From Clostridia bacterium (GTDB taxonomy: Bacteria > Bacillota > Clostridia > Oscillospirales > CAG-272), in the NCBI GenBank assembly GCA_017468385.1, contig JAFUIQ010000015.1, forward strand, positions 15,726-79,725: a stretch of DNA of 64,000 nt, written 5' to 3'. Positions 1 through 64,000 of the stretch are shown piece by piece. Positions within the stretch are counted from its first letter, which is position 1. Each line of letters opens with the position of its first letter. The notes beneath the pieces were generated by a model. The model was not told where the DNA came from. It saw only the letters and a program-made list of their open reading frames with translations, and searched no databases. Both the position numbers and the translations under genes were made by a program.

Positions 1-572
1 CACTCATAGGAAATATCAAAGGGCTTCGCGATATGGTAGTTCTTCTGCTTGGGAACGACAACGCCCTTGCCCTCAACAGTGCTGTTCCAGTAGGACTGCT
101 TGGCGTCCACAGCGGCACCGATATAGTTGCCGTCCACACCCCAGGTCACTTCGTCGAACAGATAGAATTCGAACTCGGGAAGGATGAGCATGGTGTCTGC
201 TACACCGCTGTCCTTCATGTGCTGGATAGCGGCACGAACGATGTTGCGGGGATACTGGGGCAGGGGACGATTCTCGGGAGTATCGATAATCATCGCGTTA
301 CCGGTCATGGACAGGGTGGGGATGGAGCAGAAGGGATCCACCACTGCCGTATCCGGATCGGGGATGAATACCATGTCGCTTTTTTCCACTACAGCATAAC
401 CGTAGTTGGACGCGTCAAATCCGATACCGCTCTTCAGAGTTTCCTCGGAAAAGTTTTCGGCGGGAATGGTAACATGACGGAACTGGCCGTTGATGTCCAC
501 CATTTTAAAATCGATCATTTTGATGTCCTTCTCTTTGATGAGAGAAAGAACTCTTTCTACACTGTTCTGCAT
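1..572 (-). CDS. glnA: glutamine synthetase, N-terminal ~190 codons (gene continues beyond the left window edge)
   Basis: Absent from the ORF track because it has no stop in the window. My translation of the minus strand from ATG 572-570 gives MQNSVERVLSLIKEKDIKMIDFKMVDINGQFRHVTIPAENF..GFDASNYGYAVVEKSDMVFIPDPDTAVVDPF..LILPEFEFYLFDE. That is the GS beta-grasp N-domain and the start of the catalytic domain. Track ORF 33..680(+) is its antisense shadow. Confidence 0.8.
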   Translation of the reverse strand, partial: MQNSVERVLSLIKEKDIKMIDFKMVDINGQFRHVTIPAENFSEETLKSGIGFDASNYGYAVVEKSDMVFIPDPDTAVVDPFCSIPTLSMTGNAMIIDTPENRPLPQYPRNIVRAAIQHMKDSGVADTMLILPEFEFYLFDEVTWGVDGNYIGAAVDAKQSYWNSTVEGKGVVVPKQKNYHIAKPFDISYE

Positions 573-705
573 AGCAACGTACCTCTTTTTAAAGATACGA
601 TTAGTATAGCAAATTTTTTCATTTCCGTCAATCGTTTGCAGGGGATATATGAAAAAAACATGGTGTTTTTTCGTGAATAGCACAGAAATTGTAAGATAAA
701 TTCCT

Positions 706-726
706 AAAATTGCCGCCTGTAGGCGG
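706..726 (-). terminator. weak intrinsic terminator after ldh
   Basis: Minus strand: CCGCC-taca-GGCGG followed by caatttta. The stem is only 5 bp. Confidence 0.4.
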
Positions 727-735
727 ATTACGATG

Positions 736-1695
736 CTATACGCTTATATGTGCCAAGGCCAGGGAATCAATAACCCGGCGCAGTGCTGCCGCGGATTCCA
801 TAAGATATTGGTTCTCTCTATTGCTCAGCGGAATGTCCAGCACGTGCTTCACGCCGCCTGCACCAACGATGGACGGGATGCTCATGCAGATATCACGCAG
901 GCCATACTCACCGTCCAGGTAGGTGGATACCGGAAGGATAGAATTCTCATCCCGCGTGATGGCATCGATAATACGGCGTGTCGCCTGCGCGATGGCGTAG
1001 TAAGTTGCGCCTTTGCCCTCGATGATTTTGTATGCGCTGTTTTTCACATCATCATACAATTCGTACAAATCCGTCATACGGCTGCAGTTGTGGCACAACG
1101 GGCAAAAATCGTCGATGTTGATCCCGGATACATTGGCCCCACTCCACACGGCCAGTTCGCTGTCGCCGTGTTCGCCGATGATGAAGGAGTGGACGTTCCG
1201 GTAATCCACGCCCAGCTTTTCACCTACGAGATATTTAAGACGGGCTGTGTCCAATACAGTCCCGGTGCCTATCACCCGAGATGCGGGGAACCCGGATGCC
1301 TTCAGGGCAACGTATGTCAAAACATCTACCGGATTGGACACGATCAGAAGAAGGCAATCTGTATTTACTGCGATAATCCGCCGCAGAATATCGGTGAAAA
1401 TATCCGCATTGCGATGCACCAGATCGATGCGCGTCTCCCCCGGCTTCTGGCCCACACCCGCCGCTATGATGATCATCTGTGCGTCGGCTAAATCCGCGTA
1501 ATCGCCTGCATAGATCTGCATGGGGGAGAGAAAGGGAAGACAGTGCCCCAGATCCATGGCCTCGCTTTCTGCTTTTCTTGTGTTTACATCTATGAGAACC
1601 ATTTCCGTACACAACCCGTGTACCATAAGGGTATATGCCGTTGTCATTCCTACGTTTCCGCATCCGATAATTCCGATTTTCTTGATGGAAGCCAC
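736..1695 (-). CDS. ldh: L-lactate dehydrogenase
   Basis: 319-aa track ORF. Rossmann motif GIIGCGNVG at the N-terminus, plus the IIGEHGDS and VLDTARL motifs typical of L-LDH. Confidence 0.9.
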   Translation of the reverse strand: MASIKKIGIIGCGNVGMTTAYTLMVHGLCTEMVLIDVNTRKAESEAMDLGHCLPFLSPMQIYAGDYADLADAQMIIIAAGVGQKPGETRIDLVHRNADIFTDILRRIIAVNTDCLLLIVSNPVDVLTYVALKASGFPASRVIGTGTVLDTARLKYLVGEKLGVDYRNVHSFIIGEHGDSELAVWSGANVSGINIDDFCPLCHNCSRMTDLYELYDDVKNSAYKIIEGKGATYYAIAQATRRIIDAITRDENSILPVSTYLDGEYGLRDICMSIPSIVGAGGVKHVLDIPLSNRENQYLMESAAALRRVIDSLALAHISV

Positions 1696-1750
1696 TTCGT
1701 TTACCTCGTTTTTTTATTACTATGTGTCGAGGCAAAGCGAAATATACATG

Positions 1751-1777
1751 AAAAAACCATCTCACATTCGGAGATGG
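1751..1777 (-). terminator. intrinsic terminator of the ylxM-ffh-rpsP-KH operon
   Basis: Stem ccatctc/gagatgg (7 bp) followed on the minus strand by TTTTTT. Lies 10 nt after the KH-gene stop. Confidence 0.7.
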
Positions 1778-1786
1778 TTTTCGGGA

Positions 1787-2053
1787 TTATTGAATATCCA
1801 CAGTGATCTTCTTGTCTGCGATTTTTGCCGCAGCTTTCATAACGGTACGAAGCGCACGGGCGATCTTTCCATGCTTACCAATGACCATACCCATGTCGCT
1901 TTCCGCGACAGTGAGCGTCAGAAGCAGCTCGTCTTCCTTTTCGGTTTGCGTTACGGAAACCTGATCGGGATGATCGACGATGGCACGCGCCATATCGGCA
2001 AGCACGAGACACAGATCCAAATCTTTACAAGGGATGCCGATATTTTCTTCCAT
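1787..2053 (-). CDS. KH-domain RNA-binding protein (UPF0109 / YlqC-like)
   Basis: About 88 aa with the KH GxxG motif VIGKHGKIARALRTV. The ATG at 2053 overlaps the rpsP stop (TGATG). The rpsP-KH linkage is conserved. Confidence 0.8.
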   Translation of the reverse strand: MEENIGIPCKDLDLCLVLADMARAIVDHPDQVSVTQTEKEDELLLTLTVAESDMGMVIGKHGKIARALRTVMKAAAKIADKKITVDIQ

Positions 2054-2298
2054 CACTGCTGGTTACCGTTCTTGGCGATGAGAGACTTAACAGTCTCAGT
2101 GGGCTGTGCGCCATTCTTCAGCCACTTCTGAACCTTCTCGTCGTCCAGCTTGATTTCTGCGGGGGTCTTCATGGGATCATAGTAGCCGATCTCCTCGATG
2201 AAACGGCCGTTACGGGGGTAACGGGAGTCAGCAACAACGATGCGGTAGAACGGGGTCTTCTTTGCACCGATTCTCTTAAGTCTGATTTTAACTGCCAT
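2053..2298 (-). CDS. rpsP: 30S ribosomal protein S16
   Basis: 81 aa starting [42 protein letters not shown], a canonical S16 sequence. Confidence 0.95.
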
Positions 2299-2346
2299 GG
2301 TAGGGATTCCTCCAAAAAATATAATTATTTGTTATATAAAAATCCG

Positions 2347-3684
2347 TCAAAAACTGAACGGCATTTTCATCCTGCGTCTTTTGCCTTTTCCCGTCATTCC
2401 GCCGAGTTGTTTGAACATTTTGTTCATCTGCTCGAACTGACGGAGAAGTTTGTTTACTTCCTCCACGGAAGTGCCGCTGCCCGCTGCAATGCGCTTTTTA
2501 CGGGAAGCGTTGATGATATCGGGTTTCTGGCGTTCCTTCTGAGTCATAGCCAGGATGATGGCCTCGGTGCGGCCCAGGGCGCGCTCATCGATTTTGGCAT
2601 CTTTCAGCGCGTCGGCCTTCATTCCGGGGATCATGCCCATCAGCTGCTCGATGGATCCCATCTCCTTGACCTGACGGAACTGATCCAGAAAATCGTTCAG
2701 ATCGAAGGAAGATTCGCGAAGCTTGCGCTCCATTTCCACCGCTTTTTTCTCATCGAATGCCTGCTGTGCCTTTTCAATCAACGAAAGTACATCGCCCATG
2801 CCCAGAATACGGGAGGCCATACGATCGGGATAGAAGGGCTCAATGGCATCCAGCTTCTCGCCGGTGCCCACAAACTTGATCGGCTTGCCGGTCACGTGGC
2901 GCACGGACAGGGCAGCACCGCCTCGGGTATCGCCATCCATCTTCGTCAGCACCACGCCGGTGATATCCAGCAGATTGTTGAAGGATTCGGCTACATTTAC
3001 CGCATCCTGACCGAGCATGGCATCTACCACCAGAAGAATTTCCGTGGGGGACACGGTATCTTTGATGTTGGTCAGCTCCGTCATCAGCACTTCATCAACA
3101 TGCAGACGTCCTGCTGTATCCAGGAACACCATATCGTTGCCGTGCTTGATGGCGTGAGCCACAGCAGCATTGGCAATGTCCACCGGTGAAACAGAATCGC
3201 CCATGGAGAACACGGGGATGTCCAGCTGCGCACCGACGACTTCCAGCTGCTTGATAGCTGCAGGACGGTATACGTCGCAGGCAACCAGCAGAGGACGTTT
3301 GCCTTGTTTTTTATACATTCCCGCCAATTTGGCGCTGTGCGTGGTTTTACCGGCACCCTGCAAGCCAACCATCATGACAACGGTGGGCGGCTTGGGGGAG
3401 ATGGTCAGTTTCGATTGAGAACCGCCCATCAGATTGACCAGTTCGTCGTTGACGATCTTTACGATCTGCTGTGCGGGGACCAGGCTTTCCAGAACTTCCG
3501 CTCCGACCGCACGCTCAGAAACGGTTTTGACAAATTCGCGAACAACTTTGAAGTTGACATCGGCCTCAAGCAGGGCAAGTTTGATCTCACGCATGCCCCC
3601 CTTGACATCGCTCTCCGTCAGCTTTCCTTTGTTCTTGAACTTTTTGAAAGCGTTGGCAAGTTTATCGGATAAGCTGTCAAACAT
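2347..3684 (-). CDS. ffh: signal recognition particle protein Ffh
   Basis: 445 aa. G-domain P-loop GLQGAGKTT and DTAGR motif, plus a Met-rich M-domain (LMGMIPGM). Sits in the ylxM-ffh-rpsP context. Confidence 0.95.
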   Translation of the reverse strand: MFDSLSDKLANAFKKFKNKGKLTESDVKGGMREIKLALLEADVNFKVVREFVKTVSERAVGAEVLESLVPAQQIVKIVNDELVNLMGGSQSKLTISPKPPTVVMMVGLQGAGKTTHSAKLAGMYKKQGKRPLLVACDVYRPAAIKQLEVVGAQLDIPVFSMGDSVSPVDIANAAVAHAIKHGNDMVFLDTAGRLHVDEVLMTELTNIKDTVSPTEILLVVDAMLGQDAVNVAESFNNLLDITGVVLTKMDGDTRGGAALSVRHVTGKPIKFVGTGEKLDAIEPFYPDRMASRILGMGDVLSLIEKAQQAFDEKKAVEMERKLRESSFDLNDFLDQFRQVKEMGSIEQLMGMIPGMKADALKDAKIDERALGRTEAIILAMTQKERQKPDIINASRKKRIAAGSGTSVEEVNKLLRQFEQMNKMFKQLGGMTGKGKRRRMKMPFSF

Positions 3685-3702
3685 GGTTTACTCCGTTCCG
3701 TT

Positions 3703-4056
3703 TCAAACAGAAACGTTTTTCAGTGACTCGGCAATCTCCAGAATGGATTGCCTGGCGGCAGTGTCGGACGCAGATGCAGCGGCCGCTTCCAATTTTTCGC
3801 TGTAGGTGACACATTTTTTCTGGAGATCATCCAAACGCTCCGCCAAATGCAGTTTGGACTCAAACATACGAAGATCCGCTTCGCTCTTTTTGATGGATTC
3901 TCTGACGCCCTGACGGGTGATGCCGGTGTTTTCTGCGATCTCGGCCAGGGAAAGATCTTCGCAGTAGTACATCTCAATGATCTCACGGCGATGCTCGCTC
4001 AGAAGTTCACCGTAGTGATCCAGAAGAAGCGTCAGCCGCATGTCTTTTTCAAACAT
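3703..4056 (-). CDS. ylxM: YlxM-type putative DNA-binding protein (UPF0122) preceding ffh
   Basis: 117 aa with a sigma-70 region-4-like HTH (LSLAEIAENTGITRQGVRESIKK). Lies immediately upstream of ffh. AGAGG RBS. Confidence 0.85.
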   Translation of the reverse strand: MFEKDMRLTLLLDHYGELLSEHRREIIEMYYCEDLSLAEIAENTGITRQGVRESIKKSEADLRMFESKLHLAERLDDLQKKCVTYSEKLEAAAASASDTAARQSILEIAESLKNVSV

Positions 4057-4094
4057 TCTGTGCCTCTATATGTGTAAAGCAAAATACTTTACAC

Positions 4095-4123
4095 ATTATA
4101 GCATCAAACATCCCGCCTGTCAA
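4095..4123 (-). promoter_or_regulatory. sigma-A type promoter of ylxM-ffh: TTGACA-17-TATAAT
   Basis: Minus strand: TTGACA (4123-4118), a 17-nt spacer, then TATAAT (4100-4095). About 40 nt upstream of the ylxM ATG. Confidence 0.7.
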
Positions 4124-4137
4124 TAGGTATTTTTGAT

Positions 4138-4623
4138 TTATTTTGATCTTTTTTGCTTTTTTCTTTCGGTAATTTTGCAAACGAGAAAAACCAAACCAAC
4201 ACCCAGCGCCGCACCGGCCCAATCGATCAGAATGTCCCGGATTTCACAGCTCCTGCCGGGGACGAAATACTGATGAATTTCATCCGTTACCGCATACAGC
4301 CATGCGATACCCAGAGAAAGAAGAGCCGCCAATCTGCCGCGGAAATATGCACTCACCGGAAGAACGCACAGTGATCCGAGAAGTGCATAGATAGTGAAAT
4401 GCGCGCATTTTCTCACAAAAAACTGCCACTGCTCGACAACCGCGTTCTGCACAGCGGTTGTCATTTGATCGAATCCGGGAGACAGCATCTCCGCGATTGT
4501 TTTGATCAGACCGCCGCTGACCTCCGATGACTCCGCGGCGGTGTGCGCCGAGAGTGAAAAAATCAATATCATACAAAGAACTGACGGAAGGCAGCGCAGC
4601 AGAAAACGGATAGATTTATTCAT
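4138..4623 (-). CDS. VanZ family membrane protein
   Basis: Track ORF 4138..4686, trimmed to the ATG at 4623 (MNKSIRF..) because an AGGAG sits 6 nt upstream. VanZ-like motifs KCAHFTIYALLG and TDEIHQYFVPGRS. Confidence 0.7.
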   Translation of the reverse strand: MNKSIRFLLRCLPSVLCMILIFSLSAHTAAESSEVSGGLIKTIAEMLSPGFDQMTTAVQNAVVEQWQFFVRKCAHFTIYALLGSLCVLPVSAYFRGRLAALLSLGIAWLYAVTDEIHQYFVPGRSCEIRDILIDWAGAALGVGLVFLVCKITERKKQKRSK

Positions 4624-4697
4624 AGTCGCTCCTGTATACGGATAGATATGCGGGGTAAGCAGAGAAGAAACGGGAGGCGCGAACACCTCCCGTTATT

Positions 4698-5837
4698 TTA
4701 TGCGTTTTCTCGCTCGAAATAATACTTTTGATTGTGCGTTACAATGCTCTGAATGACTCCTATATAGATGAAGGAAGCCAGCATGGAGGAACCGCCGTAG
4801 CTGAGGAAGGGAAGTGTAATTCCCACCACCGGCAGCATACCCAGGCACATGCCGATGTTCTCCAGAGATTGAACCAACATGATAGCCGCCACACCCATGC
4901 AGATGTTGGCACCGCAATCCTTTCGTGCGTGCCGAGCAATCCAGATGAGCCGGAAGATCAGCGTTCCCATCAGAGCCATATAGAAGAAGGTGCCGATGAA
5001 ACCGAATTTTTCCGCCACAACGGCAAATAGGAAATCCGATTTGTACTCCGGAACCAGCTTGAAATAACTTCCGCCTGAAAAACCGGCTCCGAAAAATCCG
5101 CCGGCGGCGATGGCGTCCCGGCTCCGGAGAGCCTGATATCCGTATTTGATCGGATCCAATTCCGGATTGAAGCCAACCAGAATCCGCTGCTGCTGATACT
5201 CGCTGAGTTTTGGCCACAGGTAGGGGAACAACACGATAACAACGGCCAGCGCCGCGGCAAAATACCAAAGAGACAGACCGCCCGTGTACAGCATGATGGC
5301 CATGATGGCCAGATATACCAGCGCCGATCCCAAGTCACCCGTCAGCAGAACCAATCCGGTGATCAGCCCGCCATGGATACACAGCGACAGCACGACCAAG
5401 GGATGATTGATTTTCTTTTTGACAATATCGATGTGCTTGGCGAAGGTCATAATAAAGACAATCTTCACGAACTCCGCGGGCTGTATATCGAAGGGAAGTC
5501 CCGGGATGGAGAGCCAGCACTTGTTGGTACTGGTCTCATCGGGGCCCACACCGAAAATTACGGTAAGGATCATAAGACCTACGCCAATGCCGAGCAAGGG
5601 CAAGGTGAAATGGTTCAGCAGTTCATCATAGTCAAACAGGGAGATAATATAGGCCATGACCAGTCCCACAAGGGATGCGGCGATCTGGATTACCACACGC
5701 CGCGGACCGGCCGCACTGGCATTGGCGGCTCCGGCAAGAGTAAGTATGCTCAAAGAGGTCATTCCGAACACGGAAAAGAAGACAACATAGTCAATCCGCC
5801 GGAGTTTTTCTTTCAGAGATACCGAAAACTCTTTCAT
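4698..5837 (-). CDS. FtsW/RodA/SpoVE (SEDS) family peptidoglycan polymerase
   Basis: 379 aa and polytopic. The C-terminal motif LPVVGITLPFLSYGGSSMLA is typical of SEDS proteins. Confidence 0.85.
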   Translation of the reverse strand: MKEFSVSLKEKLRRIDYVVFFSVFGMTSLSILTLAGAANASAAGPRRVVIQIAASLVGLVMAYIISLFDYDELLNHFTLPLLGIGVGLMILTVIFGVGPDETSTNKCWLSIPGLPFDIQPAEFVKIVFIMTFAKHIDIVKKKINHPLVVLSLCIHGGLITGLVLLTGDLGSALVYLAIMAIMLYTGGLSLWYFAAALAVVIVLFPYLWPKLSEYQQQRILVGFNPELDPIKYGYQALRSRDAIAAGGFFGAGFSGGSYFKLVPEYKSDFLFAVVAEKFGFIGTFFYMALMGTLIFRLIWIARHARKDCGANICMGVAAIMLVQSLENIGMCLGMLPVVGITLPFLSYGGSSMLASFIYIGVIQSIVTHNQKYYFERENA

Positions 5838-5848
5838 AGATCAGTGGA

Positions 5849-7288
5849 TCAATACGCCTTGCCCCAGTAGACAAGTTTCTTGGCGGGACGACCGCAGCAA
5901 ACGCATTTGTCGGATACAGTTTCCTGATCCATAGGGATGCAGCGGGAACCGACGCCGGTGAGTTCTTTCACTTTATCCTCACACTCGGGATCGCCGCACC
6001 ACATGGCGCGAACAAATCCGTCGCCGTTTTCAGCCAGCTTTGCCGTGATTTCCTCGATGGTCTCACAGGTGTATGTGCGGCTCTCGCGATTGGCAAGTGC
6101 CTTCGCGTACATACCGTCGTGTACTGCCTGCAGTCTTTCGGCAACAGCGGCCTCCAGATCCTCCAGCTTCACGATGGTCTTTTCGCGGTTGTGACGGGTT
6201 ACCAGAACGCACTGTCCGGCTTCCAGATCGCGGGGACCGATCTCAACGCGGAGCGGAATGCCCTTCATCTCATACTCGGCATACTTCCATCCGGGGGAGT
6301 TGTCGCTGTTGTCCAGCTTGGTGCGGAAATTACCGCACAGACGGTTGTAGATGGATTCAGCGGCTTCGGTCACACCTTCCTTGTGGGCGGCGACAGGGAT
6401 GATCACGACCTGAATCGGAGCAATGGACGGCGGGATAACCAGACCGTTGTCGTCGCCATGGGTCATAATGATACCGCCGATCATACGGGTGGTGCATCCC
6501 CAGGAAGTCTGGAAGGGATAGACCAGTTTGTTTTCCTTATCAGCGTAGGTGATGTCGAATGCGCGGGCAAAACCGTCACCGAAGAAGTGAGAGGTAGCCG
6601 CCTGCAGAGCCTTACCGTCGTGCATCAGCGCCTCGATGGCGTAGGTGTCCTCCGCACCGGCGAACTTGTCGCTGGGGGTCTTGGCACCCTTGATGACAGG
6701 AATGGCCAGATCCTTCTCGTGGAAATCCGCGTACACATTCAGCATCTGGATGGTCTCATTGCGTGCTTCCTCGGCGGTTGCGTGCATGGTGTGACCTTCC
6801 TGCCAAAGGAACTCGCGGCTGCGAAGGAAGGGGCGGGTAGTCTTCTCCCAACGGACAACAGAGCACCACTGGTTATACAGCTTCGGCAGATCGCGGTAGG
6901 AACGGATGATGTTGGCAAAGTGCTCGCAGAACAAGGTCTCGGATGTGGGACGAACACACATACGCTCCGTCAGCTTCTCGCTGCCGCCGTGGGTAACCCA
7001 TGCTACCTCCGGTGCAAAACCTGCCACGTGATCCTTTTCCTTCTGCAGAAGGGATTCAGGGATGAACATAGGCATATACACGTTCTCATGACCCAGTTCC
7101 TTGAAGCGTGTGTCCAGAGTCTTCTGGATGTTTTCCCAGATCGCATAGCCGTAGGGGCGGATGATCATGCAGCCCTTTACGCTGGAGTAATCGATCAGAT
7201 CTGCTTTTTTGCAGATGTCCGTATACCACTGAGCAAAATCCACATCCATGGATGTGATCTGCTCCACCATTTTCTTGTCGTTCTTCAT
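5849..7288 (-). CDS. proS: proline--tRNA ligase (archaeal/eukaryote-like form)
   Basis: Track ORF 5849..7348 starts at a TTG. I prefer the ATG at 7288 ([22 protein letters not shown]..) with GGAGAG upstream. Class II core, and a C-terminal Cys cluster ending ..WGKAY as in this ProRS type. Confidence 0.9.
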
Positions 7289-7376
7289 AATACTCTCCGT
7301 GGAAAATAAATTATAGAATATTGTACCGCAAATATGCTGAAAAGTCAAACGTTTTTCGGCATTTTATGCATTATTG

Positions 7377-9800
7377 TTACGCTTTTTTCAGACGGGCGTA
7401 GGTTGCCATCAGTTTTTTGGTGCCAACCTTGTCGAAAGCAATCTCGTACAGGACGTCGCCGCCCATGTTTTTGGTGGACAGAATCACACCCTCACCGAAG
7501 GTAGTGTGACGGACCCGATCTCCCGCCGTGAAGGTCGGCAGAACAGATTTAGCCGCCGGCGCCACAGGGGATGTGGTGCGGGATACCGCAGGAGATGGCG
7601 TTCTGCAAAAGGAGCGGGCAGGGGAATAGGGGGACGTGCCAGGCTTGGCGACCGGGATCCGGTTCTGCATTGGAACAGCGGAGTATGTATCGATTTCCTC
7701 CACCAGTTCCGGCGGGATTTCTTCCGCAAAGCGGGACAGTTGATTGTATTGGGTGGATCCGTTCAGCATCCGGTTGTGTACATGGGTGATGTACAGTTTC
7801 TTTTTCGCGCGAGTGATGGCCACATAGGCCAGACGGCGTTCTTCCTCGATTTCATCGGGATTCATAATAGACTGGCGTCCCGGGAACAATCCTTCCTCCA
7901 TGCCGGGAAGGAACACGACAGGGAACTCCAGACCTTTCGCGCTGTGAATCGTCATCAGCACCACCGCGTCTGCTGCTTCGTCATACTTGTCTACGTCGGA
8001 AACCAATGCCACATCCTCCAGAAATTCCGAGAGGGAAGGCTCGTCCGTGGTCTGCTCATATTGTGCGGCGGAGGAGATCAGCTCGCCGATGTTATCGATG
8101 CGATCGGCTTCTTCGGCGCCGGCGGCCTCCAGCATCTTCCCGTATCCGGTGATCTCCACAACGGACCGGATCAACTCGGAAACCTTCTTCTGCGATGCCT
8201 GTTCCCGCAGATCGTCGATCAATCCGGCGAAGGATTCCATGCTCTTGGCGGCTGCCTGGGGAATCGCTTTGTATGATGTCGCATGGTGAATGAATTCCAG
8301 CATGGAATAGCCGCTGGCTATGGCCATGGCTTCCGCCGTCAGAATGGATTTGTCGCCAATGCCGCGTTTCGGCACGTTGATAATCCGTTTTAGGCGAATG
8401 TCGTCCAGCGGGTTATTAATCACGCACAGATAGGCGAGAATATCGCGGATTTCCGCACGATCATAGAACCGCAAACCACCCAGCATGCGGTAGGGAATTC
8501 CGCTTTTGGCAAGTGCCTGTTCAATGTTGCGGGATTGAGCATTGGTGCGGTACAGCACGGCAAAATCCCGATAGGCATACTTCATTTTGCGCATATCCGT
8601 GTGGATCTGCTCGCAGAGATACCGCGCCTCATCGTTCTGGTTACCCAGCTTTCGCAAGGTGATCCGATCACCTGCGTCACCCGCCGTCCAGAGTTTTTTG
8701 TCGTGACGGGTGTTGTTTCTGCCGATCACTCCGTTTGCCGCGTCCAGAATATTTTTTGTGGAGCGGTAGTTTTGTTCCAGTTTAACCACGCGGGCATCTT
8801 TGTAGGTGTGCTCGAAATTCAGGATATTCTCAATCGTAGCGCCGCGGAATTTGTAAATGCTCTGGTCATCGTCGCCCACGACCATGATGTTGTTGTATCC
8901 GCCGGAGAGAAGGATCGTCAGCTGCAGCTGTGCTTTGTTTGTGTCCTGGTACTCATCCACGCATACATAGCGGAACTTGTTCTGCACGTAATCCCGGGCT
9001 TCTGCGTTATCCTCCAGCAGGCGCACGGTCTGCATGATGATATCATCAAAGTCCATCAGGTTGGTGGATTTCAGCCGCTCCTGATACAGGGCGTAGATTT
9101 TAGCAACCTGCTTCAGTTTGAAATCCACACCGGCTTCTGCGGCAAAATCATTCGGTGTAAGAAGCCGATCCTTGGCGCGGCTGATCAGATTCATGACGCT
9201 CTTGATCGGCAGTTGCCGATCATCGATGTTCAGCTGCTTCATGCAGGCAGAAATCAGCTTCTTGGAATCGTCCGTGTCACAAATGCCGAAGCCGTCGCTG
9301 TATCCCAATTCACCGCTCCAGCGGCGCAGAAGGCGCAGGCAAACGGAGTGGAACGTACCCGCCCAGATGTCCGACGCCTCCGAACTTTCCTCACCGAAAG
9401 CCGATGCCAGACGACTCTTGATTTCCCGTGCGGCTTTGTTGGTAAACGTAATTGCCAGAACGGACCACGCCTTCGGCGGATTTATGGCAAAACGGGTAAG
9501 AAACTCACCCAATTCCTCACGGGGAAGATCCTTGGCGCGGCGCATTTCCGCAAGAGTGGATTCGTCTATTGCGTAGGGGATCGCCTCGGACTGCACAGCA
9601 TCGCCGTAGCGGATCAGATGCACGATTCGATTGACCAGAACCGTGGTTTTGCCGCTGCCGGCACCGGCCAGAATCAGAAGGGGGCCCCTGATTGTATACA
9701 CAGCTTGCCGCTGCATATCGTTGAGAAAACCATAATATTGATCAAATAACTCTTTTTTCAGTCGAAGGTATTCCGCGCGGAGAATGGATGTATCTGTCAT
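7377..9800 (-). CDS. pcrA: ATP-dependent DNA helicase PcrA (UvrD family)
   Basis: 807 aa. Walker A GAGSGKTT and motif II VDEYQDTN. C-terminal Tudor-like tail GDRVRHTTFGEGVI. Confidence 0.9.
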   Translation of the reverse strand: MTDTSILRAEYLRLKKELFDQYYGFLNDMQRQAVYTIRGPLLILAGAGSGKTTVLVNRIVHLIRYGDAVQSEAIPYAIDESTLAEMRRAKDLPREELGEFLTRFAINPPKAWSVLAITFTNKAAREIKSRLASAFGEESSEASDIWAGTFHSVCLRLLRRWSGELGYSDGFGICDTDDSKKLISACMKQLNIDDRQLPIKSVMNLISRAKDRLLTPNDFAAEAGVDFKLKQVAKIYALYQERLKSTNLMDFDDIIMQTVRLLEDNAEARDYVQNKFRYVCVDEYQDTNKAQLQLTILLSGGYNNIMVVGDDDQSIYKFRGATIENILNFEHTYKDARVVKLEQNYRSTKNILDAANGVIGRNNTRHDKKLWTAGDAGDRITLRKLGNQNDEARYLCEQIHTDMRKMKYAYRDFAVLYRTNAQSRNIEQALAKSGIPYRMLGGLRFYDRAEIRDILAYLCVINNPLDDIRLKRIINVPKRGIGDKSILTAEAMAIASGYSMLEFIHHATSYKAIPQAAAKSMESFAGLIDDLREQASQKKVSELIRSVVEITGYGKMLEAAGAEEADRIDNIGELISSAAQYEQTTDEPSLSEFLEDVALVSDVDKYDEAADAVVLMTIHSAKGLEFPVVFLPGMEEGLFPGRQSIMNPDEIEEERRLAYVAITRAKKKLYITHVHNRMLNGSTQYNQLSRFAEEIPPELVEEIDTYSAVPMQNRIPVAKPGTSPYSPARSFCRTPSPAVSRTTSPVAPAAKSVLPTFTAGDRVRHTTFGEGVILSTKNMGGDVLYEIAFDKVGTKKLMATYARLKKA

Positions 9801-9915
9801 TGTATATCACCGTACCATTTGATTTGTTCAATATAACAGTATAACACACATCCGGTGAAAAAACAAGAAGTGACGGAAGATACGGAAAAATTAAACAGCA
9901 AACCAAATATCACAC

Positions 9916-9944
9916 TTGACCGAAGGAGTTAAATACTGTATAAT
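9916..9944 (+). promoter_or_regulatory. sigma-A type promoter of the DUF512-der-plsY operon: TTGACC-17-TATAAT
   Basis: TTGACC 9916-9921 and TATAAT 9939-9944. An AGGAG RBS precedes the ATG at 9985. Confidence 0.65.
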
Positions 9945-9984
9945 AAAATATGTATGCAGTAAAATATCCCCATAGGAGCAAAGA

Positions 9985-11307
9985 ATGGTCAAAATTATTG
10001 GAGTATTGCCGTCATCGTCGGCAGCGCGTGCCGGTATTCAGCCGGAGGATTACCTGATTTCCATCAACGAACGGGAAATCCGCGATGTGTTGGACTATCG
10101 GTTTTTTCTGGCCGAGACGACGGTTGTTCTGAAAATCCACCGGGGACCGGATTTGTTCGATGTTACTATCCGCAAGGGAATGTATGACGATATCGGTCTG
10201 GAGTTCGAAACGCCGCTGATGGACAAAAAGCATTCCTGTGAAAATAAGTGCATTTTCTGCTTTATCGATCAGCTGCCCAAAGGATTGCGCAAGAGCTTGT
10301 ATTTCAAGGACGACGATTCCCGACTGTCCTTTCTGCACGGCAATTACATTACGCTGACCAATCTGAAGCAGCAGGATGTGGATCGCATCATTGAGATGCA
10401 TATTTCTCCTGTCAATGTATCCGTCCACACCACCAATCCGGAGCTGCGTGTGATGATGATGAAGAACAAGCGGGCAGGCGAGGTGCTGGATTATATCCGC
10501 CAGTTTGCAGAGGCCGGCATCAAACTGCGCGGTCAGATTGTTTTGTGCCGCGGAGTAAACGACGGGGAGGAGCTGGACCGCACCATGCGGGATCTGGCGC
10601 AGTATTATCCATCCATGGAAAGCGTTTCCGTGGTACCGGCGGGATTGACTGCCTATCGGGAGAATCTGTATCCGCTGGAGCCGCTCACCCCGGAGGAGTG
10701 TGCAGCGGTGATCCGCCAGGTGGATGCCTTTGGCGATGCTTGTTATGAAAAATACGGCACAAGACTGTTCTTCTGTGCAGATGAAATGTATGTAAAAAGC
10801 GGCACGCCGCTTCCGTCGTACGATCATTGGGAGGAGTTTACCCAGATTGAAAACGGGGTGGGCATGCTTTCCTCCATGGAGCGCGAGTTGGATATCGCCC
10901 TCTCTCTGTTGGATGACGCGGAGAAGCAGGCCAAACGCCGCATATCCATAGCCACAGGCGAGGCGGCTTATGCATATATTTGCGGATTGGTTGGAAAGAT
11001 CAAAGAGATCTGCCCCCACGTGGAATGCGATGTCCATTGCATCAAAAACAATTTTTTTGGCGGCCAGGTCACGGTTGCCGGACTCCTGACCGGCAAGGAC
11101 CTGGCGGAACAGTTGAAAGATTGCGACCTGGGCGAGGAATTGTTGTTGCCGCGCACTGTGCTTCGCTCCGAGGGGGATTTGTTCCTCTGCGGAATGACGC
11201 CGAAGGAACTGTCCGAAGCATTGGGCGTGCCTCTGCGGTTTGTATCCATCGACGGTGCAGATTTTGCGGACGCCGTTCTCGGATGCGGAGGGGAAGTATT
11301 TGCATGA
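9985..11307 (+). CDS. PDZ + DUF512 protein with a radical-SAM-type CxxxCxxC cluster
   Basis: 440 aa. N-terminal PDZ-like segment (GVLPSSSAARAGIQPEDYLISINE) and a Cys motif CENKCIFC. Its position just upstream of der is typical of Clostridia. Confidence 0.75.
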   Translation: MVKIIGVLPSSSAARAGIQPEDYLISINEREIRDVLDYRFFLAETTVVLKIHRGPDLFDVTIRKGMYDDIGLEFETPLMDKKHSCENKCIFCFIDQLPKGLRKSLYFKDDDSRLSFLHGNYITLTNLKQQDVDRIIEMHISPVNVSVHTTNPELRVMMMKNKRAGEVLDYIRQFAEAGIKLRGQIVLCRGVNDGEELDRTMRDLAQYYPSMESVSVVPAGLTAYRENLYPLEPLTPEECAAVIRQVDAFGDACYEKYGTRLFFCADEMYVKSGTPLPSYDHWEEFTQIENGVGMLSSMERELDIALSLLDDAEKQAKRRISIATGEAAYAYICGLVGKIKEICPHVECDVHCIKNNFFGGQVTVAGLLTGKDLAEQLKDCDLGEELLLPRTVLRSEGDLFLCGMTPKELSEALGVPLRFVSIDGADFADAVLGCGGEVFA

Positions 11308-12035
11308 AGCGGATATGCTGCATAGCGCTTTTATGTGCGGTCGTCATTCTCGGCGGCTGTTCCGCTGAAGGTATTGTGCTGCCCGACGCGGCGTATTCGC
11401 TCTCCTTTGCGGAAGAATACATTGCGCTGGATGGAAATAATGTGAAACTCATGTATCCGGTTGTGTCCGGGTACGCAAATACGGAGACTGAGGAAGCCGT
11501 CAATTTGGCCGCTCGCGCGTTGGCATTGGATATGTACCGCCGAGAGGGTCTGATGGCTGACTCCGACGGCGGATACACATATACTCCCACCGATGCGGTC
11601 GTCACGCTGCAATGCGATACGTTTTATTCCGTATGCATCGGCGGAACTGTATCATCGGATGTGAGCGGCGGAACCGAGTGTTTTGCGTTCTCGCTGAACT
11701 GTGATCTCTCAAGCGGCACGTTCCTCTCTGCGGAGGATGTGATCGCCAACTACGCAGGTCTTCGCAAGATGTTTATCCGCGGAAAATTCACGCAGGATTT
11801 CGGCTATGACAACCTGGTTGAGCATATGACCGAGGAATCACTTCTGCAGCAGTACAAAGCGGAATACGACATCTATCCGCCCGTGTATTTCCGGGAGGGG
11901 AAATTGGGATTTTTGGTGGAAACCGTACCGCTTCTGGATGGATATGCCGGCTTCACGGTGAATATCCGCAAAGCGGCCAAATATATCAATACACAAAATG
12001 CCGCCATGGCAAAGCTGTGCGGCATGAATGGATAA
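11304..12035 (+). CDS. lipoprotein of unknown function (possibly DUF4163/DUF3298-like)
   Basis: Track ORF 10980..12035 is over-extended. The ATG at 11304 overlaps the upstream stop (ATGA) and gives MKRICCIALLCAVVILGGCSAEG, with a lipobox LGGC. The domain guess is weak and from memory of the YPxVSG pattern. Confidence 0.65.
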   Translation: MKRICCIALLCAVVILGGCSAEGIVLPDAAYSLSFAEEYIALDGNNVKLMYPVVSGYANTETEEAVNLAARALALDMYRREGLMADSDGGYTYTPTDAVVTLQCDTFYSVCIGGTVSSDVSGGTECFAFSLNCDLSSGTFLSAEDVIANYAGLRKMFIRGKFTQDFGYDNLVEHMTEESLLQQYKAEYDIYPPVYFREGKLGFLVETVPLLDGYAGFTVNIRKAAKYINTQNAAMAKLCGMNG

Positions 12036-12060
12036 ATTATTAAGAAATGGATTATGAGAT

Positions 12061-13398
12061 ATGGCTAAACCTGTATTGGCGATAGTGGGAAGACCCAATG
12101 TCGGAAAAAGCACGCTATTCAATAAACTGATCGGCGAACGCCGTGCCATCGTAGAGGATGTTCCCGGTATTACCCGTGACCGTATCTACGGTGAAACGGA
12201 GTGGAACGGCCGCAAACTGATCGTAATCGACACGGGCGGTATCGAACGGAACACGGACGATATCATCCTCTCGAAAATGCGGGATCAGGCACAGATCGCC
12301 ATCGACACCGCAGATGTGATCCTGTTTGTGTGCGATATCCGTACCGGTCTTATGCCTGATGACCGGGACATTGCCGTCATGCTGAAAAAGAGCGGCAAGC
12401 CGATTATCCCCTGCATCAATAAATCCGACTCTACCGGCCGCGTGCCTGCGGAGTTTTACGAGTTCTATGAACTCGGCTTTGAGATCGATCCCATCCCCCT
12501 GTCCTCCATTCACGGAACCGGCACAGGCGACATTCTGGACGCGGCATTGGCTGCGCTGCCGGACACCGCAGCAGAGGATGATGAGGACGACCGCATCCAT
12601 GTGGCTGTGATCGGTAAGCCCAATGCGGGCAAATCCTCTCTGGTAAACCGGATTCTCGGGGACGAGCGCATGATCGTTTCCAATATCCCCGGCACCACGC
12701 GCGACGCCATCGATTCCCATCTGGACAACGAGTTCGGTAAGTACACCTTCATCGACACTGCCGGTATTCGCCGCCAGAGCAAGGTGGATGACCGCATCGA
12801 GAAATTCAGCGTTCTTCGTGCCAAAATGGCTGTGGAACGGGCGGATGTGTGTATCCTTGTTATTGACGCCAACGAAGGCATTACGGAACAGGACGAAAAG
12901 ATTGCCGGTCTGGCACATGAAGCAGGCAAGGCAACCATTGTGGCGGTAAACAAATGGGATTTGGTGGAAAAGGACAACACCACCACATCGGCGTTCACAA
13001 AGAAGATCAACAACGCTTTGGGTTACATGACCTATGCACCGATCCTGTACATTTCCGCGCTTACCGGACAGCGTGTAGGAAAGCTGTTTGAGCAGATCAA
13101 CTATGTCCACAACCAGACGAATATGCGCATTTCCACCGGTATGCTCAACGATGTTCTGGCAGATGCGGTCAGCCGCGTACAGCCTCCGTCCGATAAGGGC
13201 CGACGCCTCAAAATCTACTACATGACGCAGATCTCCGTGGCGCCGCCTACGTTTGTTTTGTTTGCCAACAGCATTGAGTTGTTCCATTTTTCCTATCAGA
13301 GATATATTGAGAACTGTCTGCGGGATACCTTCGGCTTCCGCGGCACACCGATCCGACTCATCGTGCGTCAGCGCGGTGCTGAGAATGAAGAATCATAA
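12061..13398 (+). CDS. der: ribosome-associated GTPase Der (EngA)
   Basis: 445 aa. Two tandem GTPase domains (GRPNVGKST and GKPNAGKSS) followed by a KH-like C-terminus. Confidence 0.95.
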   Translation: MAKPVLAIVGRPNVGKSTLFNKLIGERRAIVEDVPGITRDRIYGETEWNGRKLIVIDTGGIERNTDDIILSKMRDQAQIAIDTADVILFVCDIRTGLMPDDRDIAVMLKKSGKPIIPCINKSDSTGRVPAEFYEFYELGFEIDPIPLSSIHGTGTGDILDAALAALPDTAAEDDEDDRIHVAVIGKPNAGKSSLVNRILGDERMIVSNIPGTTRDAIDSHLDNEFGKYTFIDTAGIRRQSKVDDRIEKFSVLRAKMAVERADVCILVIDANEGITEQDEKIAGLAHEAGKATIVAVNKWDLVEKDNTTTSAFTKKINNALGYMTYAPILYISALTGQRVGKLFEQINYVHNQTNMRISTGMLNDVLADAVSRVQPPSDKGRRLKIYYMTQISVAPPTFVLFANSIELFHFSYQRYIENCLRDTFGFRGTPIRLIVRQRGAENEES

Positions 13399-13410
13399 GA
13401 GAGGGAAGAG

Positions 13411-14124
13411 ATGACATTTTCTGAAATTATGTACAAGGGCTTCCTTGGCTATTATTTAGGTGAATACGGCACGCAGACCGGTATTGCGTTCTTTGCGCTG
13501 ACTACCCTTGGTTTTATGATCATCGCGGTCAGCTCCTACTTGCTGGGCAGCTGCAATTTTGCCATCATCATCTCCGAGAAATTCTTCAAAGAAGATATCC
13601 GCACTTACGGCAGCGGCAATGCCGGCATGACCAACATGCTGCGCACCTACGGCAAGGGTCCGGCGGCTCTCACGCTGTTGGCGGATGCGCTCAAAGCAGT
13701 GGTGTCCATTCTTATAGGCCGATTGATCTGGGGGATTGTGGGTGCCTATATGGCCGGACTGGCTTGCATGCTCGGTCATGTCTTTCCCGCTTTTTACAAA
13801 TTCAAGGGCGGTAAGGGGGTTGTGGTTGCCGCTGTGACGGTCCTGATGACCAACTGGAAAGTCGGCCTGATTCTCCTTTTGTTCTTTGTGATTCTGGTGG
13901 CAGGCACGCGGTTTATTTCTCTGGGGTCTGTCATGTGTATGTTGATTTATCCCCTACTGTTGTCCCGCTTGCTGGGCAACGCACCGCAGATCACCATTTT
14001 ATTTGCATTTGGCTTGACGCTGATCGTTGTGCTGAAGCACACATCTAACATCAAACGTCTGCTCAACGGCACAGAGAATAAGATATCCTTTACCAAAAAA
14101 GATAAAAAGGCAGCAGATAAGTAA
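13411..14124 (+). CDS. plsY: glycerol-3-phosphate acyltransferase PlsY
   Basis: 237 aa with GSGNAGMTN and FKGGKGV motifs. The der-plsY synteny is present. The N-terminus is about 30 aa longer than I would expect. Confidence 0.9.
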   Translation: MTFSEIMYKGFLGYYLGEYGTQTGIAFFALTTLGFMIIAVSSYLLGSCNFAIIISEKFFKEDIRTYGSGNAGMTNMLRTYGKGPAALTLLADALKAVVSILIGRLIWGIVGAYMAGLACMLGHVFPAFYKFKGGKGVVVAAVTVLMTNWKVGLILLLFFVILVAGTRFISLGSVMCMLIYPLLLSRLLGNAPQITILFAFGLTLIVVLKHTSNIKRLLNGTENKISFTKKDKKAADK

Positions 14125-14126
14125 CA

Positions 14127-15386
14127 ATGGCTGGTACGAACATGGAACAGTTGCCGCTGCAGCGCTTCTCCGAGTGTGTTCGGACGAGTGCTGAGGCAGG
14201 CTCTCTGATAAATCTGGTTTTTTCGTCATCGGATTCCCATGAACTTCTGAAAATCAAAGGTGTTTTGAAGGTCATTGGCGGAAGCCGATGCCTGCAGTTG
14301 GAATACCACTACAGCGAGGGCAGGGTGGCACAGAAGAATCTTCCCTACGACTCCGTTGGTGAAATTCTGAGCGAGCATTTCGGCACCCCTTTCTTTCGGA
14401 TCGATCTGAATGACGTCAATGGCTCCGCGGCTCTTATGATGTCCAAAAAGGGAAAGGTCACGGCCGTGATTCCATCCGCTTTACGTGCCCACCTGGATAA
14501 CTCCGCCTCCCGCAGCATTACGAATGCATTGATGACGTTTCAGAAGAATGACCGCGTAAAAAATCGTATTCTTCAGGGGAATGAACCTTTTTTGATTGCG
14601 TTGGGTATCTCCGATGCAAACGGACGCGTCCACGACAAACGGCAGGCAAAATTCCGTCAGATTTGCCGTTTTTCCGAGTTGGTTCTGGAATCCGTCAAGT
14701 ACCTGCCCCAAACGGGCACTTTGCATATTGCGGATCTGTGCTGCGGAAAAAGCTATCTGAGTTTTGCCGTGTACCATGTCCTGAAATTCATCGCCCATCG
14801 CGATGTGGAGATGATCTGCATTGATCTGAAGCAGAGCGTAATGGATTACTGCGAGGAATGTGCGCGGAAGATGGGCTTTGATGGGATGCATTTTCTGTGT
14901 GCGGACATCAGTGAGTATGTGCCTGCGTGCGCACCGGATATGGTCATATCCCTGCACGCATGTGACGTGGCCACTGATATTGTGCTGGATTTTGCGGCAA
15001 AGTGGCGCGCCTCTGTGATCCTGTCCACACCCTGCTGTCAAAGAGAATTGAGCACAAAACTGGCCTGTGAATCTTTGCGTTTCATTGCCGAGCGCCCCAT
15101 CCTCCGCAAGAAATTCTGTGATGCAGCCACCGATGCTTTGCGGCTTCTGCGCCTGGAATGCCAGGGATACACGGCAGATGCCATTGAGTTTATTGACCCG
15201 GAAGATACGCCGAAGAACATTATGCTTCGGGCATATCGTAAAAAGAGATACAATCCGCACTCGGATGCCATCCGAAAGAAGCGGGATGAGTATTCAGCAG
15301 CCTATCGCTTCTTGTGCGGCGATGAACCAGCCCCATTTTCCGAATTACAAACTGATCATGATTACTTAATGAATGGAGAAAAATAA
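14127..15386 (+). CDS. class I SAM-dependent methyltransferase (Methyltransf_32-like)
   Basis: 419 aa. Motif I is ADLCCGKSYLS, followed by ISLHACDVATD. The N-terminal ~170 aa are unassigned. The substrate is unknown. Confidence 0.7.
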   Translation: MAGTNMEQLPLQRFSECVRTSAEAGSLINLVFSSSDSHELLKIKGVLKVIGGSRCLQLEYHYSEGRVAQKNLPYDSVGEILSEHFGTPFFRIDLNDVNGSAALMMSKKGKVTAVIPSALRAHLDNSASRSITNALMTFQKNDRVKNRILQGNEPFLIALGISDANGRVHDKRQAKFRQICRFSELVLESVKYLPQTGTLHIADLCCGKSYLSFAVYHVLKFIAHRDVEMICIDLKQSVMDYCEECARKMGFDGMHFLCADISEYVPACAPDMVISLHACDVATDIVLDFAAKWRASVILSTPCCQRELSTKLACESLRFIAERPILRKKFCDAATDALRLLRLECQGYTADAIEFIDPEDTPKNIMLRAYRKKRYNPHSDAIRKKRDEYSAAYRFLCGDEPAPFSELQTDHDYLMNGEK

Positions 15387-15388
15387 CC

Positions 15389-15787
15389 ATGAGCGGCAGA
15401 AGAAAAACAGTGCGCATTTCCGAAGCGGAGTGGCATATTATGAACGTACTGTGGGAGGAATGTCCCAAGAACCTCGGAATCGGACTCACACTTGGTGAGA
15501 TCGTACAAAACATGCCACCCGAAATGAATTGGACCAATACCACCATCCGAACCCTGATCATTCGTCTGGCGGATAAAGGCGTAGTTCAGATTGACAAAAC
15601 CACAGGTGTTTACAAATATAAACCCGCCTTGGATAAATCCCAGTGCGTGGAAGAAGAAATCAATATGTTTGTAGCCCGTGTGTTCGATAATTCACCGTAC
15701 CAGCTGGTAGCTTCTTTGGTTCGGAAAGAAAAGTTCAACGAGCGTGAGAAGAGGGAAATTATCGATATTCTGAATGAGATTCGGTAA
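15389..15787 (+). CDS. BlaI/MecI/CopY family transcriptional repressor
   Basis: 132 aa. Winged-helix N-terminus ISEAEWHIMNVLWE..TIRTLIIRLADKG. Starts 2 nt after the upstream stop. Confidence 0.85.
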   Translation: MSGRRKTVRISEAEWHIMNVLWEECPKNLGIGLTLGEIVQNMPPEMNWTNTTIRTLIIRLADKGVVQIDKTTGVYKYKPALDKSQCVEEEINMFVARVFDNSPYQLVASLVRKEKFNEREKREIIDILNEIR

Positions 15788-15813
15788 GAATCTCAGCAGA
15801 CGGAGATATTGAA

Positions 15814-17952
15814 ATGGAATTATTTGTTTTGAGATTATGTCAGGTAACATTCTTTTCTTCCGTAACGGCCGGTCTTCTTTTATTCGTTAAGCATCTTTGT
15901 AAATTTCACATCTCGCCCCAGCTCCACGTGGCTATGTGGCTGATTCTGTTTGTTCGTGTATTTGTACCGTCCCTCCCCGAAAGTGTTCATTCCGTCTATA
16001 ATTACGTTCCCGGATACGAACACGTCGTGGACGGTACTGTGCTGCAGGCGGATTTCTATCCTCCCGCTGTTGTGCAGGAAAGCAATACTGACTATCTGAA
16101 TCATCTTCTGGATGAGGATATATCGCAGCAAATCTCTTCCGGGGTACAGGATGCCGCTCCTTCCGTTTCGCCGACCATTTCTGCTGATGTTTCGGCGGAC
16201 ACGGGGCGCGACATCGTTCTTTTTATTGTCATCGTATATGTGCTGGGGGCTTCTGCCTGTCTGTTACGGATGCTGGTGCACTATCATGTGTTGTATTACA
16301 AAACGCTGCGCACATCTGTGCTGTGCGATAACCGCCTGTGGAACACTCAGTACATGCAGATCGCACGCGATATGGGCTTTCGCACCCGCAGAATACCGAA
16401 GCTCTATGTGGGAACAGCACCGTCTATGCTGATGGGCATTATCAGGCCCATCATTCTTGTAAATGCACACACCGATGAACGGGATCTGTCCATGGTCTTC
16501 GCCCATGAGCTCAACCACTATCGACATCGGGATAATTTTTTGATTTTTCTTTCCAATCTCCTTGCTGCGCTTATGTGGTTCAATCCGCTGATCCGGATAG
16601 CCTGCCGCAGTATTCAGGATGATCTGGAAATTCGCTGCGACTTACTTACGGTTCGCCTTCCTTTTATCAATATAAAAGAATACGCGGTGTTTCTGTATCA
16701 AAGCACCTGCCCGGGAGTGGTTCGCGCCGTGCATGTCGCGGCAAATATGTCCACCGAAAGTGTACTGTTGAAAGAGAGGCTGAAACGCCTGGCCGGCGGT
16801 ACGGTATCCGTGTTCTCGCGAATTCTTGCGGGAACCTTGTGTGCAGTGCTGATTACCGCCTGTCTGACAAACCCGGTATATTCACTTGTGGTAAACAACG
16901 ATGTGTATGTGCAGAACGGTTCCTCCCTGGTGGGAAGTGAATTCGTTTTCTGCAATCCCAATGAGGGGATTAGCGGCATACGTTTTTATAACATTGTTTA
17001 CTCGACGCTGAAAAACAAAACAGGCGGTGACACCTCTCCGATTCCGTCGTATCTGGGAGATGGAACACTGACATCCCTGACTCGTCACGCCAAGGAGAAG
17101 GATGTTGCATTTGCGTCTTTCGATGCGTATATGCTGAGCATTGCCCACGCGGATGCCATCACCTATGAGCAGGCAGCTGTTCTGTTGGACACGGTTATTC
17201 GCCTGATTGATCATTCCCTGGAGAATGAACACGGTTCAACTATACCCATGCAAATCCGCGAGACTAGTTTTGTGCATGTACTGAGTCAGCTGCCAGATAC
17301 GGAGGCCCGTGCGCTTCTTAGCTGCTATAACCGCGGATGCAGCAATTCTTCCGTGGAATTTTCTTCCTGCTATACTGAAGAGGAGATCCATGAAATTTCG
17401 TCCCGCATCGCAAACGATTGGCTGCGCGAGAAGTTTTTGATGTTCTATTATCGTATGCCGCTGGATCAGCTGCCGGAGAGTTTTTGTGAAGAAAACGGCA
17501 TTGAGACATCATCCGATGTTGTGTATCGATTGTTTGATGCGCTGTCGGAGAGGGAAGTGCAGATTGTACGGGATATTGTATCCATTGCACAAACCGGTGT
17601 GTGCGAAGATGTGTTTTACCTAAAAAGCCGATGCGATGTGTATTCCGAGGAATACATGGATTCCTTGTATAATAAAGTCGGCTTCACCCGGGCAGATGTG
17701 CTCAATGAGTACGCTGTGATGGGTGTCAGCAGCTACAGCAGCCAGGAGGAAACCATCAACTGGATTCCGCATTGCGATGAAATCTACCTGAAAAATCATG
17801 GTTCTTCGCCGGAAGCTACGCTGGCAGTGCTGTCTGTATGCCGGTACGGCATTCTGGCTCCCACCGATTCCTATTTTCCCTACGATCAACCTCTGTGTTT
17901 CGGGGAAGCTATGCGTGCCCTTTGCCTGCTGTATGCCGGCATGGGATCATAA
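15814..17952 (+). CDS. BlaR1/MecR1-type M56 membrane metalloprotease/sensor with a ~380-aa C-terminal domain of unknown type
   Basis: 712 aa. N-terminal TM segments and the HExxH motif AHELNHYRHRDN. It is paired with the BlaI-like gene. Confidence 0.8.
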   Translation: MELFVLRLCQVTFFSSVTAGLLLFVKHLCKFHISPQLHVAMWLILFVRVFVPSLPESVHSVYNYVPGYEHVVDGTVLQADFYPPAVVQESNTDYLNHLLDEDISQQISSGVQDAAPSVSPTISADVSADTGRDIVLFIVIVYVLGASACLLRMLVHYHVLYYKTLRTSVLCDNRLWNTQYMQIARDMGFRTRRIPKLYVGTAPSMLMGIIRPIILVNAHTDERDLSMVFAHELNHYRHRDNFLIFLSNLLAALMWFNPLIRIACRSIQDDLEIRCDLLTVRLPFINIKEYAVFLYQSTCPGVVRAVHVAANMSTESVLLKERLKRLAGGTVSVFSRILAGTLCAVLITACLTNPVYSLVVNNDVYVQNGSSLVGSEFVFCNPNEGISGIRFYNIVYSTLKNKTGGDTSPIPSYLGDGTLTSLTRHAKEKDVAFASFDAYMLSIAHADAITYEQAAVLLDTVIRLIDHSLENEHGSTIPMQIRETSFVHVLSQLPDTEARALLSCYNRGCSNSSVEFSSCYTEEEIHEISSRIANDWLREKFLMFYYRMPLDQLPESFCEENGIETSSDVVYRLFDALSEREVQIVRDIVSIAQTGVCEDVFYLKSRCDVYSEEYMDSLYNKVGFTRADVLNEYAVMGVSSYSSQEETINWIPHCDEIYLKNHGSSPEATLAVLSVCRYGILAPTDSYFPYDQPLCFGEAMRALCLLYAGMGS

Positions 17953-17956
17953 AATT

Positions 17957-17990
17957 AACGGTGCTGTGCGAAATGCACAGCACCGTTTTT
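17957..17990. terminator. bidirectional terminator between the convergent blaR1-like and deoR genes
   Basis: aacggtgctgtgc-gaaa-tgcacagcaccgtt followed by tttt. There are A/T runs on both sides. Confidence 0.8.
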
Positions 17991-17993
17991 GTG

Positions 17994-18770
17994 TTATCCT
18001 AAAACAACGCGGATATTTTTCTCCCGCATCTTCTTGATGAATTGCGGATTCAGTCCTTTTTCCGTAACCAGCCGGTTTCCCTCGGACAAATCACACACGT
18101 GTGAGAATCCCTCCCGTCCTAACTTTTCACCATCCGCAACGATGATTGTTTCGTTAGCACGCTCGATCATAGTCCGATCCACCAGGGCCTCTTCCGCGTG
18201 CAGTGTGGTAACACGCCCGGAATCACAAACGCCGTCGATGGACAAAATCGCATAGTTGGCACGGTAGCGTTTCAGCTGCTCCACCACGTCGTTTCCATAG
18301 GTGAATGAATCGTGGGAGTTGATCTCGCCGCCCAGAAGAATTACATTGAACGTGGGCATAGAACCGAGCTCCAATGCCACGGTCAGGGAATTGGTCACAA
18401 TACGCAGATTCCGTTTGTTTTTCAACTCCACGGCGGTGAAATAGGTAGTCGTTCCGGAATTGATCAGAACGGTATCCCCGTCATGAATTAGCGAAGCGGC
18501 TGCTTTCGCAATTCGTTTTTTGGCCGCGGCGTTTTCGTGCTTTTTTCGAAGAAACTCCCGATTGAAGCAGTTCAACGCGGTCTGTACCGCACCGCCTTGT
18601 ACTCTTTCCAGATATCCGTCCCGCTCCAATGCGTTCAAATCGCTTCGGATGGTAACCGGGGTTGCGTTGAGTTGTTTGCTGAGCTGTGAAATGCGCACCT
18701 GACCGCTGCGATTCAGAATGTCAATGATCTTACCGCGGCGTGCGTCGATTTTAAGTTTCTCGACTGACAT
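17994..18770 (-). CDS. DeoR/GlpR family transcriptional regulator
   Basis: 258 aa. N-terminal HTH (ISQLSKQLNATPVTIRSDLNALE) and a DeoR C-terminal sugar-phosphate sensor domain. Confidence 0.9.
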   Translation of the reverse strand: MSVEKLKIDARRGKIIDILNRSGQVRISQLSKQLNATPVTIRSDLNALERDGYLERVQGGAVQTALNCFNREFLRKKHENAAAKKRIAKAAASLIHDGDTVLINSGTTTYFTAVELKNKRNLRIVTNSLTVALELGSMPTFNVILLGGEINSHDSFTYGNDVVEQLKRYRANYAILSIDGVCDSGRVTTLHAEEALVDRTMIERANETIIVADGEKLGREGFSHVCDLSEGNRLVTEKGLNPQFIKKMREKNIRVVLG

Positions 18771-18794
18771 GATACATCTCCAGCTTCAGTAAAA

Positions 18795-19397
18795 TCAAAG
18801 CGCGTGATTGTTGAGGCGCTCGCCCACGGCTCCGCCGGGATGAATCACAGCGAACTGCTCGTTTCTGTAGCCGGTTTCCTCAATCAGTGCAGTCTGCAGG
18901 CTGTGGAAAATCATGCAGAGGGCCGTGGTGGAGGTCGTACCCTGGGCATTGTACTTGTCGGTTTCGCGGTTCACATACTGTTTCAGAACAACGTCCGCAC
19001 CCAGCGCCAGAGGAGATTCCAGATTCTCCGTAACGGTAATAACGCGCACACCCTTCTGCTTGCAAATGTCCAGAATGGGAAGCAGTTCCTTGGTCTTGCC
19101 GCCGCGGGACGCGAACACCATTACGTCACCTTCGCAGAGGAAGCCGGTTGCACCGTGTACGGCTTCAGCCGGGGAAATGAACCGGGAAGGGCGCTCAATG
19201 CAGCAGAGCAGGTGAGAGAAGTGCTGGCAGATAATACCGGAATGGCCGCATCCACAGGTGCCGATGCGCTGTGCGCCGGCAAGCAGCTCTACTGCTTTGG
19301 CGAAAGCATCCTCGTCAAAATAATCCAGCATATTGGTAATGCATTCCGCTTCGATCTTGTAGGCTTCCTTTGCCTGCATCAAAGATTCTTTTTTCAT
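18795..19397 (-). CDS. SIS-domain sugar-phosphate isomerase (KpsF/GutQ-like, no CBS domains)
   Basis: Track ORF 18795..19505, trimmed to the ATG at 19397 (MKKESLMQAKE..) with a GGAGGA RBS. SIS core GTCGCGHSG..FASRGGKT and the C-terminal FAVIHPGGAVGERL pattern seen in arabinose-5-P isomerases. Confidence 0.8.
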   Translation of the reverse strand: MKKESLMQAKEAYKIEAECITNMLDYFDEDAFAKAVELLAGAQRIGTCGCGHSGIICQHFSHLLCCIERPSRFISPAEAVHGATGFLCEGDVMVFASRGGKTKELLPILDICKQKGVRVITVTENLESPLALGADVVLKQYVNRETDKYNAQGTTSTTALCMIFHSLQTALIEETGYRNEQFAVIHPGGAVGERLNNHAL

Positions 19398-19562
19398 AAT
19401 TTCGTTATCCTCCGTGTGATAATATATACAGTGTGTACGACCAAAAGAAAACAATATTTTCGTTTGGCCAAAGTTAATTATACACCTTACGAAAAAGAAT
19501 TGCAATATATAAATAAATTTTCTATAAACAAAACAATATTGACTTTTATGAGTGAAACTGTA

Positions 19563-19591
19563 TTGACTTTCCGGCGATTTCGTGCTATATT
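19563..19591 (+). promoter_or_regulatory. sigma-A type promoter of the YjbQ operon: TTGACT-17-TATATT
   Basis: TTGACT 19563-68 and TATATT 19586-91. The -35 element lies inside one copy of the TATTGACTTT direct repeat. Confidence 0.55.
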
Positions 19592-19643
19592 ATGTACGGC
19601 AGAATATGTCCAATTTCTATTATTAATGTGAGGTATTATCAAC

Positions 19644-20264
19644 ATGGAATTCAAAGTATTTCAGAAAGAGCTTGAGCTCCAGTCCAGAGGCTGGATCCCC
19701 ACTTTCCACGACGTATCCAAAGAGGTCGTTGAGATCGTAAAGGCATCCGGTATCAAAAACGGAACTGTTTGCATCGCTTCTCACCACACCACCTGCTCCG
19801 TTATGATTCAGGAGTGCTCCCACGACGTTGACACGTTCGATCTGGAGTTTTTGCAGCATGACCTGCTGGACATCATGCGTAAGCTGATTCCCGATTATAC
19901 CGATGAAGGCGACTACCGTCATCCCGGTCCGATCCACGCTCAGTTCGGCCGCTACGTAAACGAGCCCGGTAACTACACTTCTATGAACACTGACGGTCAT
20001 CTTCGCTCCGTATTCTTCGGCCGCAGCGAGACCATGACCATCAAGGATGGCGTTCTGGACGGCGGCGAGTTTGCTCACATCTACTTCATTGACTGGGACC
20101 ACGTTCGCGCACGTCACAGACAGCTGAACGTTACCGTTATGGGTACCACCGAGGATATCGGCGACAGAAAGTGGAACGGCGGCGAGACCATCAACACTCT
20201 CCGTAAGTTCACCGAGGAAGAGAAGGCTTACGATCCTCGCTTCGATCTGCAGCAGAAGAGATAA
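19644..20264 (+). CDS. YjbQ/UPF0047 family protein, copy 1 (long form)
   Basis: 206 aa with HHTTCS, NTDGHLRS and FIDWDHVRAR motifs. It carries a ~45-aa C-terminal extension. Confidence 0.75.
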   Translation: MEFKVFQKELELQSRGWIPTFHDVSKEVVEIVKASGIKNGTVCIASHHTTCSVMIQECSHDVDTFDLEFLQHDLLDIMRKLIPDYTDEGDYRHPGPIHAQFGRYVNEPGNYTSMNTDGHLRSVFFGRSETMTIKDGVLDGGEFAHIYFIDWDHVRARHRQLNVTVMGTTEDIGDRKWNGGETINTLRKFTEEEKAYDPRFDLQQKR

Positions 20265-20295
20265 TCCGAGTAATACATATTTTTAGGAGTCAACA

Positions 20296-21003
20296 ATGAA
20301 ACCGACTATCAGAACCCCCTATTTTGAAATCGGCACGAAGAACTACGTTTGGGGCGACAAGCTTCTGGAGTATGCTCTCGCTGCTGATAAGGCTGCTGAA
20401 AAGTACGACATCGACGTACTCTTCATCTGCCCCGCACTTGAGGTAAGACGTGTTGCTGAAAACACCAAGCACCTGAAAGTGTTCTGCACTTATATGGACA
20501 CCCTTTATCCCGGCCGTGGATGCGCAGACATCCTCCCTGAGGGTGTTAAGGACGCAGGTGCCATCGGCGTTATGATCAATCACTGTGAGAAGCCCATGAG
20601 CCTTCCCCAGATGAAGAAGACTATCGACCGTGCAAGAGAACTGGATATGCTCGTTTTCGCTTGCGCTGACACTTTGGACGAGGCTAAGGCTATCGCTCAG
20701 CTGCATCCCGACATCATCAATCCCGAACCCTCCGAAATCATCGGCGGCGGCAAGGGTGCAAGCCCCATGGCTTACGTAATGGATTCCATCAAGGCTATCA
20801 AAGCCGTTGATCCCTCCATTATGGTTGAGCAGGCTGCGGGCATTACCTGCGGTCAGGAAGTGTATGACTTCATCATGGCCGGTTCCGAAGCAGCAGGTGC
20901 CGCTTCCGGTATCATGAACGCAGAAGATCCCATCGCTATGATCGACGAAATGATCGCTGCCACCAGACGTGCGGCAGATGATCTGAAGAAGCAGAACGCT
21001 TGA
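20296..21003 (+). CDS. triosephosphate-isomerase family protein (archaeal-size, ~235 aa)
   Basis: VMINHCEKP corresponds to the TIM NHSE(R) His motif. INPEPSEIIGGG corresponds to the archaeal TIM EPPELIG catalytic-Glu motif. Confidence 0.7.
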   Translation: MKPTIRTPYFEIGTKNYVWGDKLLEYALAADKAAEKYDIDVLFICPALEVRRVAENTKHLKVFCTYMDTLYPGRGCADILPEGVKDAGAIGVMINHCEKPMSLPQMKKTIDRARELDMLVFACADTLDEAKAIAQLHPDIINPEPSEIIGGGKGASPMAYVMDSIKAIKAVDPSIMVEQAAGITCGQEVYDFIMAGSEAAGAASGIMNAEDPIAMIDEMIAATRRAADDLKKQNA

Positions 21004-21013
21004 GGTGAAAAGT

Positions 21014-21508
21014 ATGGTTTTCAGAGAGTCTTTTAAACTGCAGTCCCGTGATCGCGCTGTCAGCTTTCACGATGTAACCGATAAGGTAAAAGAACTTGCC
21101 GCAAAGTCCGGCATGAAGAACGCAATCGTTGTGGTTTACTCCCACCACACCACTTGCTCCGTTATCACCCAGGAATGCGCCTTCGATATGTCCATGACCG
21201 GTCTGGAGACCCTCCAGCAGGATTTGGTAAACGTATTCGAAGAGTGGATCCCCACCTGCCGTTATGAGGGTATGTATCTGCATCCCGGTCACAAGGCACT
21301 GGTGTTTGCCGAGGAGCACGGTGAGGACAACTTCGGCTGCCACAACACCGATGCACATCTGCGCTCCTCCATCATCGGCCGCAACGTAACCATCGTTATG
21401 GCAGACGGTGAGATGGATCTGGGTGAGTTCGGCCGCATTCACTTCATTGACTGGGACCAGACCCGCGCACGTCAGCGCACGGTTCAGGTTATGATCATCG
21501 GTGAATAA
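21014..21508 (+). CDS. YjbQ/UPF0047 family protein, copy 2
   Basis: The track starts at GTG 21005. I prefer the ATG at 21014 because GAGG lies 8 nt upstream. Motifs SHHTTCS, NTDAHLRS and FIDWDQTRAR match copy 1. Confidence 0.75.
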   Translation: MVFRESFKLQSRDRAVSFHDVTDKVKELAAKSGMKNAIVVVYSHHTTCSVITQECAFDMSMTGLETLQQDLVNVFEEWIPTCRYEGMYLHPGHKALVFAEEHGEDNFGCHNTDAHLRSSIIGRNVTIVMADGEMDLGEFGRIHFIDWDQTRARQRTVQVMIIGE

Positions 21509-21542
21509 TTACCGAAAATCTTAGTGAATAAGGAGATTCCCC

Positions 21543-22574
21543 ATGTTTGGATACAAAATGTCCGATTATGATAAAAAGGTCTATGCGGAACAGCTGGCGG
21601 ATTTCCTTCCCGATAAGATGATCGACGCCCACGCGCACATCTGGAAGAAGGAATTCGACCCCGCTACTACCGAGGAGCAGAAGGCTTGCGTAAGCTGGAC
21701 GCGTATGGTTGCGGAGGATTGCTCCATTGAGGATCTGATGCAGACCTACACGGATATGTTCCCCGGCAAGAAGATGGTTCCCGTGCTGATGGGCTGGCCC
21801 ATGACCACGCTTCCTTTGACCAACGAGTACACACGCGAAGCCGCAAAGAAAATCAATGTACCCGCATTCTACTGCACCGATTACTCCATGACCGCTGAGC
21901 ATCTGGAAGAAGCGGTCATCGGCGGCGGTTTCTGCGGTCTGAAGCCGTACCAGAACAACTGCGCTCCCTACATTCCCGAGAAGGAAATCCGTATCTACGA
22001 TTTCCTTACTCCGGAGCATCTGGAAGTTGCGAACAAGCACGGCTGGATCGTTATGCTGCATATTTCCCGTTCTCTGCGTCTCCGCGACCCCGTGAACCTG
22101 GCACAGCTGATGGAAATTGAGGAGAGATACCCCAATCTGAAGCTGATTGTCGCTCATGTTGGCCGTGCGTACTCCAAGGAAGATCTGGGCGATGCATTTG
22201 AAACCCTGAAGCAGACCAAGAACATGCTGTTTGACTTTACGGCAAACACACTGGATCTGGCTATGATCGAGTGCATTAAAGCCGTAGGCACCAAGCGCAT
22301 CATGTTCGGTTCGGACTTGCCCATCGTAAAGATGCGGATGTTCCGTACCACGGAGAACGGTGGTTTCTACATCAATAATGTGCCCCGTGGTCTGTACGGC
22401 GATGTTTCCTCCGATCCGCATATGCGTGAAACCGATCGCGAAGACATCACCAACTTCCTCTATGAAGAGCTTCTGGCATTCAAGCGCTGTGCTGCCGAAC
22501 TCTCCCTGTCCCGCGGGGATGTGGAAGATATCCTCTGCAACAATGCTGCCAAGCTTTTCGGTATGAACATCTGA
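21543..22574 (+). CDS. amidohydrolase-2 type metal-dependent hydrolase (TIM barrel)
   Basis: 343 aa. N-terminal metal motif IDAHAHIW, later VMLHISR and VAHVGRA. AGGAG RBS. Confidence 0.7.
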   Translation: MFGYKMSDYDKKVYAEQLADFLPDKMIDAHAHIWKKEFDPATTEEQKACVSWTRMVAEDCSIEDLMQTYTDMFPGKKMVPVLMGWPMTTLPLTNEYTREAAKKINVPAFYCTDYSMTAEHLEEAVIGGGFCGLKPYQNNCAPYIPEKEIRIYDFLTPEHLEVANKHGWIVMLHISRSLRLRDPVNLAQLMEIEERYPNLKLIVAHVGRAYSKEDLGDAFETLKQTKNMLFDFTANTLDLAMIECIKAVGTKRIMFGSDLPIVKMRMFRTTENGGFYINNVPRGLYGDVSSDPHMRETDREDITNFLYEELLAFKRCAAELSLSRGDVEDILCNNAAKLFGMNI

Positions 22575-22599
22575 TTTTTGAAAGGATACATACAAAGCT

Positions 22600-23985
22600 A
22601 TGAAAAAGATTAAGATTGGTTTTCTTCCGCTGTATGTAAAGTTGTACGATGATGTTGTCGCCAGCCTGCGTCCCAGACTGGAGGCCTTCTACGAGACCAT
22701 GGCGAAGAAACTGGAAGAGCAGGGAATGGACGTGATCCGCGCTCCTTTCTGCCGCTTGGAATCTGAATTCCTCGCCACTGTTGCTGATTTCGAGAAGCAG
22801 GGCGCGCAGTGCCTTGTTACTCTGCACATGGCGTACTCTCCCTCTCTGGAGTGTGTTAAGGCTCTGACCGAGACCACTCTGCCCATCGTAATCATGGACA
22901 CCACCGAAACATATGAGTTCGATCCTATGGTAGATCCCGGTGAGCTCATGTACAACCACGGTATCCATGGCGTAATGGATATGTGCAACCTGCTGCTTCG
23001 CAATAAGAAGCAGTATGCCATCGCAGCCGGCCACTACATCCACTCCGACGTAGTGGAGAGAACCTGCGGTTATGTGCGCGCGGCTGTTGCAGCTCATGCA
23101 CTGAACGGTATCAAGGTTGGTACCTATGGCGGCGAGTTCGCCGGCATGGGCGACTTCCAGGCAGGCCAGAGAGAACTGAAAGAGCGCTTCGGTATCGATC
23201 TGATTGAAGCCAATGACGAAGAGATCAAGGCTATCCGCGCCGCTATTACCGACGCGGAAGTGGATGCAGAAATCGCATTTGATGACGCCAACTACGAGCG
23301 TGCCGAGGTTCTCAATGAAGTAAACTACAGAGAGAACACCAAGGACTGCCTCGCTATCCGTAAGTGGATCGAGAAGAATGGCTTGAACGCCTTCTCTGTG
23401 AACTTCCTGAAGTTCACTGCAGAAACCGGCCTGAAGTCCGTTCCGTTCCTGGAAGCATGCAAGGCTATGACCCGCGGCATCGGTTATGCCGGCGAGGGTG
23501 ATGCTCTGGACGCAGCCATCATGGGCGCTATCTATAAAGCATACGATCAGGCATCTTTCTGCGAGATTTTCTGCCCCGACTGGAAGGGTAACTCCTTCAT
23601 GATCAGCCATATGGGTGAAATGAACTACGCAGTAAGCGATATCAAGCCCCAGCTGAACAACGTAGCATTTAACTACACCAATGCTGCTGCACCGGTAGTT
23701 GGTTACGCCAAGTTCCGCGGCGGCAAGGCTATCTACGCCAATGTTTGCCGTGATGCAGAGGGCTACTGCATGGTGATCACTCCCATCGAGATGATGGATG
23801 TGAAGGAAGACACCTTCAAGAAGTCCATGCGCGGTTGGTTCAAGCCCAGCACTACTGTGGCTGACCTCCTGGAAGGCCTCAGCACCTACGGTGCAACCCA
23901 CCACAGCCTGCTCATCTATGATGCAACGGTTGAGGAAATCGCATACTTCGCAAAACTGCTCGGCATGAGAGTTATCACTCTGTAA
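22600..23985 (+). CDS. L-arabinose/L-fucose isomerase family protein
   Basis: 461 aa. N-terminus KIGFLPLYVKLYDD resembles the AraA WFV.GSQ.LYG pattern. C-terminal YGATHHSLLIYD resembles the AraA GG.HHTV motif. Confidence 0.7.
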   Translation: MKKIKIGFLPLYVKLYDDVVASLRPRLEAFYETMAKKLEEQGMDVIRAPFCRLESEFLATVADFEKQGAQCLVTLHMAYSPSLECVKALTETTLPIVIMDTTETYEFDPMVDPGELMYNHGIHGVMDMCNLLLRNKKQYAIAAGHYIHSDVVERTCGYVRAAVAAHALNGIKVGTYGGEFAGMGDFQAGQRELKERFGIDLIEANDEEIKAIRAAITDAEVDAEIAFDDANYERAEVLNEVNYRENTKDCLAIRKWIEKNGLNAFSVNFLKFTAETGLKSVPFLEACKAMTRGIGYAGEGDALDAAIMGAIYKAYDQASFCEIFCPDWKGNSFMISHMGEMNYAVSDIKPQLNNVAFNYTNAAAPVVGYAKFRGGKAIYANVCRDAEGYCMVITPIEMMDVKEDTFKKSMRGWFKPSTTVADLLEGLSTYGATHHSLLIYDATVEEIAYFAKLLGMRVITL

Positions 23986-23998
23986 TCAACGCATAACG

Positions 23999-24030
23999 AA
24001 ATCCCCGCATCTTCGGATGCGGGGATTTTT
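23999..24030 (+). terminator. intrinsic terminator of the YjbQ-to-isomerase operon
   Basis: aaatccccgcatc-ttcg-gatgcggggattt followed by a T-run. Lies 14 nt after the stop. Confidence 0.85.
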
Positions 24031-24036
24031 ATACGC

Positions 24037-24067
24037 AAAAGAAGCATATCTGCGAGAGATATGCTTC
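24037..24067 (-). terminator. intrinsic terminator directly 3' of tRNA-Arg
   Basis: 10-bp stem gaagcatatc/gatatgcttc with a 7-nt loop, followed on the minus strand by TTTTG. Confidence 0.75.
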
Positions 24068-24142
24068 TGGCACCCCGAACCGGAATCGAACCGATATCTA
24101 AGTCTTAGGAGGACCTTGTTCTATCCGTTGAACTACCGGGGC
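24068..24142 (-). tRNA. tRNA-Arg (anticodon CCU)
   Basis: Hand-folded 75-nt cloverleaf: GCCCCGG TA GTTC AACGGATA GAAC A AGGTC CTCCTAA GACTT AGAT ATCGG TTCGATT CCGGT TCGGGGT G CCA. U8, G18G19, U33 and the T-loop TTCGATT are present. The 3' CCA is encoded. Confidence 0.9.
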
Positions 24143-24158
24143 CTATATAACGATGATT

Positions 24159-24187
24159 AGTATATCATAATTCATTCCAAAAATCAA
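24159..24187 (-). promoter_or_regulatory. sigma-A type promoter of tRNA-Arg: TTGATT-17-TATACT
   Basis: Minus strand: TTGATT (24187-82), a 17-nt spacer, then TATACT (24164-59). The tRNA 5' end lies 16 nt downstream. Confidence 0.6.
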
Positions 24188-24205
24188 GATGCAAAATGCT
24201 ATGAC

Positions 24206-24231
24206 AAAAGCCACGCACAAGCGTGGCTTTT
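24206..24231 (-). terminator. intrinsic terminator downstream of the Asn/Gln small ORF
   Basis: Stem gccacgc/gcgtggc with loop acaa, flanked by AAAA and TTTT. Lies 25 nt after the TAA at 24257 and upstream of the tRNA promoter. Confidence 0.7.
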
Positions 24232-24256
24232 GGTACCCTTAGTGGCAAAACGGAAA

Positions 24257-24415
24257 TTATCGGTTGTTGCTGTTCTGGCTGTTGCTCTGGTTGTTGTTCT
24301 GCTGTTTGTTCTGGTTGTTGTTCTGCTGATTCTGCTGTTTGTTCTGATTGTTGTTCTGCTGGCTCTGCTGTTTATTCTGGTTGTTGTTCTGCTGATTCTG
24401 GTTCTGGTTATTCAT
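24257..24415 (-). CDS. candidate small ORF: 52-aa Asn/Gln-rich repeat peptide (coding status unproven)
   Basis: Below the track size cut-off. ATG 24415 to TAA 24257 encodes MNNQNQNQQNNNQNKQQSQQNNNQNKQQNQQNNNQNKQQNNNQSNSQNSNNR. There is no earlier in-frame start back to the stop at 24476-8. A terminator hairpin lies ~25 nt downstream. The SD-like GGAG is about 14 nt from the ATG, which is suboptimal. Confidence 0.35.
   Translation of the reverse strand: MNNQNQNQQNNNQNKQQSQQNNNQNKQQNQQNNNQNKQQNNNQSNSQNSNNR
24299..24397. repeat. three tandem 33-bp repeats (ctgctgtttgttctggttgttgttctgctgatt and variants) with degenerate partial copies on both sides
   Basis: Copies lie at 24299-24331, 24332-24364 and 24365-24397. 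Copy 2 has 3 mismatches to copy 1 and copy 3 has 1 mismatch. There are no spacers. Confidence 0.9.
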
Positions 24416-24556
24416 ATTTATACCGCTTTCTCCCCATAAATTTCTGAAGGGTTCCGGGGAAGGAAACCTTCTGTTTCATAGCGATTTATACCGTAGTATA
24501 ATCGTTAAAGGGTACATGGATAGTGTGCGCACATTCTGTTGAATTATTCAGGAATA

Positions 24557-25825
24557 TCACTCCAGATACTGCTTCAGATTGAACAGAATCTGTGCAGTCT
24601 GCGCTCTTGTCAAAGCAGAGTAAGGAGCAATACTGCCGGCACCGGTGCCGCGCATGATCCCCAAATCGTTCAGCGCGTACAGCGCGCTCTGCGCCCATGC
24701 GGGAATGCTGTCATTGTCCGCAAACAGGGATACATTGACCGGCACTTCCGCGCCAATGATGTTGTTGAGAATGACTGCGCTCTCCGCTCTTGTGATGGAG
24801 TCACCGGGACAGAAGCAGATCAATCCGTTGTCTTCCCGGCCACGAATAATACCGGCCCGATAAGCCGCTTGCACATACGGCTTATTCACATCGAGAATGT
24901 CGGCATCGTCAGCAAATTGGGTTTGTTTGCATTCACCAAGATCCTTCGTCCCCAGAAGCTTCATCACCATTACCAGAAATTCTTCCCGTGTAACCAGATC
25001 ATCCGGCGAAAAGACAGCCGCTTCTTCGTTTGTTTTATATTGCATGACTCCGTCCGATGCCATTTCAATCGCTGCGCTGTGCGCCCAATGCTCGCTCATA
25101 TCCGAGAAGACCAGTTTACTGTTCTTTCGGGAGATCTGAATGTTTGCCTCCGTTATATCCGAATAGTTTCCATAACTATCCCGAACCCGATAGGTGAAGC
25201 TGTCACTGCCCGAACAGCCTACGTAAGGCGTATAGCGGAAATCACCGTGGGAGGAATCATTCAGAATCAAAAGCCCCTTCTTGGGGTATTCTACAATTTC
25301 GTACTGCAGAGTATCTCCCTCAGGATCATAGGCATCCAGCGTGCCGAAGCAGGTAATATCCTTTTGCGTCCAGGCGGCTGCCGTATCACCTGCGTTTGTC
25401 ACTGTGGGTGGAAAATTGATTTCGTCGGTGATTTTCACAAGACACATCTGTGCGTATCCGTCGTTTACCGAAAAATAAAAAGATGCATTTTCCACGCCGG
25501 CGGCGGGAACAAATTTCAAACTATCGATTGCCTTTTCGGAAACGGATTGATTCGTCGCCACAGGCACGGATCCGAGATATAAAACACCATCGGACGGCGA
25601 GGGAAGGGAGCATATTTTTACGGTACGAACTCCTTTGACTGAGGAAGCATTTTGAAAATCCACCATGCTGAACTGTACGCCGGAATGCGTCGTTCCGGTT
25701 TTAATCAGCGTAGCATCCGATGCAATAATATCCAGCGCGGGGGAGAGCAGCGCAGCATGCACGTGAGGGATAACAAGTGAAGAGATTAGAATTAACCCAA
25801 GAACACATTGAATTGTTTTTTTCAT
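24557..25825 (-). CDS. secreted cell-wall protein: cadherin-like/Ig-like domain plus three C-terminal SLH repeats
   Basis: 422 aa. Signal peptide MKKTIQCVLGLILISSLVIPHVHA. A YDPEGDTLQYEIV..FTYRVRDSYGN repeat. SLH-like segments FSDMSEHWA.., FADDADILDVNKPYVQAAY.. and FADNDSIPAWAQSALYAL. Confidence 0.8.
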   Translation of the reverse strand: MKKTIQCVLGLILISSLVIPHVHAALLSPALDIIASDATLIKTGTTHSGVQFSMVDFQNASSVKGVRTVKICSLPSPSDGVLYLGSVPVATNQSVSEKAIDSLKFVPAAGVENASFYFSVNDGYAQMCLVKITDEINFPPTVTNAGDTAAAWTQKDITCFGTLDAYDPEGDTLQYEIVEYPKKGLLILNDSSHGDFRYTPYVGCSGSDSFTYRVRDSYGNYSDITEANIQISRKNSKLVFSDMSEHWAHSAAIEMASDGVMQYKTNEEAAVFSPDDLVTREEFLVMVMKLLGTKDLGECKQTQFADDADILDVNKPYVQAAYRAGIIRGREDNGLICFCPGDSITRAESAVILNNIIGAEVPVNVSLFADNDSIPAWAQSALYALNDLGIMRGTGAGSIAPYSALTRAQTAQILFNLKQYLE

Positions 25826-25973
25826 TTCTGATCCTTTCAGCGGAGTATGCTGAAATCCTTTCTGATTGATTTCGGATTTAGTATCGCGCCGAAAAAAACA
25901 AATATGCAGAAAAATACAAATCGTAAAAGAATGTTCACAATTTGGCGAAACTCCGTGGGATGAAACTCAATTC

Positions 25974-26002
25974 TTGACACAAGCATAGGTAAATAGTATA
26001 AT
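25974..26002 (+). promoter_or_regulatory. sigma-A type promoter of hslO: TTGACA-17-TATAAT
   Basis: TTGACA 25974-79 and TATAAT 25997-26002, about 30 nt before the hslO ATG. Confidence 0.7.
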
Positions 26003-26033
26003 AGTACAAGTATGTTGAGTGAGGTATAGAATC

Positions 26034-26909
26034 ATGCAATCATCTGTAATCACACGTGCCATGACCAGCGACGGCAGCGCGCGCATTATATGCGCTGACA
26101 CCACAGCCATCGTTCAGAAGGCATTTGAAGTCCATAGAACCGCCAAAACCATGACTGCCGCATTGGGACGCAGCCTGACCGTTACGTCGCTCATGGGCTC
26201 TCTGTTGAAGGATAAGACGGATACGCTGTCTCTGCAGATCAAAGGAGACGGGCCTGCCGGAACGATTCTTTGCGTCAGCAACTACCGCGGCGATGTGCGC
26301 GGGTATGCAGAGAATCCGGACGCAGAACTCCCGCCCAATGAGCACGGAAAATTGGATGTAGGCGGTGCCGTCGGACAGGGAACCTTGTGTATTATCCGCG
26401 ACTTCGGCACCGGCGAACCGTACGTAGGTATCTCCCAGCTTGTCAGCGGTGAAATTGCGGAAGATATTTCGGAGTACTTTGTCACCAGCGAGCAGACTCC
26501 TACCGTATGTGCTCTTGGCGTGCGTGCCAATACAGACAATTCCTGCAAGTCTGCCGGAGGATTCCTTTTGCAGCTGCTCCCCGGTGCGGATGATTCGATC
26601 ATTCCCACGCTGGAAAAGAATATCGCCTCACTCGGCTCCGTTTCGAAGTTAATTGAAGTCGGAAAAACTCCGGAAGACATTATCGCTATGGTGTTGGAGG
26701 GAATTGAGTACGATCTGTTTGACAGCTATGAGATCGAATATCAGTGCAGCTGCGATCGTGACAAATACTTGCGTGCACTGATCAGTCTGAATCAGGCGGA
26801 TATGGACGAACTCGCAGAGACCGGCGAGCCCATTGAAACGGAATGCCGCTTCTGTCACACCAAGTATGTATTTGAAATTGACGAAATTCTGAAAGCGAGA
26901 AATGGCTGA
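26034..26909 (+). CDS. hslO: redox-regulated chaperone Hsp33
   Basis: The track starts at GTG 26019. I prefer the ATG at 26034 with a GAGG RBS. C-terminal zinc centre CSCD...CRFC. Confidence 0.9.
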   Translation: MQSSVITRAMTSDGSARIICADTTAIVQKAFEVHRTAKTMTAALGRSLTVTSLMGSLLKDKTDTLSLQIKGDGPAGTILCVSNYRGDVRGYAENPDAELPPNEHGKLDVGGAVGQGTLCIIRDFGTGEPYVGISQLVSGEIAEDISEYFVTSEQTPTVCALGVRANTDNSCKSAGGFLLQLLPGADDSIIPTLEKNIASLGSVSKLIEVGKTPEDIIAMVLEGIEYDLFDSYEIEYQCSCDRDKYLRALISLNQADMDELAETGEPIETECRFCHTKYVFEIDEILKARNG

Positions 26910-27864
26910 GTCTATGCGTATCGTTGTACTGGATGGAAAAACCTTGGGAGAGGGTGTTGTATTTGACACCCTGGATGCGGTCGGAGAATTGACTTCCTAT
27001 CCGCTTACCGCTCCCGATGAAATTGGCGAACGGATCAAAAATGCGGATGTGGTTATCGTAAATAAGATCCGGCTGAACGAATCCAATCTTCAGGGCGCGA
27101 ATCATTTGAAACTGATTTGCGTCGCTGCAACCGGATATGATAATATCGACACCGCTTACTGCCGCGATCACGGGATTGCCGTGTGCAACGTGGTTGGATA
27201 CTCCACAGACAGCGTGGCACAGCTCACTATCGGACTGGCGTTGAATTTGCTGATGCATTTGCCGTATTTCAACGGATTTGTCAAAGATGGATCGTACTCC
27301 CGATCCGGCGTTGCCAATTGTCTGTCCCCCGTGTTTCACGAGCTGTCAGGGAAAACCTGGGGTGTCATCGGAGCCGGCAACATCGGAATGAAAGTGGCGC
27401 AGATTGCCGACGCTTTTGGATGCCGCGTGCTCTTGCATTGCCGCCATCCCAAAGAATCGAAATATCCCATTTTGCCTTTGGATGAGGTCTGTGCCGCATC
27501 CGATATTCTGTCCATTCACACCCCTCTAAACGACGATTCCTACCACTTGATCAACACCGACACCATTGATAAGATGAAGGACGGAGTGCTTCTGGTCAAT
27601 CTGGCACGCGGTGCCGTGACGGACGAAAATGCAGTTGCACAGGCTGTTTTGAGCGGGAAAATCGGCGGTTTTGCCACCGATGTATATTCTGTGGAACCGT
27701 TTGGAGAAGATCATCCTATGTATGCCTTGCGGGAGCATCCGCATGTATGCATGACGCCGCACATGGCGTGGGGTGCTGTCGAAGCGCGCCAGCGCTGCAT
27801 CAATGAAATGGCCGAAAACATTTCTGCCTATATCAACGGAGATGTCCGTAACAGAGTTGTATAA
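26902..27864 (+). CDS. D-isomer-specific 2-hydroxyacid dehydrogenase (glycerate dehydrogenase/hydroxypyruvate reductase-like)
   Basis: 320 aa. NAD motif GVIGAGNIGMKVA and catalytic-region pattern NLARG..D...TPH. Overlaps the hslO stop by 8 nt; an alternative start is the ATG at 26914. Confidence 0.85.
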   Translation: MAESMRIVVLDGKTLGEGVVFDTLDAVGELTSYPLTAPDEIGERIKNADVVIVNKIRLNESNLQGANHLKLICVAATGYDNIDTAYCRDHGIAVCNVVGYSTDSVAQLTIGLALNLLMHLPYFNGFVKDGSYSRSGVANCLSPVFHELSGKTWGVIGAGNIGMKVAQIADAFGCRVLLHCRHPKESKYPILPLDEVCAASDILSIHTPLNDDSYHLINTDTIDKMKDGVLLVNLARGAVTDENAVAQAVLSGKIGGFATDVYSVEPFGEDHPMYALREHPHVCMTPHMAWGAVEARQRCINEMAENISAYINGDVRNRVV

Positions 27865-27865
27865 A

Positions 27866-27898
27866 AGAAAAGGGTCAAGCTTAAGCTTGACCCTTTTT
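27866..27898. terminator. bidirectional terminator (2-hydroxyacid dehydrogenase gene versus the 27911 gene)
   Basis: Perfect 13-bp palindrome aagggtcaagctt/aagcttgaccctt with A-run and T-run flanks. Confidence 0.8.
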
Positions 27899-27910
27899 CA
27901 TATGTATCGT

Positions 27911-28351
27911 TTATTTGCTTTTGATAGTGTCCACAATGCCTTGTGCCCAGCGCACAATGGCGGTACGCTCTTCAAAGGAAATCTTGGCACCGCTGAACAG
28001 GCCGGGAGATTTCAGGTAGTAAATATCGTCGATGACGTTGGTGCCCGCCTCTCTCAATATATTTTTAACGGATTCGATGCCTTTGACCTGATCTTTATTA
28101 TCCACGACAAGGGCCACGTTGTAAGCACGTGCGGGAGTCAGTTCAATGCAGAAACGGCGCAGAGTATCACTCGGCTCGCCTTTGAGAGACATAACCAGAA
28201 TTACAAGGCGCTCTTTCTCGCAGGAATAAGCGGGCGGTACATCGTGACAAGGGCAATTGAATGCCTCGCCGAGCGCTGTAGCAAAGGTGCGGATTTTCGC
28301 CTTGGGCGAGGAATGCATGACGCGCATTTTGATGGGAGAAACTGGGAGCAT
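27911..28351 (-). CDS. hypothetical protein (possibly flavodoxin-like fold)
   Basis: 146 aa. GGAGG lies 7 nt before the ATG at 28351. The weak pattern RVMHSSPKAKIRTFATALGEA recalls flavodoxin-like N-termini, but I have no firm family. Confidence 0.55.
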   Translation of the reverse strand: MLPVSPIKMRVMHSSPKAKIRTFATALGEAFNCPCHDVPPAYSCEKERLVILVMSLKGEPSDTLRRFCIELTPARAYNVALVVDNKDQVKGIESVKNILREAGTNVIDDIYYLKSPGLFSGAKISFEERTAIVRWAQGIVDTIKSK

Positions 28352-28429
28352 GATAAAACCTCCGAACTAAATCGTATTGTTGTATAAATTATATCACGTC
28401 ATAAACAAAAAGAAAATAGAAAATACGAA

Positions 28430-29041
28430 TTATTTCTGGGAAAAGATTTTTGCTGCAGATAGGGTTTTGCACAGGGCAGGGGAGACCACGGCGGTTACAA
28501 TCAGTTCCACAAAGAAATTCAAGCCGATCAAGGCAACAAACACAATGGCAACCGCACCGCCGGTGGCCCATGTGGATATTACCGGATCCGCAACCAGCGC
28601 ATTGCCAAACACAAGCAGCATACCGAGTGCAAAAATACCTGTATTTACTACAGGACAGACAATAGCTGCGACGAGAGAATTGACAGTTATGGAATGGCAG
28701 ATTTTTTCCATAATCCGATATACAAAGCCGACAAGCGCACCTGCCAGGGAAGTCTTGACCAGGCAGAGCAGACATGCCGAGATGGGATTTACTGCCATCA
28801 GAAATGTGTAAAACACACTTTGTCCGGTGATTACCTGAACCATCGTTACAAGTCCGGATACACCGCCAATCACGGCACCGGCCGCTGGGCCGAGGAATAC
28901 ACCGGCAACCACAATGGGTACAAGGCCAAAGTTCAGATTGATGGCTCCAGCAGGGATGTACAGCAGTGTGAGCAAAACCTCAAGGGCTGCCAACAGAGAA
29001 AGCTGGACCATTTTCAGGATTTTTTCGCGGGATGTTTTCAT
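28430..29041 (-). CDS. ECF-transporter S component (substrate unknown; pantothenate suspected from the coaX neighbour)
   Basis: Track ORF trimmed to the ATG at 29041 (MKTSREKILKMVQLSLLAAL..) with a GGAGG RBS. About 6 TM segments, Gly/Ala-rich helices and ~200 aa, typical of S components. Confidence 0.6.
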   Translation of the reverse strand: MKTSREKILKMVQLSLLAALEVLLTLLYIPAGAINLNFGLVPIVVAGVFLGPAAGAVIGGVSGLVTMVQVITGQSVFYTFLMAVNPISACLLCLVKTSLAGALVGFVYRIMEKICHSITVNSLVAAIVCPVVNTGIFALGMLLVFGNALVADPVISTWATGGAVAIVFVALIGLNFFVELIVTAVVSPALCKTLSAAKIFSQK

Positions 29042-29130
29042 ATTTACCTCCAAATGCATGAGTGCTGTCTTCCGAAAATATGAAAAAGCGGTAAAACGCA
29101 CCTTTGAATTTATAATCAGGCCGTAGCCGA

Positions 29131-29159
29131 ATTATACCAAGCGAATTATACAAAATCAA
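29131..29159 (-). promoter_or_regulatory. sigma-A type promoter of the ECF S-component gene: TTGATT-17-TATAAT
   Basis: Minus strand: TTGATT (29159-54, overlapping the coaX stop), a 17-nt spacer, then TATAAT (29136-31). Confidence 0.55.
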
Positions 29160-30016
29160 TGAAATCGGTTTCGATTTAAGATGTATAGTTTAGCAATGCC
29201 CAAAAGTGTCAGGGCGGGACAGTCTGTGAATTTATTCCTTAGATAAGGCGTAATCCGGTCGGATAGTCCACCGGTAGAAATGAGTGATAATTTATCAGAT
29301 GCAACCAATTCCGGATACTGTTCGCGAATGTTGCGAATAAATCCGTCGATCATCAAGATGTGGCCGTACAGGACGCCCGATTGGATAGATTCCACAGAGT
29401 CACGGCCGATCAACACGGGCGGAACACGTAAAGCCACATCGTTCAATTGGGCAGCCGATCCGGACAGTGCGGACAACGACACGCGCAGCCCGGGCATTAT
29501 GATGGTTCCGAGAATATTTTTGTTCTTATCTACAACGGTGAGCGTAGTTGCTGTTCCGACATCCAATATAACGAGAGGTGTCGGAGAAATCTCCGCGGCT
29601 GCCGCTGCATTGGCCACGATATCAGCGCCAAGTTGCTGTGGGTTTTTGATATGAATCCCCAGTTCCGTTTTAATACCTGTTCCGACTATGAACGGTGGTT
29701 GTCCGCTCAAAAGTTCCGCGGCGCGTGCGAGTGTATCGGTCAGCGCCGGCACAACGGATGCTATAGCAGCACGGTCTATAAAGGATACATTGGGACCAAC
29801 ATCGGATGTATTGCGGGAATACACGGAAGACGGCGCAGGATAAATGTTTTTCAATGCAAGGAAATTGCTGATCAAAAGCGCATATTCATCGGACGAGATG
29901 GACTTCGTTGTTATCTTAAAATCCAGTATGGGCGAGGAATGACCGCCGCTGCACTCATCCAAATCAAAAACACCGCAGGATACACTGGAATTACCGATAT
30001 CAATCGCAAGCAGCAT
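29156..30016 (-). CDS. coaX: type III pantothenate kinase
   Basis: 286 aa. N-terminus MLLAIDIGNSS, later DVGTATT and a STGG pattern of the CoaX/Baf family. GGGAGG RBS. Confidence 0.85.
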   Translation of the reverse strand: MLLAIDIGNSSVSCGVFDLDECSGGHSSPILDFKITTKSISSDEYALLISNFLALKNIYPAPSSVYSRNTSDVGPNVSFIDRAAIASVVPALTDTLARAAELLSGQPPFIVGTGIKTELGIHIKNPQQLGADIVANAAAAAEISPTPLVILDVGTATTLTVVDKNKNILGTIIMPGLRVSLSALSGSAAQLNDVALRVPPVLIGRDSVESIQSGVLYGHILMIDGFIRNIREQYPELVASDKLSLISTGGLSDRITPYLRNKFTDCPALTLLGIAKLYILNRNRFH

Positions 30017-30124
30017 ATTTAACCTCCCGGTGTCATTTTTGATCCCCTAAATTATACAAAATTTGCATTTTGTATAATTGGCAATCGCTCGATAAAGGAT
30101 CAGCCACACCGCTCCATACTGACT

Positions 30125-30154
30125 ATTATACAGTATTTCAGGTGTGGCTGTCAA
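30125..30154 (-). promoter_or_regulatory. sigma-A type promoter of coaX: TTGACA-18-TATAAT
   Basis: Minus strand: TTGACA (30154-49), an 18-nt spacer, then TATAAT (30130-25). It is embedded in a long imperfect stem-loop just after spoIIID. Confidence 0.55.
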
Positions 30155-30160
30155 TAAGGA

Positions 30161-30454
30161 TTATTTCGTTCCCTTTTCTCTCTGCATGGTACTATACTTG
30201 TCTTTTGTAGCTTGCCCGCCGCGTATGTGTCTCTCGGCTTTGTTCTTATCCAGGACTAACTTGGCTTTATGATACAGTTCTGCGTGTATATGCGGAAGCT
30301 TCTCCGCTACATCTTTATGTACCGTGGATTTGCTGATTCCGAAATGTTTTGCCGTAGCGCGTACCGTGGAATGATTTTCTATCAAATATTCTGCCAGTTT
30401 TATGCATCGCTCTTTTTCATCTGCAGTGGGAAGCCATACCGTTCTCTCTCTCAT
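30161..30454 (-). CDS. spoIIID: sporulation transcriptional regulator SpoIIID
   Basis: 97 aa. IENHSTVRATAKHFGISKSTVHKDV..LDKNKAERHIRGGQATK is a near-canonical SpoIIID sequence. Confidence 0.9.
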   Translation of the reverse strand: MRERTVWLPTADEKERCIKLAEYLIENHSTVRATAKHFGISKSTVHKDVAEKLPHIHAELYHKAKLVLDKNKAERHIRGGQATKDKYSTMQREKGTK

Positions 30455-30485
30455 ACCCTATCACTCCGCTTGGCTGTAATAGTAC

Positions 30486-30513
30486 AATATATGATGGAGA
30501 AACGGAAATATGA
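30486..30513 (-). promoter_or_regulatory. candidate sigma-E type promoter of spoIIID: TCATATT-13-CATATATT
   Basis: Minus strand: TCATATT (30513-07) and CATATATT (30493-86). This resembles the Bacillus sigma-E consensus as I recall it (ATATT, ~14 nt, CATACA-T). spoIIID is sigma-E dependent in Bacillus. Confidence 0.4.
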
Positions 30514-30542
30514 TTGCTAAGCGACACCTGGGATTCTAACAC

Positions 30543-32180
30543 CTATTTAGTATCCATCAGCATGCGAGTGATCATCCAGGTGTCATCGATTTGCTCAAAT
30601 GCAAGCCATAATTTACCGCTGTAAATCCGCTGGGTCCGATACGTCCACTGTTCCGCTTCATAGCGGATGACACACATGACATGATTGTCGTCGATAGATC
30701 GCATCTGATCGATGGACAATTCGTGGTATTTGTGAGATGTGACCGGGGTTACAAAACTAATACTTTCCTGAGATTTTTTTATGCGTCGGTACAATTCCGA
30801 GCCGTTGGCCAGATAAGCAAGCACCCTTTTCAGATTCTCTTCCGTATTTTTGTATCCGCCGGATGTATAGGCGAAATAATCCTGGCAGAATGAAAGAGCA
30901 ACTGACTGAATGTTCACATCCTCTATAGAGGGGAAGTCAGCAACGCAGTGCACTTCCCTGTCCGTGCGATCCACATTCACAGGCAACGGAGTGCTATTGA
31001 GATGAACCTGAACATCTGTGCTTTCCGTATACAGATTTTCCAGTTTGTACACGTCCATCATGGGCGATTCTGCCGTGTTTCCGTACAATTCCGGATAACC
31101 GGCAGTTCGCGAAATCAACTCCGAATTGCCCAAAGTATGCCCGTTCACCTTCACAGTGCTGCCGGTTGGGACCGTGAATGTTTCGGAGTACATCAATTCC
31201 GGGGGATACGGTACATAAATCTCCGTGCCGTCCACGACTGCCTCAACAGCCACATCCAGGATCGCGGCGGTAACATCCGGTGCGGTCAGTACATTCTCAA
31301 ATGCATAGGTGATTTCTGTCGGCAGTCCATCTGTACCGGATTCCCACCGGGAATATGGGTAGTATTTTGGTTCACCGACAACATATTGCTCACCGATCCG
31401 TACACCGTTCACGAAAACGTCCGCCGTGGACGGCGCAGTAACAGTGTAGGCGCGGAGTGCGGTGTCGGGATAGCGGAAGCGGTAGCTGTCGTTGTCGACC
31501 TCCCCAACGCATTTCGTACCCCTCCAGACACACTCGACTTCCGGCGAGGAATATAAAGCTGTTACGGTATACATTTCACTGAGGCCGGATCGATTCTTTT
31601 CCAATTCGTGCGCGAAAGGATAAGACGCATCTTTTTCGGTTATCAGCGAATTGTCCAGCAGAATTCCGTTTATATATACTTGGCTTTCGGCTGGTACAGT
31701 AATTGTATAAGTATGTGCGGACAGCGGAATGTTTGTCAAATCCGCTGTCATTCGCTTCACAGTCCATGTGTCAAATCCATATTTTCCATTCTTTTTGCAC
31801 GTAAGCAAAAGTCCGGCAACGGTGGTATTATTTTTCTGCACGAAAAAGGAGATTTCCTCCGCTGTACCGCCGGAATAATCACGGACAATATCGTATGTGC
31901 CTGGCATGGACCGCACTGCCTGCCAATATGCATCGACCACCTTCTCGCTGGGCTCATATAAATTCTGCGAATGCACCTCCAACTCTCGGAACATTTCCTT
32001 CCATTCGGCGTCTGAAAGTGCAGAAACATACTTCTCAGCGCATTGTGCGGGTTGAGACAATTCGTAAGCGCCTATGTAGTCATAAAAGAAAGCAAAAAAG
32101 GCAAACATAAGAAGCAGGGCGCACGCGGTAAGCGTGATGTATACCTTCCAGAAATGATCGCGGCGTGTCTTATTCATCAT
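30543..32180 (-). CDS. membrane-anchored protein of unknown function (paralog of 37038..38117)
   Basis: 545 aa with one N-terminal TM segment. Shares the YE.SQP motif, the [ST]IT[VA]P...G..LD.S block and a similar C-terminal ~110 aa with the other copy. Its start overlaps the upstream DUF2233 gene by 11 nt. Confidence 0.75.
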   Translation of the reverse strand: MMNKTRRDHFWKVYITLTACALLLMFAFFAFFYDYIGAYELSQPAQCAEKYVSALSDAEWKEMFRELEVHSQNLYEPSEKVVDAYWQAVRSMPGTYDIVRDYSGGTAEEISFFVQKNNTTVAGLLLTCKKNGKYGFDTWTVKRMTADLTNIPLSAHTYTITVPAESQVYINGILLDNSLITEKDASYPFAHELEKNRSGLSEMYTVTALYSSPEVECVWRGTKCVGEVDNDSYRFRYPDTALRAYTVTAPSTADVFVNGVRIGEQYVVGEPKYYPYSRWESGTDGLPTEITYAFENVLTAPDVTAAILDVAVEAVVDGTEIYVPYPPELMYSETFTVPTGSTVKVNGHTLGNSELISRTAGYPELYGNTAESPMMDVYKLENLYTESTDVQVHLNSTPLPVNVDRTDREVHCVADFPSIEDVNIQSVALSFCQDYFAYTSGGYKNTEENLKRVLAYLANGSELYRRIKKSQESISFVTPVTSHKYHELSIDQMRSIDDNHVMCVIRYEAEQWTYRTQRIYSGKLWLAFEQIDDTWMITRMLMDTK

Positions 32181-33276
32181 TTTTTCTCACCAAAATCGTC
32201 GTGGCGACTACCCTTTCTCCGAATAGATACGCGCTGGTGGTCAGATATTCACCGTCCATAATCATAAGCGAGGACGAACCGCCGTCCAGATTCGTCGCGT
32301 TGACTGCGCCGTTAGCCAGCATGATGGATGCCAAATCGTCCAGCGTGGCACCCAAACTCTCTACAGACCGGCCGTTAATGACAAGCAAAAGAATGGCACC
32401 GTCAGCCCGTTGTCCAATGGCGGTGCGGGGATTCAATCCGCCGCCCAGGCCCCACTTCCCCCCTGCGGATTTTCCGTTGATCACCAAGGCAGGACCGTAG
32501 CTGGCGGCATACTGCACACCGATATCCAGCGCGTGCTGTGCCGTCATGTATCCAACGTGAAGGATACCGTTGCCGTCCAGTCCGGCCAGGTTGTATCCGC
32601 CGTTCAAATCGCCCCACAACAGTTCCCCTTCGTAGATGACAATTCCGTCGGGAATGCCGCCGGTTCCCTTTCCGTTGGGATCATGAAATCCGCCTGCGTT
32701 GGTTCCAGCGACACAGTCGTATTTTTTAATCATAGCGGCCACGGTCAGACCGTGACTGTTCTCACCATAACTGTCAGGGACACCGACAAACACTCGCTTG
32801 GGATCGGAGATGATCATCAGTTTTCCGTTGTAGGTGGAGCCGGTGATATCCAGAACCTCAATACTGCTCTCCTCCGAAGGAGATGCGGGCGGAGTCTGTG
32901 TATCCGCCGGTAAAGGCCTATCCGGCGTATCTGCATCGGGAGGTATGGTCACAGCAGTGTCAGATGTGTCCGGGGGTACCGTCTCCGGCACGACGATCAG
33001 CGACAGATCCTGATCATCCTCTTCGTGCGCGGCATCATCGGGTGTGATGATTGCTTTTATTTCATCATCCGACAAATATATGTCGGCCAAAAAGCCGCCG
33101 GCAGATGTTTCCTTGACAGATAAAACAAATAACCGTCTGGCAGTTTCAGACGGACCGTTCACCAAAATCCACATGGTACCGTAGGCAAGAAGCAGTATTA
33201 AAGCGATGACGGTAGTGATGGACAACAGCGCCCGGAGCAAGAGCGTTGTGATCGTTGATTTTTTTGCCTTGCGCAT
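32170..33276 (-). CDS. phosphodiester glycosidase family protein (DUF2233/NAGPA-like), copy 1
   Basis: 368 aa. N-terminal TM segment, then a Thr/Pro/Asp-rich linker. C-terminal block RTAIGQRADGAILLLVINGR..ATNLDGGSSS. Confidence 0.8.
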   Translation of the reverse strand: MRKAKKSTITTLLLRALLSITTVIALILLLAYGTMWILVNGPSETARRLFVLSVKETSAGGFLADIYLSDDEIKAIITPDDAAHEEDDQDLSLIVVPETVPPDTSDTAVTIPPDADTPDRPLPADTQTPPASPSEESSIEVLDITGSTYNGKLMIISDPKRVFVGVPDSYGENSHGLTVAAMIKKYDCVAGTNAGGFHDPNGKGTGGIPDGIVIYEGELLWGDLNGGYNLAGLDGNGILHVGYMTAQHALDIGVQYAASYGPALVINGKSAGGKWGLGGGLNPRTAIGQRADGAILLLVINGRSVESLGATLDDLASIMLANGAVNATNLDGGSSSLMIMDGEYLTTSAYLFGERVVATTILVRKNDE

Positions 33277-33392
33277 AGGATTACCTCCAAAACCACATAG
33301 AGGAATATCTCTGAAAATCTTGCATTGCTATCATGGATGTGGTATCATTATAATATATTTCATAAACGAATTCAAGCAAAGAGGCCATATAA

Positions 33393-34697
33393 ATGAAAAG
33401 ATGTTTTCGTGCCCTGGCAGCGGTGCTGGCAGTATTGACTCTATCTTCTTGTTCCCTGCTGCGTCCTGCCACGGATCCGACGGAGAAAACGCCGCAAACT
33501 CCTCCCGCAGCGGAGGACACTTCCACCGATGCCGGTACAGATACTGTAGCCGATACCACGCCCGATGAAACTACCGCCGCGCCAGATGCGACCGATGGCA
33601 CCACCGATGTGCCCGTAGTGAATGTTCCCGATGATCCGGAGACACCCGTTGAAGAAAAGACAGTCTCTTTTGTCGGTGCCGGCGATAATCTCATCTTTTA
33701 CGGCAATGTCCGTGATGCTGCCTCCTGCGCGGTGTCGGGCGGCCGCAAATACAACTTTGCCCCGACCTATGACAGCGTTCGCGAAACCATTCAGTCCGCC
33801 GATATTGCTTTCATCAATCAGGAATCGCTCATGTGCGGCGACGGATACGCGTTCTCCTATTACCCCCGTTTTAACGGGCCGCAGGATCTGGCATACGATC
33901 TGGCTGAAGTGGGCTTCGATGTGATCAATATTGCTAACAATCATATGTTGGACAAAGGTACGGACGGGCTGGAAAAGACCATCGATTTCTGGCGTACCAT
34001 CGAAGATGTTACTTTGATTGGCGGATATAAATCCGCTGATGAATTCGCCGAGCCTCACATCATGGAGGTAGACGGCGTGCGTGTCGCCTTTCTGACCTAC
34101 ACAACATTCACCAATCTGGGCAAGGATACCGCATCATCCCCCCTGGTCATTCCCTACCCCCATGATGATACGGTTATCGCGCAGATTGCCCGTGCCCACG
34201 AATTGGCGGATTTTCTGATTGTTTCCGTTCACTGGGGCGATGAATACACATTCACCCCCAATGCGTCGCAGAAATCCTTTGCCAATCTTCTGGCGGAAAA
34301 CGGTGTGGATGTGATTATTGGACATCACCCCCATGTGATCCAGCCCATTGAGTATCTGGATCGGCCGGATGGCGGCAAGACGCTGTGCGTGTATTCCCTT
34401 GGTAATTTTGTTGCGGAGCAAAATCACGATTTCACCATGCTGGGTGGACTGATTTCCTTTGATATCGTCAAAAAAGGCGATACTGCAACCGTCGAAAATG
34501 CTCTGTTCCTGCCCACGGTATACTATTTTAACACATCCTTCTATAAGAATCATGTCTATTTTTTGAGCGACTTCACGGAATCCCTGGCGGCATCCCATGG
34601 CTTGGCCTACTACGGTAAAACCATTTCTGTGGATACCGTTAAAAAGTATGTAACCAATACGATTTCCGCGGAGTTTTTGCCGGATTATCTGCATTAA
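33393..34697 (+). CDS. CapA/PGA_cap family metallophosphatase-like lipoprotein
   Basis: 434 aa. Lipobox LTLSSC, then a T/P/D-rich linker. Motifs GAGDNLIF, ANNHMLDKG, SVHWGDEY and IIGHHPHVIQP. Confidence 0.8.
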   Translation: MKRCFRALAAVLAVLTLSSCSLLRPATDPTEKTPQTPPAAEDTSTDAGTDTVADTTPDETTAAPDATDGTTDVPVVNVPDDPETPVEEKTVSFVGAGDNLIFYGNVRDAASCAVSGGRKYNFAPTYDSVRETIQSADIAFINQESLMCGDGYAFSYYPRFNGPQDLAYDLAEVGFDVINIANNHMLDKGTDGLEKTIDFWRTIEDVTLIGGYKSADEFAEPHIMEVDGVRVAFLTYTTFTNLGKDTASSPLVIPYPHDDTVIAQIARAHELADFLIVSVHWGDEYTFTPNASQKSFANLLAENGVDVIIGHHPHVIQPIEYLDRPDGGKTLCVYSLGNFVAEQNHDFTMLGGLISFDIVKKGDTATVENALFLPTVYYFNTSFYKNHVYFLSDFTESLAASHGLAYYGKTISVDTVKKYVTNTISAEFLPDYLH

Positions 34698-34715
34698 AAC
34701 GGAGGAAGCACTTGT

Positions 34716-35795
34716 ATGGATGTACAAAAGAATGTCAGTATCGTCATTCCTTCCCTGAATCCGGATGAAAAACTGAGAAAAACAGTGCAGGATCTGATCG
34801 ATCTTGGTTTTACGGATATCATTCTGATCAACGACGGCTCAAAGGATGAATGTGTTCCCTGTTTTCCCGCAGATTTGCCCGGCTGTACGCTTCTGACCCA
34901 TGAAGTCAATCGGGGAAAAGGCGCGGCGATGAAGACTGCGTTCCGCTATCTTCTGGAGCGAGACATACCCACACAAGGCGTGGTGACGGTGGACGGCGAC
35001 GGACAGCACAAAGCGTCCGATGTTTTGTCGTGCGCAAAGGCCATGCTGGAAACCCGAGGCGTGGTTCTGGGCGTGCGGAATTTTGATCTGCCCGATGTGC
35101 CCCCCAGGAGCCGTATGGGCAACAAAATTACCTCACTGGTGTTCCGGCTGTTCTGCGGTATTAAAATTTCGGATACACAAACCGGTTTGCGTGCCATTCC
35201 CGCCGCGTATCTTCCGGCCATGCTGGAGGTTTCCGGTGACCGCTATGAATATGAAACGAATATGCTTTTGCAGATGAAATCGCGGCAGATTCCCCATAGT
35301 GAGGTTTCCATCGAAACGGTGTATATTGAAGAGAATCAAACTTCTCATTTCCGCCCGGTGCGGGATTCCCTTCGCATTTACGGATTGATTCTGAAGTTTA
35401 TTTCATCGTCTCTGATCGCATCCGTGGTAGATCTGGGGCTCTTCTTTCTCTTGTCTTTGTTTATGCCTTCGATTGTCGGTTTGGCTTCCGATGCGGTGTG
35501 TACGCTCATTGCCCGCATTGGATCCTCCATGGTGAATTACTCCATAAACAAAAAAGCTGTATTTCGCTCATCCGGCTCGGGACGCACTTCCCTGATACGG
35601 TACTACATACTGGCTGCCGGCATATTCATTCTGTCCGCATCGGCTATGACCGTTCTCACCCTGCTGTTAGGATTTGATGAGGGCAGATTTGCATTTCTGA
35701 AGACCATCATTAAGTTTATCATCGACTCCATCCTGTTTTTGATCAGCTTCCGTGTCCAGCGCGAATGGGTGTTTGCAGACGCGGAGAATACATAA
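34716..35795 (+). CDS. family-2 glycosyltransferase fused to a GtrA-like membrane domain
   Basis: 359 aa. GT2 N-terminus VSIVIPSLNPDEKL and VTVDGDGQH. C-terminal four-TM GtrA-like part (LIASVVDLGLFFLL..). Confidence 0.8.
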   Translation: MDVQKNVSIVIPSLNPDEKLRKTVQDLIDLGFTDIILINDGSKDECVPCFPADLPGCTLLTHEVNRGKGAAMKTAFRYLLERDIPTQGVVTVDGDGQHKASDVLSCAKAMLETRGVVLGVRNFDLPDVPPRSRMGNKITSLVFRLFCGIKISDTQTGLRAIPAAYLPAMLEVSGDRYEYETNMLLQMKSRQIPHSEVSIETVYIEENQTSHFRPVRDSLRIYGLILKFISSSLIASVVDLGLFFLLSLFMPSIVGLASDAVCTLIARIGSSMVNYSINKKAVFRSSGSGRTSLIRYYILAAGIFILSASAMTVLTLLLGFDEGRFAFLKTIIKFIIDSILFLISFRVQREWVFADAENT

Positions 35796-35808
35796 CGAAG
35801 GAGCATTC

Positions 35809-37032
35809 ATGGAACCAAGAAAAGTTTTCACATCCGATAAATCCTATGTTCCTCCTGTGCGTGGTGCACAGAAAAAGAAAAAGACAATTGTTCCCAAGGA
35901 CGTCATGAATGCACAGAAAACAGTGCGAAAAAACACGTTGACGCTGGGGAAAGTTATCAGGCGCACCTGTCTGGTGCTTTTAACAGTTCTTGTGCTGGCT
36001 GTGGGGGCTGTGCTTGCTCTTTGCCATACGATTGCCAACGGCCCCAGCCCTACAGTGCGCAATCTGCTGGTGCTGTCTGCCATGCAGGCGAGTGCCACCA
36101 AATGGGTTCCCGGACTGTTTCTGGATGATGCCGTGGTAGAGCAGATCGTTGCCGACAGCAAAGTGATCCATAAGGATGTCATTTCGCTGGATGAATATAC
36201 GGCTGCATCGCGCGGCGACCAATCGGTGGAAACGCCCGGTGAAACACCGGTGGATGAATGGGCCGACGCGCAGGACGGAATGCTGTTCGATATCATCAGC
36301 GGTTCAACATATAAAGCCTATGTCTTGGTGGTCAAGGATCCGTCCCGGGTGTACGTGGGCACGTCCAGTGACTACAAGAGCGGCAAGATCGGTGCTCGCA
36401 TCTTCGACATTACCGCCCGCGATGACGCGGTGGCGGCCATCAATGGCGGCGAGTTCTACGATGTTGGCGGACAAGGCACCGGAGATAATCCCATCGGACT
36501 CACCTATTCCCGCGGTTCGTGCGTGTGGGATGACGGCTACCGTCGGACGTTTATTGGGTTTGATAAAGAAAACCGTTTGATCGTCACCGAAAAAATGACT
36601 CGCACTGAGGCGGAAAAGTTGGGAATCCGGGATGCAGTGTCCTTCCAGACCGGAAACCTTCTGATCGACCATGACGGTGACAATATCCAGCTCTATTATG
36701 CGGACAGCAATACAGGTACTGCCCAGCGCACGGCCATCGGCCAGCGGGCGGACGGCGCTGTCATATTGCTCGTCACCGACGGACGGACTGCCAGCAGTCT
36801 GGGGGCCACCCACAACGATGTGATCGATATCATGGTGTCCTACGGCGCTGTAACCGCCGGTATGCTGGACGGCGGATCCTCTTCCATGATGTATTATGAG
36901 GACTACTACACCAACTACGGAATGGACGAATCCACCCTTGACCAGTATCAGCTTCGCGGGCTTGTGAACAAATATAAGGCATTCACGTATCCCCGCCGCA
37001 TTCCCACTTACTTCATGGTAGGAAAGGAGTGA
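35809..37032 (+). CDS. phosphodiester glycosidase family protein (DUF2233/NAGPA-like), copy 2
   Basis: Track ORF trimmed to the ATG at 35809 (MEPRKVF..) with an AAGGAG RBS. TM anchor present. The block RTAIGQRADGAVILLVTDGR..AGMLDGGSSS is nearly identical in pattern to copy 1. Confidence 0.8.
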   Translation: MEPRKVFTSDKSYVPPVRGAQKKKKTIVPKDVMNAQKTVRKNTLTLGKVIRRTCLVLLTVLVLAVGAVLALCHTIANGPSPTVRNLLVLSAMQASATKWVPGLFLDDAVVEQIVADSKVIHKDVISLDEYTAASRGDQSVETPGETPVDEWADAQDGMLFDIISGSTYKAYVLVVKDPSRVYVGTSSDYKSGKIGARIFDITARDDAVAAINGGEFYDVGGQGTGDNPIGLTYSRGSCVWDDGYRRTFIGFDKENRLIVTEKMTRTEAEKLGIRDAVSFQTGNLLIDHDGDNIQLYYADSNTGTAQRTAIGQRADGAVILLVTDGRTASSLGATHNDVIDIMVSYGAVTAGMLDGGSSSMMYYEDYYTNYGMDESTLDQYQLRGLVNKYKAFTYPRRIPTYFMVGKE

Positions 37033-37037
37033 TCATC

Positions 37038-38117
37038 TTGTCTAAAATTAAGAGAGGGTTCCCTGTTTTCTACTGTATCTATTTTCTGTGCATCGCATTG
37101 TTCCTGGCGGGACTGTATATGGCGCTTGGCGTCGTGCGTGAGTATCTGGCGGATTACGAGTCCGCACAGCCGCAATATGAAGCAGAGCGGGTATTCGCAG
37201 CATACTACGACGATCGGGATTACGAGGAATTGGTCCGTATGTGCGAGGCGGATGTAACCTCGTTCGAAGAAAAAGCAGTTGTGGCCGCTTATCTTCGCGA
37301 ATTTACCGCAGGTAAGGAAATTACCTATAACAGCATCACCACCGGTCTGGATAGCAGCATCAAGTACATTGTCAAGGCGGACGGCGTCAAATTCTCTGCA
37401 TTTACGCTGGTCCGGGGAGAGGAAACCACGCCGAAAGGTGTTCCCCTGTACACCTTGGGAAATATGGAGATATACACCTCCGGCCAGCATTCGGTGAGTA
37501 TTACTGCCCCGAAGGGGTACACCGTACGAATGGACGGACATGTTCTGGATGAATCCTTTCGGACGGAAATGGAAGAAAAGCACGACAGCTGCCATCACAT
37601 GCCCGAGGGGACTGAAGGAATTATCTATGTAGAGTATCGGGTCGATGGGCTCTATTATCCCCCGAAGTCGGTGGAAGTCATCAACCGGGATGGAATTTCT
37701 GTCCCCGTTGTTCAGGACGATATGGGGAATTATTCGGCAGATTTCATATACAGTGACTCCCTGCAGGCGGAACATTCTGCGTATGTCATTGCCGCCGCAC
37801 AGGCACTTGCCGCCTATATGCAGAACGATGGCAAATTCTCTGCCATCGGCGCCTATCTGGATCCAACAAGCGATCTCTACACCAATGTAAGATCGTCCGA
37901 AACCTATTTTGTTATCTCGCATTCCTCGTTCTCCTTTGAAGATGTGAAAACGTCGGAATTCTATGCCTACGATGACAATACTTTTTCCTGTCGGGTATCC
38001 TTCACACACGTGCTGAAGAGGTACGGAAGCAAGGATTACAAGGACTATCTGGACATGACATTTTATCTGCGTAAGGTAGACGGAAAGTATCTGATCTACG
38101 ATCGCTACAACCATTAA
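37038..38117 (+). CDS. membrane-anchored protein of unknown function (paralog of 30543..32180)
   Basis: The track starts at GTG 37029, which abuts the GGAG. I prefer the TTG at 37038, 8 nt after AAGGAG. One N-terminal TM segment. Shares YESAQP and SITAP..G..LDES blocks with the paralog. Confidence 0.7.
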   Translation: MSKIKRGFPVFYCIYFLCIALFLAGLYMALGVVREYLADYESAQPQYEAERVFAAYYDDRDYEELVRMCEADVTSFEEKAVVAAYLREFTAGKEITYNSITTGLDSSIKYIVKADGVKFSAFTLVRGEETTPKGVPLYTLGNMEIYTSGQHSVSITAPKGYTVRMDGHVLDESFRTEMEEKHDSCHHMPEGTEGIIYVEYRVDGLYYPPKSVEVINRDGISVPVVQDDMGNYSADFIYSDSLQAEHSAYVIAAAQALAAYMQNDGKFSAIGAYLDPTSDLYTNVRSSETYFVISHSSFSFEDVKTSEFYAYDDNTFSCRVSFTHVLKRYGSKDYKDYLDMTFYLRKVDGKYLIYDRYNH

Positions 38118-38136
38118 CTGTATCAGGAGGACTACT

Positions 38137-38685
38137 ATGGAAATGCTTTCCCGCTGGGAATTGGGGATTTTGGATTTTATCCAGAACCATATCAAATGCG
38201 ATTTTCTGGACTGGTTTTTCCCTACAATCACCAAACTGGCTGACAGCGGAATTTTCTGGATTCTGTTGGCCGTCATCTTTCTGTTCTTCAAAAAGACACG
38301 CAAAACCGGCCTTATGATGAGCGCTGCACTGGTCTTCGGTTTGGTAGTCGGAAACCTGACTCTAAAGCCGCTGATTGCCCGCATACGTCCCTACGATCTG
38401 AATCCGGATGCGATTCTTCTCATCGATCGGCTGCACGACTTCTCCTTCCCCTCCGGGCATACCCTGTCCTCCTTTGAGGGAGCAACAGTGCTGATGATCC
38501 GCGACAAGCGATTCGGCATCCCGGCTATGGTGATTGCCGTGTGCATTGCCCTGTCTCGCTTGTATCTGTATGTGCACTATCCTACCGATGTGCTGGTGGG
38601 AGCCATCCTGGGCACGCTGTTCGGTTTCCTTGCCGTGGCTATGGTGAATGCCATCGAGAAGAAGATCCAGAATAAGAATGCATAA
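38137..38685 (+). CDS. PAP2-family phosphatase (undecaprenyl-diphosphatase/BcrC-like)
   Basis: 182 aa. PAP2 motifs KPLIARIRP, SFPSGHT and SRLYLYVHYPTDV. Confidence 0.85.
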   Translation: MEMLSRWELGILDFIQNHIKCDFLDWFFPTITKLADSGIFWILLAVIFLFFKKTRKTGLMMSAALVFGLVVGNLTLKPLIARIRPYDLNPDAILLIDRLHDFSFPSGHTLSSFEGATVLMIRDKRFGIPAMVIAVCIALSRLYLYVHYPTDVLVGAILGTLFGFLAVAMVNAIEKKIQNKNA

Positions 38686-38690
38686 AAACA

Positions 38691-38716
38691 GCCTCCGATA
38701 CGTTGGTATCGGAGGC
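38691..38716. terminator. bidirectional terminator between PAP2 and galM
   Basis: Hairpin gcctccgatac-gttg-gtatcggaggc with A/T-rich flanks. Confidence 0.75.
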
Positions 38717-38721
38717 ATTTA

Positions 38722-39780
38722 TTATTCATGGAGAAATTCGTAAATGGTTGTGGTTTCGTACACCTGTCCGGGACGCAGCACTACATCGGTGAAGCCTGGG
38801 TGGTGAATACTGTCGGGCATCGCCTGTGTTTCTAGGCAGATGGCAAAATGCTGGACCTGCGGAACATTGTTTTTGAAAGGTCGTACGTTCGGCTTGATCT
38901 TGTTGGACGTGTATACCTGAATGCAGGGCTGATCCGTATGCACGTGCATCATGCGCCCGGATTCGGGATGCATCAGCGTGGCACGTTTTTTCATCGCACC
39001 GTCGAAATCCGCTAAAATGAAGTTGTGATCGAATCCCTCAAAGAAGCGGATGTCCGGATCGGGATCTGCCAGAGCATCCCCCAGATTCTTCATAACGCGG
39101 AAATCGAACGGTGTCCCTGTCACATCGGCCATAACGCCGTCCGGGATCAGCTCGTGATCGATGGTGTTGATGCGGTCCGCATCCATCCACAGCAGATGAG
39201 AGCCGATGTTGCCGTTCTGATATCCGCTCAGATTGAAATAGGCATGATTGGTCAGGTTAACGAGGGTAGGTTTGTCGGTGGTGGCTTTGTAATGGATTTT
39301 CAGCGCACCCTCCTTGGTTAGAGTGTACGTTACAACCGCTGTCAGCGTTCCGGGATAATTCTCTTCCCCGTCCGGACTGATTTTTGTGAGGATCAATGCG
39401 GGTTCGTCTGCATCGCCCCCCTCCGTCACATCCCAAAACCGTCGGCTGAATCCGCGCAGGCCTCCGTGCAGATGGTGCTTGCCCTCGTTGCAATTCAGAT
39501 GGTAGGTTACGCCATCCAGCGTGAAGGTGCTGTTCGCAATACGATTGCCGCACCGTCCCACAAGCGCACCGTGATGACCACCGGCGATAATGTAATCCTC
39601 CGGCTGATCGTAGCCGCAGATTACATCATCGATATGGCCGTTTTTATCCGCAGTCCAGATGTTCAAAAGCGCACCGCCGAACTCCATAATACGCACGGAT
39701 GTTTCAGAGGCGTTTTTCAAAGTGTACGCATAGACTTCTCGGTTGTCCAGATAGCCAAACAATTCTTTTTGAATACTCAT
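38722..39780 (-). CDS. galM: aldose 1-epimerase (galactose mutarotase)
   Basis: 352 aa with motifs HHLHGG, NLTNHAYFNLSG and CLETQ. Confidence 0.9.
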   Translation of the reverse strand: MSIQKELFGYLDNREVYAYTLKNASETSVRIMEFGGALLNIWTADKNGHIDDVICGYDQPEDYIIAGGHHGALVGRCGNRIANSTFTLDGVTYHLNCNEGKHHLHGGLRGFSRRFWDVTEGGDADEPALILTKISPDGEENYPGTLTAVVTYTLTKEGALKIHYKATTDKPTLVNLTNHAYFNLSGYQNGNIGSHLLWMDADRINTIDHELIPDGVMADVTGTPFDFRVMKNLGDALADPDPDIRFFEGFDHNFILADFDGAMKKRATLMHPESGRMMHVHTDQPCIQVYTSNKIKPNVRPFKNNVPQVQHFAICLETQAMPDSIHHPGFTDVVLRPGQVYETTTIYEFLHE

Positions 39781-39783
39781 GTC

Positions 39784-40800
39784 CTACTCCTTAAATCCGT
39801 TCGGGTTCATCTGCTGCCATTTCCAGGAGTCAGCGCACATGTCGCGAATATCGTTCTCGGCAACCCAACCCAACTCTTCTTTTGCTTTGTCCGCGCTGGC
39901 GTAGCATGCGGCGATATCGCCGGGTCGTCGGGGCTGAATGGAATACGGCACGCGCACGCCTGTTGCAGACTCAAAATTATGCACGATATCCAGCACACTG
40001 TATCCGTTGCCGGTGCCCAGATTGTATATCTTCAATCCGGCTTTTTCATCAATCTTGCGTAGTGCTTTCACATGGCCAACGGCCAGATCCACCACATGGA
40101 TATAATCCCGCACGCCTGTACCGTCGTGGGTATCGTAATCGTTGCCGAATACCCCCAGCTCCGGGCGCTTGCCGATTGCCACCTGGGTCACATAGGGCAT
40201 CAGATTGTTGGGGATACCGTTGGGATCCTCACCAATCAGACCGCTTTTGTGAGCACCGATAGGGTTGAAGTAACGCAGCAGCACCACATTCCATACAGGA
40301 TCTGCCTTCTGAATGTCGGTCAGTATCTGTTCCAGCATGGATTTCGTCCATCCGTAGGGATTGGTGCACTGCCCTTTGGGACACTCTTCCGTGATTGGCA
40401 CAAAAGCAGGATCACCGTAAACGGTAGCAGAAGAGGAGAATATGATATTCTTTACACCGTGCCGGCGCATAACATCAAGCAAGGTCAGCGTACCGGTGAT
40501 ATTATTATCGTAATACTCCCACGGCATCGACACGGATTCACCGACTGCCTTCAGACCGGCGAAGTGGATCACGGAATCAATGGATTCGTTATCGAAAATC
40601 CGATTCATGGCCGCTCGATCGCGGATATCAGCCAGATAAAACTTCACAGGCTTTCCAGTGATCATCTGTATCCGCTCCAGCGATTTTTCACTGGAATTGG
40701 ACAGATTGTCGCACACGACTACGTCATAGCCGCTGTTTTGCAGTTCTACCACCGTGTGCGATCCGATATAGCCGGTACCGCCGGTAACAAGAATAGCCAT
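39784..40800 (-). CDS. galE: UDP-glucose 4-epimerase
   Basis: 338 aa with [11 protein letters not shown] and YGWTKSMLE (YxxxK). Typical GalE length. Confidence 0.92.
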
Positions 40801-40827
40801 ATTCCCAATCCTCGCTTTGCGATTAAA

Positions 40828-41733
40828 TTATTTCCACAGTCCGTCCGGATATTCCTTCTTCTCCACCATGGAGCGGATCTGTGCGATTACGTTTGCTTTA
40901 TCTTCCTGATAGGTTACGCCATACCACTGTGCCGTGGTTTCCAGTACAGTGACGTCGCATTTCTTGTCGTTGATCAGCTGTCCTACCACATTGGGCAGAT
41001 AACACTCCGATTTCAGCGGTTCGCGATTCGGATCCGCCAGGAATTCCGTGAAATACACGTCCGCATCGCGGAAAATTTCGGGTGTGAATCCCCAGAAGTT
41101 CATGGATACCGGAGAATTGTTCGGAATAACAATACTCTCCCCGTTTTCATCTTCAAAACGGGCACCGTTGGGATCTTTGAAAATCTTGGTCCGCTCCACA
41201 ATGGACTTCAGCTGGCCATTTTCAGTAATACACACGCCGCGTGCCACGCTTCCGGCGTCAGTCAAAGTTTTGCCGATCTGATAGCCAACCATGGCATAGG
41301 AAGTATTGCCCGGCTTGTTCTCCACGCCGCGCAGGAACTCAGCCACCTTCGCATACGCATCGGCACCGTAGAAATCATCCGCGTTGATAACGGCAAACGG
41401 ATCATTCAGAAGATCCTTGGCGCACATGATAGCGTGATAGGTGCCCCAGGGCTTGGTGCGCTCCGGCGGGATCTTATCAGCGGGAACCAATTTATCCAGC
41501 GACTGGAATGCATATTCCACCCGGATTTTACCGGCAATGCGATCACCAATGGTTTCGCGGAACACATCATAATTCTCTTTTTTAATGATGAACACAACAC
41601 GGTCAAAACCGGCACGGATAGCATCATAAATGGAAAAGTCAATAATAAATTCACCGTGGGGTGTCATAGGATCGATCTGCTTCAGACCACCATAACGGGA
41701 TCCCATACCGGCAGCAAGAACAACTAACGTCAT
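40828..41733 (-). CDS. sugar-phosphate nucleotidyltransferase family protein (specificity unknown)
   Basis: 301 aa. N-terminus VVLAAGMGSRYGGLKQ and the INADDFYG pattern of the NTP_transferase fold. Confidence 0.75.
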   Translation of the reverse strand: MTLVVLAAGMGSRYGGLKQIDPMTPHGEFIIDFSIYDAIRAGFDRVVFIIKKENYDVFRETIGDRIAGKIRVEYAFQSLDKLVPADKIPPERTKPWGTYHAIMCAKDLLNDPFAVINADDFYGADAYAKVAEFLRGVENKPGNTSYAMVGYQIGKTLTDAGSVARGVCITENGQLKSIVERTKIFKDPNGARFEDENGESIVIPNNSPVSMNFWGFTPEIFRDADVYFTEFLADPNREPLKSECYLPNVVGQLINDKKCDVTVLETTAQWYGVTYQEDKANVIAQIRSMVEKKEYPDGLWK

Positions 41734-41864
41734 AACAATAATTCGCGCAACAGCGCGCCCCTTCCTTCGGAAAGCCGAATTTCATCGCTTACATTGTACA
41801 TGATTCAATATGTGATTGCAAGCGAAAAACAAAATTTCCGAAAAAATTTTTACTGCCATTGTCC

Positions 41865-41893
41865 TTGACAAGAACTGCACTATGATGTATACT
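41865..41893 (+). promoter_or_regulatory. sigma-A type promoter of the crp/fnr-like gene: TTGACA-17-TATACT
   Basis: TTGACA 41865-70 and TATACT 41888-93. Confidence 0.65.
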
Positions 41894-41928
41894 AAAAATG
41901 TCTCATATGATACAATTTGGAGGTTCAT

Positions 41929-42612
41929 TTGCGTAAAACTTCGTGTAATATACAGGATATATTGTCCGGGATGTTTCTCTTCGGCGGCACAGATGTATCC
42001 GCTTTGGAAAAAGAGTTTTGCTTCCTCCCTTGCTGTGAGGTAAAGGAATATGCATCCGGTGATGTGATACAAAGTGCTGCCCATCCGCTGGATGGACTGG
42101 CCTATCTGCACAGCGGCACAGCGTCTGTTCTGTCCGATGCATCGGACAAATGCGTGCTGCTGCGGAATCTTACATCCGGCGAGGTGTTTGGTGCCTCCAC
42201 ATTATACAGTGAAGTGCGCGGATACAATACAGTTATCACCGCTAATACCATGTGCACCGTGGTGATTATTCCTGCCGAACAGGTAAAACGAATCATTGCG
42301 GCGAATCCTGTTATTGCTGAAAACTATATTCGTTTTCTAACGGAGCGGATCTGTTTTTTGAACCGCAAAATATCCGCATTTACTGCAGGATCGGCGGAAT
42401 CCAAACTGGCGGTCTATCTTCTCGGACTGCCGCAAAATGCAGACGGTACGGTGATGTTACGGTCCAGTTTGTCCGACCTTGCCGACATGCTGAATATGGG
42501 ACGCGCGTCGCTCTATCGCGCTTTTGACGCTTTGTCTATGAATGGGATTCTTGTGCGGGAAGGAAAGAAAATCATTCTTCTCGATCGGAATGCCCTTCGC
42601 AATATATTTTAA
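41929..42612 (+). CDS. Crp/Fnr family transcriptional regulator
   Basis: The track start TTG 41917 overlaps the GGAGG RBS (41919-23). I prefer the in-frame TTG at 41929; the ATG at 41971 is also possible. cNMP-binding-like domain and C-terminal HTH GRASLYRAFDALSMNGIL. Confidence 0.75.
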   Translation: MRKTSCNIQDILSGMFLFGGTDVSALEKEFCFLPCCEVKEYASGDVIQSAAHPLDGLAYLHSGTASVLSDASDKCVLLRNLTSGEVFGASTLYSEVRGYNTVITANTMCTVVIIPAEQVKRIIAANPVIAENYIRFLTERICFLNRKISAFTAGSAESKLAVYLLGLPQNADGTVMLRSSLSDLADMLNMGRASLYRAFDALSMNGILVREGKKIILLDRNALRNIF

Positions 42613-42631
42613 TCTGGAAAGGAATTTCCCC

Positions 42632-43603
42632 ATGAAAAAGTTCATTAGTCTCGTTCTTGCCGCAATTTTGTCGATGTCCGTTCTCGTGTCCTGCGCACAG
42701 GAGCCTACACCGGATACGGTACGCGTATATACACTGAAGGGTCCCACCGGTATCGGCATGGCTAAAATGATTTCTGACGCAAAAAACAGCGAAGATCCGC
42801 TGTATGATTTCACCATTGCATCCGCACCGGATGTCATCCAGGCGGAAATCATCAAGGGTGAGTACGAAATTGCGGCCCTTCCCACCAATCTGGCCGCCGC
42901 TCTGTACAACAAAACAGAGGGCGCACTTATGGTTGCCGCAGTCAACACCCTGGGCGTTCTGTATGTCTTGGAAAACGGAAATACCATTCAGTCCATCCAG
43001 GATCTGAATGGCAAGCAGATTTATGCTACCGGCCAGGGATCCACCCCGGAATACATCCTCAACTATATTCTGGAAACCAACGGTATTGAGTGTGAAGTTA
43101 TCTATCTGACCGAGCACGCAGAGCTGGCTACGCAGATGGCTGCCGGAAGCATTACGCTGGGTATGCTCCCCGTTCCCAATTCCACCACGGTGCTCACAAA
43201 GAACGCAGATGTACGCGTGGCTCTGAATCTGACCGAGGAATGGGAAAAGGCTGCCGCAAAGAATGGTGATGACGGTGCTCTCTATCAGGGATGCCTGGTG
43301 ATCCGCCGTGATTTTGCAGAGCAGTATCCCGAGACGGTTAAGAAGTTCCTTGAGGAATACAAGGCATCCGTTGCGTTTGTTCATGACGATCTGGATCTGG
43401 CTGCAGAAACCGTTGCCGCTTGCGAGATCATTCCCGCTGCAGCCATCGCAATGAAGGCTATCCCGGATGCGAACATTGTTTGCATTACCGGTGAAGAAAT
43501 GGTCAAGGGACTCACCGGATTTTACAAGGTGCTGTTTGACAGCAATCCCAAGTCGGTAGGCGGTAAGTTGCCGGATGAAAAGATTTTCTACGCAGAAAAC
43601 TAA
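42632..43603 (+). CDS. ABC transporter substrate-binding lipoprotein (NitT/TauT, NMT1-like)
   Basis: Track ORF trimmed to the ATG at 42632: MKKFISLVLAAILSMSVLVSCAQE, with lipobox LVSC. Periplasmic-binding-protein-like sequence. The following permease and ATPase genes overlap. Confidence 0.75.
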   Translation: MKKFISLVLAAILSMSVLVSCAQEPTPDTVRVYTLKGPTGIGMAKMISDAKNSEDPLYDFTIASAPDVIQAEIIKGEYEIAALPTNLAAALYNKTEGALMVAAVNTLGVLYVLENGNTIQSIQDLNGKQIYATGQGSTPEYILNYILETNGIECEVIYLTEHAELATQMAAGSITLGMLPVPNSTTVLTKNADVRVALNLTEEWEKAAAKNGDDGALYQGCLVIRRDFAEQYPETVKKFLEEYKASVAFVHDDLDLAAETVAACEIIPAAAIAMKAIPDANIVCITGEEMVKGLTGFYKVLFDSNPKSVGGKLPDEKIFYAEN

Positions 43604-44366
43604 ATCACGGAAGATTCTTGAAAAGGTCGGTGTGGCGGTGTTCTGGCTGTTTGTCTGGTTCATCGCCGCATGGATCGTGGATCTGGAAATACTTCTGCCA
43701 TCACCGATCACGACCGCCGCGAAATGGTTCTCTTTGATGGGCACCGCGGCCTATTGGACGTCCATCGGAACTTCCCTTCTGCACATATTGAGCGGATATT
43801 TGATAGGTTGTTTTGCAGGCATATTGCTGGGGTATCTGATGTATCGCTTATCCGTGATCGATGCTCTGTTTTCCCCGGTTTTGAGTATGATACGCTCTGT
43901 GCCGGTAGCTTCTTTCATCATTTTGGCGCTGGTGTGGATCGGAAGACAACAAATCCCGCCCTTCATCGCCTTTCTCATGGTGTTTCCCGTGGTATCCACC
44001 AGTGTGAAGACAGGCTTGGGTTCTGTGGATCAGGAATTGGCGGAGGTTGCCTGTGTCTATCATTTCACACGGATGCAAACGATCCGTCTGTTGTATAAAC
44101 CGGCGGTGCTTCCGCATCTGATCACATCGGCGCGGGTTACATTGGGCCTTGCCTGGAAAGCCAGCGTTGCCGCAGAGATTCTCTGCTCTCTTTCCCATTC
44201 CATTGGAGGAAACATCTATACATCCAAATTGGTACTGGAAACCGATACGCTGTTTGCATGGACAATCACAGTCATACTGATCAGTATCCTTTTTGAGTCT
44301 CTGCTCTCACGTGCTCTGGATGTACTGAGTCCGACAGCAAGGAGGAAAGTATCCCATGTGCGTTAA
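43575..44366 (+). CDS. ABC transporter permease (NitT/TauT-type BPD_transp_1)
   Basis: 263 aa and polytopic. The start overlaps the SBP gene, so the exact start is uncertain. Confidence 0.8.
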   Translation: MKRFSTQKTKSRKILEKVGVAVFWLFVWFIAAWIVDLEILLPSPITTAAKWFSLMGTAAYWTSIGTSLLHILSGYLIGCFAGILLGYLMYRLSVIDALFSPVLSMIRSVPVASFIILALVWIGRQQIPPFIAFLMVFPVVSTSVKTGLGSVDQELAEVACVYHFTRMQTIRLLYKPAVLPHLITSARVTLGLAWKASVAAEILCSLSHSIGGNIYTSKLVLETDTLFAWTITVILISILFESLLSRALDVLSPTARRKVSHVR

Positions 44367-44988
44367 GTTGATCGATGTTACAAAGCGCTTCGGGGAAAAA
44401 ACGGTTCTCGCCGGGTTGAATCTTGCGCTGCAGATGGGACAGTGCTACGCTGTTGCCGGAGCGTCGGGCATCGGAAAAACCACCCTTTTGCGCGTCATCT
44501 CCGGGCTGGAAACCCAGGACAGCGGATCAGTAATACTGCCAAAGGATGCGGTGATTTCCTATGCGTTTCAGGAGCCCCGCTTGTTTGATGAGTTGACCGT
44601 CGCAGCGAATATGTCTGTTGTTCACCCCGATCGTGACAGCATGCAGATTCTGCAGGAATTGGATCTCTCCCAGGATGCTGATAAATTTCCGGATGAATTA
44701 TCGGGCGGTATGAAAAAACGCGCCGGGTTGGCCCGCGCACTGGCAAAACAAGCGGATATTTATCTGATCGACGAACCGACCGGCGGACAGGATGCCCAGC
44801 GGTGCCTCACAATTGCAGAAACTGTATCCCGTTACACGAAAGGCAGTTTGTGTCTCGTATCCACCCACGACGCATCCCTTGTCTCCATGATTGCCGATCA
44901 TCTGATTGTATTTGCAGAAAGCTCCGTTCAGGTATATGATCATATAAAAGATCGCTCGCTTGATGAAATCCAAACGCTTATGCGTTAA
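44356..44988 (+). CDS. ABC transporter ATP-binding protein
   Basis: 210 aa. Walker A GASGIGKTT, signature LSGGMKKR and Walker B IYLIDEP. Confidence 0.9.
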   Translation: MCVKLIDVTKRFGEKTVLAGLNLALQMGQCYAVAGASGIGKTTLLRVISGLETQDSGSVILPKDAVISYAFQEPRLFDELTVAANMSVVHPDRDSMQILQELDLSQDADKFPDELSGGMKKRAGLARALAKQADIYLIDEPTGGQDAQRCLTIAETVSRYTKGSLCLVSTHDASLVSMIADHLIVFAESSVQVYDHIKDRSLDEIQTLMR

Positions 44989-44992
44989 GTCA

Positions 44993-45026
44993 AAAAAGAC
45001 GACTGCCGGTTGGCAGTCGTCTTTTT
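44993..45026. terminator. bidirectional terminator between the ABC ATPase gene and pepD
   Basis: Hairpin aaaaagacgactgcc-ggt-tggcagtcgtcttttt. Confidence 0.85.
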
Positions 45027-45028
45027 CA

Positions 45029-46453
45029 TCAGTGGATTCGTTTCAGCATATCCAGCACAAGACCGCATACGCGCTTCGCGGAGGACAGGGACATCTTTTC
45101 TTTGGGAGTATGAATATCGTACATATCGGGGCCGATGGAGATCATATCCATCTCCGGAATCTTCTGGCTGAGCAACCCGCACTCCAGTCCGGCGTGGATG
45201 CCGATGATCTTCCCTTCCTCGCCGAAGCAGGCACGGCTGGATTCCTTGTAAACGGATTGAATTTTAGAATCTGCTCGGAAATTCCATCCGGGATACCGGC
45301 TTCTGTGACTCACGCTAAATCCACACACAGCGGCACATGATTCCAGAACGCCGCAAATGTCATCCAATCGGCTTTCCACGGAGGAGCGTGAAGAGGCCGT
45401 CACGGATGCTTTTCCGGGAACTACATGGACTACAGCGGGATTGGATGAGGTTTCCACAAGCCCCGGCAAATTCGCGCTCATGGTGACAGGGCCGTACGGC
45501 AGAATACGGATCAAACGAATCAAGCGCAAACTATCCGCCCGCGTCAATGCACAGCCATCATAATCCTCGAGTGTAATGTCTACGCGGAAATCCCGGTCAT
45601 CGGCGCACAGCTCACCGCGAATGGTTTGTGACAAGTTCCGTATGGTTTCAACAACCGCGGACGGCTCGTCGGCGGCAATACGCATCTCACACTCACGAGG
45701 GATAGCGTTGTCCTTGTTTCCGCCGTCCATGGAGATCAGGCGCGTATCCGGATGGGAAAGTGCGGCTTCGCTCAGCCGTGCGGTAATCTTCAGTGCGTTG
45801 GCGCGGCAGCGATCGATATCCTCGCCGGAATGACCGCCGCACAGACCGGTAACAAACACGCGTATAGCTTTTACCGTGAAGGTATCGCACGGATATTCAC
45901 TGACAAAATCGGTGCGGACACCGCCGGCACAAGCTGCCGTGGCACTTTTCTCATCGCAGGAGTCCAGATTGATCATCATGCGAGCCGTCAGCCATGCGGG
46001 ATCCACGGCACGCATGCCGTCCAGTCCCACTTCCTCTGCGGATGTAAACAGACATTCCAGGGTAGGATGCTCCGCAGACGGGTCATCCAGGATAGCCAGC
46101 ATGGTGGCCACAGCAAAACCGTTGTCAGCACCGAGCGTGGTTCCGTTGGCATAAATATAGTCACCCTCACGCAATATCTCAATGCCATCTGCGGAGAAAT
46201 CGTGATTGCAATCCGCATTCTTCTCGCAAACCATATCTGTATGGCCCTGCAGTGCCACTGCCGGTGCATTCATGCAGTTTGCGGATGCTTTCTTACGGAT
46301 CAGCACATTGTGACTGCCGTCACGCATGGCTTCCAGGCCGTGATTTTTAGCAAATTGCATCAAATAATCCGCAATCTTATCTTCATGATAGGATGCACGC
46401 GGAATCGCGCTGATTTCATAAAAGTAGTGCAGTACCCGATCAAAGAATTCCAT
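45029..46453 (-). CDS. pepD: aminoacyl-histidine dipeptidase (M20C, PepD)
   Basis: 474 aa with motifs GHTDMV, GADNG and FTSAEEVGLDG. Confidence 0.88.
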   Translation of the reverse strand: MEFFDRVLHYFYEISAIPRASYHEDKIADYLMQFAKNHGLEAMRDGSHNVLIRKKASANCMNAPAVALQGHTDMVCEKNADCNHDFSADGIEILREGDYIYANGTTLGADNGFAVATMLAILDDPSAEHPTLECLFTSAEEVGLDGMRAVDPAWLTARMMINLDSCDEKSATAACAGGVRTDFVSEYPCDTFTVKAIRVFVTGLCGGHSGEDIDRCRANALKITARLSEAALSHPDTRLISMDGGNKDNAIPRECEMRIAADEPSAVVETIRNLSQTIRGELCADDRDFRVDITLEDYDGCALTRADSLRLIRLIRILPYGPVTMSANLPGLVETSSNPAVVHVVPGKASVTASSRSSVESRLDDICGVLESCAAVCGFSVSHRSRYPGWNFRADSKIQSVYKESSRACFGEEGKIIGIHAGLECGLLSQKIPEMDMISIGPDMYDIHTPKEKMSLSSAKRVCGLVLDMLKRIH

Positions 46454-46633
46454 AATTCACCTCATAGTAGTTCTTCTATTATAATATCACGAAATGGTAT
46501 TTTTAGCAAGTACAGCACAGGATTTACAGAAAATAAATAAAAATACAGGAAACGGTTTTCTTTTCAGAGAAAATGTGCTATAATATTTGTTGTATGCGAT
46601 AATTCCGTAAAGAAAGCAGGATTTTCAACAGTT

Positions 46634-47401
46634 ATGAATGTTGTCATACAAAAAATTTCCGATGTTCTGCGTGCATTTTCCCCGGCGGAAAATCGGCGGC
46701 ATTTCACGTCCGCTGTCATCCTCGCCGCAGGAAGCGGGGAGCGATTCGGGCAAAAATACGGGCCGAAACAGTTCTGCCCCATCTGCTCCGTTCCTGCATT
46801 GGTGCATACGCTGCGGGCGTTTGAGTCCAGCAGTTATATTCATGAGATTCTGATCGTTACCCGTGAGGCGGACATAGTTCGCTGTCAGGAATATGTGGAT
46901 ACCTACGGGTTGAAAAAAGTAACGAAAATCCTCCCGGGCGGTGCCGATCGGCAAGCGTCCGCCAAATGCGGATTTGATGCCGTGTCGGAAACGTCCGAGT
47001 TTGTGGCCATCCATGACGGTGCCCGGTGTCTGATCACTACGGAAATCATCGACGCAACAGTACGCAGTGCGTATGAGCACGGTGCCGCTGTGGCCGCAGA
47101 GCGGTCGCGGGATACTGTAAAGATTGCCGATGGGAATGGTTTTGTCAAAGAATCCCCCGACCGAAGCACGGTTTGGCTGGCTAAGACACCGCAGGTGTTT
47201 ATGGCGGATATGTACCGCGCAGCCATCTATTCCGCTATCAAAGATCAGGTGACTGCCACGGACGACAGTATGCTGGTGGAGCGCCTGGGATTCAAAGTGA
47301 AAATGGTGGAGTGCGGCAACGAAAATTTGAAATTGACCACTCCGAATGATGTGCGTATCGCAGAGGCCATTCTGCGGGCAAGACAGGAGGAGCAAGCATG
47401 A
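46634..47401 (+). CDS. ispD: 2-C-methyl-D-erythritol 4-phosphate cytidylyltransferase
   Basis: 255 aa with VILAAGSGERFG. Overlaps ispF by 4 nt (ATGA). Confidence 0.9.
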   Translation: MNVVIQKISDVLRAFSPAENRRHFTSAVILAAGSGERFGQKYGPKQFCPICSVPALVHTLRAFESSSYIHEILIVTREADIVRCQEYVDTYGLKKVTKILPGGADRQASAKCGFDAVSETSEFVAIHDGARCLITTEIIDATVRSAYEHGAAVAAERSRDTVKIADGNGFVKESPDRSTVWLAKTPQVFMADMYRAAIYSAIKDQVTATDDSMLVERLGFKVKMVECGNENLKLTTPNDVRIAEAILRARQEEQA

Positions 47402-47901
47402 GAATAGGCCATGGATACGACGCCCACCGTTTTGGGGACAAGCGACCGTTTGTAATCGGCGGCGTGCAAATACCCTATGAGCGCGGAATCGATGCTCATT
47501 CCGACGGCGATACCCTGCTGCACGCGGTAATCGATGCCCTGTTCGGTGCGGCGGGAATGCCCGACATCGGCGCCCATTATCCGGATACATCCGCCGCGTT
47601 TGACAATGTGGATAGTATGTATTTACTCAAAGATGCTGTAAAAGAAGTTTCCGGTGCCGGATTTGCGTTGGAATATCTGGATTGCACCATTGTTGCCCAA
47701 GCGCCGAAAATGGCGCAGTGGCTGCCGCAAATGCGCCAGAATATTGCCGCCGCCTGCGGTGTGGAGGTTTCCCGCGTCAACGTAAAAGCAACCACCGAGG
47801 AGCGCATGGGATTCACCGGTGAGAAGTTGGGGTTGGCCGCTCATGCGGTTTGCCTGCTGCGCGAAGAATGCCCCGGTTCCCCGGAGCATTCCCATCTATA
47901 A
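47398..47901 (+). CDS. ispF: 2-C-methyl-D-erythritol 2,4-cyclodiphosphate synthase
   Basis: 167 aa with MRIGHGYDAHRF and HSDGD motifs. Confidence 0.93.
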   Translation: MRIGHGYDAHRFGDKRPFVIGGVQIPYERGIDAHSDGDTLLHAVIDALFGAAGMPDIGAHYPDTSAAFDNVDSMYLLKDAVKEVSGAGFALEYLDCTIVAQAPKMAQWLPQMRQNIAAACGVEVSRVNVKATTEERMGFTGEKLGLAAHAVCLLREECPGSPEHSHL

Positions 47902-48039
47902 AAATCGGCGAAGGCGGCGATTGCCTCTTCACTTCCTGTGTTTTTTTGTCCGGCACCGCCCGTCATCCTCTTGTTTTCATGAGGGCTTTCTTCCCCCTAT
48001 ACAGGATATGGGGGATTCAGGTTATTTGCTACGATGCGA

Positions 48040-48068
48040 TTGAACTCCATGCAATCGCTGTATATAAT
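48040..48068 (+). promoter_or_regulatory. sigma-A type promoter of rpe: TTGAAC-17-TATAAT
   Basis: TTGAAC 48040-45 and TATAAT 48063-68. The spacer contains the inverted repeat gcgattg..caatcgc. Confidence 0.55.
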
Positions 48069-48094
48069 TTAAACACAATATCAGGAGATGTATT

Positions 48095-48781
48095 ATGAAG
48101 ATTTTAACTTCCCCTTCCGTCCTTGCCTGCGATTTTCTGCATTTGGAAGATGAGATTCGCCGTGCCGATGCGGCCGGTTCCGATTGGCTTCACTGCGACG
48201 TAATGGACGGCATGTTCGTTCCCAACATGAGTTTCGGATTTGACACGATCCGCGCCATCAACACCGTGTCCGACCTTCCTCTGGATGTACACATGATGAC
48301 CTGCGTACCGCAGAATTATCTGGATGCTCTGAAAGCCGCCGGTGCGGATATCGTTACTATTCACAACGATATTGGTCTGAGCGAAGAAGAGCTTCACGAA
48401 GTGCTGAAGAACATCCACGCAAGAGGCATGAAAGCCGCCATGTCCCTGAAGCCGAAGTTCCCCGCTGAGACTGTGTTCCCTTTTATGGATGAGTTGGATA
48501 TGGTTCTGATCATGACGGTTGAACCCGGCTTCGGCGGTCAGAAATTCATGCCGGATATGCTGGATAAGATTGCAAACGTTCGTCGCAAAGCGAATGAGTT
48601 GGGCAAGGATATGGACATCCAGGTGGATGGCGGCATCAATGCGGCCAACGCCGCTCTAGCCGCAGCCTACGGCGCCAACGTATTCGTTGTGGGCACCGCC
48701 TCCTTCCGTGCACCGGACATGAAAGTAGCATTGGACGATGTGAAGAAAGCCGCTGAAGAAGCATACGGAAAGAATCTCTGA
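48095..48781 (+). CDS. rpe: ribulose-phosphate 3-epimerase
   Basis: 228 aa with HCDVMDGMFVPN and VEPGFGGQKF motifs. Confidence 0.93.
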   Translation: MKILTSPSVLACDFLHLEDEIRRADAAGSDWLHCDVMDGMFVPNMSFGFDTIRAINTVSDLPLDVHMMTCVPQNYLDALKAAGADIVTIHNDIGLSEEELHEVLKNIHARGMKAAMSLKPKFPAETVFPFMDELDMVLIMTVEPGFGGQKFMPDMLDKIANVRRKANELGKDMDIQVDGGINAANAALAAAYGANVFVVGTASFRAPDMKVALDDVKKAAEEAYGKNL

Positions 48782-48801
48782 TTTATCATACATTAAAGAA
48801 C

Positions 48802-48828
48802 AAAACCCGAGGGATAACCTCGGGTTTT
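48802..48828. terminator. bidirectional terminator between rpe and the EEP lipoprotein gene
   Basis: Hairpin aaaacccgagg-gataa-cctcgggtttt. Confidence 0.8.
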
Positions 48829-48862
48829 ATGTTTATCTATAATTGCTGCTTGTCATGCCGTA

Positions 48863-50539
48863 TTACATTTCATACCGCAGGAATATCGGGTAATGGTCTG
48901 AAGGATATTCCCCGTCGATCTTCTCGTCAATTACCTCGTATTCCGCGGGATATACCGAATCGGTGCAGAATACAAAATCAATGACCTTACCGTTTCCTGG
49001 GAAAGTAGCTTTCTTTTCAGCCACAGGTGCATCCAGAGCCGCATTGGTAAAACCTGCGCCGGTCACTGTTTTATAGGTTTCCTCGGATGCAACGCAGTTA
49101 AAATCACCGGTCATAAGAATCGGAAGGCCGGCGTGTTTTTCGGCAAAACTTACAAGCACACCTGCCTGGAATATGCGCGCCTCCAGACTTTCGTGATCCA
49201 GGTGAGTATTGATATGTACAAATTCCTGGCCATTGCTCTTGCACCGCAGTTTGGCAAACGTCATAATCCGTCTGTAAGCGGAGGTTTCGTAGGAGGATAC
49301 CTTTTCCGGTGTTTCGGACAGCCAATATGTATCACTTTCGAGCAGCTCAAAGCGATCCTTTTTGTAGAAGATACAGCTGTACTCGCCGTTATGGCCGCCA
49401 TCTCTTCCTTCTCCCACATAGCCGTAAATGTGACCCAAGCGAGCTTTCAAAATATCCATCCAGTAGGGGGATACTTCCTGCAGGCCCACCGTATCGGGAT
49501 CTGCATTCAGAATGGTGTTTACCACGCGGTTGATGCGTGCCTCATCAGGCTTGGTGGTCAGAATATTGAAACTCATGATGCTGAGCTGGTTTGATGCTCG
49601 CTCCCCTTCAATGGCGTTCGTGATTTGTACGTTTGCCGTTTTTCCACCGTCCGTCAGCATTGAGAGGAGAGCATCCACACCGCCGATGTATCCGCTGATA
49701 TCACCGGCCAGAATCGAAATATTCCCGTTTTCGTCCGTTGCAATGCGATATTGTCCATCCGTTAATGCATCTGTCGCAGAATCGGCATCCTCGTTGGCCG
49801 TATGGCCGATTCGAATCCACTTTGTGCCGGCATCGGGGAGAGACTTGTCCGATGTTACAGTCAGTGCATACCCGGTTTTATCGGAGATGAGAGATGCCAG
49901 GCGAGATGCGTGTTTGCTTTCGGACAACGTACCTTTGTTCGGATACACTATGCCGTACTGATGAATCGACGTTCCATGGATTGCCACACTGTCCATATCG
50001 TAATCGGCTTCATACAGATAATCCATGGTGTAAGAATAAAACGGGCTGTCCACATCGGAGGTGCATACGTTGACCACCCGCTCCGTGAAACTCTTCATGG
50101 CTTCCATCAGCATAGCATCGGATGCACCGAAAAATACGATTTTCTTCCCTACCAGCTTATATCCGTAATCTTTCACACGCATAGATCGGGCTGCGTCTGC
50201 GGATTCCTCGCGCTCGTCGCACACACCGAGCAATATTTCATATTCCGCCTCAGTATATTCGGGTGACGTTCCGTCCACATAGGAGGAGCGATAGGTGGGA
50301 CGGATGGAGGTTTTATCCTCGATGGCGTCACACAAGGTCTTACCTGCGCGGAACAACTCGTCCGAGCAGTACTCCGGATAAATCACCAGAATATTCTGCA
50401 AATCGGAAACTGTGAACCCGGTAAACTCCGGCACAGGCGTATCCGGCGTGCCGGTAGGAGCCTTTTGACACGACGCAAGTGCGCCGATTACCAAAATCAA
50501 AGCCAACACATAGGCCATGGAATGAAGTGTTCTTTTCAT
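48863..50539 (-). CDS. endonuclease/exonuclease/phosphatase (EEP) family lipoprotein with an N-terminal domain of unknown function
   Basis: 558 aa. Lipobox GALASC. The C-terminal ~250 aa form the EEP fold (SFNILT..GLQEV..NTHLDH..GDFN..SDHYP). Confidence 0.8.
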   Translation of the reverse strand: MKRTLHSMAYVLALILVIGALASCQKAPTGTPDTPVPEFTGFTVSDLQNILVIYPEYCSDELFRAGKTLCDAIEDKTSIRPTYRSSYVDGTSPEYTEAEYEILLGVCDEREESADAARSMRVKDYGYKLVGKKIVFFGASDAMLMEAMKSFTERVVNVCTSDVDSPFYSYTMDYLYEADYDMDSVAIHGTSIHQYGIVYPNKGTLSESKHASRLASLISDKTGYALTVTSDKSLPDAGTKWIRIGHTANEDADSATDALTDGQYRIATDENGNISILAGDISGYIGGVDALLSMLTDGGKTANVQITNAIEGERASNQLSIMSFNILTTKPDEARINRVVNTILNADPDTVGLQEVSPYWMDILKARLGHIYGYVGEGRDGGHNGEYSCIFYKKDRFELLESDTYWLSETPEKVSSYETSAYRRIMTFAKLRCKSNGQEFVHINTHLDHESLEARIFQAGVLVSFAEKHAGLPILMTGDFNCVASEETYKTVTGAGFTNAALDAPVAEKKATFPGNGKVIDFVFCTDSVYPAEYEVIDEKIDGEYPSDHYPIFLRYEM

Positions 50540-50662
50540 AAGTACCTCTCTGTCGTAGTGATCCCAAAATAATGATATACCAAATTATAGCACAAGTATA
50601 ACACTGTTTTTACATAATGACAACCCAAATTCATTATTCCGTTTTAAAATTGACTATGCGGC

Positions 50663-50692
50663 AAAAAGATCACCCGATGTTCGGGTGATCTT
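50663..50692 (-). terminator. intrinsic terminator after mreB
   Basis: 9-bp stem gatcacccg/cgggtgatc followed on the minus strand by TTTTTG. Confidence 0.8.
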
Positions 50693-50700
50693 AAATTACG

Positions 50701-51717
50701 TTAGCGCAGATGGCGGGGGAGATTCATGCCATCATCGGGAAAGGCGGAAATGAAATCCAAATACTTGCCGGTGCCGATAGCCACGCAGGAAACCGGATGA
50801 TCCGCCACGCGGGTCTTTACACCGGTTACATTGGCAATAAGACGGTCCAGACCGAACAAAAGGCTGCCGCCGCCGGTCATGACGATACCGTTGTGAAGAA
50901 TATCGCCGATTAATTCCGGCGGTGTTTTTTCAATGACGGAGCAAACAGATTCCACAATAGCCGTGATGGGCTCCTCCAGCGCATCGGGCATTTCCATGGA
51001 GTTCAATCGAATGACGCGGGGCAATCCCTGTACCAGGCATCGTCCCTTCACTTCGATCATGGTAGGTTCTTCCCTCTGCCAGGCGCATCCGATCTTTTTC
51101 TTGATTTCCTCGGCGGTGCGCTCGCCGATCAGCACATTGTGCTTGCGGCGGACATAACGGATGATTGCCTCATCAAACTTGTCACCGGCCACCTTAATGG
51201 ATTCAGATACAACAACGCCATTCAGGGAAATAACCGCGATATCCGTGGTACCGCCGCCGATGTCAACGATCATATGGCCGTTGGGCATGGAAATATCGAT
51301 TCCTGCTCCCAGTGCAGCTGCCACCGGTTCTTCAATTAAGTAGGTGCGTTTGGCTCCTGCCTGCACGGCAGCATCCCATACAGCTCGTGTTTCCACTTCC
51401 GTAATGCCGCTGGGCACGCATATAGCCACACGGGGCTTAAAGATCAGGGACGGTCCGCAGACCCGGCGAATGAAGTGCTGCAGCATCCGAAGTGTCACTT
51501 CGTACTGGCTGATAACACCATCCCGCAGCGGACGAATCGCCGTGATATTACCGGGCGTGCGCCCCAGCATTTCCTGTGCGGCGCGCCCAACTTTTAAAAT
51601 TCTGTCTGTATTTCGATCGATGGCCACGACAGAAGGCTCTTTCAAAACGATGCCTTTGCCCTTGACATATACAAGGACTGTTGCCGTACCAAGGTCTATT
51701 CCAATATCTTTTCCCAT
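50701..51717 (-). CDS. mreB: rod shape-determining protein MreB
   Basis: The track starts at TTG 51726. I prefer the ATG at 51717 (MGKDIGIDLGTA..). The DIGGGTTD actin-fold motifs are present. Confidence 0.93.
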   Translation of the reverse strand: MGKDIGIDLGTATVLVYVKGKGIVLKEPSVVAIDRNTDRILKVGRAAQEMLGRTPGNITAIRPLRDGVISQYEVTLRMLQHFIRRVCGPSLIFKPRVAICVPSGITEVETRAVWDAAVQAGAKRTYLIEEPVAAALGAGIDISMPNGHMIVDIGGGTTDIAVISLNGVVVSESIKVAGDKFDEAIIRYVRRKHNVLIGERTAEEIKKKIGCAWQREEPTMIEVKGRCLVQGLPRVIRLNSMEMPDALEEPITAIVESVCSVIEKTPPELIGDILHNGIVMTGGGSLLFGLDRLIANVTGVKTRVADHPVSCVAIGTGKYLDFISAFPDDGMNLPRHLR

Positions 51718-51994
51718 CCAAACCAACCGTTTCCGTCCGCTCCATTTTGCGCGGACAAATTCATGTCAAAAGATAACATATATCATTCCAAAATATATTA
51801 TAGCGGAAAAGCAAGAAATTTGCAATGGATTGCACGATTTTTTTGCTTGTTTTTCTGTTCGTTTCCATTTGGCGTAATTTTTTATAATTTTTTTAAAAAA
51901 TCATATAAATTTACAAAAATATTCAGGCATTCTTCAGGAAAACGTGGTACAATGGTTAGCATATACCACGAAACCATAGAGAGGATGTGTAATT

Positions 51995-53107
51995 TTGATC
52001 CAAGTTAATCATCTGACAAAAAAGTACGGTGCATTTCTTGCTGTGGATGATATCAGTTTTCATATTGAAAAGGGTCATGTGTACGGATTTCTCGGACCGA
52101 ACGGTGCCGGAAAATCCACTACCATGAATATCATCACCGGCTGTCTTGCCGCCACCGAAGGCGAAGTGATCATCAACGGCTTCGATATTTATGAAGATCC
52201 GGTGGAAGCCAAGGAGTGCATCGGGTATCTCCCGGAGATGCCGCCCTTGTACACGGATATGACTCCGCAGGAGTATCTTCTGTTTGTCGGCGAAGCCAAA
52301 GGCATAGACCCTGCCCGCCTGGCCGCACATATAGAGGATATTATGAACAAAACCCACCTGACAAACGTACGGGATCGGTTGATCAAGAATCTCTCCAAGG
52401 GATACAAGCAGCGTGTCGGGATTGCCCAGGCCATTCTGGGTGATCCGGAGATCATCATTCTGGACGAGCCGACGGTTGGTCTGGATCCGTTGCAGATCAT
52501 AGAAATCCGTGATCTGATCAAGGAATTGGGCAAGGATCACACGGTATTTCTGTCCAGCCATATTCTGTCGGAAATCAGCGCAGTATGCGACACAATACTC
52601 ATCATCTCCCACGGAAAGATCGTGGCCGCCGATACCATTGAGAATCTCACCGCATCCACAGACGGATGCCGGATCATTACATTGGACGTCCGCGGTGATG
52701 TGGCGGCCGTTACCGGTGCGCTGGCAGATCTGCATGAAACGGTCAACACCACCGTCACATACGGTCTGGGCGGATGCGTTCATGTGACCATCGAAACGCC
52801 GGCCAACAAGGATATGCGGGAGGATGTGTTCCGTCTGTTTGCGTCGCGGGACATCCCGATTCTGGATATGTCCACAAACGATGTGAGTCTGGAGGATGTG
52901 TTCCTTCGCTTAACCGAGGGCAGCGTTTCCTTGCCGGCCGAGGAGGACGCGGTGGTTGATATCACAGATTCCATGGATGCTCCGGCGGAAGAGACAGAGG
53001 AACCCCCCGCGGAAGAATCTCCTTACTACGAACCTCCGAAGAAGAAAAAATCCAAAAAGCAAGCCGATGAGGACGATTATACCCCCCTGTTCGGCGGAAA
53101 GGAATGA
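51995..53107 (+). CDS. ABC transporter ATP-binding protein (ABC-2/GldA-like) with an acidic-basic C-terminal tail
   Basis: 370 aa with a TTG start after GAGAGGA. Motifs GPNGAGKST, LSKGYKQR and IILDEPT. The last ~70 aa are low-complexity (PAEETEEPPAEESPYYEPPKKKKSKKQADEDD). Confidence 0.88.
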   Translation: MIQVNHLTKKYGAFLAVDDISFHIEKGHVYGFLGPNGAGKSTTMNIITGCLAATEGEVIINGFDIYEDPVEAKECIGYLPEMPPLYTDMTPQEYLLFVGEAKGIDPARLAAHIEDIMNKTHLTNVRDRLIKNLSKGYKQRVGIAQAILGDPEIIILDEPTVGLDPLQIIEIRDLIKELGKDHTVFLSSHILSEISAVCDTILIISHGKIVAADTIENLTASTDGCRIITLDVRGDVAAVTGALADLHETVNTTVTYGLGGCVHVTIETPANKDMREDVFRLFASRDIPILDMSTNDVSLEDVFLRLTEGSVSLPAEEDAVVDITDSMDAPAEETEEPPAEESPYYEPPKKKKSKKQADEDDYTPLFGGKE

Positions 53108-53118
53108 GGTGCGATCCC

Positions 53119-53982
53119 ATGTTTGCCATTTATAAACGCGAATTAAAATCCTACTACACCGGAATGATTGCGCCGATTTTCTCCGCTGTCCTTCTCGTCC
53201 TGGTGGGTGTGTTCACCACCGTCACCAATCTGATGGGAGGATATCCGAATTTTGAATATGCCCTTTCATCGACTTTGATCATTTATCTGATCATCATGCC
53301 CATTCTGTCCATGCGCTCCTTCTCAGAGGATCGGCACTCCCGCACGGATCAGCTTCTGTTCTCCCTTCCCATGAAGCTGTCCTCGGTAGTCATGGCCAAG
53401 TATTTCGCTATGGTCAGCGTACTCGGCATCAACTGCGGTATTCTGTGCCTGTATCCGCTGATTCTGTCCTTGTACGGCACGGTGAATTATCTCGTCACAT
53501 ACGGTGCTATTCTGGCGTTTTTCCTCCTTGGGTGCGCTCTGATTGCTATCGGCATGTTTTTGTCCTCGCTGACTGAAAGCCAAGTGATCGCAGCGGTACT
53601 TTCGCTGGCCGTATTCATTCTCATCTATATGATGGGCAGTTTGATTACTCTGATCCCCATGACGTCTGCAGCATCCCTGATCGGTTGTTATGCGATTGCC
53701 CTTCTGGCCGCCGTCGTTCTGTATTACATGACTAAAAATCCTGTTGCCGCCCTGTCTCTGGCTGTAGCGGTGGTTTTCATTCTCACCGCCGTGTATCTGG
53801 TTCGCTCGTCTCTGTTTGAGGGATTGATTCAGAATATTCTTTCCGCCACGGCGCTGTTTGATCGTTTCACCAACTTCACCAACGGCGTGCTGGATATCAC
53901 TTCCCTTGTGTATTATGCTTCTGTTTCCGCGCTGTTCGTTTTCTTTACCGTGCAGTCCATGGAAAAGAAACGCTGGGCGTAA
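53119..53982 (+). CDS. ABC-2 type transporter permease (GldF-like)
   Basis: Track 53104..53982. I prefer the ATG at 53119 (MFAIYKRELKSYY..), a typical ABC-2 permease N-terminus. Six TM segments. Confidence 0.8.
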   Translation: MFAIYKRELKSYYTGMIAPIFSAVLLVLVGVFTTVTNLMGGYPNFEYALSSTLIIYLIIMPILSMRSFSEDRHSRTDQLLFSLPMKLSSVVMAKYFAMVSVLGINCGILCLYPLILSLYGTVNYLVTYGAILAFFLLGCALIAIGMFLSSLTESQVIAAVLSLAVFILIYMMGSLITLIPMTSAASLIGCYAIALLAAVVLYYMTKNPVAALSLAVAVVFILTAVYLVRSSLFEGLIQNILSATALFDRFTNFTNGVLDITSLVYYASVSALFVFFTVQSMEKKRWA

Positions 53983-53998
53983 GTAAGGAGGTACACAC

Positions 53999-55459
53999 AT
54001 GAAAAACACAACAAAAACCAATATGCGTGCGCTCCGCGGCGGTTCCTACAGTTTCACTGTATGTGCCATTGCCCTGGTGCTGGTCATCATGCTCAATCTG
54101 TTTGTGGGATCTCTTCCCTCCTCCCTCACCAAGCCGGACGGCAGTACGGTGGGTATGCTGAACCTCTGTGAGGAAACCAAGCAAATCGTAACCTCCGTCA
54201 CAGAGCCGATCACTATCTATCTGGTGGCACAAAGCGGCATGGAGGACATTACCCTGCAGGAGCTTCTGGCAAGATATGCGGACATGAACCGGAACGTGAA
54301 AATCGTCACCGTTGACCCGGATATCCGTCCCGGATTCACATCCCAGTACACCCCTGACACGCTGTCCCAGAACAGCATCATCGTGGAAAGCGGACGCCGC
54401 CACACTGTGATCGATTTTACAGAAATTTACACCGTATCCTACGATAATTTGACCGAGGAAGATTATTACAATTACTATTACTACGGCATCCAGCCCCAGG
54501 GCACGCCCTACTTCAACGGCGAGCTGGAGTTGACATCCGCCGTGGATTATGTAACTCGCAACTACATTCCCACCGTGTATTTCATCAACAATCACGATGA
54601 GGATTCCCTGAGTGCCACCGTGGCCACGTATCTGGAGGCGGATAACATTATGACCTCCTCACTGACGCTGCTGGGTGGAGAGGGGATTCCCGATGATTGC
54701 TCGGCCATCATTCTGAATAATCCGAAAACGGACATCAGCGTATTCGAAGCCGAAACGCTCCGGAGCTATCTGAATCGGGGCGGTAATGTGATCCTGATTA
54801 CGGATTACCGGTACTATTCCAATGCAGATATGCCTAATCTGGCCACCGTGGCTGCCCACATGGGCATGCAATCCGCCGACGGTCTTCTGGTGGAGGGGGA
54901 TGCTAATCGATACAACACCTATCCCGCGTTCCTGCTGCCGAACCTGATTAATGCAGGTCCCGGAAGCACTCTTTCCTCCAATCTGACCGCGCTTATCCCC
55001 AACGCCCACGGTATTGTACTGACAGAGGAAGGAAATGCGGAAGCAAGCACTCTGCTGACCTCATCTACCGCATCCTACGTGAAAACAGCCGGTGCGGATG
55101 CGACGGTGTACGACAAAGAGCCCGGTGACATCGACGGGCCCTTCAGTGTAGCCGCTTCGTCAACTCTGATCACTGACAGCGGATATGGCAAGTTCGTTTG
55201 GTTTGCCTCCCCCGCTATTGTGTCGGATCAATGGGATTATTATGTAAGCGGATCCAATTCCGCTGTGTTTATGGCCAGTGTTAACTGGATGAGCGAGAAG
55301 GCAGTGTCCGTATCTGTCCTTGCTAAGCAAATGCAGGTTGAACCCCTTCTGATCAGCCAGGCAGCGGCCAGCACCTGGTCCCTCCTGCTGACTGTATTCA
55401 TTCCGGTTGTTATCCTCGGCGGCGGCTTCTATGTGTGGATGCGTCGCAGACGCAGATAA
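53999..55459 (+). CDS. GldG-like ABC-transporter auxiliary protein
   Basis: 486 aa. N- and C-terminal TM anchors flank a large external domain. Its position directly after the ABC-2 ATPase and permease genes supports the call. Family assignment is from memory of this architecture. Confidence 0.6.
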   Translation: MKNTTKTNMRALRGGSYSFTVCAIALVLVIMLNLFVGSLPSSLTKPDGSTVGMLNLCEETKQIVTSVTEPITIYLVAQSGMEDITLQELLARYADMNRNVKIVTVDPDIRPGFTSQYTPDTLSQNSIIVESGRRHTVIDFTEIYTVSYDNLTEEDYYNYYYYGIQPQGTPYFNGELELTSAVDYVTRNYIPTVYFINNHDEDSLSATVATYLEADNIMTSSLTLLGGEGIPDDCSAIILNNPKTDISVFEAETLRSYLNRGGNVILITDYRYYSNADMPNLATVAAHMGMQSADGLLVEGDANRYNTYPAFLLPNLINAGPGSTLSSNLTALIPNAHGIVLTEEGNAEASTLLTSSTASYVKTAGADATVYDKEPGDIDGPFSVAASSTLITDSGYGKFVWFASPAIVSDQWDYYVSGSNSAVFMASVNWMSEKAVSVSVLAKQMQVEPLLISQAAASTWSLLLTVFIPVVILGGGFYVWMRRRRR

Positions 55460-55469
55460 GAGGTTTATC

Positions 55470-56432
55470 GTGAAAAAGAAGAAAACATCAAAAATTCTTA
55501 TGCCGGCCATCATGCTGGCCATCACTGCGGCGTTTCTGGTTGCGTATTTGATGCTGGGAACGCCGGATGCGTCAGGTAACGAGACAGAGAACAATAACAC
55601 CGGTGATGAAGTGACTATCATTCTGCAGCGGGATGCCGGAAAAATTACCGAGTTGTCCTACACACTGCGTGGTTCGGAAAGACTGACATTCGCCTACAAC
55701 AGCGCATCCGCCAAGTGGATTTACGTGCCTGCACCTGCCTATCCGCTTCTCACGGAACACCTGGATTACATGGCTGCGGCCATTTCTTACATCGGTGTAT
55801 ACCGGACGCTGGACACCGGCGACACGGGAATATACGGATTTGAGAATCCAGCGGTGACTATCGAGGTGAGCTACGCAGACGGCGCCCGGTATGCCTTCGC
55901 CATCGGAAATCAGAACAGTATGACAGGTTACCACTACTTCAAGGATCTGAACACCGGTGCGGTATACACCATCGATCCGGCGCTGCTTCCCTATTTCCAG
56001 GTGTCGCTGGAGGATATGTTTGCCTATGATACCTTGAATGCCGATGTGGAAGAAGAATATATAACCTCCCTCACATGGAATATGGATGGCGAAACAGAAA
56101 CTCTCGAAAACCTGACGGAAGATGACCGCAGGACTATCTATGCGGCCTATCAATCCCTGAAGCCTGCCGCGTGCGCGGACTGGAGCGGGACCGATGATGC
56201 GCTGGCATCGTACGGAATCGGGGATAATACGGTAACCGTCGGGTATCGGCGTGCTGTAACTTCTGCGGATGAGTCCGGCAACGAAGTAACCACCCGTGTG
56301 GCGGCCAAGTATACGATTCGCTTCGGTACCCCTACCGATGACGGAAAGATCCCCTACGTTCTCCCCAACTCCCGCGTGATTTATCTGGCGGATTACTCAT
56401 TGCTGGAGCCGGTCGTCTCGCTTATCAGCTGA
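55470..56432 (+). CDS. DUF4340-like membrane-anchored protein (fourth gene of the GldG-type cluster)
   Basis: GTG at 55470, 7 nt after AAGAGG, gives VKKKKTSKILMPAIMLAITAAFLVAYL. The track start 55407 overlaps the upstream gene. The family guess is based on context. Confidence 0.5.
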   Translation: MKKKKTSKILMPAIMLAITAAFLVAYLMLGTPDASGNETENNNTGDEVTIILQRDAGKITELSYTLRGSERLTFAYNSASAKWIYVPAPAYPLLTEHLDYMAAAISYIGVYRTLDTGDTGIYGFENPAVTIEVSYADGARYAFAIGNQNSMTGYHYFKDLNTGAVYTIDPALLPYFQVSLEDMFAYDTLNADVEEEYITSLTWNMDGETETLENLTEDDRRTIYAAYQSLKPAACADWSGTDDALASYGIGDNTVTVGYRRAVTSADESGNEVTTRVAAKYTIRFGTPTDDGKIPYVLPNSRVIYLADYSLLEPVVSLIS

Positions 56433-56435
56433 TAC

Positions 56436-56477
56436 AAAAAAGATCCTCTGTATTTTTCTGATACAGAGGATCTTTTT
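56436..56477 (+). terminator. intrinsic terminator of the GldA/F/G-like operon
   Basis: 13-bp stem agatcctctgtat/atacagaggatct followed by TTTT. Confidence 0.85.
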
Positions 56478-56558
56478 GTGCATAGGACTTTCCTTTTTCC
56501 GGAAAATATGGTATACTGACTACAATTGCTTATCTTGACAGACACGGTGGTGGTATTC

Positions 56559-58289
56559 TTGAAAAAATTGTTATCACAAATGAAATATTACAAGTGGGAA
56601 TGTATTCTCGGTCCACTGTTCAAGCTGTTTGAAGCATCCCTGGAGCTGATCGTTCCGCTGATCATCGGACGCATGATCGATGTGGGTATTCACAACCGGG
56701 ATACCCGCTATATACTTGTACAGTGCCTTATTCTGGCGGCACTTGGCCTGGTGGGACTTCTGTTTTCCGTTACAGCGCAATATTTTGCCGCCCGTGCATC
56801 CGTGGGGTCCACGGCTCGCCTGAAGCATGACTTGTTTGCCCATCTGGGAAAACTCTCCTATTCCCACCTGGACAAGTTGGGATCCTCCACCATGATCACC
56901 CGTATGACCAGCGACATGAATCAGATTCAGAACGGTATCAATCTGACGCTGCGTCTGTTGCTCCGATCTCCTTTTGTGGTGTTCGGTGCCATGATCATGG
57001 CATTTACCATCGACACAAAGTCGGCACTTGTATTTGCCTGTGCCATCCCGGTTCTTTCTGTGATCGTGTTCGGAATTATGCTGGTGAGTATTCCTCTTTA
57101 TAAGCGGGTACAGGGCGCGCTTGACCGTGTTCTTAAAATCACGCGCGAAAATCTGACCGGTGTTCGCGTTATCCGTGCCTTCTGCCAGGAGGAAAATGAA
57201 GTTTCCGACTTTTCAGAGAGCAATCATTCATTGTACACACAGCAGCGTTTTGTCGGAAGAATCACGGCCTTGATGAACCCGCTTACCTATGTGATTATCA
57301 ACATAGCCATTGCTGTGCTGATCTATGTCGGCGCTATCCGTGTGGAGTACGGCATCCTGACGCAAGGGGCGGTAATCGCTCTGTATAACTACATGTCCCA
57401 GATCCTTGTGGAGCTGATCAAACTGGCCAATCTGATCATCAACATCACAAAATCCATGGCTTGCGCCAATCGGGTGCAATCCATTTTTGAAATTGAAACC
57501 GGCATGAAGAATTATCCAGAAGTTTCGGGTGCGGTACAGAATGAGGATGCGATCCGCTTTGAACATGTGACCATGCAGTATACGGAAGGTGCGGATGCAG
57601 CTTTGACGGACATTACTTTCTCCGTAAAGCGGGGAGAGACGGTAGGCATCATTGGCGGTACCGGCAGCGGTAAGTCCACGCTGGTACAACTGATCCCCCG
57701 CTTTTACGATGTACAAAGCGGTTGTGTGACTGTCAACGGCATCGATGTGCGGGCGCAGAACGAGGCGGATTTGCGCGGGCGCATCGGCTATGTACCACAG
57801 AAGGCAGTTCTTCTGCGCGGAACGGTGCGTGATAATCTCCGTATGGGCAATCCTAATGCCACAGATGAAGAATTGTGGCAAGCCATGGAGATTGCACAGG
57901 TCAAGGATGTGATTGCGGCCAAGGACGGCGGACTGGATTATTCCATCGAACAAGGCGGAACCAATCTGTCAGGCGGTCAGCGGCAGCGATTGACCATCGC
58001 CCGCGCGCTGGTGCGCAAGCCGGAAATCCTCATTCTGGACGACAGTGCATCCGCATTGGATCTGGCGACGGATGCGGCTTTGCGCCGTGCCCTGCGAGAT
58101 TTGGATCCGGACACCACCGTAATTATCGTGTCCCAGCGAACCTCTTCCCTGGCCCACGCGGACAAAATTATCGTTCTTGATGACGGATGCATGGTGGGTA
58201 TCGGCACCCACGATGAACTGCTCCGGAATTGTCCTGTGTATCAGGAAATCTATTATTCGCAATACCCGGAAAAGGAGGCTGTACGATGA
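56559..58289 (+). CDS. ABC exporter, fused permease/ATPase (half of a heterodimer)
   Basis: Track 56526..58289. The likely start is the TTG at 56559 (MKKLLSQMKYYKW..) after GGTGGTGG; the ATG at 56580 is the alternative. Motifs GGTGSGKST, LSGGQRQR and ILILDD. Confidence 0.88.
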   Translation: MKKLLSQMKYYKWECILGPLFKLFEASLELIVPLIIGRMIDVGIHNRDTRYILVQCLILAALGLVGLLFSVTAQYFAARASVGSTARLKHDLFAHLGKLSYSHLDKLGSSTMITRMTSDMNQIQNGINLTLRLLLRSPFVVFGAMIMAFTIDTKSALVFACAIPVLSVIVFGIMLVSIPLYKRVQGALDRVLKITRENLTGVRVIRAFCQEENEVSDFSESNHSLYTQQRFVGRITALMNPLTYVIINIAIAVLIYVGAIRVEYGILTQGAVIALYNYMSQILVELIKLANLIINITKSMACANRVQSIFEIETGMKNYPEVSGAVQNEDAIRFEHVTMQYTEGADAALTDITFSVKRGETVGIIGGTGSGKSTLVQLIPRFYDVQSGCVTVNGIDVRAQNEADLRGRIGYVPQKAVLLRGTVRDNLRMGNPNATDEELWQAMEIAQVKDVIAAKDGGLDYSIEQGGTNLSGGQRQRLTIARALVRKPEILILDDSASALDLATDAALRRALRDLDPDTTVIIVSQRTSSLAHADKIIVLDDGCMVGIGTHDELLRNCPVYQEIYYSQYPEKEAVR

Positions 58290-60031
58290 TGAAGAATCCA
58301 AGTGCATCCACCATCGCCAAGGTTCTCTCCTATATGAAGTCATACCGTTGGTTCATTGCACTTTCCCTGTTACTGGCTCTTATTTCTGTAGTACTGACGC
58401 TGTATGTTCCGATTCTCATCGGACGTGCCATCGATGATATTGTCGAGGCAGGACAGGTGAACTTTTCCCGCATCGTTCCGCTTCTTGCGGAGTCTTGTGT
58501 TCTGGTCGCTGTCACTGCGGTAATGCAATGGATCATGAATACGGTGAACAACCGGATCACCTACAGCGTGGTGCGCGATGTAAGAAGCGCAGCCTTCTCC
58601 CATATTCAGAAACTGCCGCTTTCCTATCTGGATCGCCATCCCAGCGGCTCCATCGTCAGCCGTGTCATTGCGGATGCGGATCAATTTGCTGACGGATTGC
58701 TGATGGGATTTACCCAATTGTTCACCGGTGCGGCAACCATAGTGGGCACACTCATCTTTATGCTGACGATCCATCCGCTGATCGCGGTGGTGGTTGTTGT
58801 TCTTACCCCGGTATCTCTGCTGGTGGCCAAATTCATTGCCTCTCGCACTTATTCCATGTTTCATAAGCAATCCGAGGTGCGCGGTACACAAACCGCACTG
58901 ATCGATGAAATCCTTGGAAATCTGAAGCTGGTGCAGGCTTTTTCCTATGAAGAGACGGCCCTTTCCCGGTTCGATGCCATCAACGGCGAGCTGGAGAAGT
59001 GCTCCTTGACAGCAATCTTTTTCTCCTCGCTTGTGAACCCGACCACCCGTTTTGTGAATAGTTTGGTGTATGCCGCCGTGGCGCTGAGCGGTGCTCTTAC
59101 CGCTGTGTTCGGCACATTATCTATCGGATCGCTGAGTTGTTTTTTGAGTTACGCCAATCAGTACACGAAGCCCTTCAATGAGATTTCCGGCGTAATCACC
59201 GAGCTGCAAAACGCTCTTGCCTGCGCCTCCCGTCTGTTTGATCTGATTGAAGCACCCGCGCAAATTCCGGATGCGCCGGATGCAGGTTCGTTGGAGCAAG
59301 CGACAGGCCGTGTGGATCTGCACGACGTTACCTTCTCCTACACCCCGGAGCAATCCTTGATTCACAACTTGAACTTGCACGTCAGGCCCGGTCAGCGTAT
59401 CGCCATCGTTGGTCCCACCGGATGCGGCAAAACGACACTGATCAATTTGCTGATGCGTTTCTATGATGTCAATTCCGGCGAGATCTCCGTGGACGGATTT
59501 CCGGTGACTTCCCTTACCAGGGCAGATCTGCGGAAAAATTTCGGCATGGTGCTCCAGGATACGTGGCTGAAATCCGGAACGGTGCGGGAGAACATCAAAT
59601 TCGGCCTGCCGGATGCCAGCGATGAGGATATGATCCGCGCCGCCAAGGCTGCCCATGCCCATAGTTTCATCCGTCGCCTGCCGCACGGATATGACACCGT
59701 GATCGGTGAGGATGGCGGCAACTTATCTCATGGGCAGAAGCAGCTGCTTTGCATATCCCGCGTCATGTTGTGTCTGCCGCCCATACTGATTCTGGACGAG
59801 GCCACCTCCTCCATCGATACACGAACAGAAATACGTATTCAGAAAGCGTTTCAGGCCATGATGGAGGGCCGCACCAGCTTTATTGTCGCTCACCGTCTTT
59901 CCACAATCCGCGAGGCCGATATGATTCTCGTCATGAATCATGGAAATGTAATTGAACAAGGCACGCACGAAGAGTTGTTGGCAAAAAATGGATTTTACAC
60001 CCACCTTTACAACAGTCAATTCGGCGAATGA
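58286..60031 (+). CDS. ABC exporter, fused permease/ATPase (second half)
   Basis: The ATG at 58286 overlaps the upstream stop (ATGA) and gives MMKNPSASTIAKVLSYMKSYRWF. Motifs GPTGCGKTT, LSHGQKQL and ILILDEA. Confidence 0.88.
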   Translation: MMKNPSASTIAKVLSYMKSYRWFIALSLLLALISVVLTLYVPILIGRAIDDIVEAGQVNFSRIVPLLAESCVLVAVTAVMQWIMNTVNNRITYSVVRDVRSAAFSHIQKLPLSYLDRHPSGSIVSRVIADADQFADGLLMGFTQLFTGAATIVGTLIFMLTIHPLIAVVVVVLTPVSLLVAKFIASRTYSMFHKQSEVRGTQTALIDEILGNLKLVQAFSYEETALSRFDAINGELEKCSLTAIFFSSLVNPTTRFVNSLVYAAVALSGALTAVFGTLSIGSLSCFLSYANQYTKPFNEISGVITELQNALACASRLFDLIEAPAQIPDAPDAGSLEQATGRVDLHDVTFSYTPEQSLIHNLNLHVRPGQRIAIVGPTGCGKTTLINLLMRFYDVNSGEISVDGFPVTSLTRADLRKNFGMVLQDTWLKSGTVRENIKFGLPDASDEDMIRAAKAAHAHSFIRRLPHGYDTVIGEDGGNLSHGQKQLLCISRVMLCLPPILILDEATSSIDTRTEIRIQKAFQAMMEGRTSFIVAHRLSTIREADMILVMNHGNVIEQGTHEELLAKNGFYTHLYNSQFGE

Positions 60032-60062
60032 TACAAATCGTCGGTATAATTACTGCGATCTA

Positions 60063-60091
60063 TTGACATCTTTGCATAAAACTGGTATAAT
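60063..60091 (+). promoter_or_regulatory. sigma-A type promoter of htpG: TTGACA-17-TATAAT
   Basis: TTGACA 60063-68 and TATAAT 60086-91. Confidence 0.7.
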
Positions 60092-60153
60092 TATTTTTTG
60101 AGAAAACGTATATGTTTTCTATCACTATTCCCAAAGAAAACGAGGCTTATCCT

Positions 60154-62013
60154 ATGAATGATTCTTCCCTTCAGCGCGGCGGTATCCGTGTTGAAATTGA
60201 GCATATCTTCCCCATCATCAAAAAATGGCTGTATTCCGAAAAGGAAATCTTCTTGCGCGAAATCGTATCCAACGCCTGCGATGCTGTTACCAAACTGCGC
60301 CGTCTCTCCTCCTTGGGTGAGGTTAAGGATCTGGATCTGACCGGCGCGAAGATTCGCGTTATTTTGAATAAAGCAGAAAAAACCATCACGGTAACGGACA
60401 CCGGTATTGGTATGACCGAGGAAGAGTTGCAGAAATACATCTGCCAGATCGCGCTCTCCGGCGCTCTGGATTTCGTACAGAAGTATGAGAATGCCGACAC
60501 CGCCACCGAATCCGGCATCATCGGTCATTTTGGCCTTGGCTTTTATTCCTCCTTCATGGTCAGCGATACCGTGGATGTGATTACCCGTTCCTACACATCG
60601 GATCGTGCAATCAAATGGAGCTGTACCGAAGCCGGTAAGTATGAAATTCAGTCGGACTATGATGACGACGATCTGCTGGACGGCCACGGAACGGCTGTCA
60701 TCATGCACATCAGCGAAGAGGGAGAGGAATTTCTCGACGCGTATCGGCTCAAAGACGTACTCAACAAATACTGCGCATTCATGCCGGTAGAAGTATATTT
60801 TGAGGACGAGAATGAGGAAAACAAAGAAAATTCCGCACCGTCTCCCATCAACGACACGAGCCCGCTGTGGCTTCGCCAGCCGTCCGAAATCACGGATGAG
60901 GAATACAAGGCGTTCTATCACAAAGTGTTCGGCGATTTCAAGGATCCCTTGTTCTACATTCATCTGCGCGCCGATTATCCGCTGAACTTCAAGGGAATTC
61001 TGTACTTTCCCCGCATTTCCAATGAATACGAAAGCCTGGAAGGCCAGGTAAAACTGTTCTATAATCAGGTGTTCGTAGCAGACAACATAAAGGAAGTCAT
61101 CCCCGAATATCTTCTTATGCTGAAAGGCGTTCTGGATTGTCCTGAGATGCCTCTGAACGTTTCCCGCAGTTATCTGCAGAACAGTGGATATGTAAGTAAA
61201 ATTTCCGCTCACATCACAAAAAAGGTGGCGGACAAGATCAATTCCCTGTTCAACACGGAGCGGGATACGTTTGAGGAATTGTGGCGCGATCTGAAGACCT
61301 TTGTGGAATACGGATGCATGCGCGACCGCAAGTTCTACGACCGTGTGAAGGACAGTTTACTTCTGGAAAAGTGCGGCAGCGGATTTGTTACGCTCCAAGA
61401 GTATCTGGAGCAAGCAAAGGAGAAACACGAGAACAAGGTGTATTATGCCACGGACAAGGTGGCACAATCGCAATACATCTCCCTGTTGGAACAGGAAGGC
61501 GTGGAAGTAATCCTATTGGATCGGGTACTGGACACCCAGTTTATCAACGTCATCGAAGCCAATCAGGACGGCGTGAAGTTTGTCCGTGTTGATGCGGAAA
61601 TCGCCGACGCACTCCAGAACAGCGACGCCGCACCGGAATGTGCCGACGCAGTATCCGCATTTGAGAAAATAGTGCAGGATGGCGTTAAGGTGGAGGTGCA
61701 GCACATCAAGAACAGTGATGTGCCGGCTATTCTGACTGTGTCCGAGGAAAGCCGCCGTATGGATGACATGATGAAAATGTATGGCATGCCAAACGGAGGT
61801 GCCGGCACTTTCCCGCTGGAATCCAAACTGGTGCTCAACGCGGCCAGCGATCTGATTCGGAAGATCGACTCGTTGTATAAAGAGAATAGCGAAAAGGCAG
61901 AGGTGTTGGCGCGGCAGATCTTCTCCCTTTCCCTGCTCAGCCAGCGCAAGCTGACCGCAGATGAGCTGAGTAACTTCCTGTCCGACAGTTATTCACTTTT
62001 GACGATGCTGTAA
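60154..62013 (+). CDS. htpG: molecular chaperone HtpG (Hsp90)
   Basis: Track ORF trimmed to the ATG at 60154. N-terminal GHKL ATPase box EIFLREIVSNACDA..DTGIGMT..GHFGLGFYS. Length ~620 aa. Confidence 0.93.
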   Translation: MNDSSLQRGGIRVEIEHIFPIIKKWLYSEKEIFLREIVSNACDAVTKLRRLSSLGEVKDLDLTGAKIRVILNKAEKTITVTDTGIGMTEEELQKYICQIALSGALDFVQKYENADTATESGIIGHFGLGFYSSFMVSDTVDVITRSYTSDRAIKWSCTEAGKYEIQSDYDDDDLLDGHGTAVIMHISEEGEEFLDAYRLKDVLNKYCAFMPVEVYFEDENEENKENSAPSPINDTSPLWLRQPSEITDEEYKAFYHKVFGDFKDPLFYIHLRADYPLNFKGILYFPRISNEYESLEGQVKLFYNQVFVADNIKEVIPEYLLMLKGVLDCPEMPLNVSRSYLQNSGYVSKISAHITKKVADKINSLFNTERDTFEELWRDLKTFVEYGCMRDRKFYDRVKDSLLLEKCGSGFVTLQEYLEQAKEKHENKVYYATDKVAQSQYISLLEQEGVEVILLDRVLDTQFINVIEANQDGVKFVRVDAEIADALQNSDAAPECADAVSAFEKIVQDGVKVEVQHIKNSDVPAILTVSEESRRMDDMMKMYGMPNGGAGTFPLESKLVLNAASDLIRKIDSLYKENSEKAEVLARQIFSLSLLSQRKLTADELSNFLSDSYSLLTML

Positions 62014-62014
62014 T

Positions 62015-62875
62015 ATGTATACAGAGGAAAGTATTCGCGTTCTGCGGGAGAATACGGCTGCCGTACATTCTCTATCCGCCAAAACAGATATTCTCCGTAA
62101 CGGTATTCACGCCGAGTTGATCCGCTGCATAAAAGCCAACGGATCGGATTGCGATCTGAAGGATGTATATGCAAATGTGATTTCCCCGGATCTGTGCAGT
62201 GCGGATTTCGCCCGCTTCTGCTATATGTGCACGCAGGAACTCACCTCGTGTGCAGCAATGGAAAATCTTCTGCCCGAATCCGCTCGGATAGATGATGATA
62301 TTCTGGACACAGATATTGCGTATCAGCGCAATATGTATGCTGACCGTGCTTTTGAATCCTTCGCTAACGCAAAAGCAAATGCATCCGCCCACTACCTTCC
62401 ATCGCTTACATCTGTTTGCGAGGAAGTGTATTATGGGCGATGCGGATATTGTCTTCTGCCAATTTATTCCTCAGAGGACGGAATTCTGACAGCTTTTACC
62501 CGCATGATCTCCAAGTATGATCTGAAAATCGATATGACCTGCGACGTCAGCGTCCGGGATGGGGACGCCATCCTTCGCTTCGCCCTGCTCCGGCATGGAT
62601 TGAATACTCCTGCATCCGATCCGTGCTATGTACAGATCAACGCCGTTCTGCCGGAATCCGTACGAATCGGATCGTTTCTGTCGGCCTGCGAGGCCGTGGG
62701 CGCCGACATCATGGAACTGGTTACTATGCCGCTTTCGTATACAAACGACAGCATTTCCTACACAATTCGTTTCCGCATTCCCTCCGACTTGCTTGCGGCC
62801 CTGTTGCTGTTTTTGCAGGCTGTTCTCGACAATTACTCCCTGGAGGGGATTTTCACTATGATACATGATAAATAA
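62015..62875 (+). CDS. hypothetical protein, distant prephenate-dehydratase/ACT-like pattern (probably non-catalytic)
   Basis: 286 aa, starting 1 nt after the htpG stop. DIAYQRNMYADRAFESF and YCLLPIYSSEDGILTAFTRMI resemble the PDT patterns IAYLGP.GTFS and YGVVPIENS.EG.V. I did not find the conserved TRF/ESRP motifs. Confidence 0.45.
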   Translation: MYTEESIRVLRENTAAVHSLSAKTDILRNGIHAELIRCIKANGSDCDLKDVYANVISPDLCSADFARFCYMCTQELTSCAAMENLLPESARIDDDILDTDIAYQRNMYADRAFESFANAKANASAHYLPSLTSVCEEVYYGRCGYCLLPIYSSEDGILTAFTRMISKYDLKIDMTCDVSVRDGDAILRFALLRHGLNTPASDPCYVQINAVLPESVRIGSFLSACEAVGADIMELVTMPLSYTNDSISYTIRFRIPSDLLAALLLFLQAVLDNYSLEGIFTMIHDK

Positions 62876-62896
62876 TTTTTGAAAGGATACGCTACT

Positions 62897-64000
62897 ATGT
62901 CTGACTACAAAGAGAATTACACCCGATGGCTGAACGATCCTATGGTGGATGACGCTACCAAAGAAGAGGTACGCGCACTGAAAACCGATGATGAAATAAA
63001 AGGCGCTTTCACCGGTTACATGTCTTTTGGCACCGCCGGTCTTCGTGCAGAGATGGGTGCCGGAACGGCAAAGATGAATCTGTACACCGTTGCCCATGCC
63101 ACCGAGGGTCTTGCCCGCCTGATTTTGAAAACTCCCGGCGGTAAAGAGCGAGGTGTTGCCATTTGCTATGACAGCCGCAACAACTCCAAAGAGTTTGCAC
63201 ATCGTGCGGCCGAGGTACTTTCCGCAGACGGTATTCAAGTGTATCTTTTCCCGGAAATGCGTCCTACCCCGGTTTTGTCCTTCGCCATCCGTGATTTGAA
63301 CTGCATTGCCGGTATCAATATCACCGCCTCGCACAATCCGTCCGAATACAACGGATATAAAGCGTACTGGGAGGACGGCGGTCAGCTTCCGCCGGATCAT
63401 GCTGCCACCGTTGCCGCCGAGATTGCTACCGTAGATATTTTCCGCGATGTTCCCGCAGCCGATAAAGCCAATCCCGCTTTGATCACGGTTACCGATGCAT
63501 CCTTGGATGAACGGTATATGGAAAAGGTACTGGAGCAGGCGGTGAATCCGGATGCGATCCCTGCCGTAGCGGACGATATGGCCATTGTATACACGCCTCT
63601 GCACGGTACCGGTGCTACGTTGGTACCCCAGCTGCTGAAGAAAGCCGGTTTGAAGAAACTGTTCACGGTAGATGAGCAGATGATTCCCGACGGAAACTTC
63701 CCGACTGTCAAATTCCCGAACCCCGAATTCCCCGAGGCATTTGCATTGGGCCGCGAAATCGCCAACAAGGTAGGCAGTGATCTGATCGTTGCTACAGATC
63801 CGGATGCGGATCGCGTAGGCGTTATGGCCAAGGACAAAAACGGTGAGTTCCAATGCATTACCGGTAACCAGATGGGCGCACTTCTTCTGGAGTATATCGC
63901 CACTGCGTTTGAGAAGACCGGCAAGATGCCTGCCGAGCCCTATGCGGTTAAAACAATCGTTACCAGTGAATTGTGCACGCGCATCTGCGAGGCGCATGGC
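62897..64000 (+). CDS. phosphoglucomutase/phosphomannomutase family protein (3' end beyond the window)
   Basis: Not in the track. ATG at 62897 after GAAAGGA. Translation gives MSDYKENYTRWLNDPMVDD..FGTAGLRAEMG..NITASHNPSEYNGYKAYW..ATDPDADR. Track ORF 62471..63997(-) is its antisense shadow. Confidence 0.88.
   Translation, partial: MSDYKENYTRWLNDPMVDDATKEEVRALKTDDEIKGAFTGYMSFGTAGLRAEMGAGTAKMNLYTVAHATEGLARLILKTPGGKERGVAICYDSRNNSKEFAHRAAEVLSADGIQVYLFPEMRPTPVLSFAIRDLNCIAGINITASHNPSEYNGYKAYWEDGGQLPPDHAATVAAEIATVDIFRDVPAADKANPALITVTDASLDERYMEKVLEQAVNPDAIPAVADDMAIVYTPLHGTGATLVPQLLKKAGLKKLFTVDEQMIPDGNFPTVKFPNPEFPEAFALGREIANKVGSDLIVATDPDADRVGVMAKDKNGEFQCITGNQMGALLLEYIATAFEKTGKMPAEPYAVKTIVTSELCTRICEAHG

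Follow-up and report, generated by a model that had tools for sequence, protein, structure and literature searches.

What is a 52-codon open reading frame (ORF) made almost entirely of asparagine and glutamine codons doing between an SLH gene and a tRNA-Arg gene in a Clostridia genome, and is it a gene at all? We examined the ORF within the window, by which we mean the whole 64-kb stretch of DNA analysed, and compared it with alleles at the same locus and with similar ORFs elsewhere. A preliminary description of this DNA had proposed the ORF from the letters alone, and one minus-strand ORF of 52 aa, from ATG to TAA, was indeed found at 24415..24257. It translates as MNNQNQNQQNNNQNKQQSQQNNNQNKQQNQQNNNQNKQQNNNQSNSQNSNNR (Table 1). 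The residue counts given there agree with ours, at 24 Asn, 19 Gln, 4 Ser, 3 Lys, 1 Met and 1 Arg; 43 of the 52 residues (83%) are N or Q, none after Met1 is hydrophobic, and the net charge is approximately +4. Upstream, an in-frame TGA lies at 24478..24476, and no ATG, GTG or TTG occurs between it and 24415, as had been stated. Tandem Repeats Finder recovered the 33-bp tandem repeat that had been noticed (period 33, 90% matches, no indels, score 180) and also reported overlapping periods of 9, 12, 15 and 24. Predicted tryptic peptides of the protein include QQSQQNNNQNK, QQNQQNNNQNK, QQNNNQSNSQNSNNR and MNNQNQNQQNNNQNK.

The term 'prion-like', which had been applied to this peptide, is justified by its composition alone: the peptide is dominated by Q and N and is low in charge and hydrophobicity. 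Single-sequence AlphaFold modelling gave one long helix with pLDDT values of 55-83 across five models, an unstable confidence; we left the helix out of the structural evidence.

Alleles, codon usage and coding status

Rather than being restricted to one strain, the N/Q ORF was present in ten alleles at one position, in the order SLH gene, N/Q ORF and tRNA-Arg. Nine allele lengths between 33 and 58 aa were found (52, 58, 48, 41, 43, 55, 35, 33 and 41 aa). Copy number, which the preliminary description had suggested checking, varies, and the unit differs too, being 30 bp (10 aa) in the sister alleles and 33 bp in the window allele. Every allele starts with MNNQN, ends with ...N(N/S)NR-stop and uses solely N, Q, K, S and R after Met. 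The 397 codons across the alleles fall into eight codon types and are free of stops and foreign residues, even though one or the other would result from 58% of single-base changes. None of the homologous loci carries a frame-breaking indel despite the nine length changes. In part this retention of frame needs no selection, since the internal periods of the array are all multiples of three. At alignable positions, changes are mostly synonymous in the N/Q frame: codons 2, 3 and 5 switch between AAT and AAC, the Arg at the end is encoded by CGA in most alleles but by AGA in L051 and L052, and the sole within-species difference inside the ORF, at 24371, turns AAA into AAG. More generally, AAC/AAT and AAA/AAG vary freely while the residues stay constant. 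The locus has been retained in lineages with strongly diverged flanking intergenic DNA; where homologues of the flanking genes were found at 70-58% identity (L054-L058), synteny was lost and no N/Q ORF was seen. The best explanation of this pattern is that selection would preserve no fixed sequence but the composition, the reading frame and both ends of the protein, with the repeat array presumably lengthening and shortening by slippage.

It could be argued that the array is a neutral minisatellite expansion that is open in one frame by chance. Copy number and unit length do differ between close relatives, and slippage among periods that are all multiples of three keeps the frame. Such an expansion fits poorly, however, with the persistence of the element amid strongly diverged intergenic DNA, with its conserved non-repeat termini, promoter footprint and terminator, with the similar genes at four other loci in other Clostridia or with 397 codons free of stops and foreign residues, and we judge it very improbable.

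Codon choice is also skewed in the N/Q frame, towards the major codons. Over the family, Gln is encoded 108 times by CAG and once by CAA (combined P 8e-9, each locus being compared with its own usage), and in the window ORF all 19 Gln codons are CAG, with AAC accounting for 19 of the 24 Asn codons (the other five are AAT) against a background of 0.49. The near-absence of CAA exceeds ordinary codon bias and is accounted for only in part. Avoidance of slippery A-runs was considered as the cause of the CAG exclusivity and rejected: the base that follows has no influence on which Lys codon is used (P 0.75), and A-runs of length five or more occur at the expected frequency.

Two other frames had been raised as competitors. 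One is a plus-strand, Leu/Val-rich ORF at 24230..24439, which would encode a small membrane peptide. Its frame, in phase with and antisense to the N/Q frame, is free of stops in eight of nine members, and gene callers picked the plus strand, opposite to the N/Q ORF, in L179, L180 and L182. However, this openness is automatic from the codon set, as CTG, GTT, ATT, CTT and TTT hold no stops; the frame is interrupted by a stop in L108, the ORF begins at a TTG inside the terminator hairpin, and the promoter, the Shine-Dalgarno sequence and the conserved termini are all on the minus strand. We regard this ORF as scarcely credible as the true gene. The other competitor, a Cys/Ser-rich ORF, is disfavoured, as it is the N/Q strand and frame that have the start codon, the Shine-Dalgarno sequence, the promoter and the codon bias, which supports the earlier reading of a discrete N/Q unit. 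On four other contigs, the N/Q ORF had already been called as a gene. Taken from sequence, the N/Q ORF looks like a real protein-coding gene whose product is presumably translated.

Table 1. Features of the N/Q locus, in window coordinates.
Feature	Position	Strand	Basis
-35-like element TGAATA of forespore (sigmaF/sigmaG)-type promoter	24545..24550	-	best weight-matrix site
Promoter spacer, 17 nt, holding most of the palindrome TGTGCGCACA	24528..24544	-	length fixed in five distinct alleles
-10-like element CACACTA	24521..24527	-	part of matrix site
GTACCCTT, predicted transcript 5' end and 5' arm of mRNA-closing helix	24508..24515	-	invariance, complementarity, folds
Conserved leader hairpin GAAGGUUUCC-UUCC-CCGGAACCCUUC, C/U-rich top	24446..24471	-	RNAalifold consensus, six alleles
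GGGGAGAAAGCGG, invariant purine block, sole candidate ribosome-binding site	24423..24435	-	conserved in all alleles
Putative N/Q microprotein ORF, 52 codons, ATG at 24415, TAA at 24259..24257	24257..24415	-	ORF listing, orthologous alleles, codon usage
Tandem array within ORF, 3.2 copies of 33-bp unit, 11 aa NNNQNKQQxQQ	24297..24400	-	Tandem Repeats Finder
AAGGGTAC, 3' arm of mRNA-closing helix, abutting terminator	24233..24240	-	folds, shuffle test
Predicted intrinsic terminator AAAAGCCACGC-TTGT-GCGTGGCTTTT	24206..24231	-	sequence reading and fold

Promoter, leader and terminator

Comparison of alleles within the window clade revealed a phylogenetic footprint upstream of the ORF, consisting of TGAATA, 17 scrambled nucleotides and CACACTA. 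In sister alleles the -35 reads TGCATA, TGTATA or CGTATA, the -10 reads CACA[C/A]TA in every allele whose available sequence covers it, and the spacer, although constant in length in five distinct alleles, has an entirely different sequence in each. The 10-bp palindrome TGTGCGCACA to which the preliminary description had drawn attention is present at 24533..24524, but it is not a free-standing operator, as it overlaps the spacer and the -10 of this conserved footprint.

We scored the upstream regions with a weight matrix trained solely on 44 mapped C. difficile sigmaF/sigmaG promoters (Table S6 of PMC3789822). In this in silico scan, the best site was of the forespore type and at a sensible distance from the start in all eight lineages (Fisher's combined P 3.7e-8). 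Six lineages scored 15-21 bits (empirical P 0.004-0.015), the L051 site scored 9.7 bits (P 0.16), and the window site scored 11.5 bits (empirical P 0.06) within a 64-kb window that holds 87 matrix sites of 11 bits or more. The variation in the -35 falls mainly where the matrix tolerates it, and the window -10 ends at -105, unusually far upstream of the ORF. An earlier promoter regular expression had matched seven of eight lineages against 0.07 expected; strict B. subtilis-style promoter expressions matched L013 alone and were superseded by the matrix built from published mapped promoters. By motif comparison, the N/Q gene carries a forespore-type motif and not one of the sigmaE type, and a promoter scan detected no sigma-70-type promoter upstream of the N/Q ORF on its strand. 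Elsewhere in the same genome, a polysaccharide deacetylase operon is preceded by an 18.8-bit matrix site. The gene pdaA is sigmaG-dependent in C. difficile, and this site may be a hint, from the same genome, of a forespore regulon.

The predicted transcript begins with GTACCCTT, 6 nt past the -10, which is invariant across alleles while the preceding 5 nt vary. These eight nucleotides (24508..24515) are perfectly complementary to 24240..24233, and a helix closing the mRNA in this way was found when the window and L051 transcripts were folded by minimum free energy (MFE; shuffle P 0.008 and 0.004). In L179 the 3' arm is GAGGGTAC, and pairing is kept via G-U. The 5'-3' closing helix was rejected as a family trait, being confined to the window clade. 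Within the leader, the pairs of the conserved hairpin are kept through G-C/A-U/G-U and G-C/U-A changes, and the hairpin also appears in the single-sequence folds of the window and L051. The purine block is shared, as GAAAGCGG, with L040 and L049. In the window clade, pairing of the Shine-Dalgarno sequence with a generic 16S 3' tail (-8.8 kcal/mol) was no better than that of shuffled sequences, and the doubt that had been voiced about this site was justified. The ORF body is nearly devoid of predicted structure.

This last property invites a reading in which the ORF is incidental and the product of the locus is an unstructured, non-coding RNA, rich in A and C, to which an RNA-binding protein is titrated. 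The weak Shine-Dalgarno sequence of the window clade would be in keeping with it, and the maintenance of CAG against the synonymous CAA hints at constraint at the nucleotide level. Yet 16 versions of the ORF are bracketed by a conserved ATG and stop, six members have a strong, well-spaced Shine-Dalgarno sequence, the change from CGA to AGA retains Arg, and AAC/AAT and AAA/AAG vary where the amino acids do not. Rfam offered no match: in an Rfam 15 covariance search of positions 23000-26000, the tRNA alone exceeded the threshold, and the other hits had E values of at least 0.09 and scores far below their gathering thresholds. A non-coding RNA at this locus is improbable in our estimation.

The terminator identified in the preliminary description also stood up, as a hairpin 25 nt past the stop that is the dominant local fold element, and was absent from the output of a simple terminator scan. 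Its stem is invariant across alleles, with one compensatory change, A-U to G-C, in L179, and its loop differs (ttgt, gttt, aaac, aaat and agac). Beyond it on the minus strand lies tRNA-Arg(CCT), at 24142..24068, with the separate promoter that had been proposed for it, a sigma-70-like TTGATT-17-TATACT with TG at 24187..24159. As predicted from these elements, the N/Q gene is a monocistronic unit with a forespore-type promoter, a structured leader of approximately 100 nt, the ORF and a strong intrinsic terminator.

A short ORF packed with two amino acids that immediately precedes a terminator and a further gene might alternatively be a leader peptide that senses the charging of Asn-tRNA or Gln-tRNA and gates read-through into tRNA-Arg, and a partial copy of the 5' arm of the terminator (GCCAC) does occur upstream of the terminator. 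Against this, tRNA-Arg has its own conserved promoter and no evident logical tie to the supply of Asn or Gln; the window and L051 transcripts, in their MFE and centroid folds, form the terminator and the closing helix but no competing antiterminator; and family members elsewhere precede unrelated or oppositely oriented genes (rlmL, rsmF, pcrA and prfB). We consider attenuation of this kind very unlikely. The adjacency to tRNA-Arg is incidental, because other family members occupy other genomic positions.

Similar ORFs in other Clostridia

Six further stand-alone N/Q ORFs of 41-64 aa were found in other Clostridia, in four other synteny contexts. In all six, Shine-Dalgarno pairing is significant (-10 to -17.5 kcal/mol) and lies 4-8 nt from the AUG, and a hairpin follows downstream. 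Genomes that carry an N/Q ORF include the metagenome-assembled genomes GCA_017466835.1 and GCA_045530765.1 and those of L013, L017, L032, L040 and L049. Together with the alleles, they make up a family of solitary genes in gut and rumen Clostridia that encode 33-64 aa with 58-83% N+Q, few K/S/D/E and a charged C-terminal tail, and each of 16 versions, independent or allelic, keeps its frame open between a conserved ATG and a conserved stop. A two-strand scan of approximately 2.5 Mb of unrelated DNA for ORFs of 26-96 aa in which N+Q reaches 55% or more yielded none outside the family. The gene neighbourhoods are housekeeping contexts that differ between synteny groups, and no functional partner emerged from them.

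Searches of protein collections returned nothing. The window peptide had no phmmer match among 5.8 billion proteins or, in an exhaustive search, among 1.84 billion representatives; an eight-member alignment had no hmmsearch match at E up to 10; and none of nine family peptides was on record in an exact look-up of a clustered protein collection. As the preliminary description had suspected, no known family was matched: NCBIfam gave none for the window peptide, and Pfam (hmmscan) gave none for it at E up to 1 or for eight members at E up to 10, with a sensitivity limited by composition correction. The profile searches came back empty because the composition correction of HMMER removes such sequences. 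A metagenome scan for NQNKQQN returned at least one new member among the matches listed, and the viral contigs scanned held no member. Judged from these sequence searches, the family is previously undescribed, its relatives having been found only by degenerate DNA patterns and synteny. Its members may be convergent rather than homologous; similarity by HMMER, under composition correction, is not significant. Profile searches dropped these proteins and gene callers placed some alleles on the wrong strand; microproteins of extreme composition are therefore systematically under-annotated.

A candidate spore protein and its likeness to known systems

SASPs are shorter than 100 aa, sigmaG-dependent and variable between lineages (PMC10730256, PMC7649253, PMC3533761). 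The gamma type is absent from all clostridia examined, and several clostridia have only two recognised SASP genes (PMC3533761). Given the forespore-type promoter, we put at about even the chance that the N/Q ORF belongs to a solitary-gene family of translated, forespore-expressed, SASP-like microproteins. If so, small spore proteins may include a new kind, possibly, by analogy, the clostridial counterpart of the Gln-rich gamma-type SASP. The most likely role of the N/Q protein would then be that of the gamma type, a store of amino acids and amide nitrogen that has no enzymatic activity and can be broken down quickly to support outgrowth. It might also help the dehydrated core to take on its gel or glass state, a possibility we raise because the Asn-rich repeats of the spore protein GerG gel spontaneously.

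The main alternative is a real, translated N/Q microprotein unrelated to spores, such as a hydrophilic protein of stress or stationary phase (a hydrophilin, LEA-like protein or condensate former) expressed from an ordinary promoter or one for another alternative sigma factor. The coding evidence fits this equally well, the window promoter score is modest, and the AlphaFold model is a single long helix as in many hydrophilins, albeit with the unstable confidence given above (pLDDT 55-83, five models). In addition, no dedicated sporulation genes were seen among the approximately 40 annotated genes of the window and approximately 20 kb of extra flank (approximately 85 kb around the locus). Weighing against it are the two-block forespore-type motif that an independently trained matrix placed in eight of eight lineages, the lack of a detectable sigma-70-type promoter on the ORF strand and the G-ATA of the -35, kept across alleles in which the spacer is scrambled. 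We consider a non-spore role unlikely, though it is the strongest of the competing explanations.

Returning to the spore reading, a broader version of it is more tentative: that Clostridia possess a hidden class of N/Q proteins that the forespore would produce and keep in its core as a dense reserve of amide nitrogen and amino acids, as a gel or glass matrix, or as both, and that would so fill the role of the gamma-type SASP. Such a class would have been overlooked because profile searches drop its biased composition and gene callers sometimes take the opposite strand. The abundant Gln-rich gamma-type SASP of Bacilli, which is thought to feed outgrowth, has no clostridial homologue (PMC3533761). 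If the reading is true, N/Q microproteins of the forespore type would be concrete candidates for this task among the spore-formers of gut and rumen, in which spores drive transmission. They would also be among the most extreme natural amide-rich polypeptides in bacteria, and would offer a minimal setting for work on the behaviour of Q/N sequences (storage, gelation or amyloid) in a dehydrated, glass-like cytoplasm.

Several known systems resemble the N/Q proteins in part. Yeast prions and the candidate prion domain of Clostridium botulinum Rho are Asn/Gln-dominated domains on functional proteins, whereas here the low-complexity segment is the whole protein and the likeness is one of composition. 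LEA group 3 proteins, hydrophilins and tardigrade CAHS proteins are extremely hydrophilic, repeat-built and largely unfolded with helical propensity, and the typical LEA group 3 repeat has 11 residues. The 11-residue repeat of the window and the AlphaFold single helix are reminiscent of LEA group 3, but the period is not conserved (10 in sister alleles), the sequence is amide-rich rather than charged, and no homology was detected.

GerG (CD0311), a sporulation protein of C. difficile, has Asn-rich low-complexity repeats for which disorder and a prion-like character are predicted. Strains differ in the number of repeat copies, with replication slippage as the probable cause, and the protein forms a gel spontaneously once purified (PMC5241399). 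The N/Q alleles likewise carry Asn-rich tandem repeats in variable copy number, with nine lengths and units of 30 or 33 bp. GerG is much larger, however, as its predicted prion-like domain alone spans residues 43-270, against 52 aa for the entire N/Q protein, which is of low complexity throughout and has neither a non-repeat functional region nor a sigmaE-type promoter motif. GerG is approximately 30% Asn and also Met- and Pro-rich, has a separate functional region, with repeats that are dispensable for its germination role, is confined to C. difficile and falls in the sigmaE-controlled mother-cell set (Saujet supplement), in contrast to the forespore type of the N/Q promoter.

Among SASPs themselves, the N/Q sequence lacks a conserved non-repetitive core and matched no alpha/beta-type SASP profile (Pfam SASP, NCBIfam). 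The minor SASPs of Bacillus (SspG, SspJ to SspP and Tlp) are, like the N/Q family, solitary, very small, hydrophilic proteins of unknown function, and are sigmaG-dependent, patchy and easily gained or lost (PMC3533761). They are separate sequence families with no match to ours, and none is described as N/Q-only or built of variable repeats. A further likeness is to the gamma-type SASP of Bacillales, SspE, which is small, highly hydrophilic, Gln/Asn-rich, internally repeated and not an enzyme. SspE has a sigmaG promoter active in the forespore, and its presumed function is to supply amino acids during outgrowth as a reservoir (PMC10730256, PMC7649253). In the SASP literature we found no clostridial functional counterpart of it described. 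The N/Q family occurs in Clostridia rather than Bacilli, shares no detectable sequence similarity or Pfam match with SspE and is far more extreme in composition, the window peptide having 83% N+Q and no Gly, Ala, Glu, Phe or Thr. The cleavage motif of the germination protease (GPR) contains Glu and hydrophobic or small residues, and a peptide limited to M, N, Q, K, S and R cannot contain it. Because a GPR-type motif is absent, the analogy with the gamma-type SASP would be one of role, not of mechanism.

The N/Q reading frame and its alleles

The preliminary description reported a lone Asn/Gln (N/Q) ORF on the minus strand between the SLH gene and tRNA-Arg, built from 33-bp tandem repeats and without an alternative start, together with a hairpin terminator, a separately promoted tRNA and an upstream palindrome; its factual statements all proved correct. 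By codon count, the product MNNQNQNQQNNNQNKQQSQQNNNQNKQQNQQNNNQNKQQNNNQSNSQNSNNR holds 24 Asn, 19 Gln, 3 Lys, 4 Ser, 1 Met and 1 Arg. Tandem Repeats Finder returned 3.2 copies of the 33-bp unit with 90% matches and zero indels, overlapped by sub-periods of 9, 12, 15 and 24 bp. No start codon lies between the upstream in-frame TGA and the ATG. The G+C hairpin with its T-run was recovered by sequence reading and by folding; the tRNA has its own promoter (TTGATT-17-TATACT), and the ORF is unlikely to be an attenuator leader peptide.

Coordinates of features at the N/Q locus and at related loci
Feature	Locus	Position (strand)	Remark
N/Q ORF	window	ATG 24415, TAA 24259..24257 (-)	52 codons
33-bp array	window	24297-24400	
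In-frame TGA	window	24478..24476	
Upstream ORF	window	ATG 24479	23 codons
Hairpin and T-run	window	24231..24206	
tRNA-Arg(CCT)	window	24142..24068	
Palindrome TGTGCGCACA	window	24533..24524	
Predicted mRNA 5' end GUACCCUU	window	24515..24508 (-)	
Complement AAGGGUAC	window	24240..24233 (-)	
Leader hairpin	window	24471..24446 (-)	
Block with GGGAG	window	24435..24423	
Forespore-type match	window	25908..25879 (-)	TGCATA-15-GCGATACTA, 15.2 bits; 53 nt upstream of the neighbouring SLH/Big_9 surface-protein gene (start 25825)
Sugar-metabolism cluster	window	19644-23985 (+)	
Forespore-type site	L186	~19430-19460 (-)	AGCATA-15-GAAATAATA, 18.8 bits
Antisense call	L179	4093-4407 (+)	
Antisense call	L180	4093-4407 (+)	
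Antisense call	L182	3998-4288 (+)	
Integrase fragment and 435-aa gene	L181	4055-5745	
Integrase fragment and 435-aa gene	L183	1674-3364	
89-aa hydrophobic ORF	L051	5438-5707	
89-aa hydrophobic ORF	L053	3958-4227	
89-aa hydrophobic ORF	L184	3455-3724	

Restriction to a single strain had been named as a sign of neutral minisatellite expansion. The repeat ORF is not so confined: four further contigs carry a gene call for the identical peptide among the same neighbours, and two of them diverge from the window by ~1% in DNA, with a synonymous change (AAA to AAG at 24371) as the only one within the ORF. With the flanking isomerase-like gene as the anchor, its homologues led us to the corresponding locus in a sister lineage and to several more variants. 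The ten alleles come in nine lengths (33, 35, 41, 41, 43, 48, 52, 55 and 58 aa). The window repeats a 33-bp unit, its sister alleles one of 30 bp (NQNQNKNQQ[S/N]). Every internal period is a multiple of three, so slippage by itself would preserve the frame, as a neutral minisatellite would have it; the case for frame constraint rests on the pattern of point substitutions and on the conserved ends of the ORF, which make that explanation unlikely. All alleles begin with MNNQN and end with N(N/S)NR-stop. Their 397 codons are of only eight types (CAG, AAC, AAT, AAG, AAA, AGC, CGA and AGA), from which 58% of possible single-base changes lead to a stop or another residue. Where the termini can be aligned, AAT and AAC replace each other at codons 2, 3 and 5 with the protein unaltered, and the terminal Arg codon is AGA in two alleles and CGA in most.

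The N/Q codon set also leaves the antisense frame free of stops. Automatic gene callers annotated an antisense Leu/Val-rich ORF of 96-104 aa at three loci, and annotated nothing at the N/Q locus of L052, another allele. Because the openness follows from the codon set, the choice of strand points to a pitfall of annotation and does not speak for an antisense gene, which is unlikely to be real; these calls and the L052 gap illustrate how N/Q genes can be mis-annotated or omitted.

Among relatives, the stretch from the isomerase-like gene to tRNA-Arg is a variable spot, a pattern consistent with insertion beside a tRNA. An integrase fragment with a 435-aa gene lies there at two loci, and an 89-aa membrane-like ORF, missing from the window and L052, at three. 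The flanking sugar-metabolism cluster is conserved and retained in the sister lineage; it contains two YjbQ/UPF0047 genes, triose-phosphate isomerase, an amidohydrolase and an L-arabinose-isomerase-family protein that scores far under the AraA cut-off.

Stand-alone N/Q frames in other Clostridia

As HMMER-type searches are blind to N/Q peptides, we took a degenerate DNA back-translation of NNNQNKQQ and ran it against a single genome from each species. Five stand-alone ORFs of 41-64 aa were among the 46 matches (L013, L017, L032, L040 and L049, in Clostridia and Bacillota MAGs), and a metagenome scan added L108 among the matches listed. Most clostridial matches came from a family of ~545-aa, conserved, housekeeping-looking proteins (L006, L009, L011, L019, L023, L027 and L043, in Lachnospiraceae and related MAGs) whose short N-terminal N/Q tract starts with the same octapeptide (..NNNQNKQQD[L/V/I]NQLLKVRREKL..). 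No comparable ORF was found beyond the members of the family in 2.5 Mb of DNA scanned, nor in the viral contigs scanned. N and Q make up 58-77% of each of the six (slightly less in L108), alongside a few residues of K, S, D or E, and the tail is charged. The six are spread over four separate neighbourhoods: upstream of rlmL-rdgB (L013, L108), between obg/mini-RNase III and rsmF (L040, L049), next to pcrA (L032) and next to prfB-secA (L017). The leader motif GAAAGCGG is common to the window, L040 and L049. These groups may be homologous or convergent, as sequences of such composition allow either.

Shine-Dalgarno pairing is significant in all six, 4-8 nt from the AUG, and each has a hairpin 3' of its stop codon. 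For the window ORF, the preliminary description had cautioned that the SD-like GGAG is ~14 nt from the ATG. Pairing of the window-clade purine block GGGGAGAAAGCGG with a generic 16S tail is weak and no better than that of shuffles, which counts against the hypothesis of translation. Across eight lineages (the window, its allele L051 and the six other ORFs), the Gln codon is CAG in 108 cases and CAA in one, against a background CAG use of 51-87% at the same loci (combined P for CAG excess = 8e-9); AAC accounts for 19 of 24 Asn codons in the window ORF versus 0.49 in the background. Translational selection on highly expressed genes shifts usage to major C/G-ending codons; unlike Gln, Asn and Lys codons vary freely in the N/Q ORFs. 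The near-absence of CAA exceeds expectation and is only partly accounted for. Avoidance of A runs does not account for the bias. On the anatomy of the gene, its conservation and its codon use, a translated microprotein is the best reading of the N/Q ORF and highly probable; a non-coding RNA is unlikely.

Promoter and transcript

A forespore-type (sigmaF/sigmaG-like) motif, G[ACT]AT[AG]-N17/18-[AC]A.A.TA, occurs upstream of seven of the eight lineages versus 0.07 expected. To avoid bias from our own choice of motif, we derived a matrix of two blocks (TGAATA, 14-16 nt, G.AA(T/A)A(A/C)TA) from 44 experimentally mapped C. difficile sigmaF/sigmaG promoters (Table S6, PMC3789822). It was applied to the 160 nt that precede each ORF, with segments drawn from the same loci as the reference. 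The same sites emerged, at 15-21 bits in six lineages (P 0.004-0.015, near the test floor), 11.5 bits in the window (P 0.06) and 9.7 bits in L051 (P 0.16); Fisher's combined P for the lineages is 3.7e-8. By score alone the N/Q promoter site does not stand out, since 87 sites in the window reach 11 bits or more. Five distinct alleles nevertheless share a clear footprint, [T/C]G[A/C/T]ATA, exactly 17 nt, CACA[C/A]TA, 5 variable nt and GTACCCTT, in which the spacer is unrelated in sequence between alleles and GTACCCTT is invariant. The palindrome falls within the spacer and -10. No sigma-70-type promoter was found upstream of the N/Q ORF on the same strand. According to the paper that mapped these promoters, the sigmaF and sigmaG consensus sequences of C. 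difficile resemble each other and those of B. subtilis, and all genes for small spore proteins (SASPs) require sigmaG (PMC3789822). On the promoter evidence, forespore expression is the best single timing hypothesis and is somewhat favoured; a stress microprotein unrelated to spores is plausible, though less likely.

The window-clade leader is ~100 nt. At its predicted 5' end the mRNA is perfectly complementary over 8 bp to AAGGGUAC, which abuts the terminator base, and both 8-mers are kept in all window-clade alleles despite diverged flanks, with a G-U variant in allele L179. In the MFE folds for the window (z = -4.7) and L051, the resulting helix encloses the entire mRNA (shuffle P 0.008 and 0.004, respectively); the six remaining members of the family lack it. 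The 3'-arm change in L179 retains a G-U pair, and its terminator stem has a compensatory A-U to G-C change. Covarying changes maintain the pairs of the leader hairpin. The C/U-rich sequence at its top, UUCCUUCCCC, has its complement in the invariant GGGAG block, 13-19 nt ahead of the AUG, a possible anti-Shine-Dalgarno-like sequestration. The closing helix may be an end-clamp that stabilizes the mRNA; more generally, we speculate that such elements could serve mRNA stabilization or translation control. The upstream ORF overlaps the N/Q start in the window and is not conserved as such in L051.

Host and known spore proteins

Housekeeping and sugar metabolism account for the ~40 window genes and for those in 20 kb of additional flank. 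The one sporulation-related match among them is a RodA/FtsW/SpoVE-family protein, which has its best score as RodA. On the window's contig, the 22-kb locus L186 (43.8 kb of scanned positions) has two sites of at least 17 bits, one of which is the forespore-type site upstream of a polysaccharide deacetylase operon of two tandem genes; pdaA is among the C. difficile sigmaG-dependent promoters (Table S6, PMC3789822). The deacetylase-operon site is a positive hint that the host may form spores.

Profile searches, which are blind to such composition when of the HMMER type, gave no match to any SASP family, and the peptide lacks every residue of a GPR cleavage site; the N/Q protein belongs to no known SASP family. 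SASPs are shorter than 100 aa, sigmaG-dependent, lineage-variable and readily gained or lost (PMC10730256, PMC7649253, PMC3533761). The Gln-rich gamma-type SASP, found in Bacilli, is regarded as an amino-acid reservoir (PMC10730256, PMC7649253) and is missing from every clostridial genome examined (PMC3533761). GerG, a C. difficile spore protein, has Asn-rich repeats of variable number and gels spontaneously (PMC5241399). It is on the SASP traits, the clostridial gap in gamma-type SASPs and the gelling of GerG that we base the proposal that the N/Q-only protein may be SASP-like and located in the spore core, where it could act as a store of amide nitrogen and amino acids, as a gel former, or as both.
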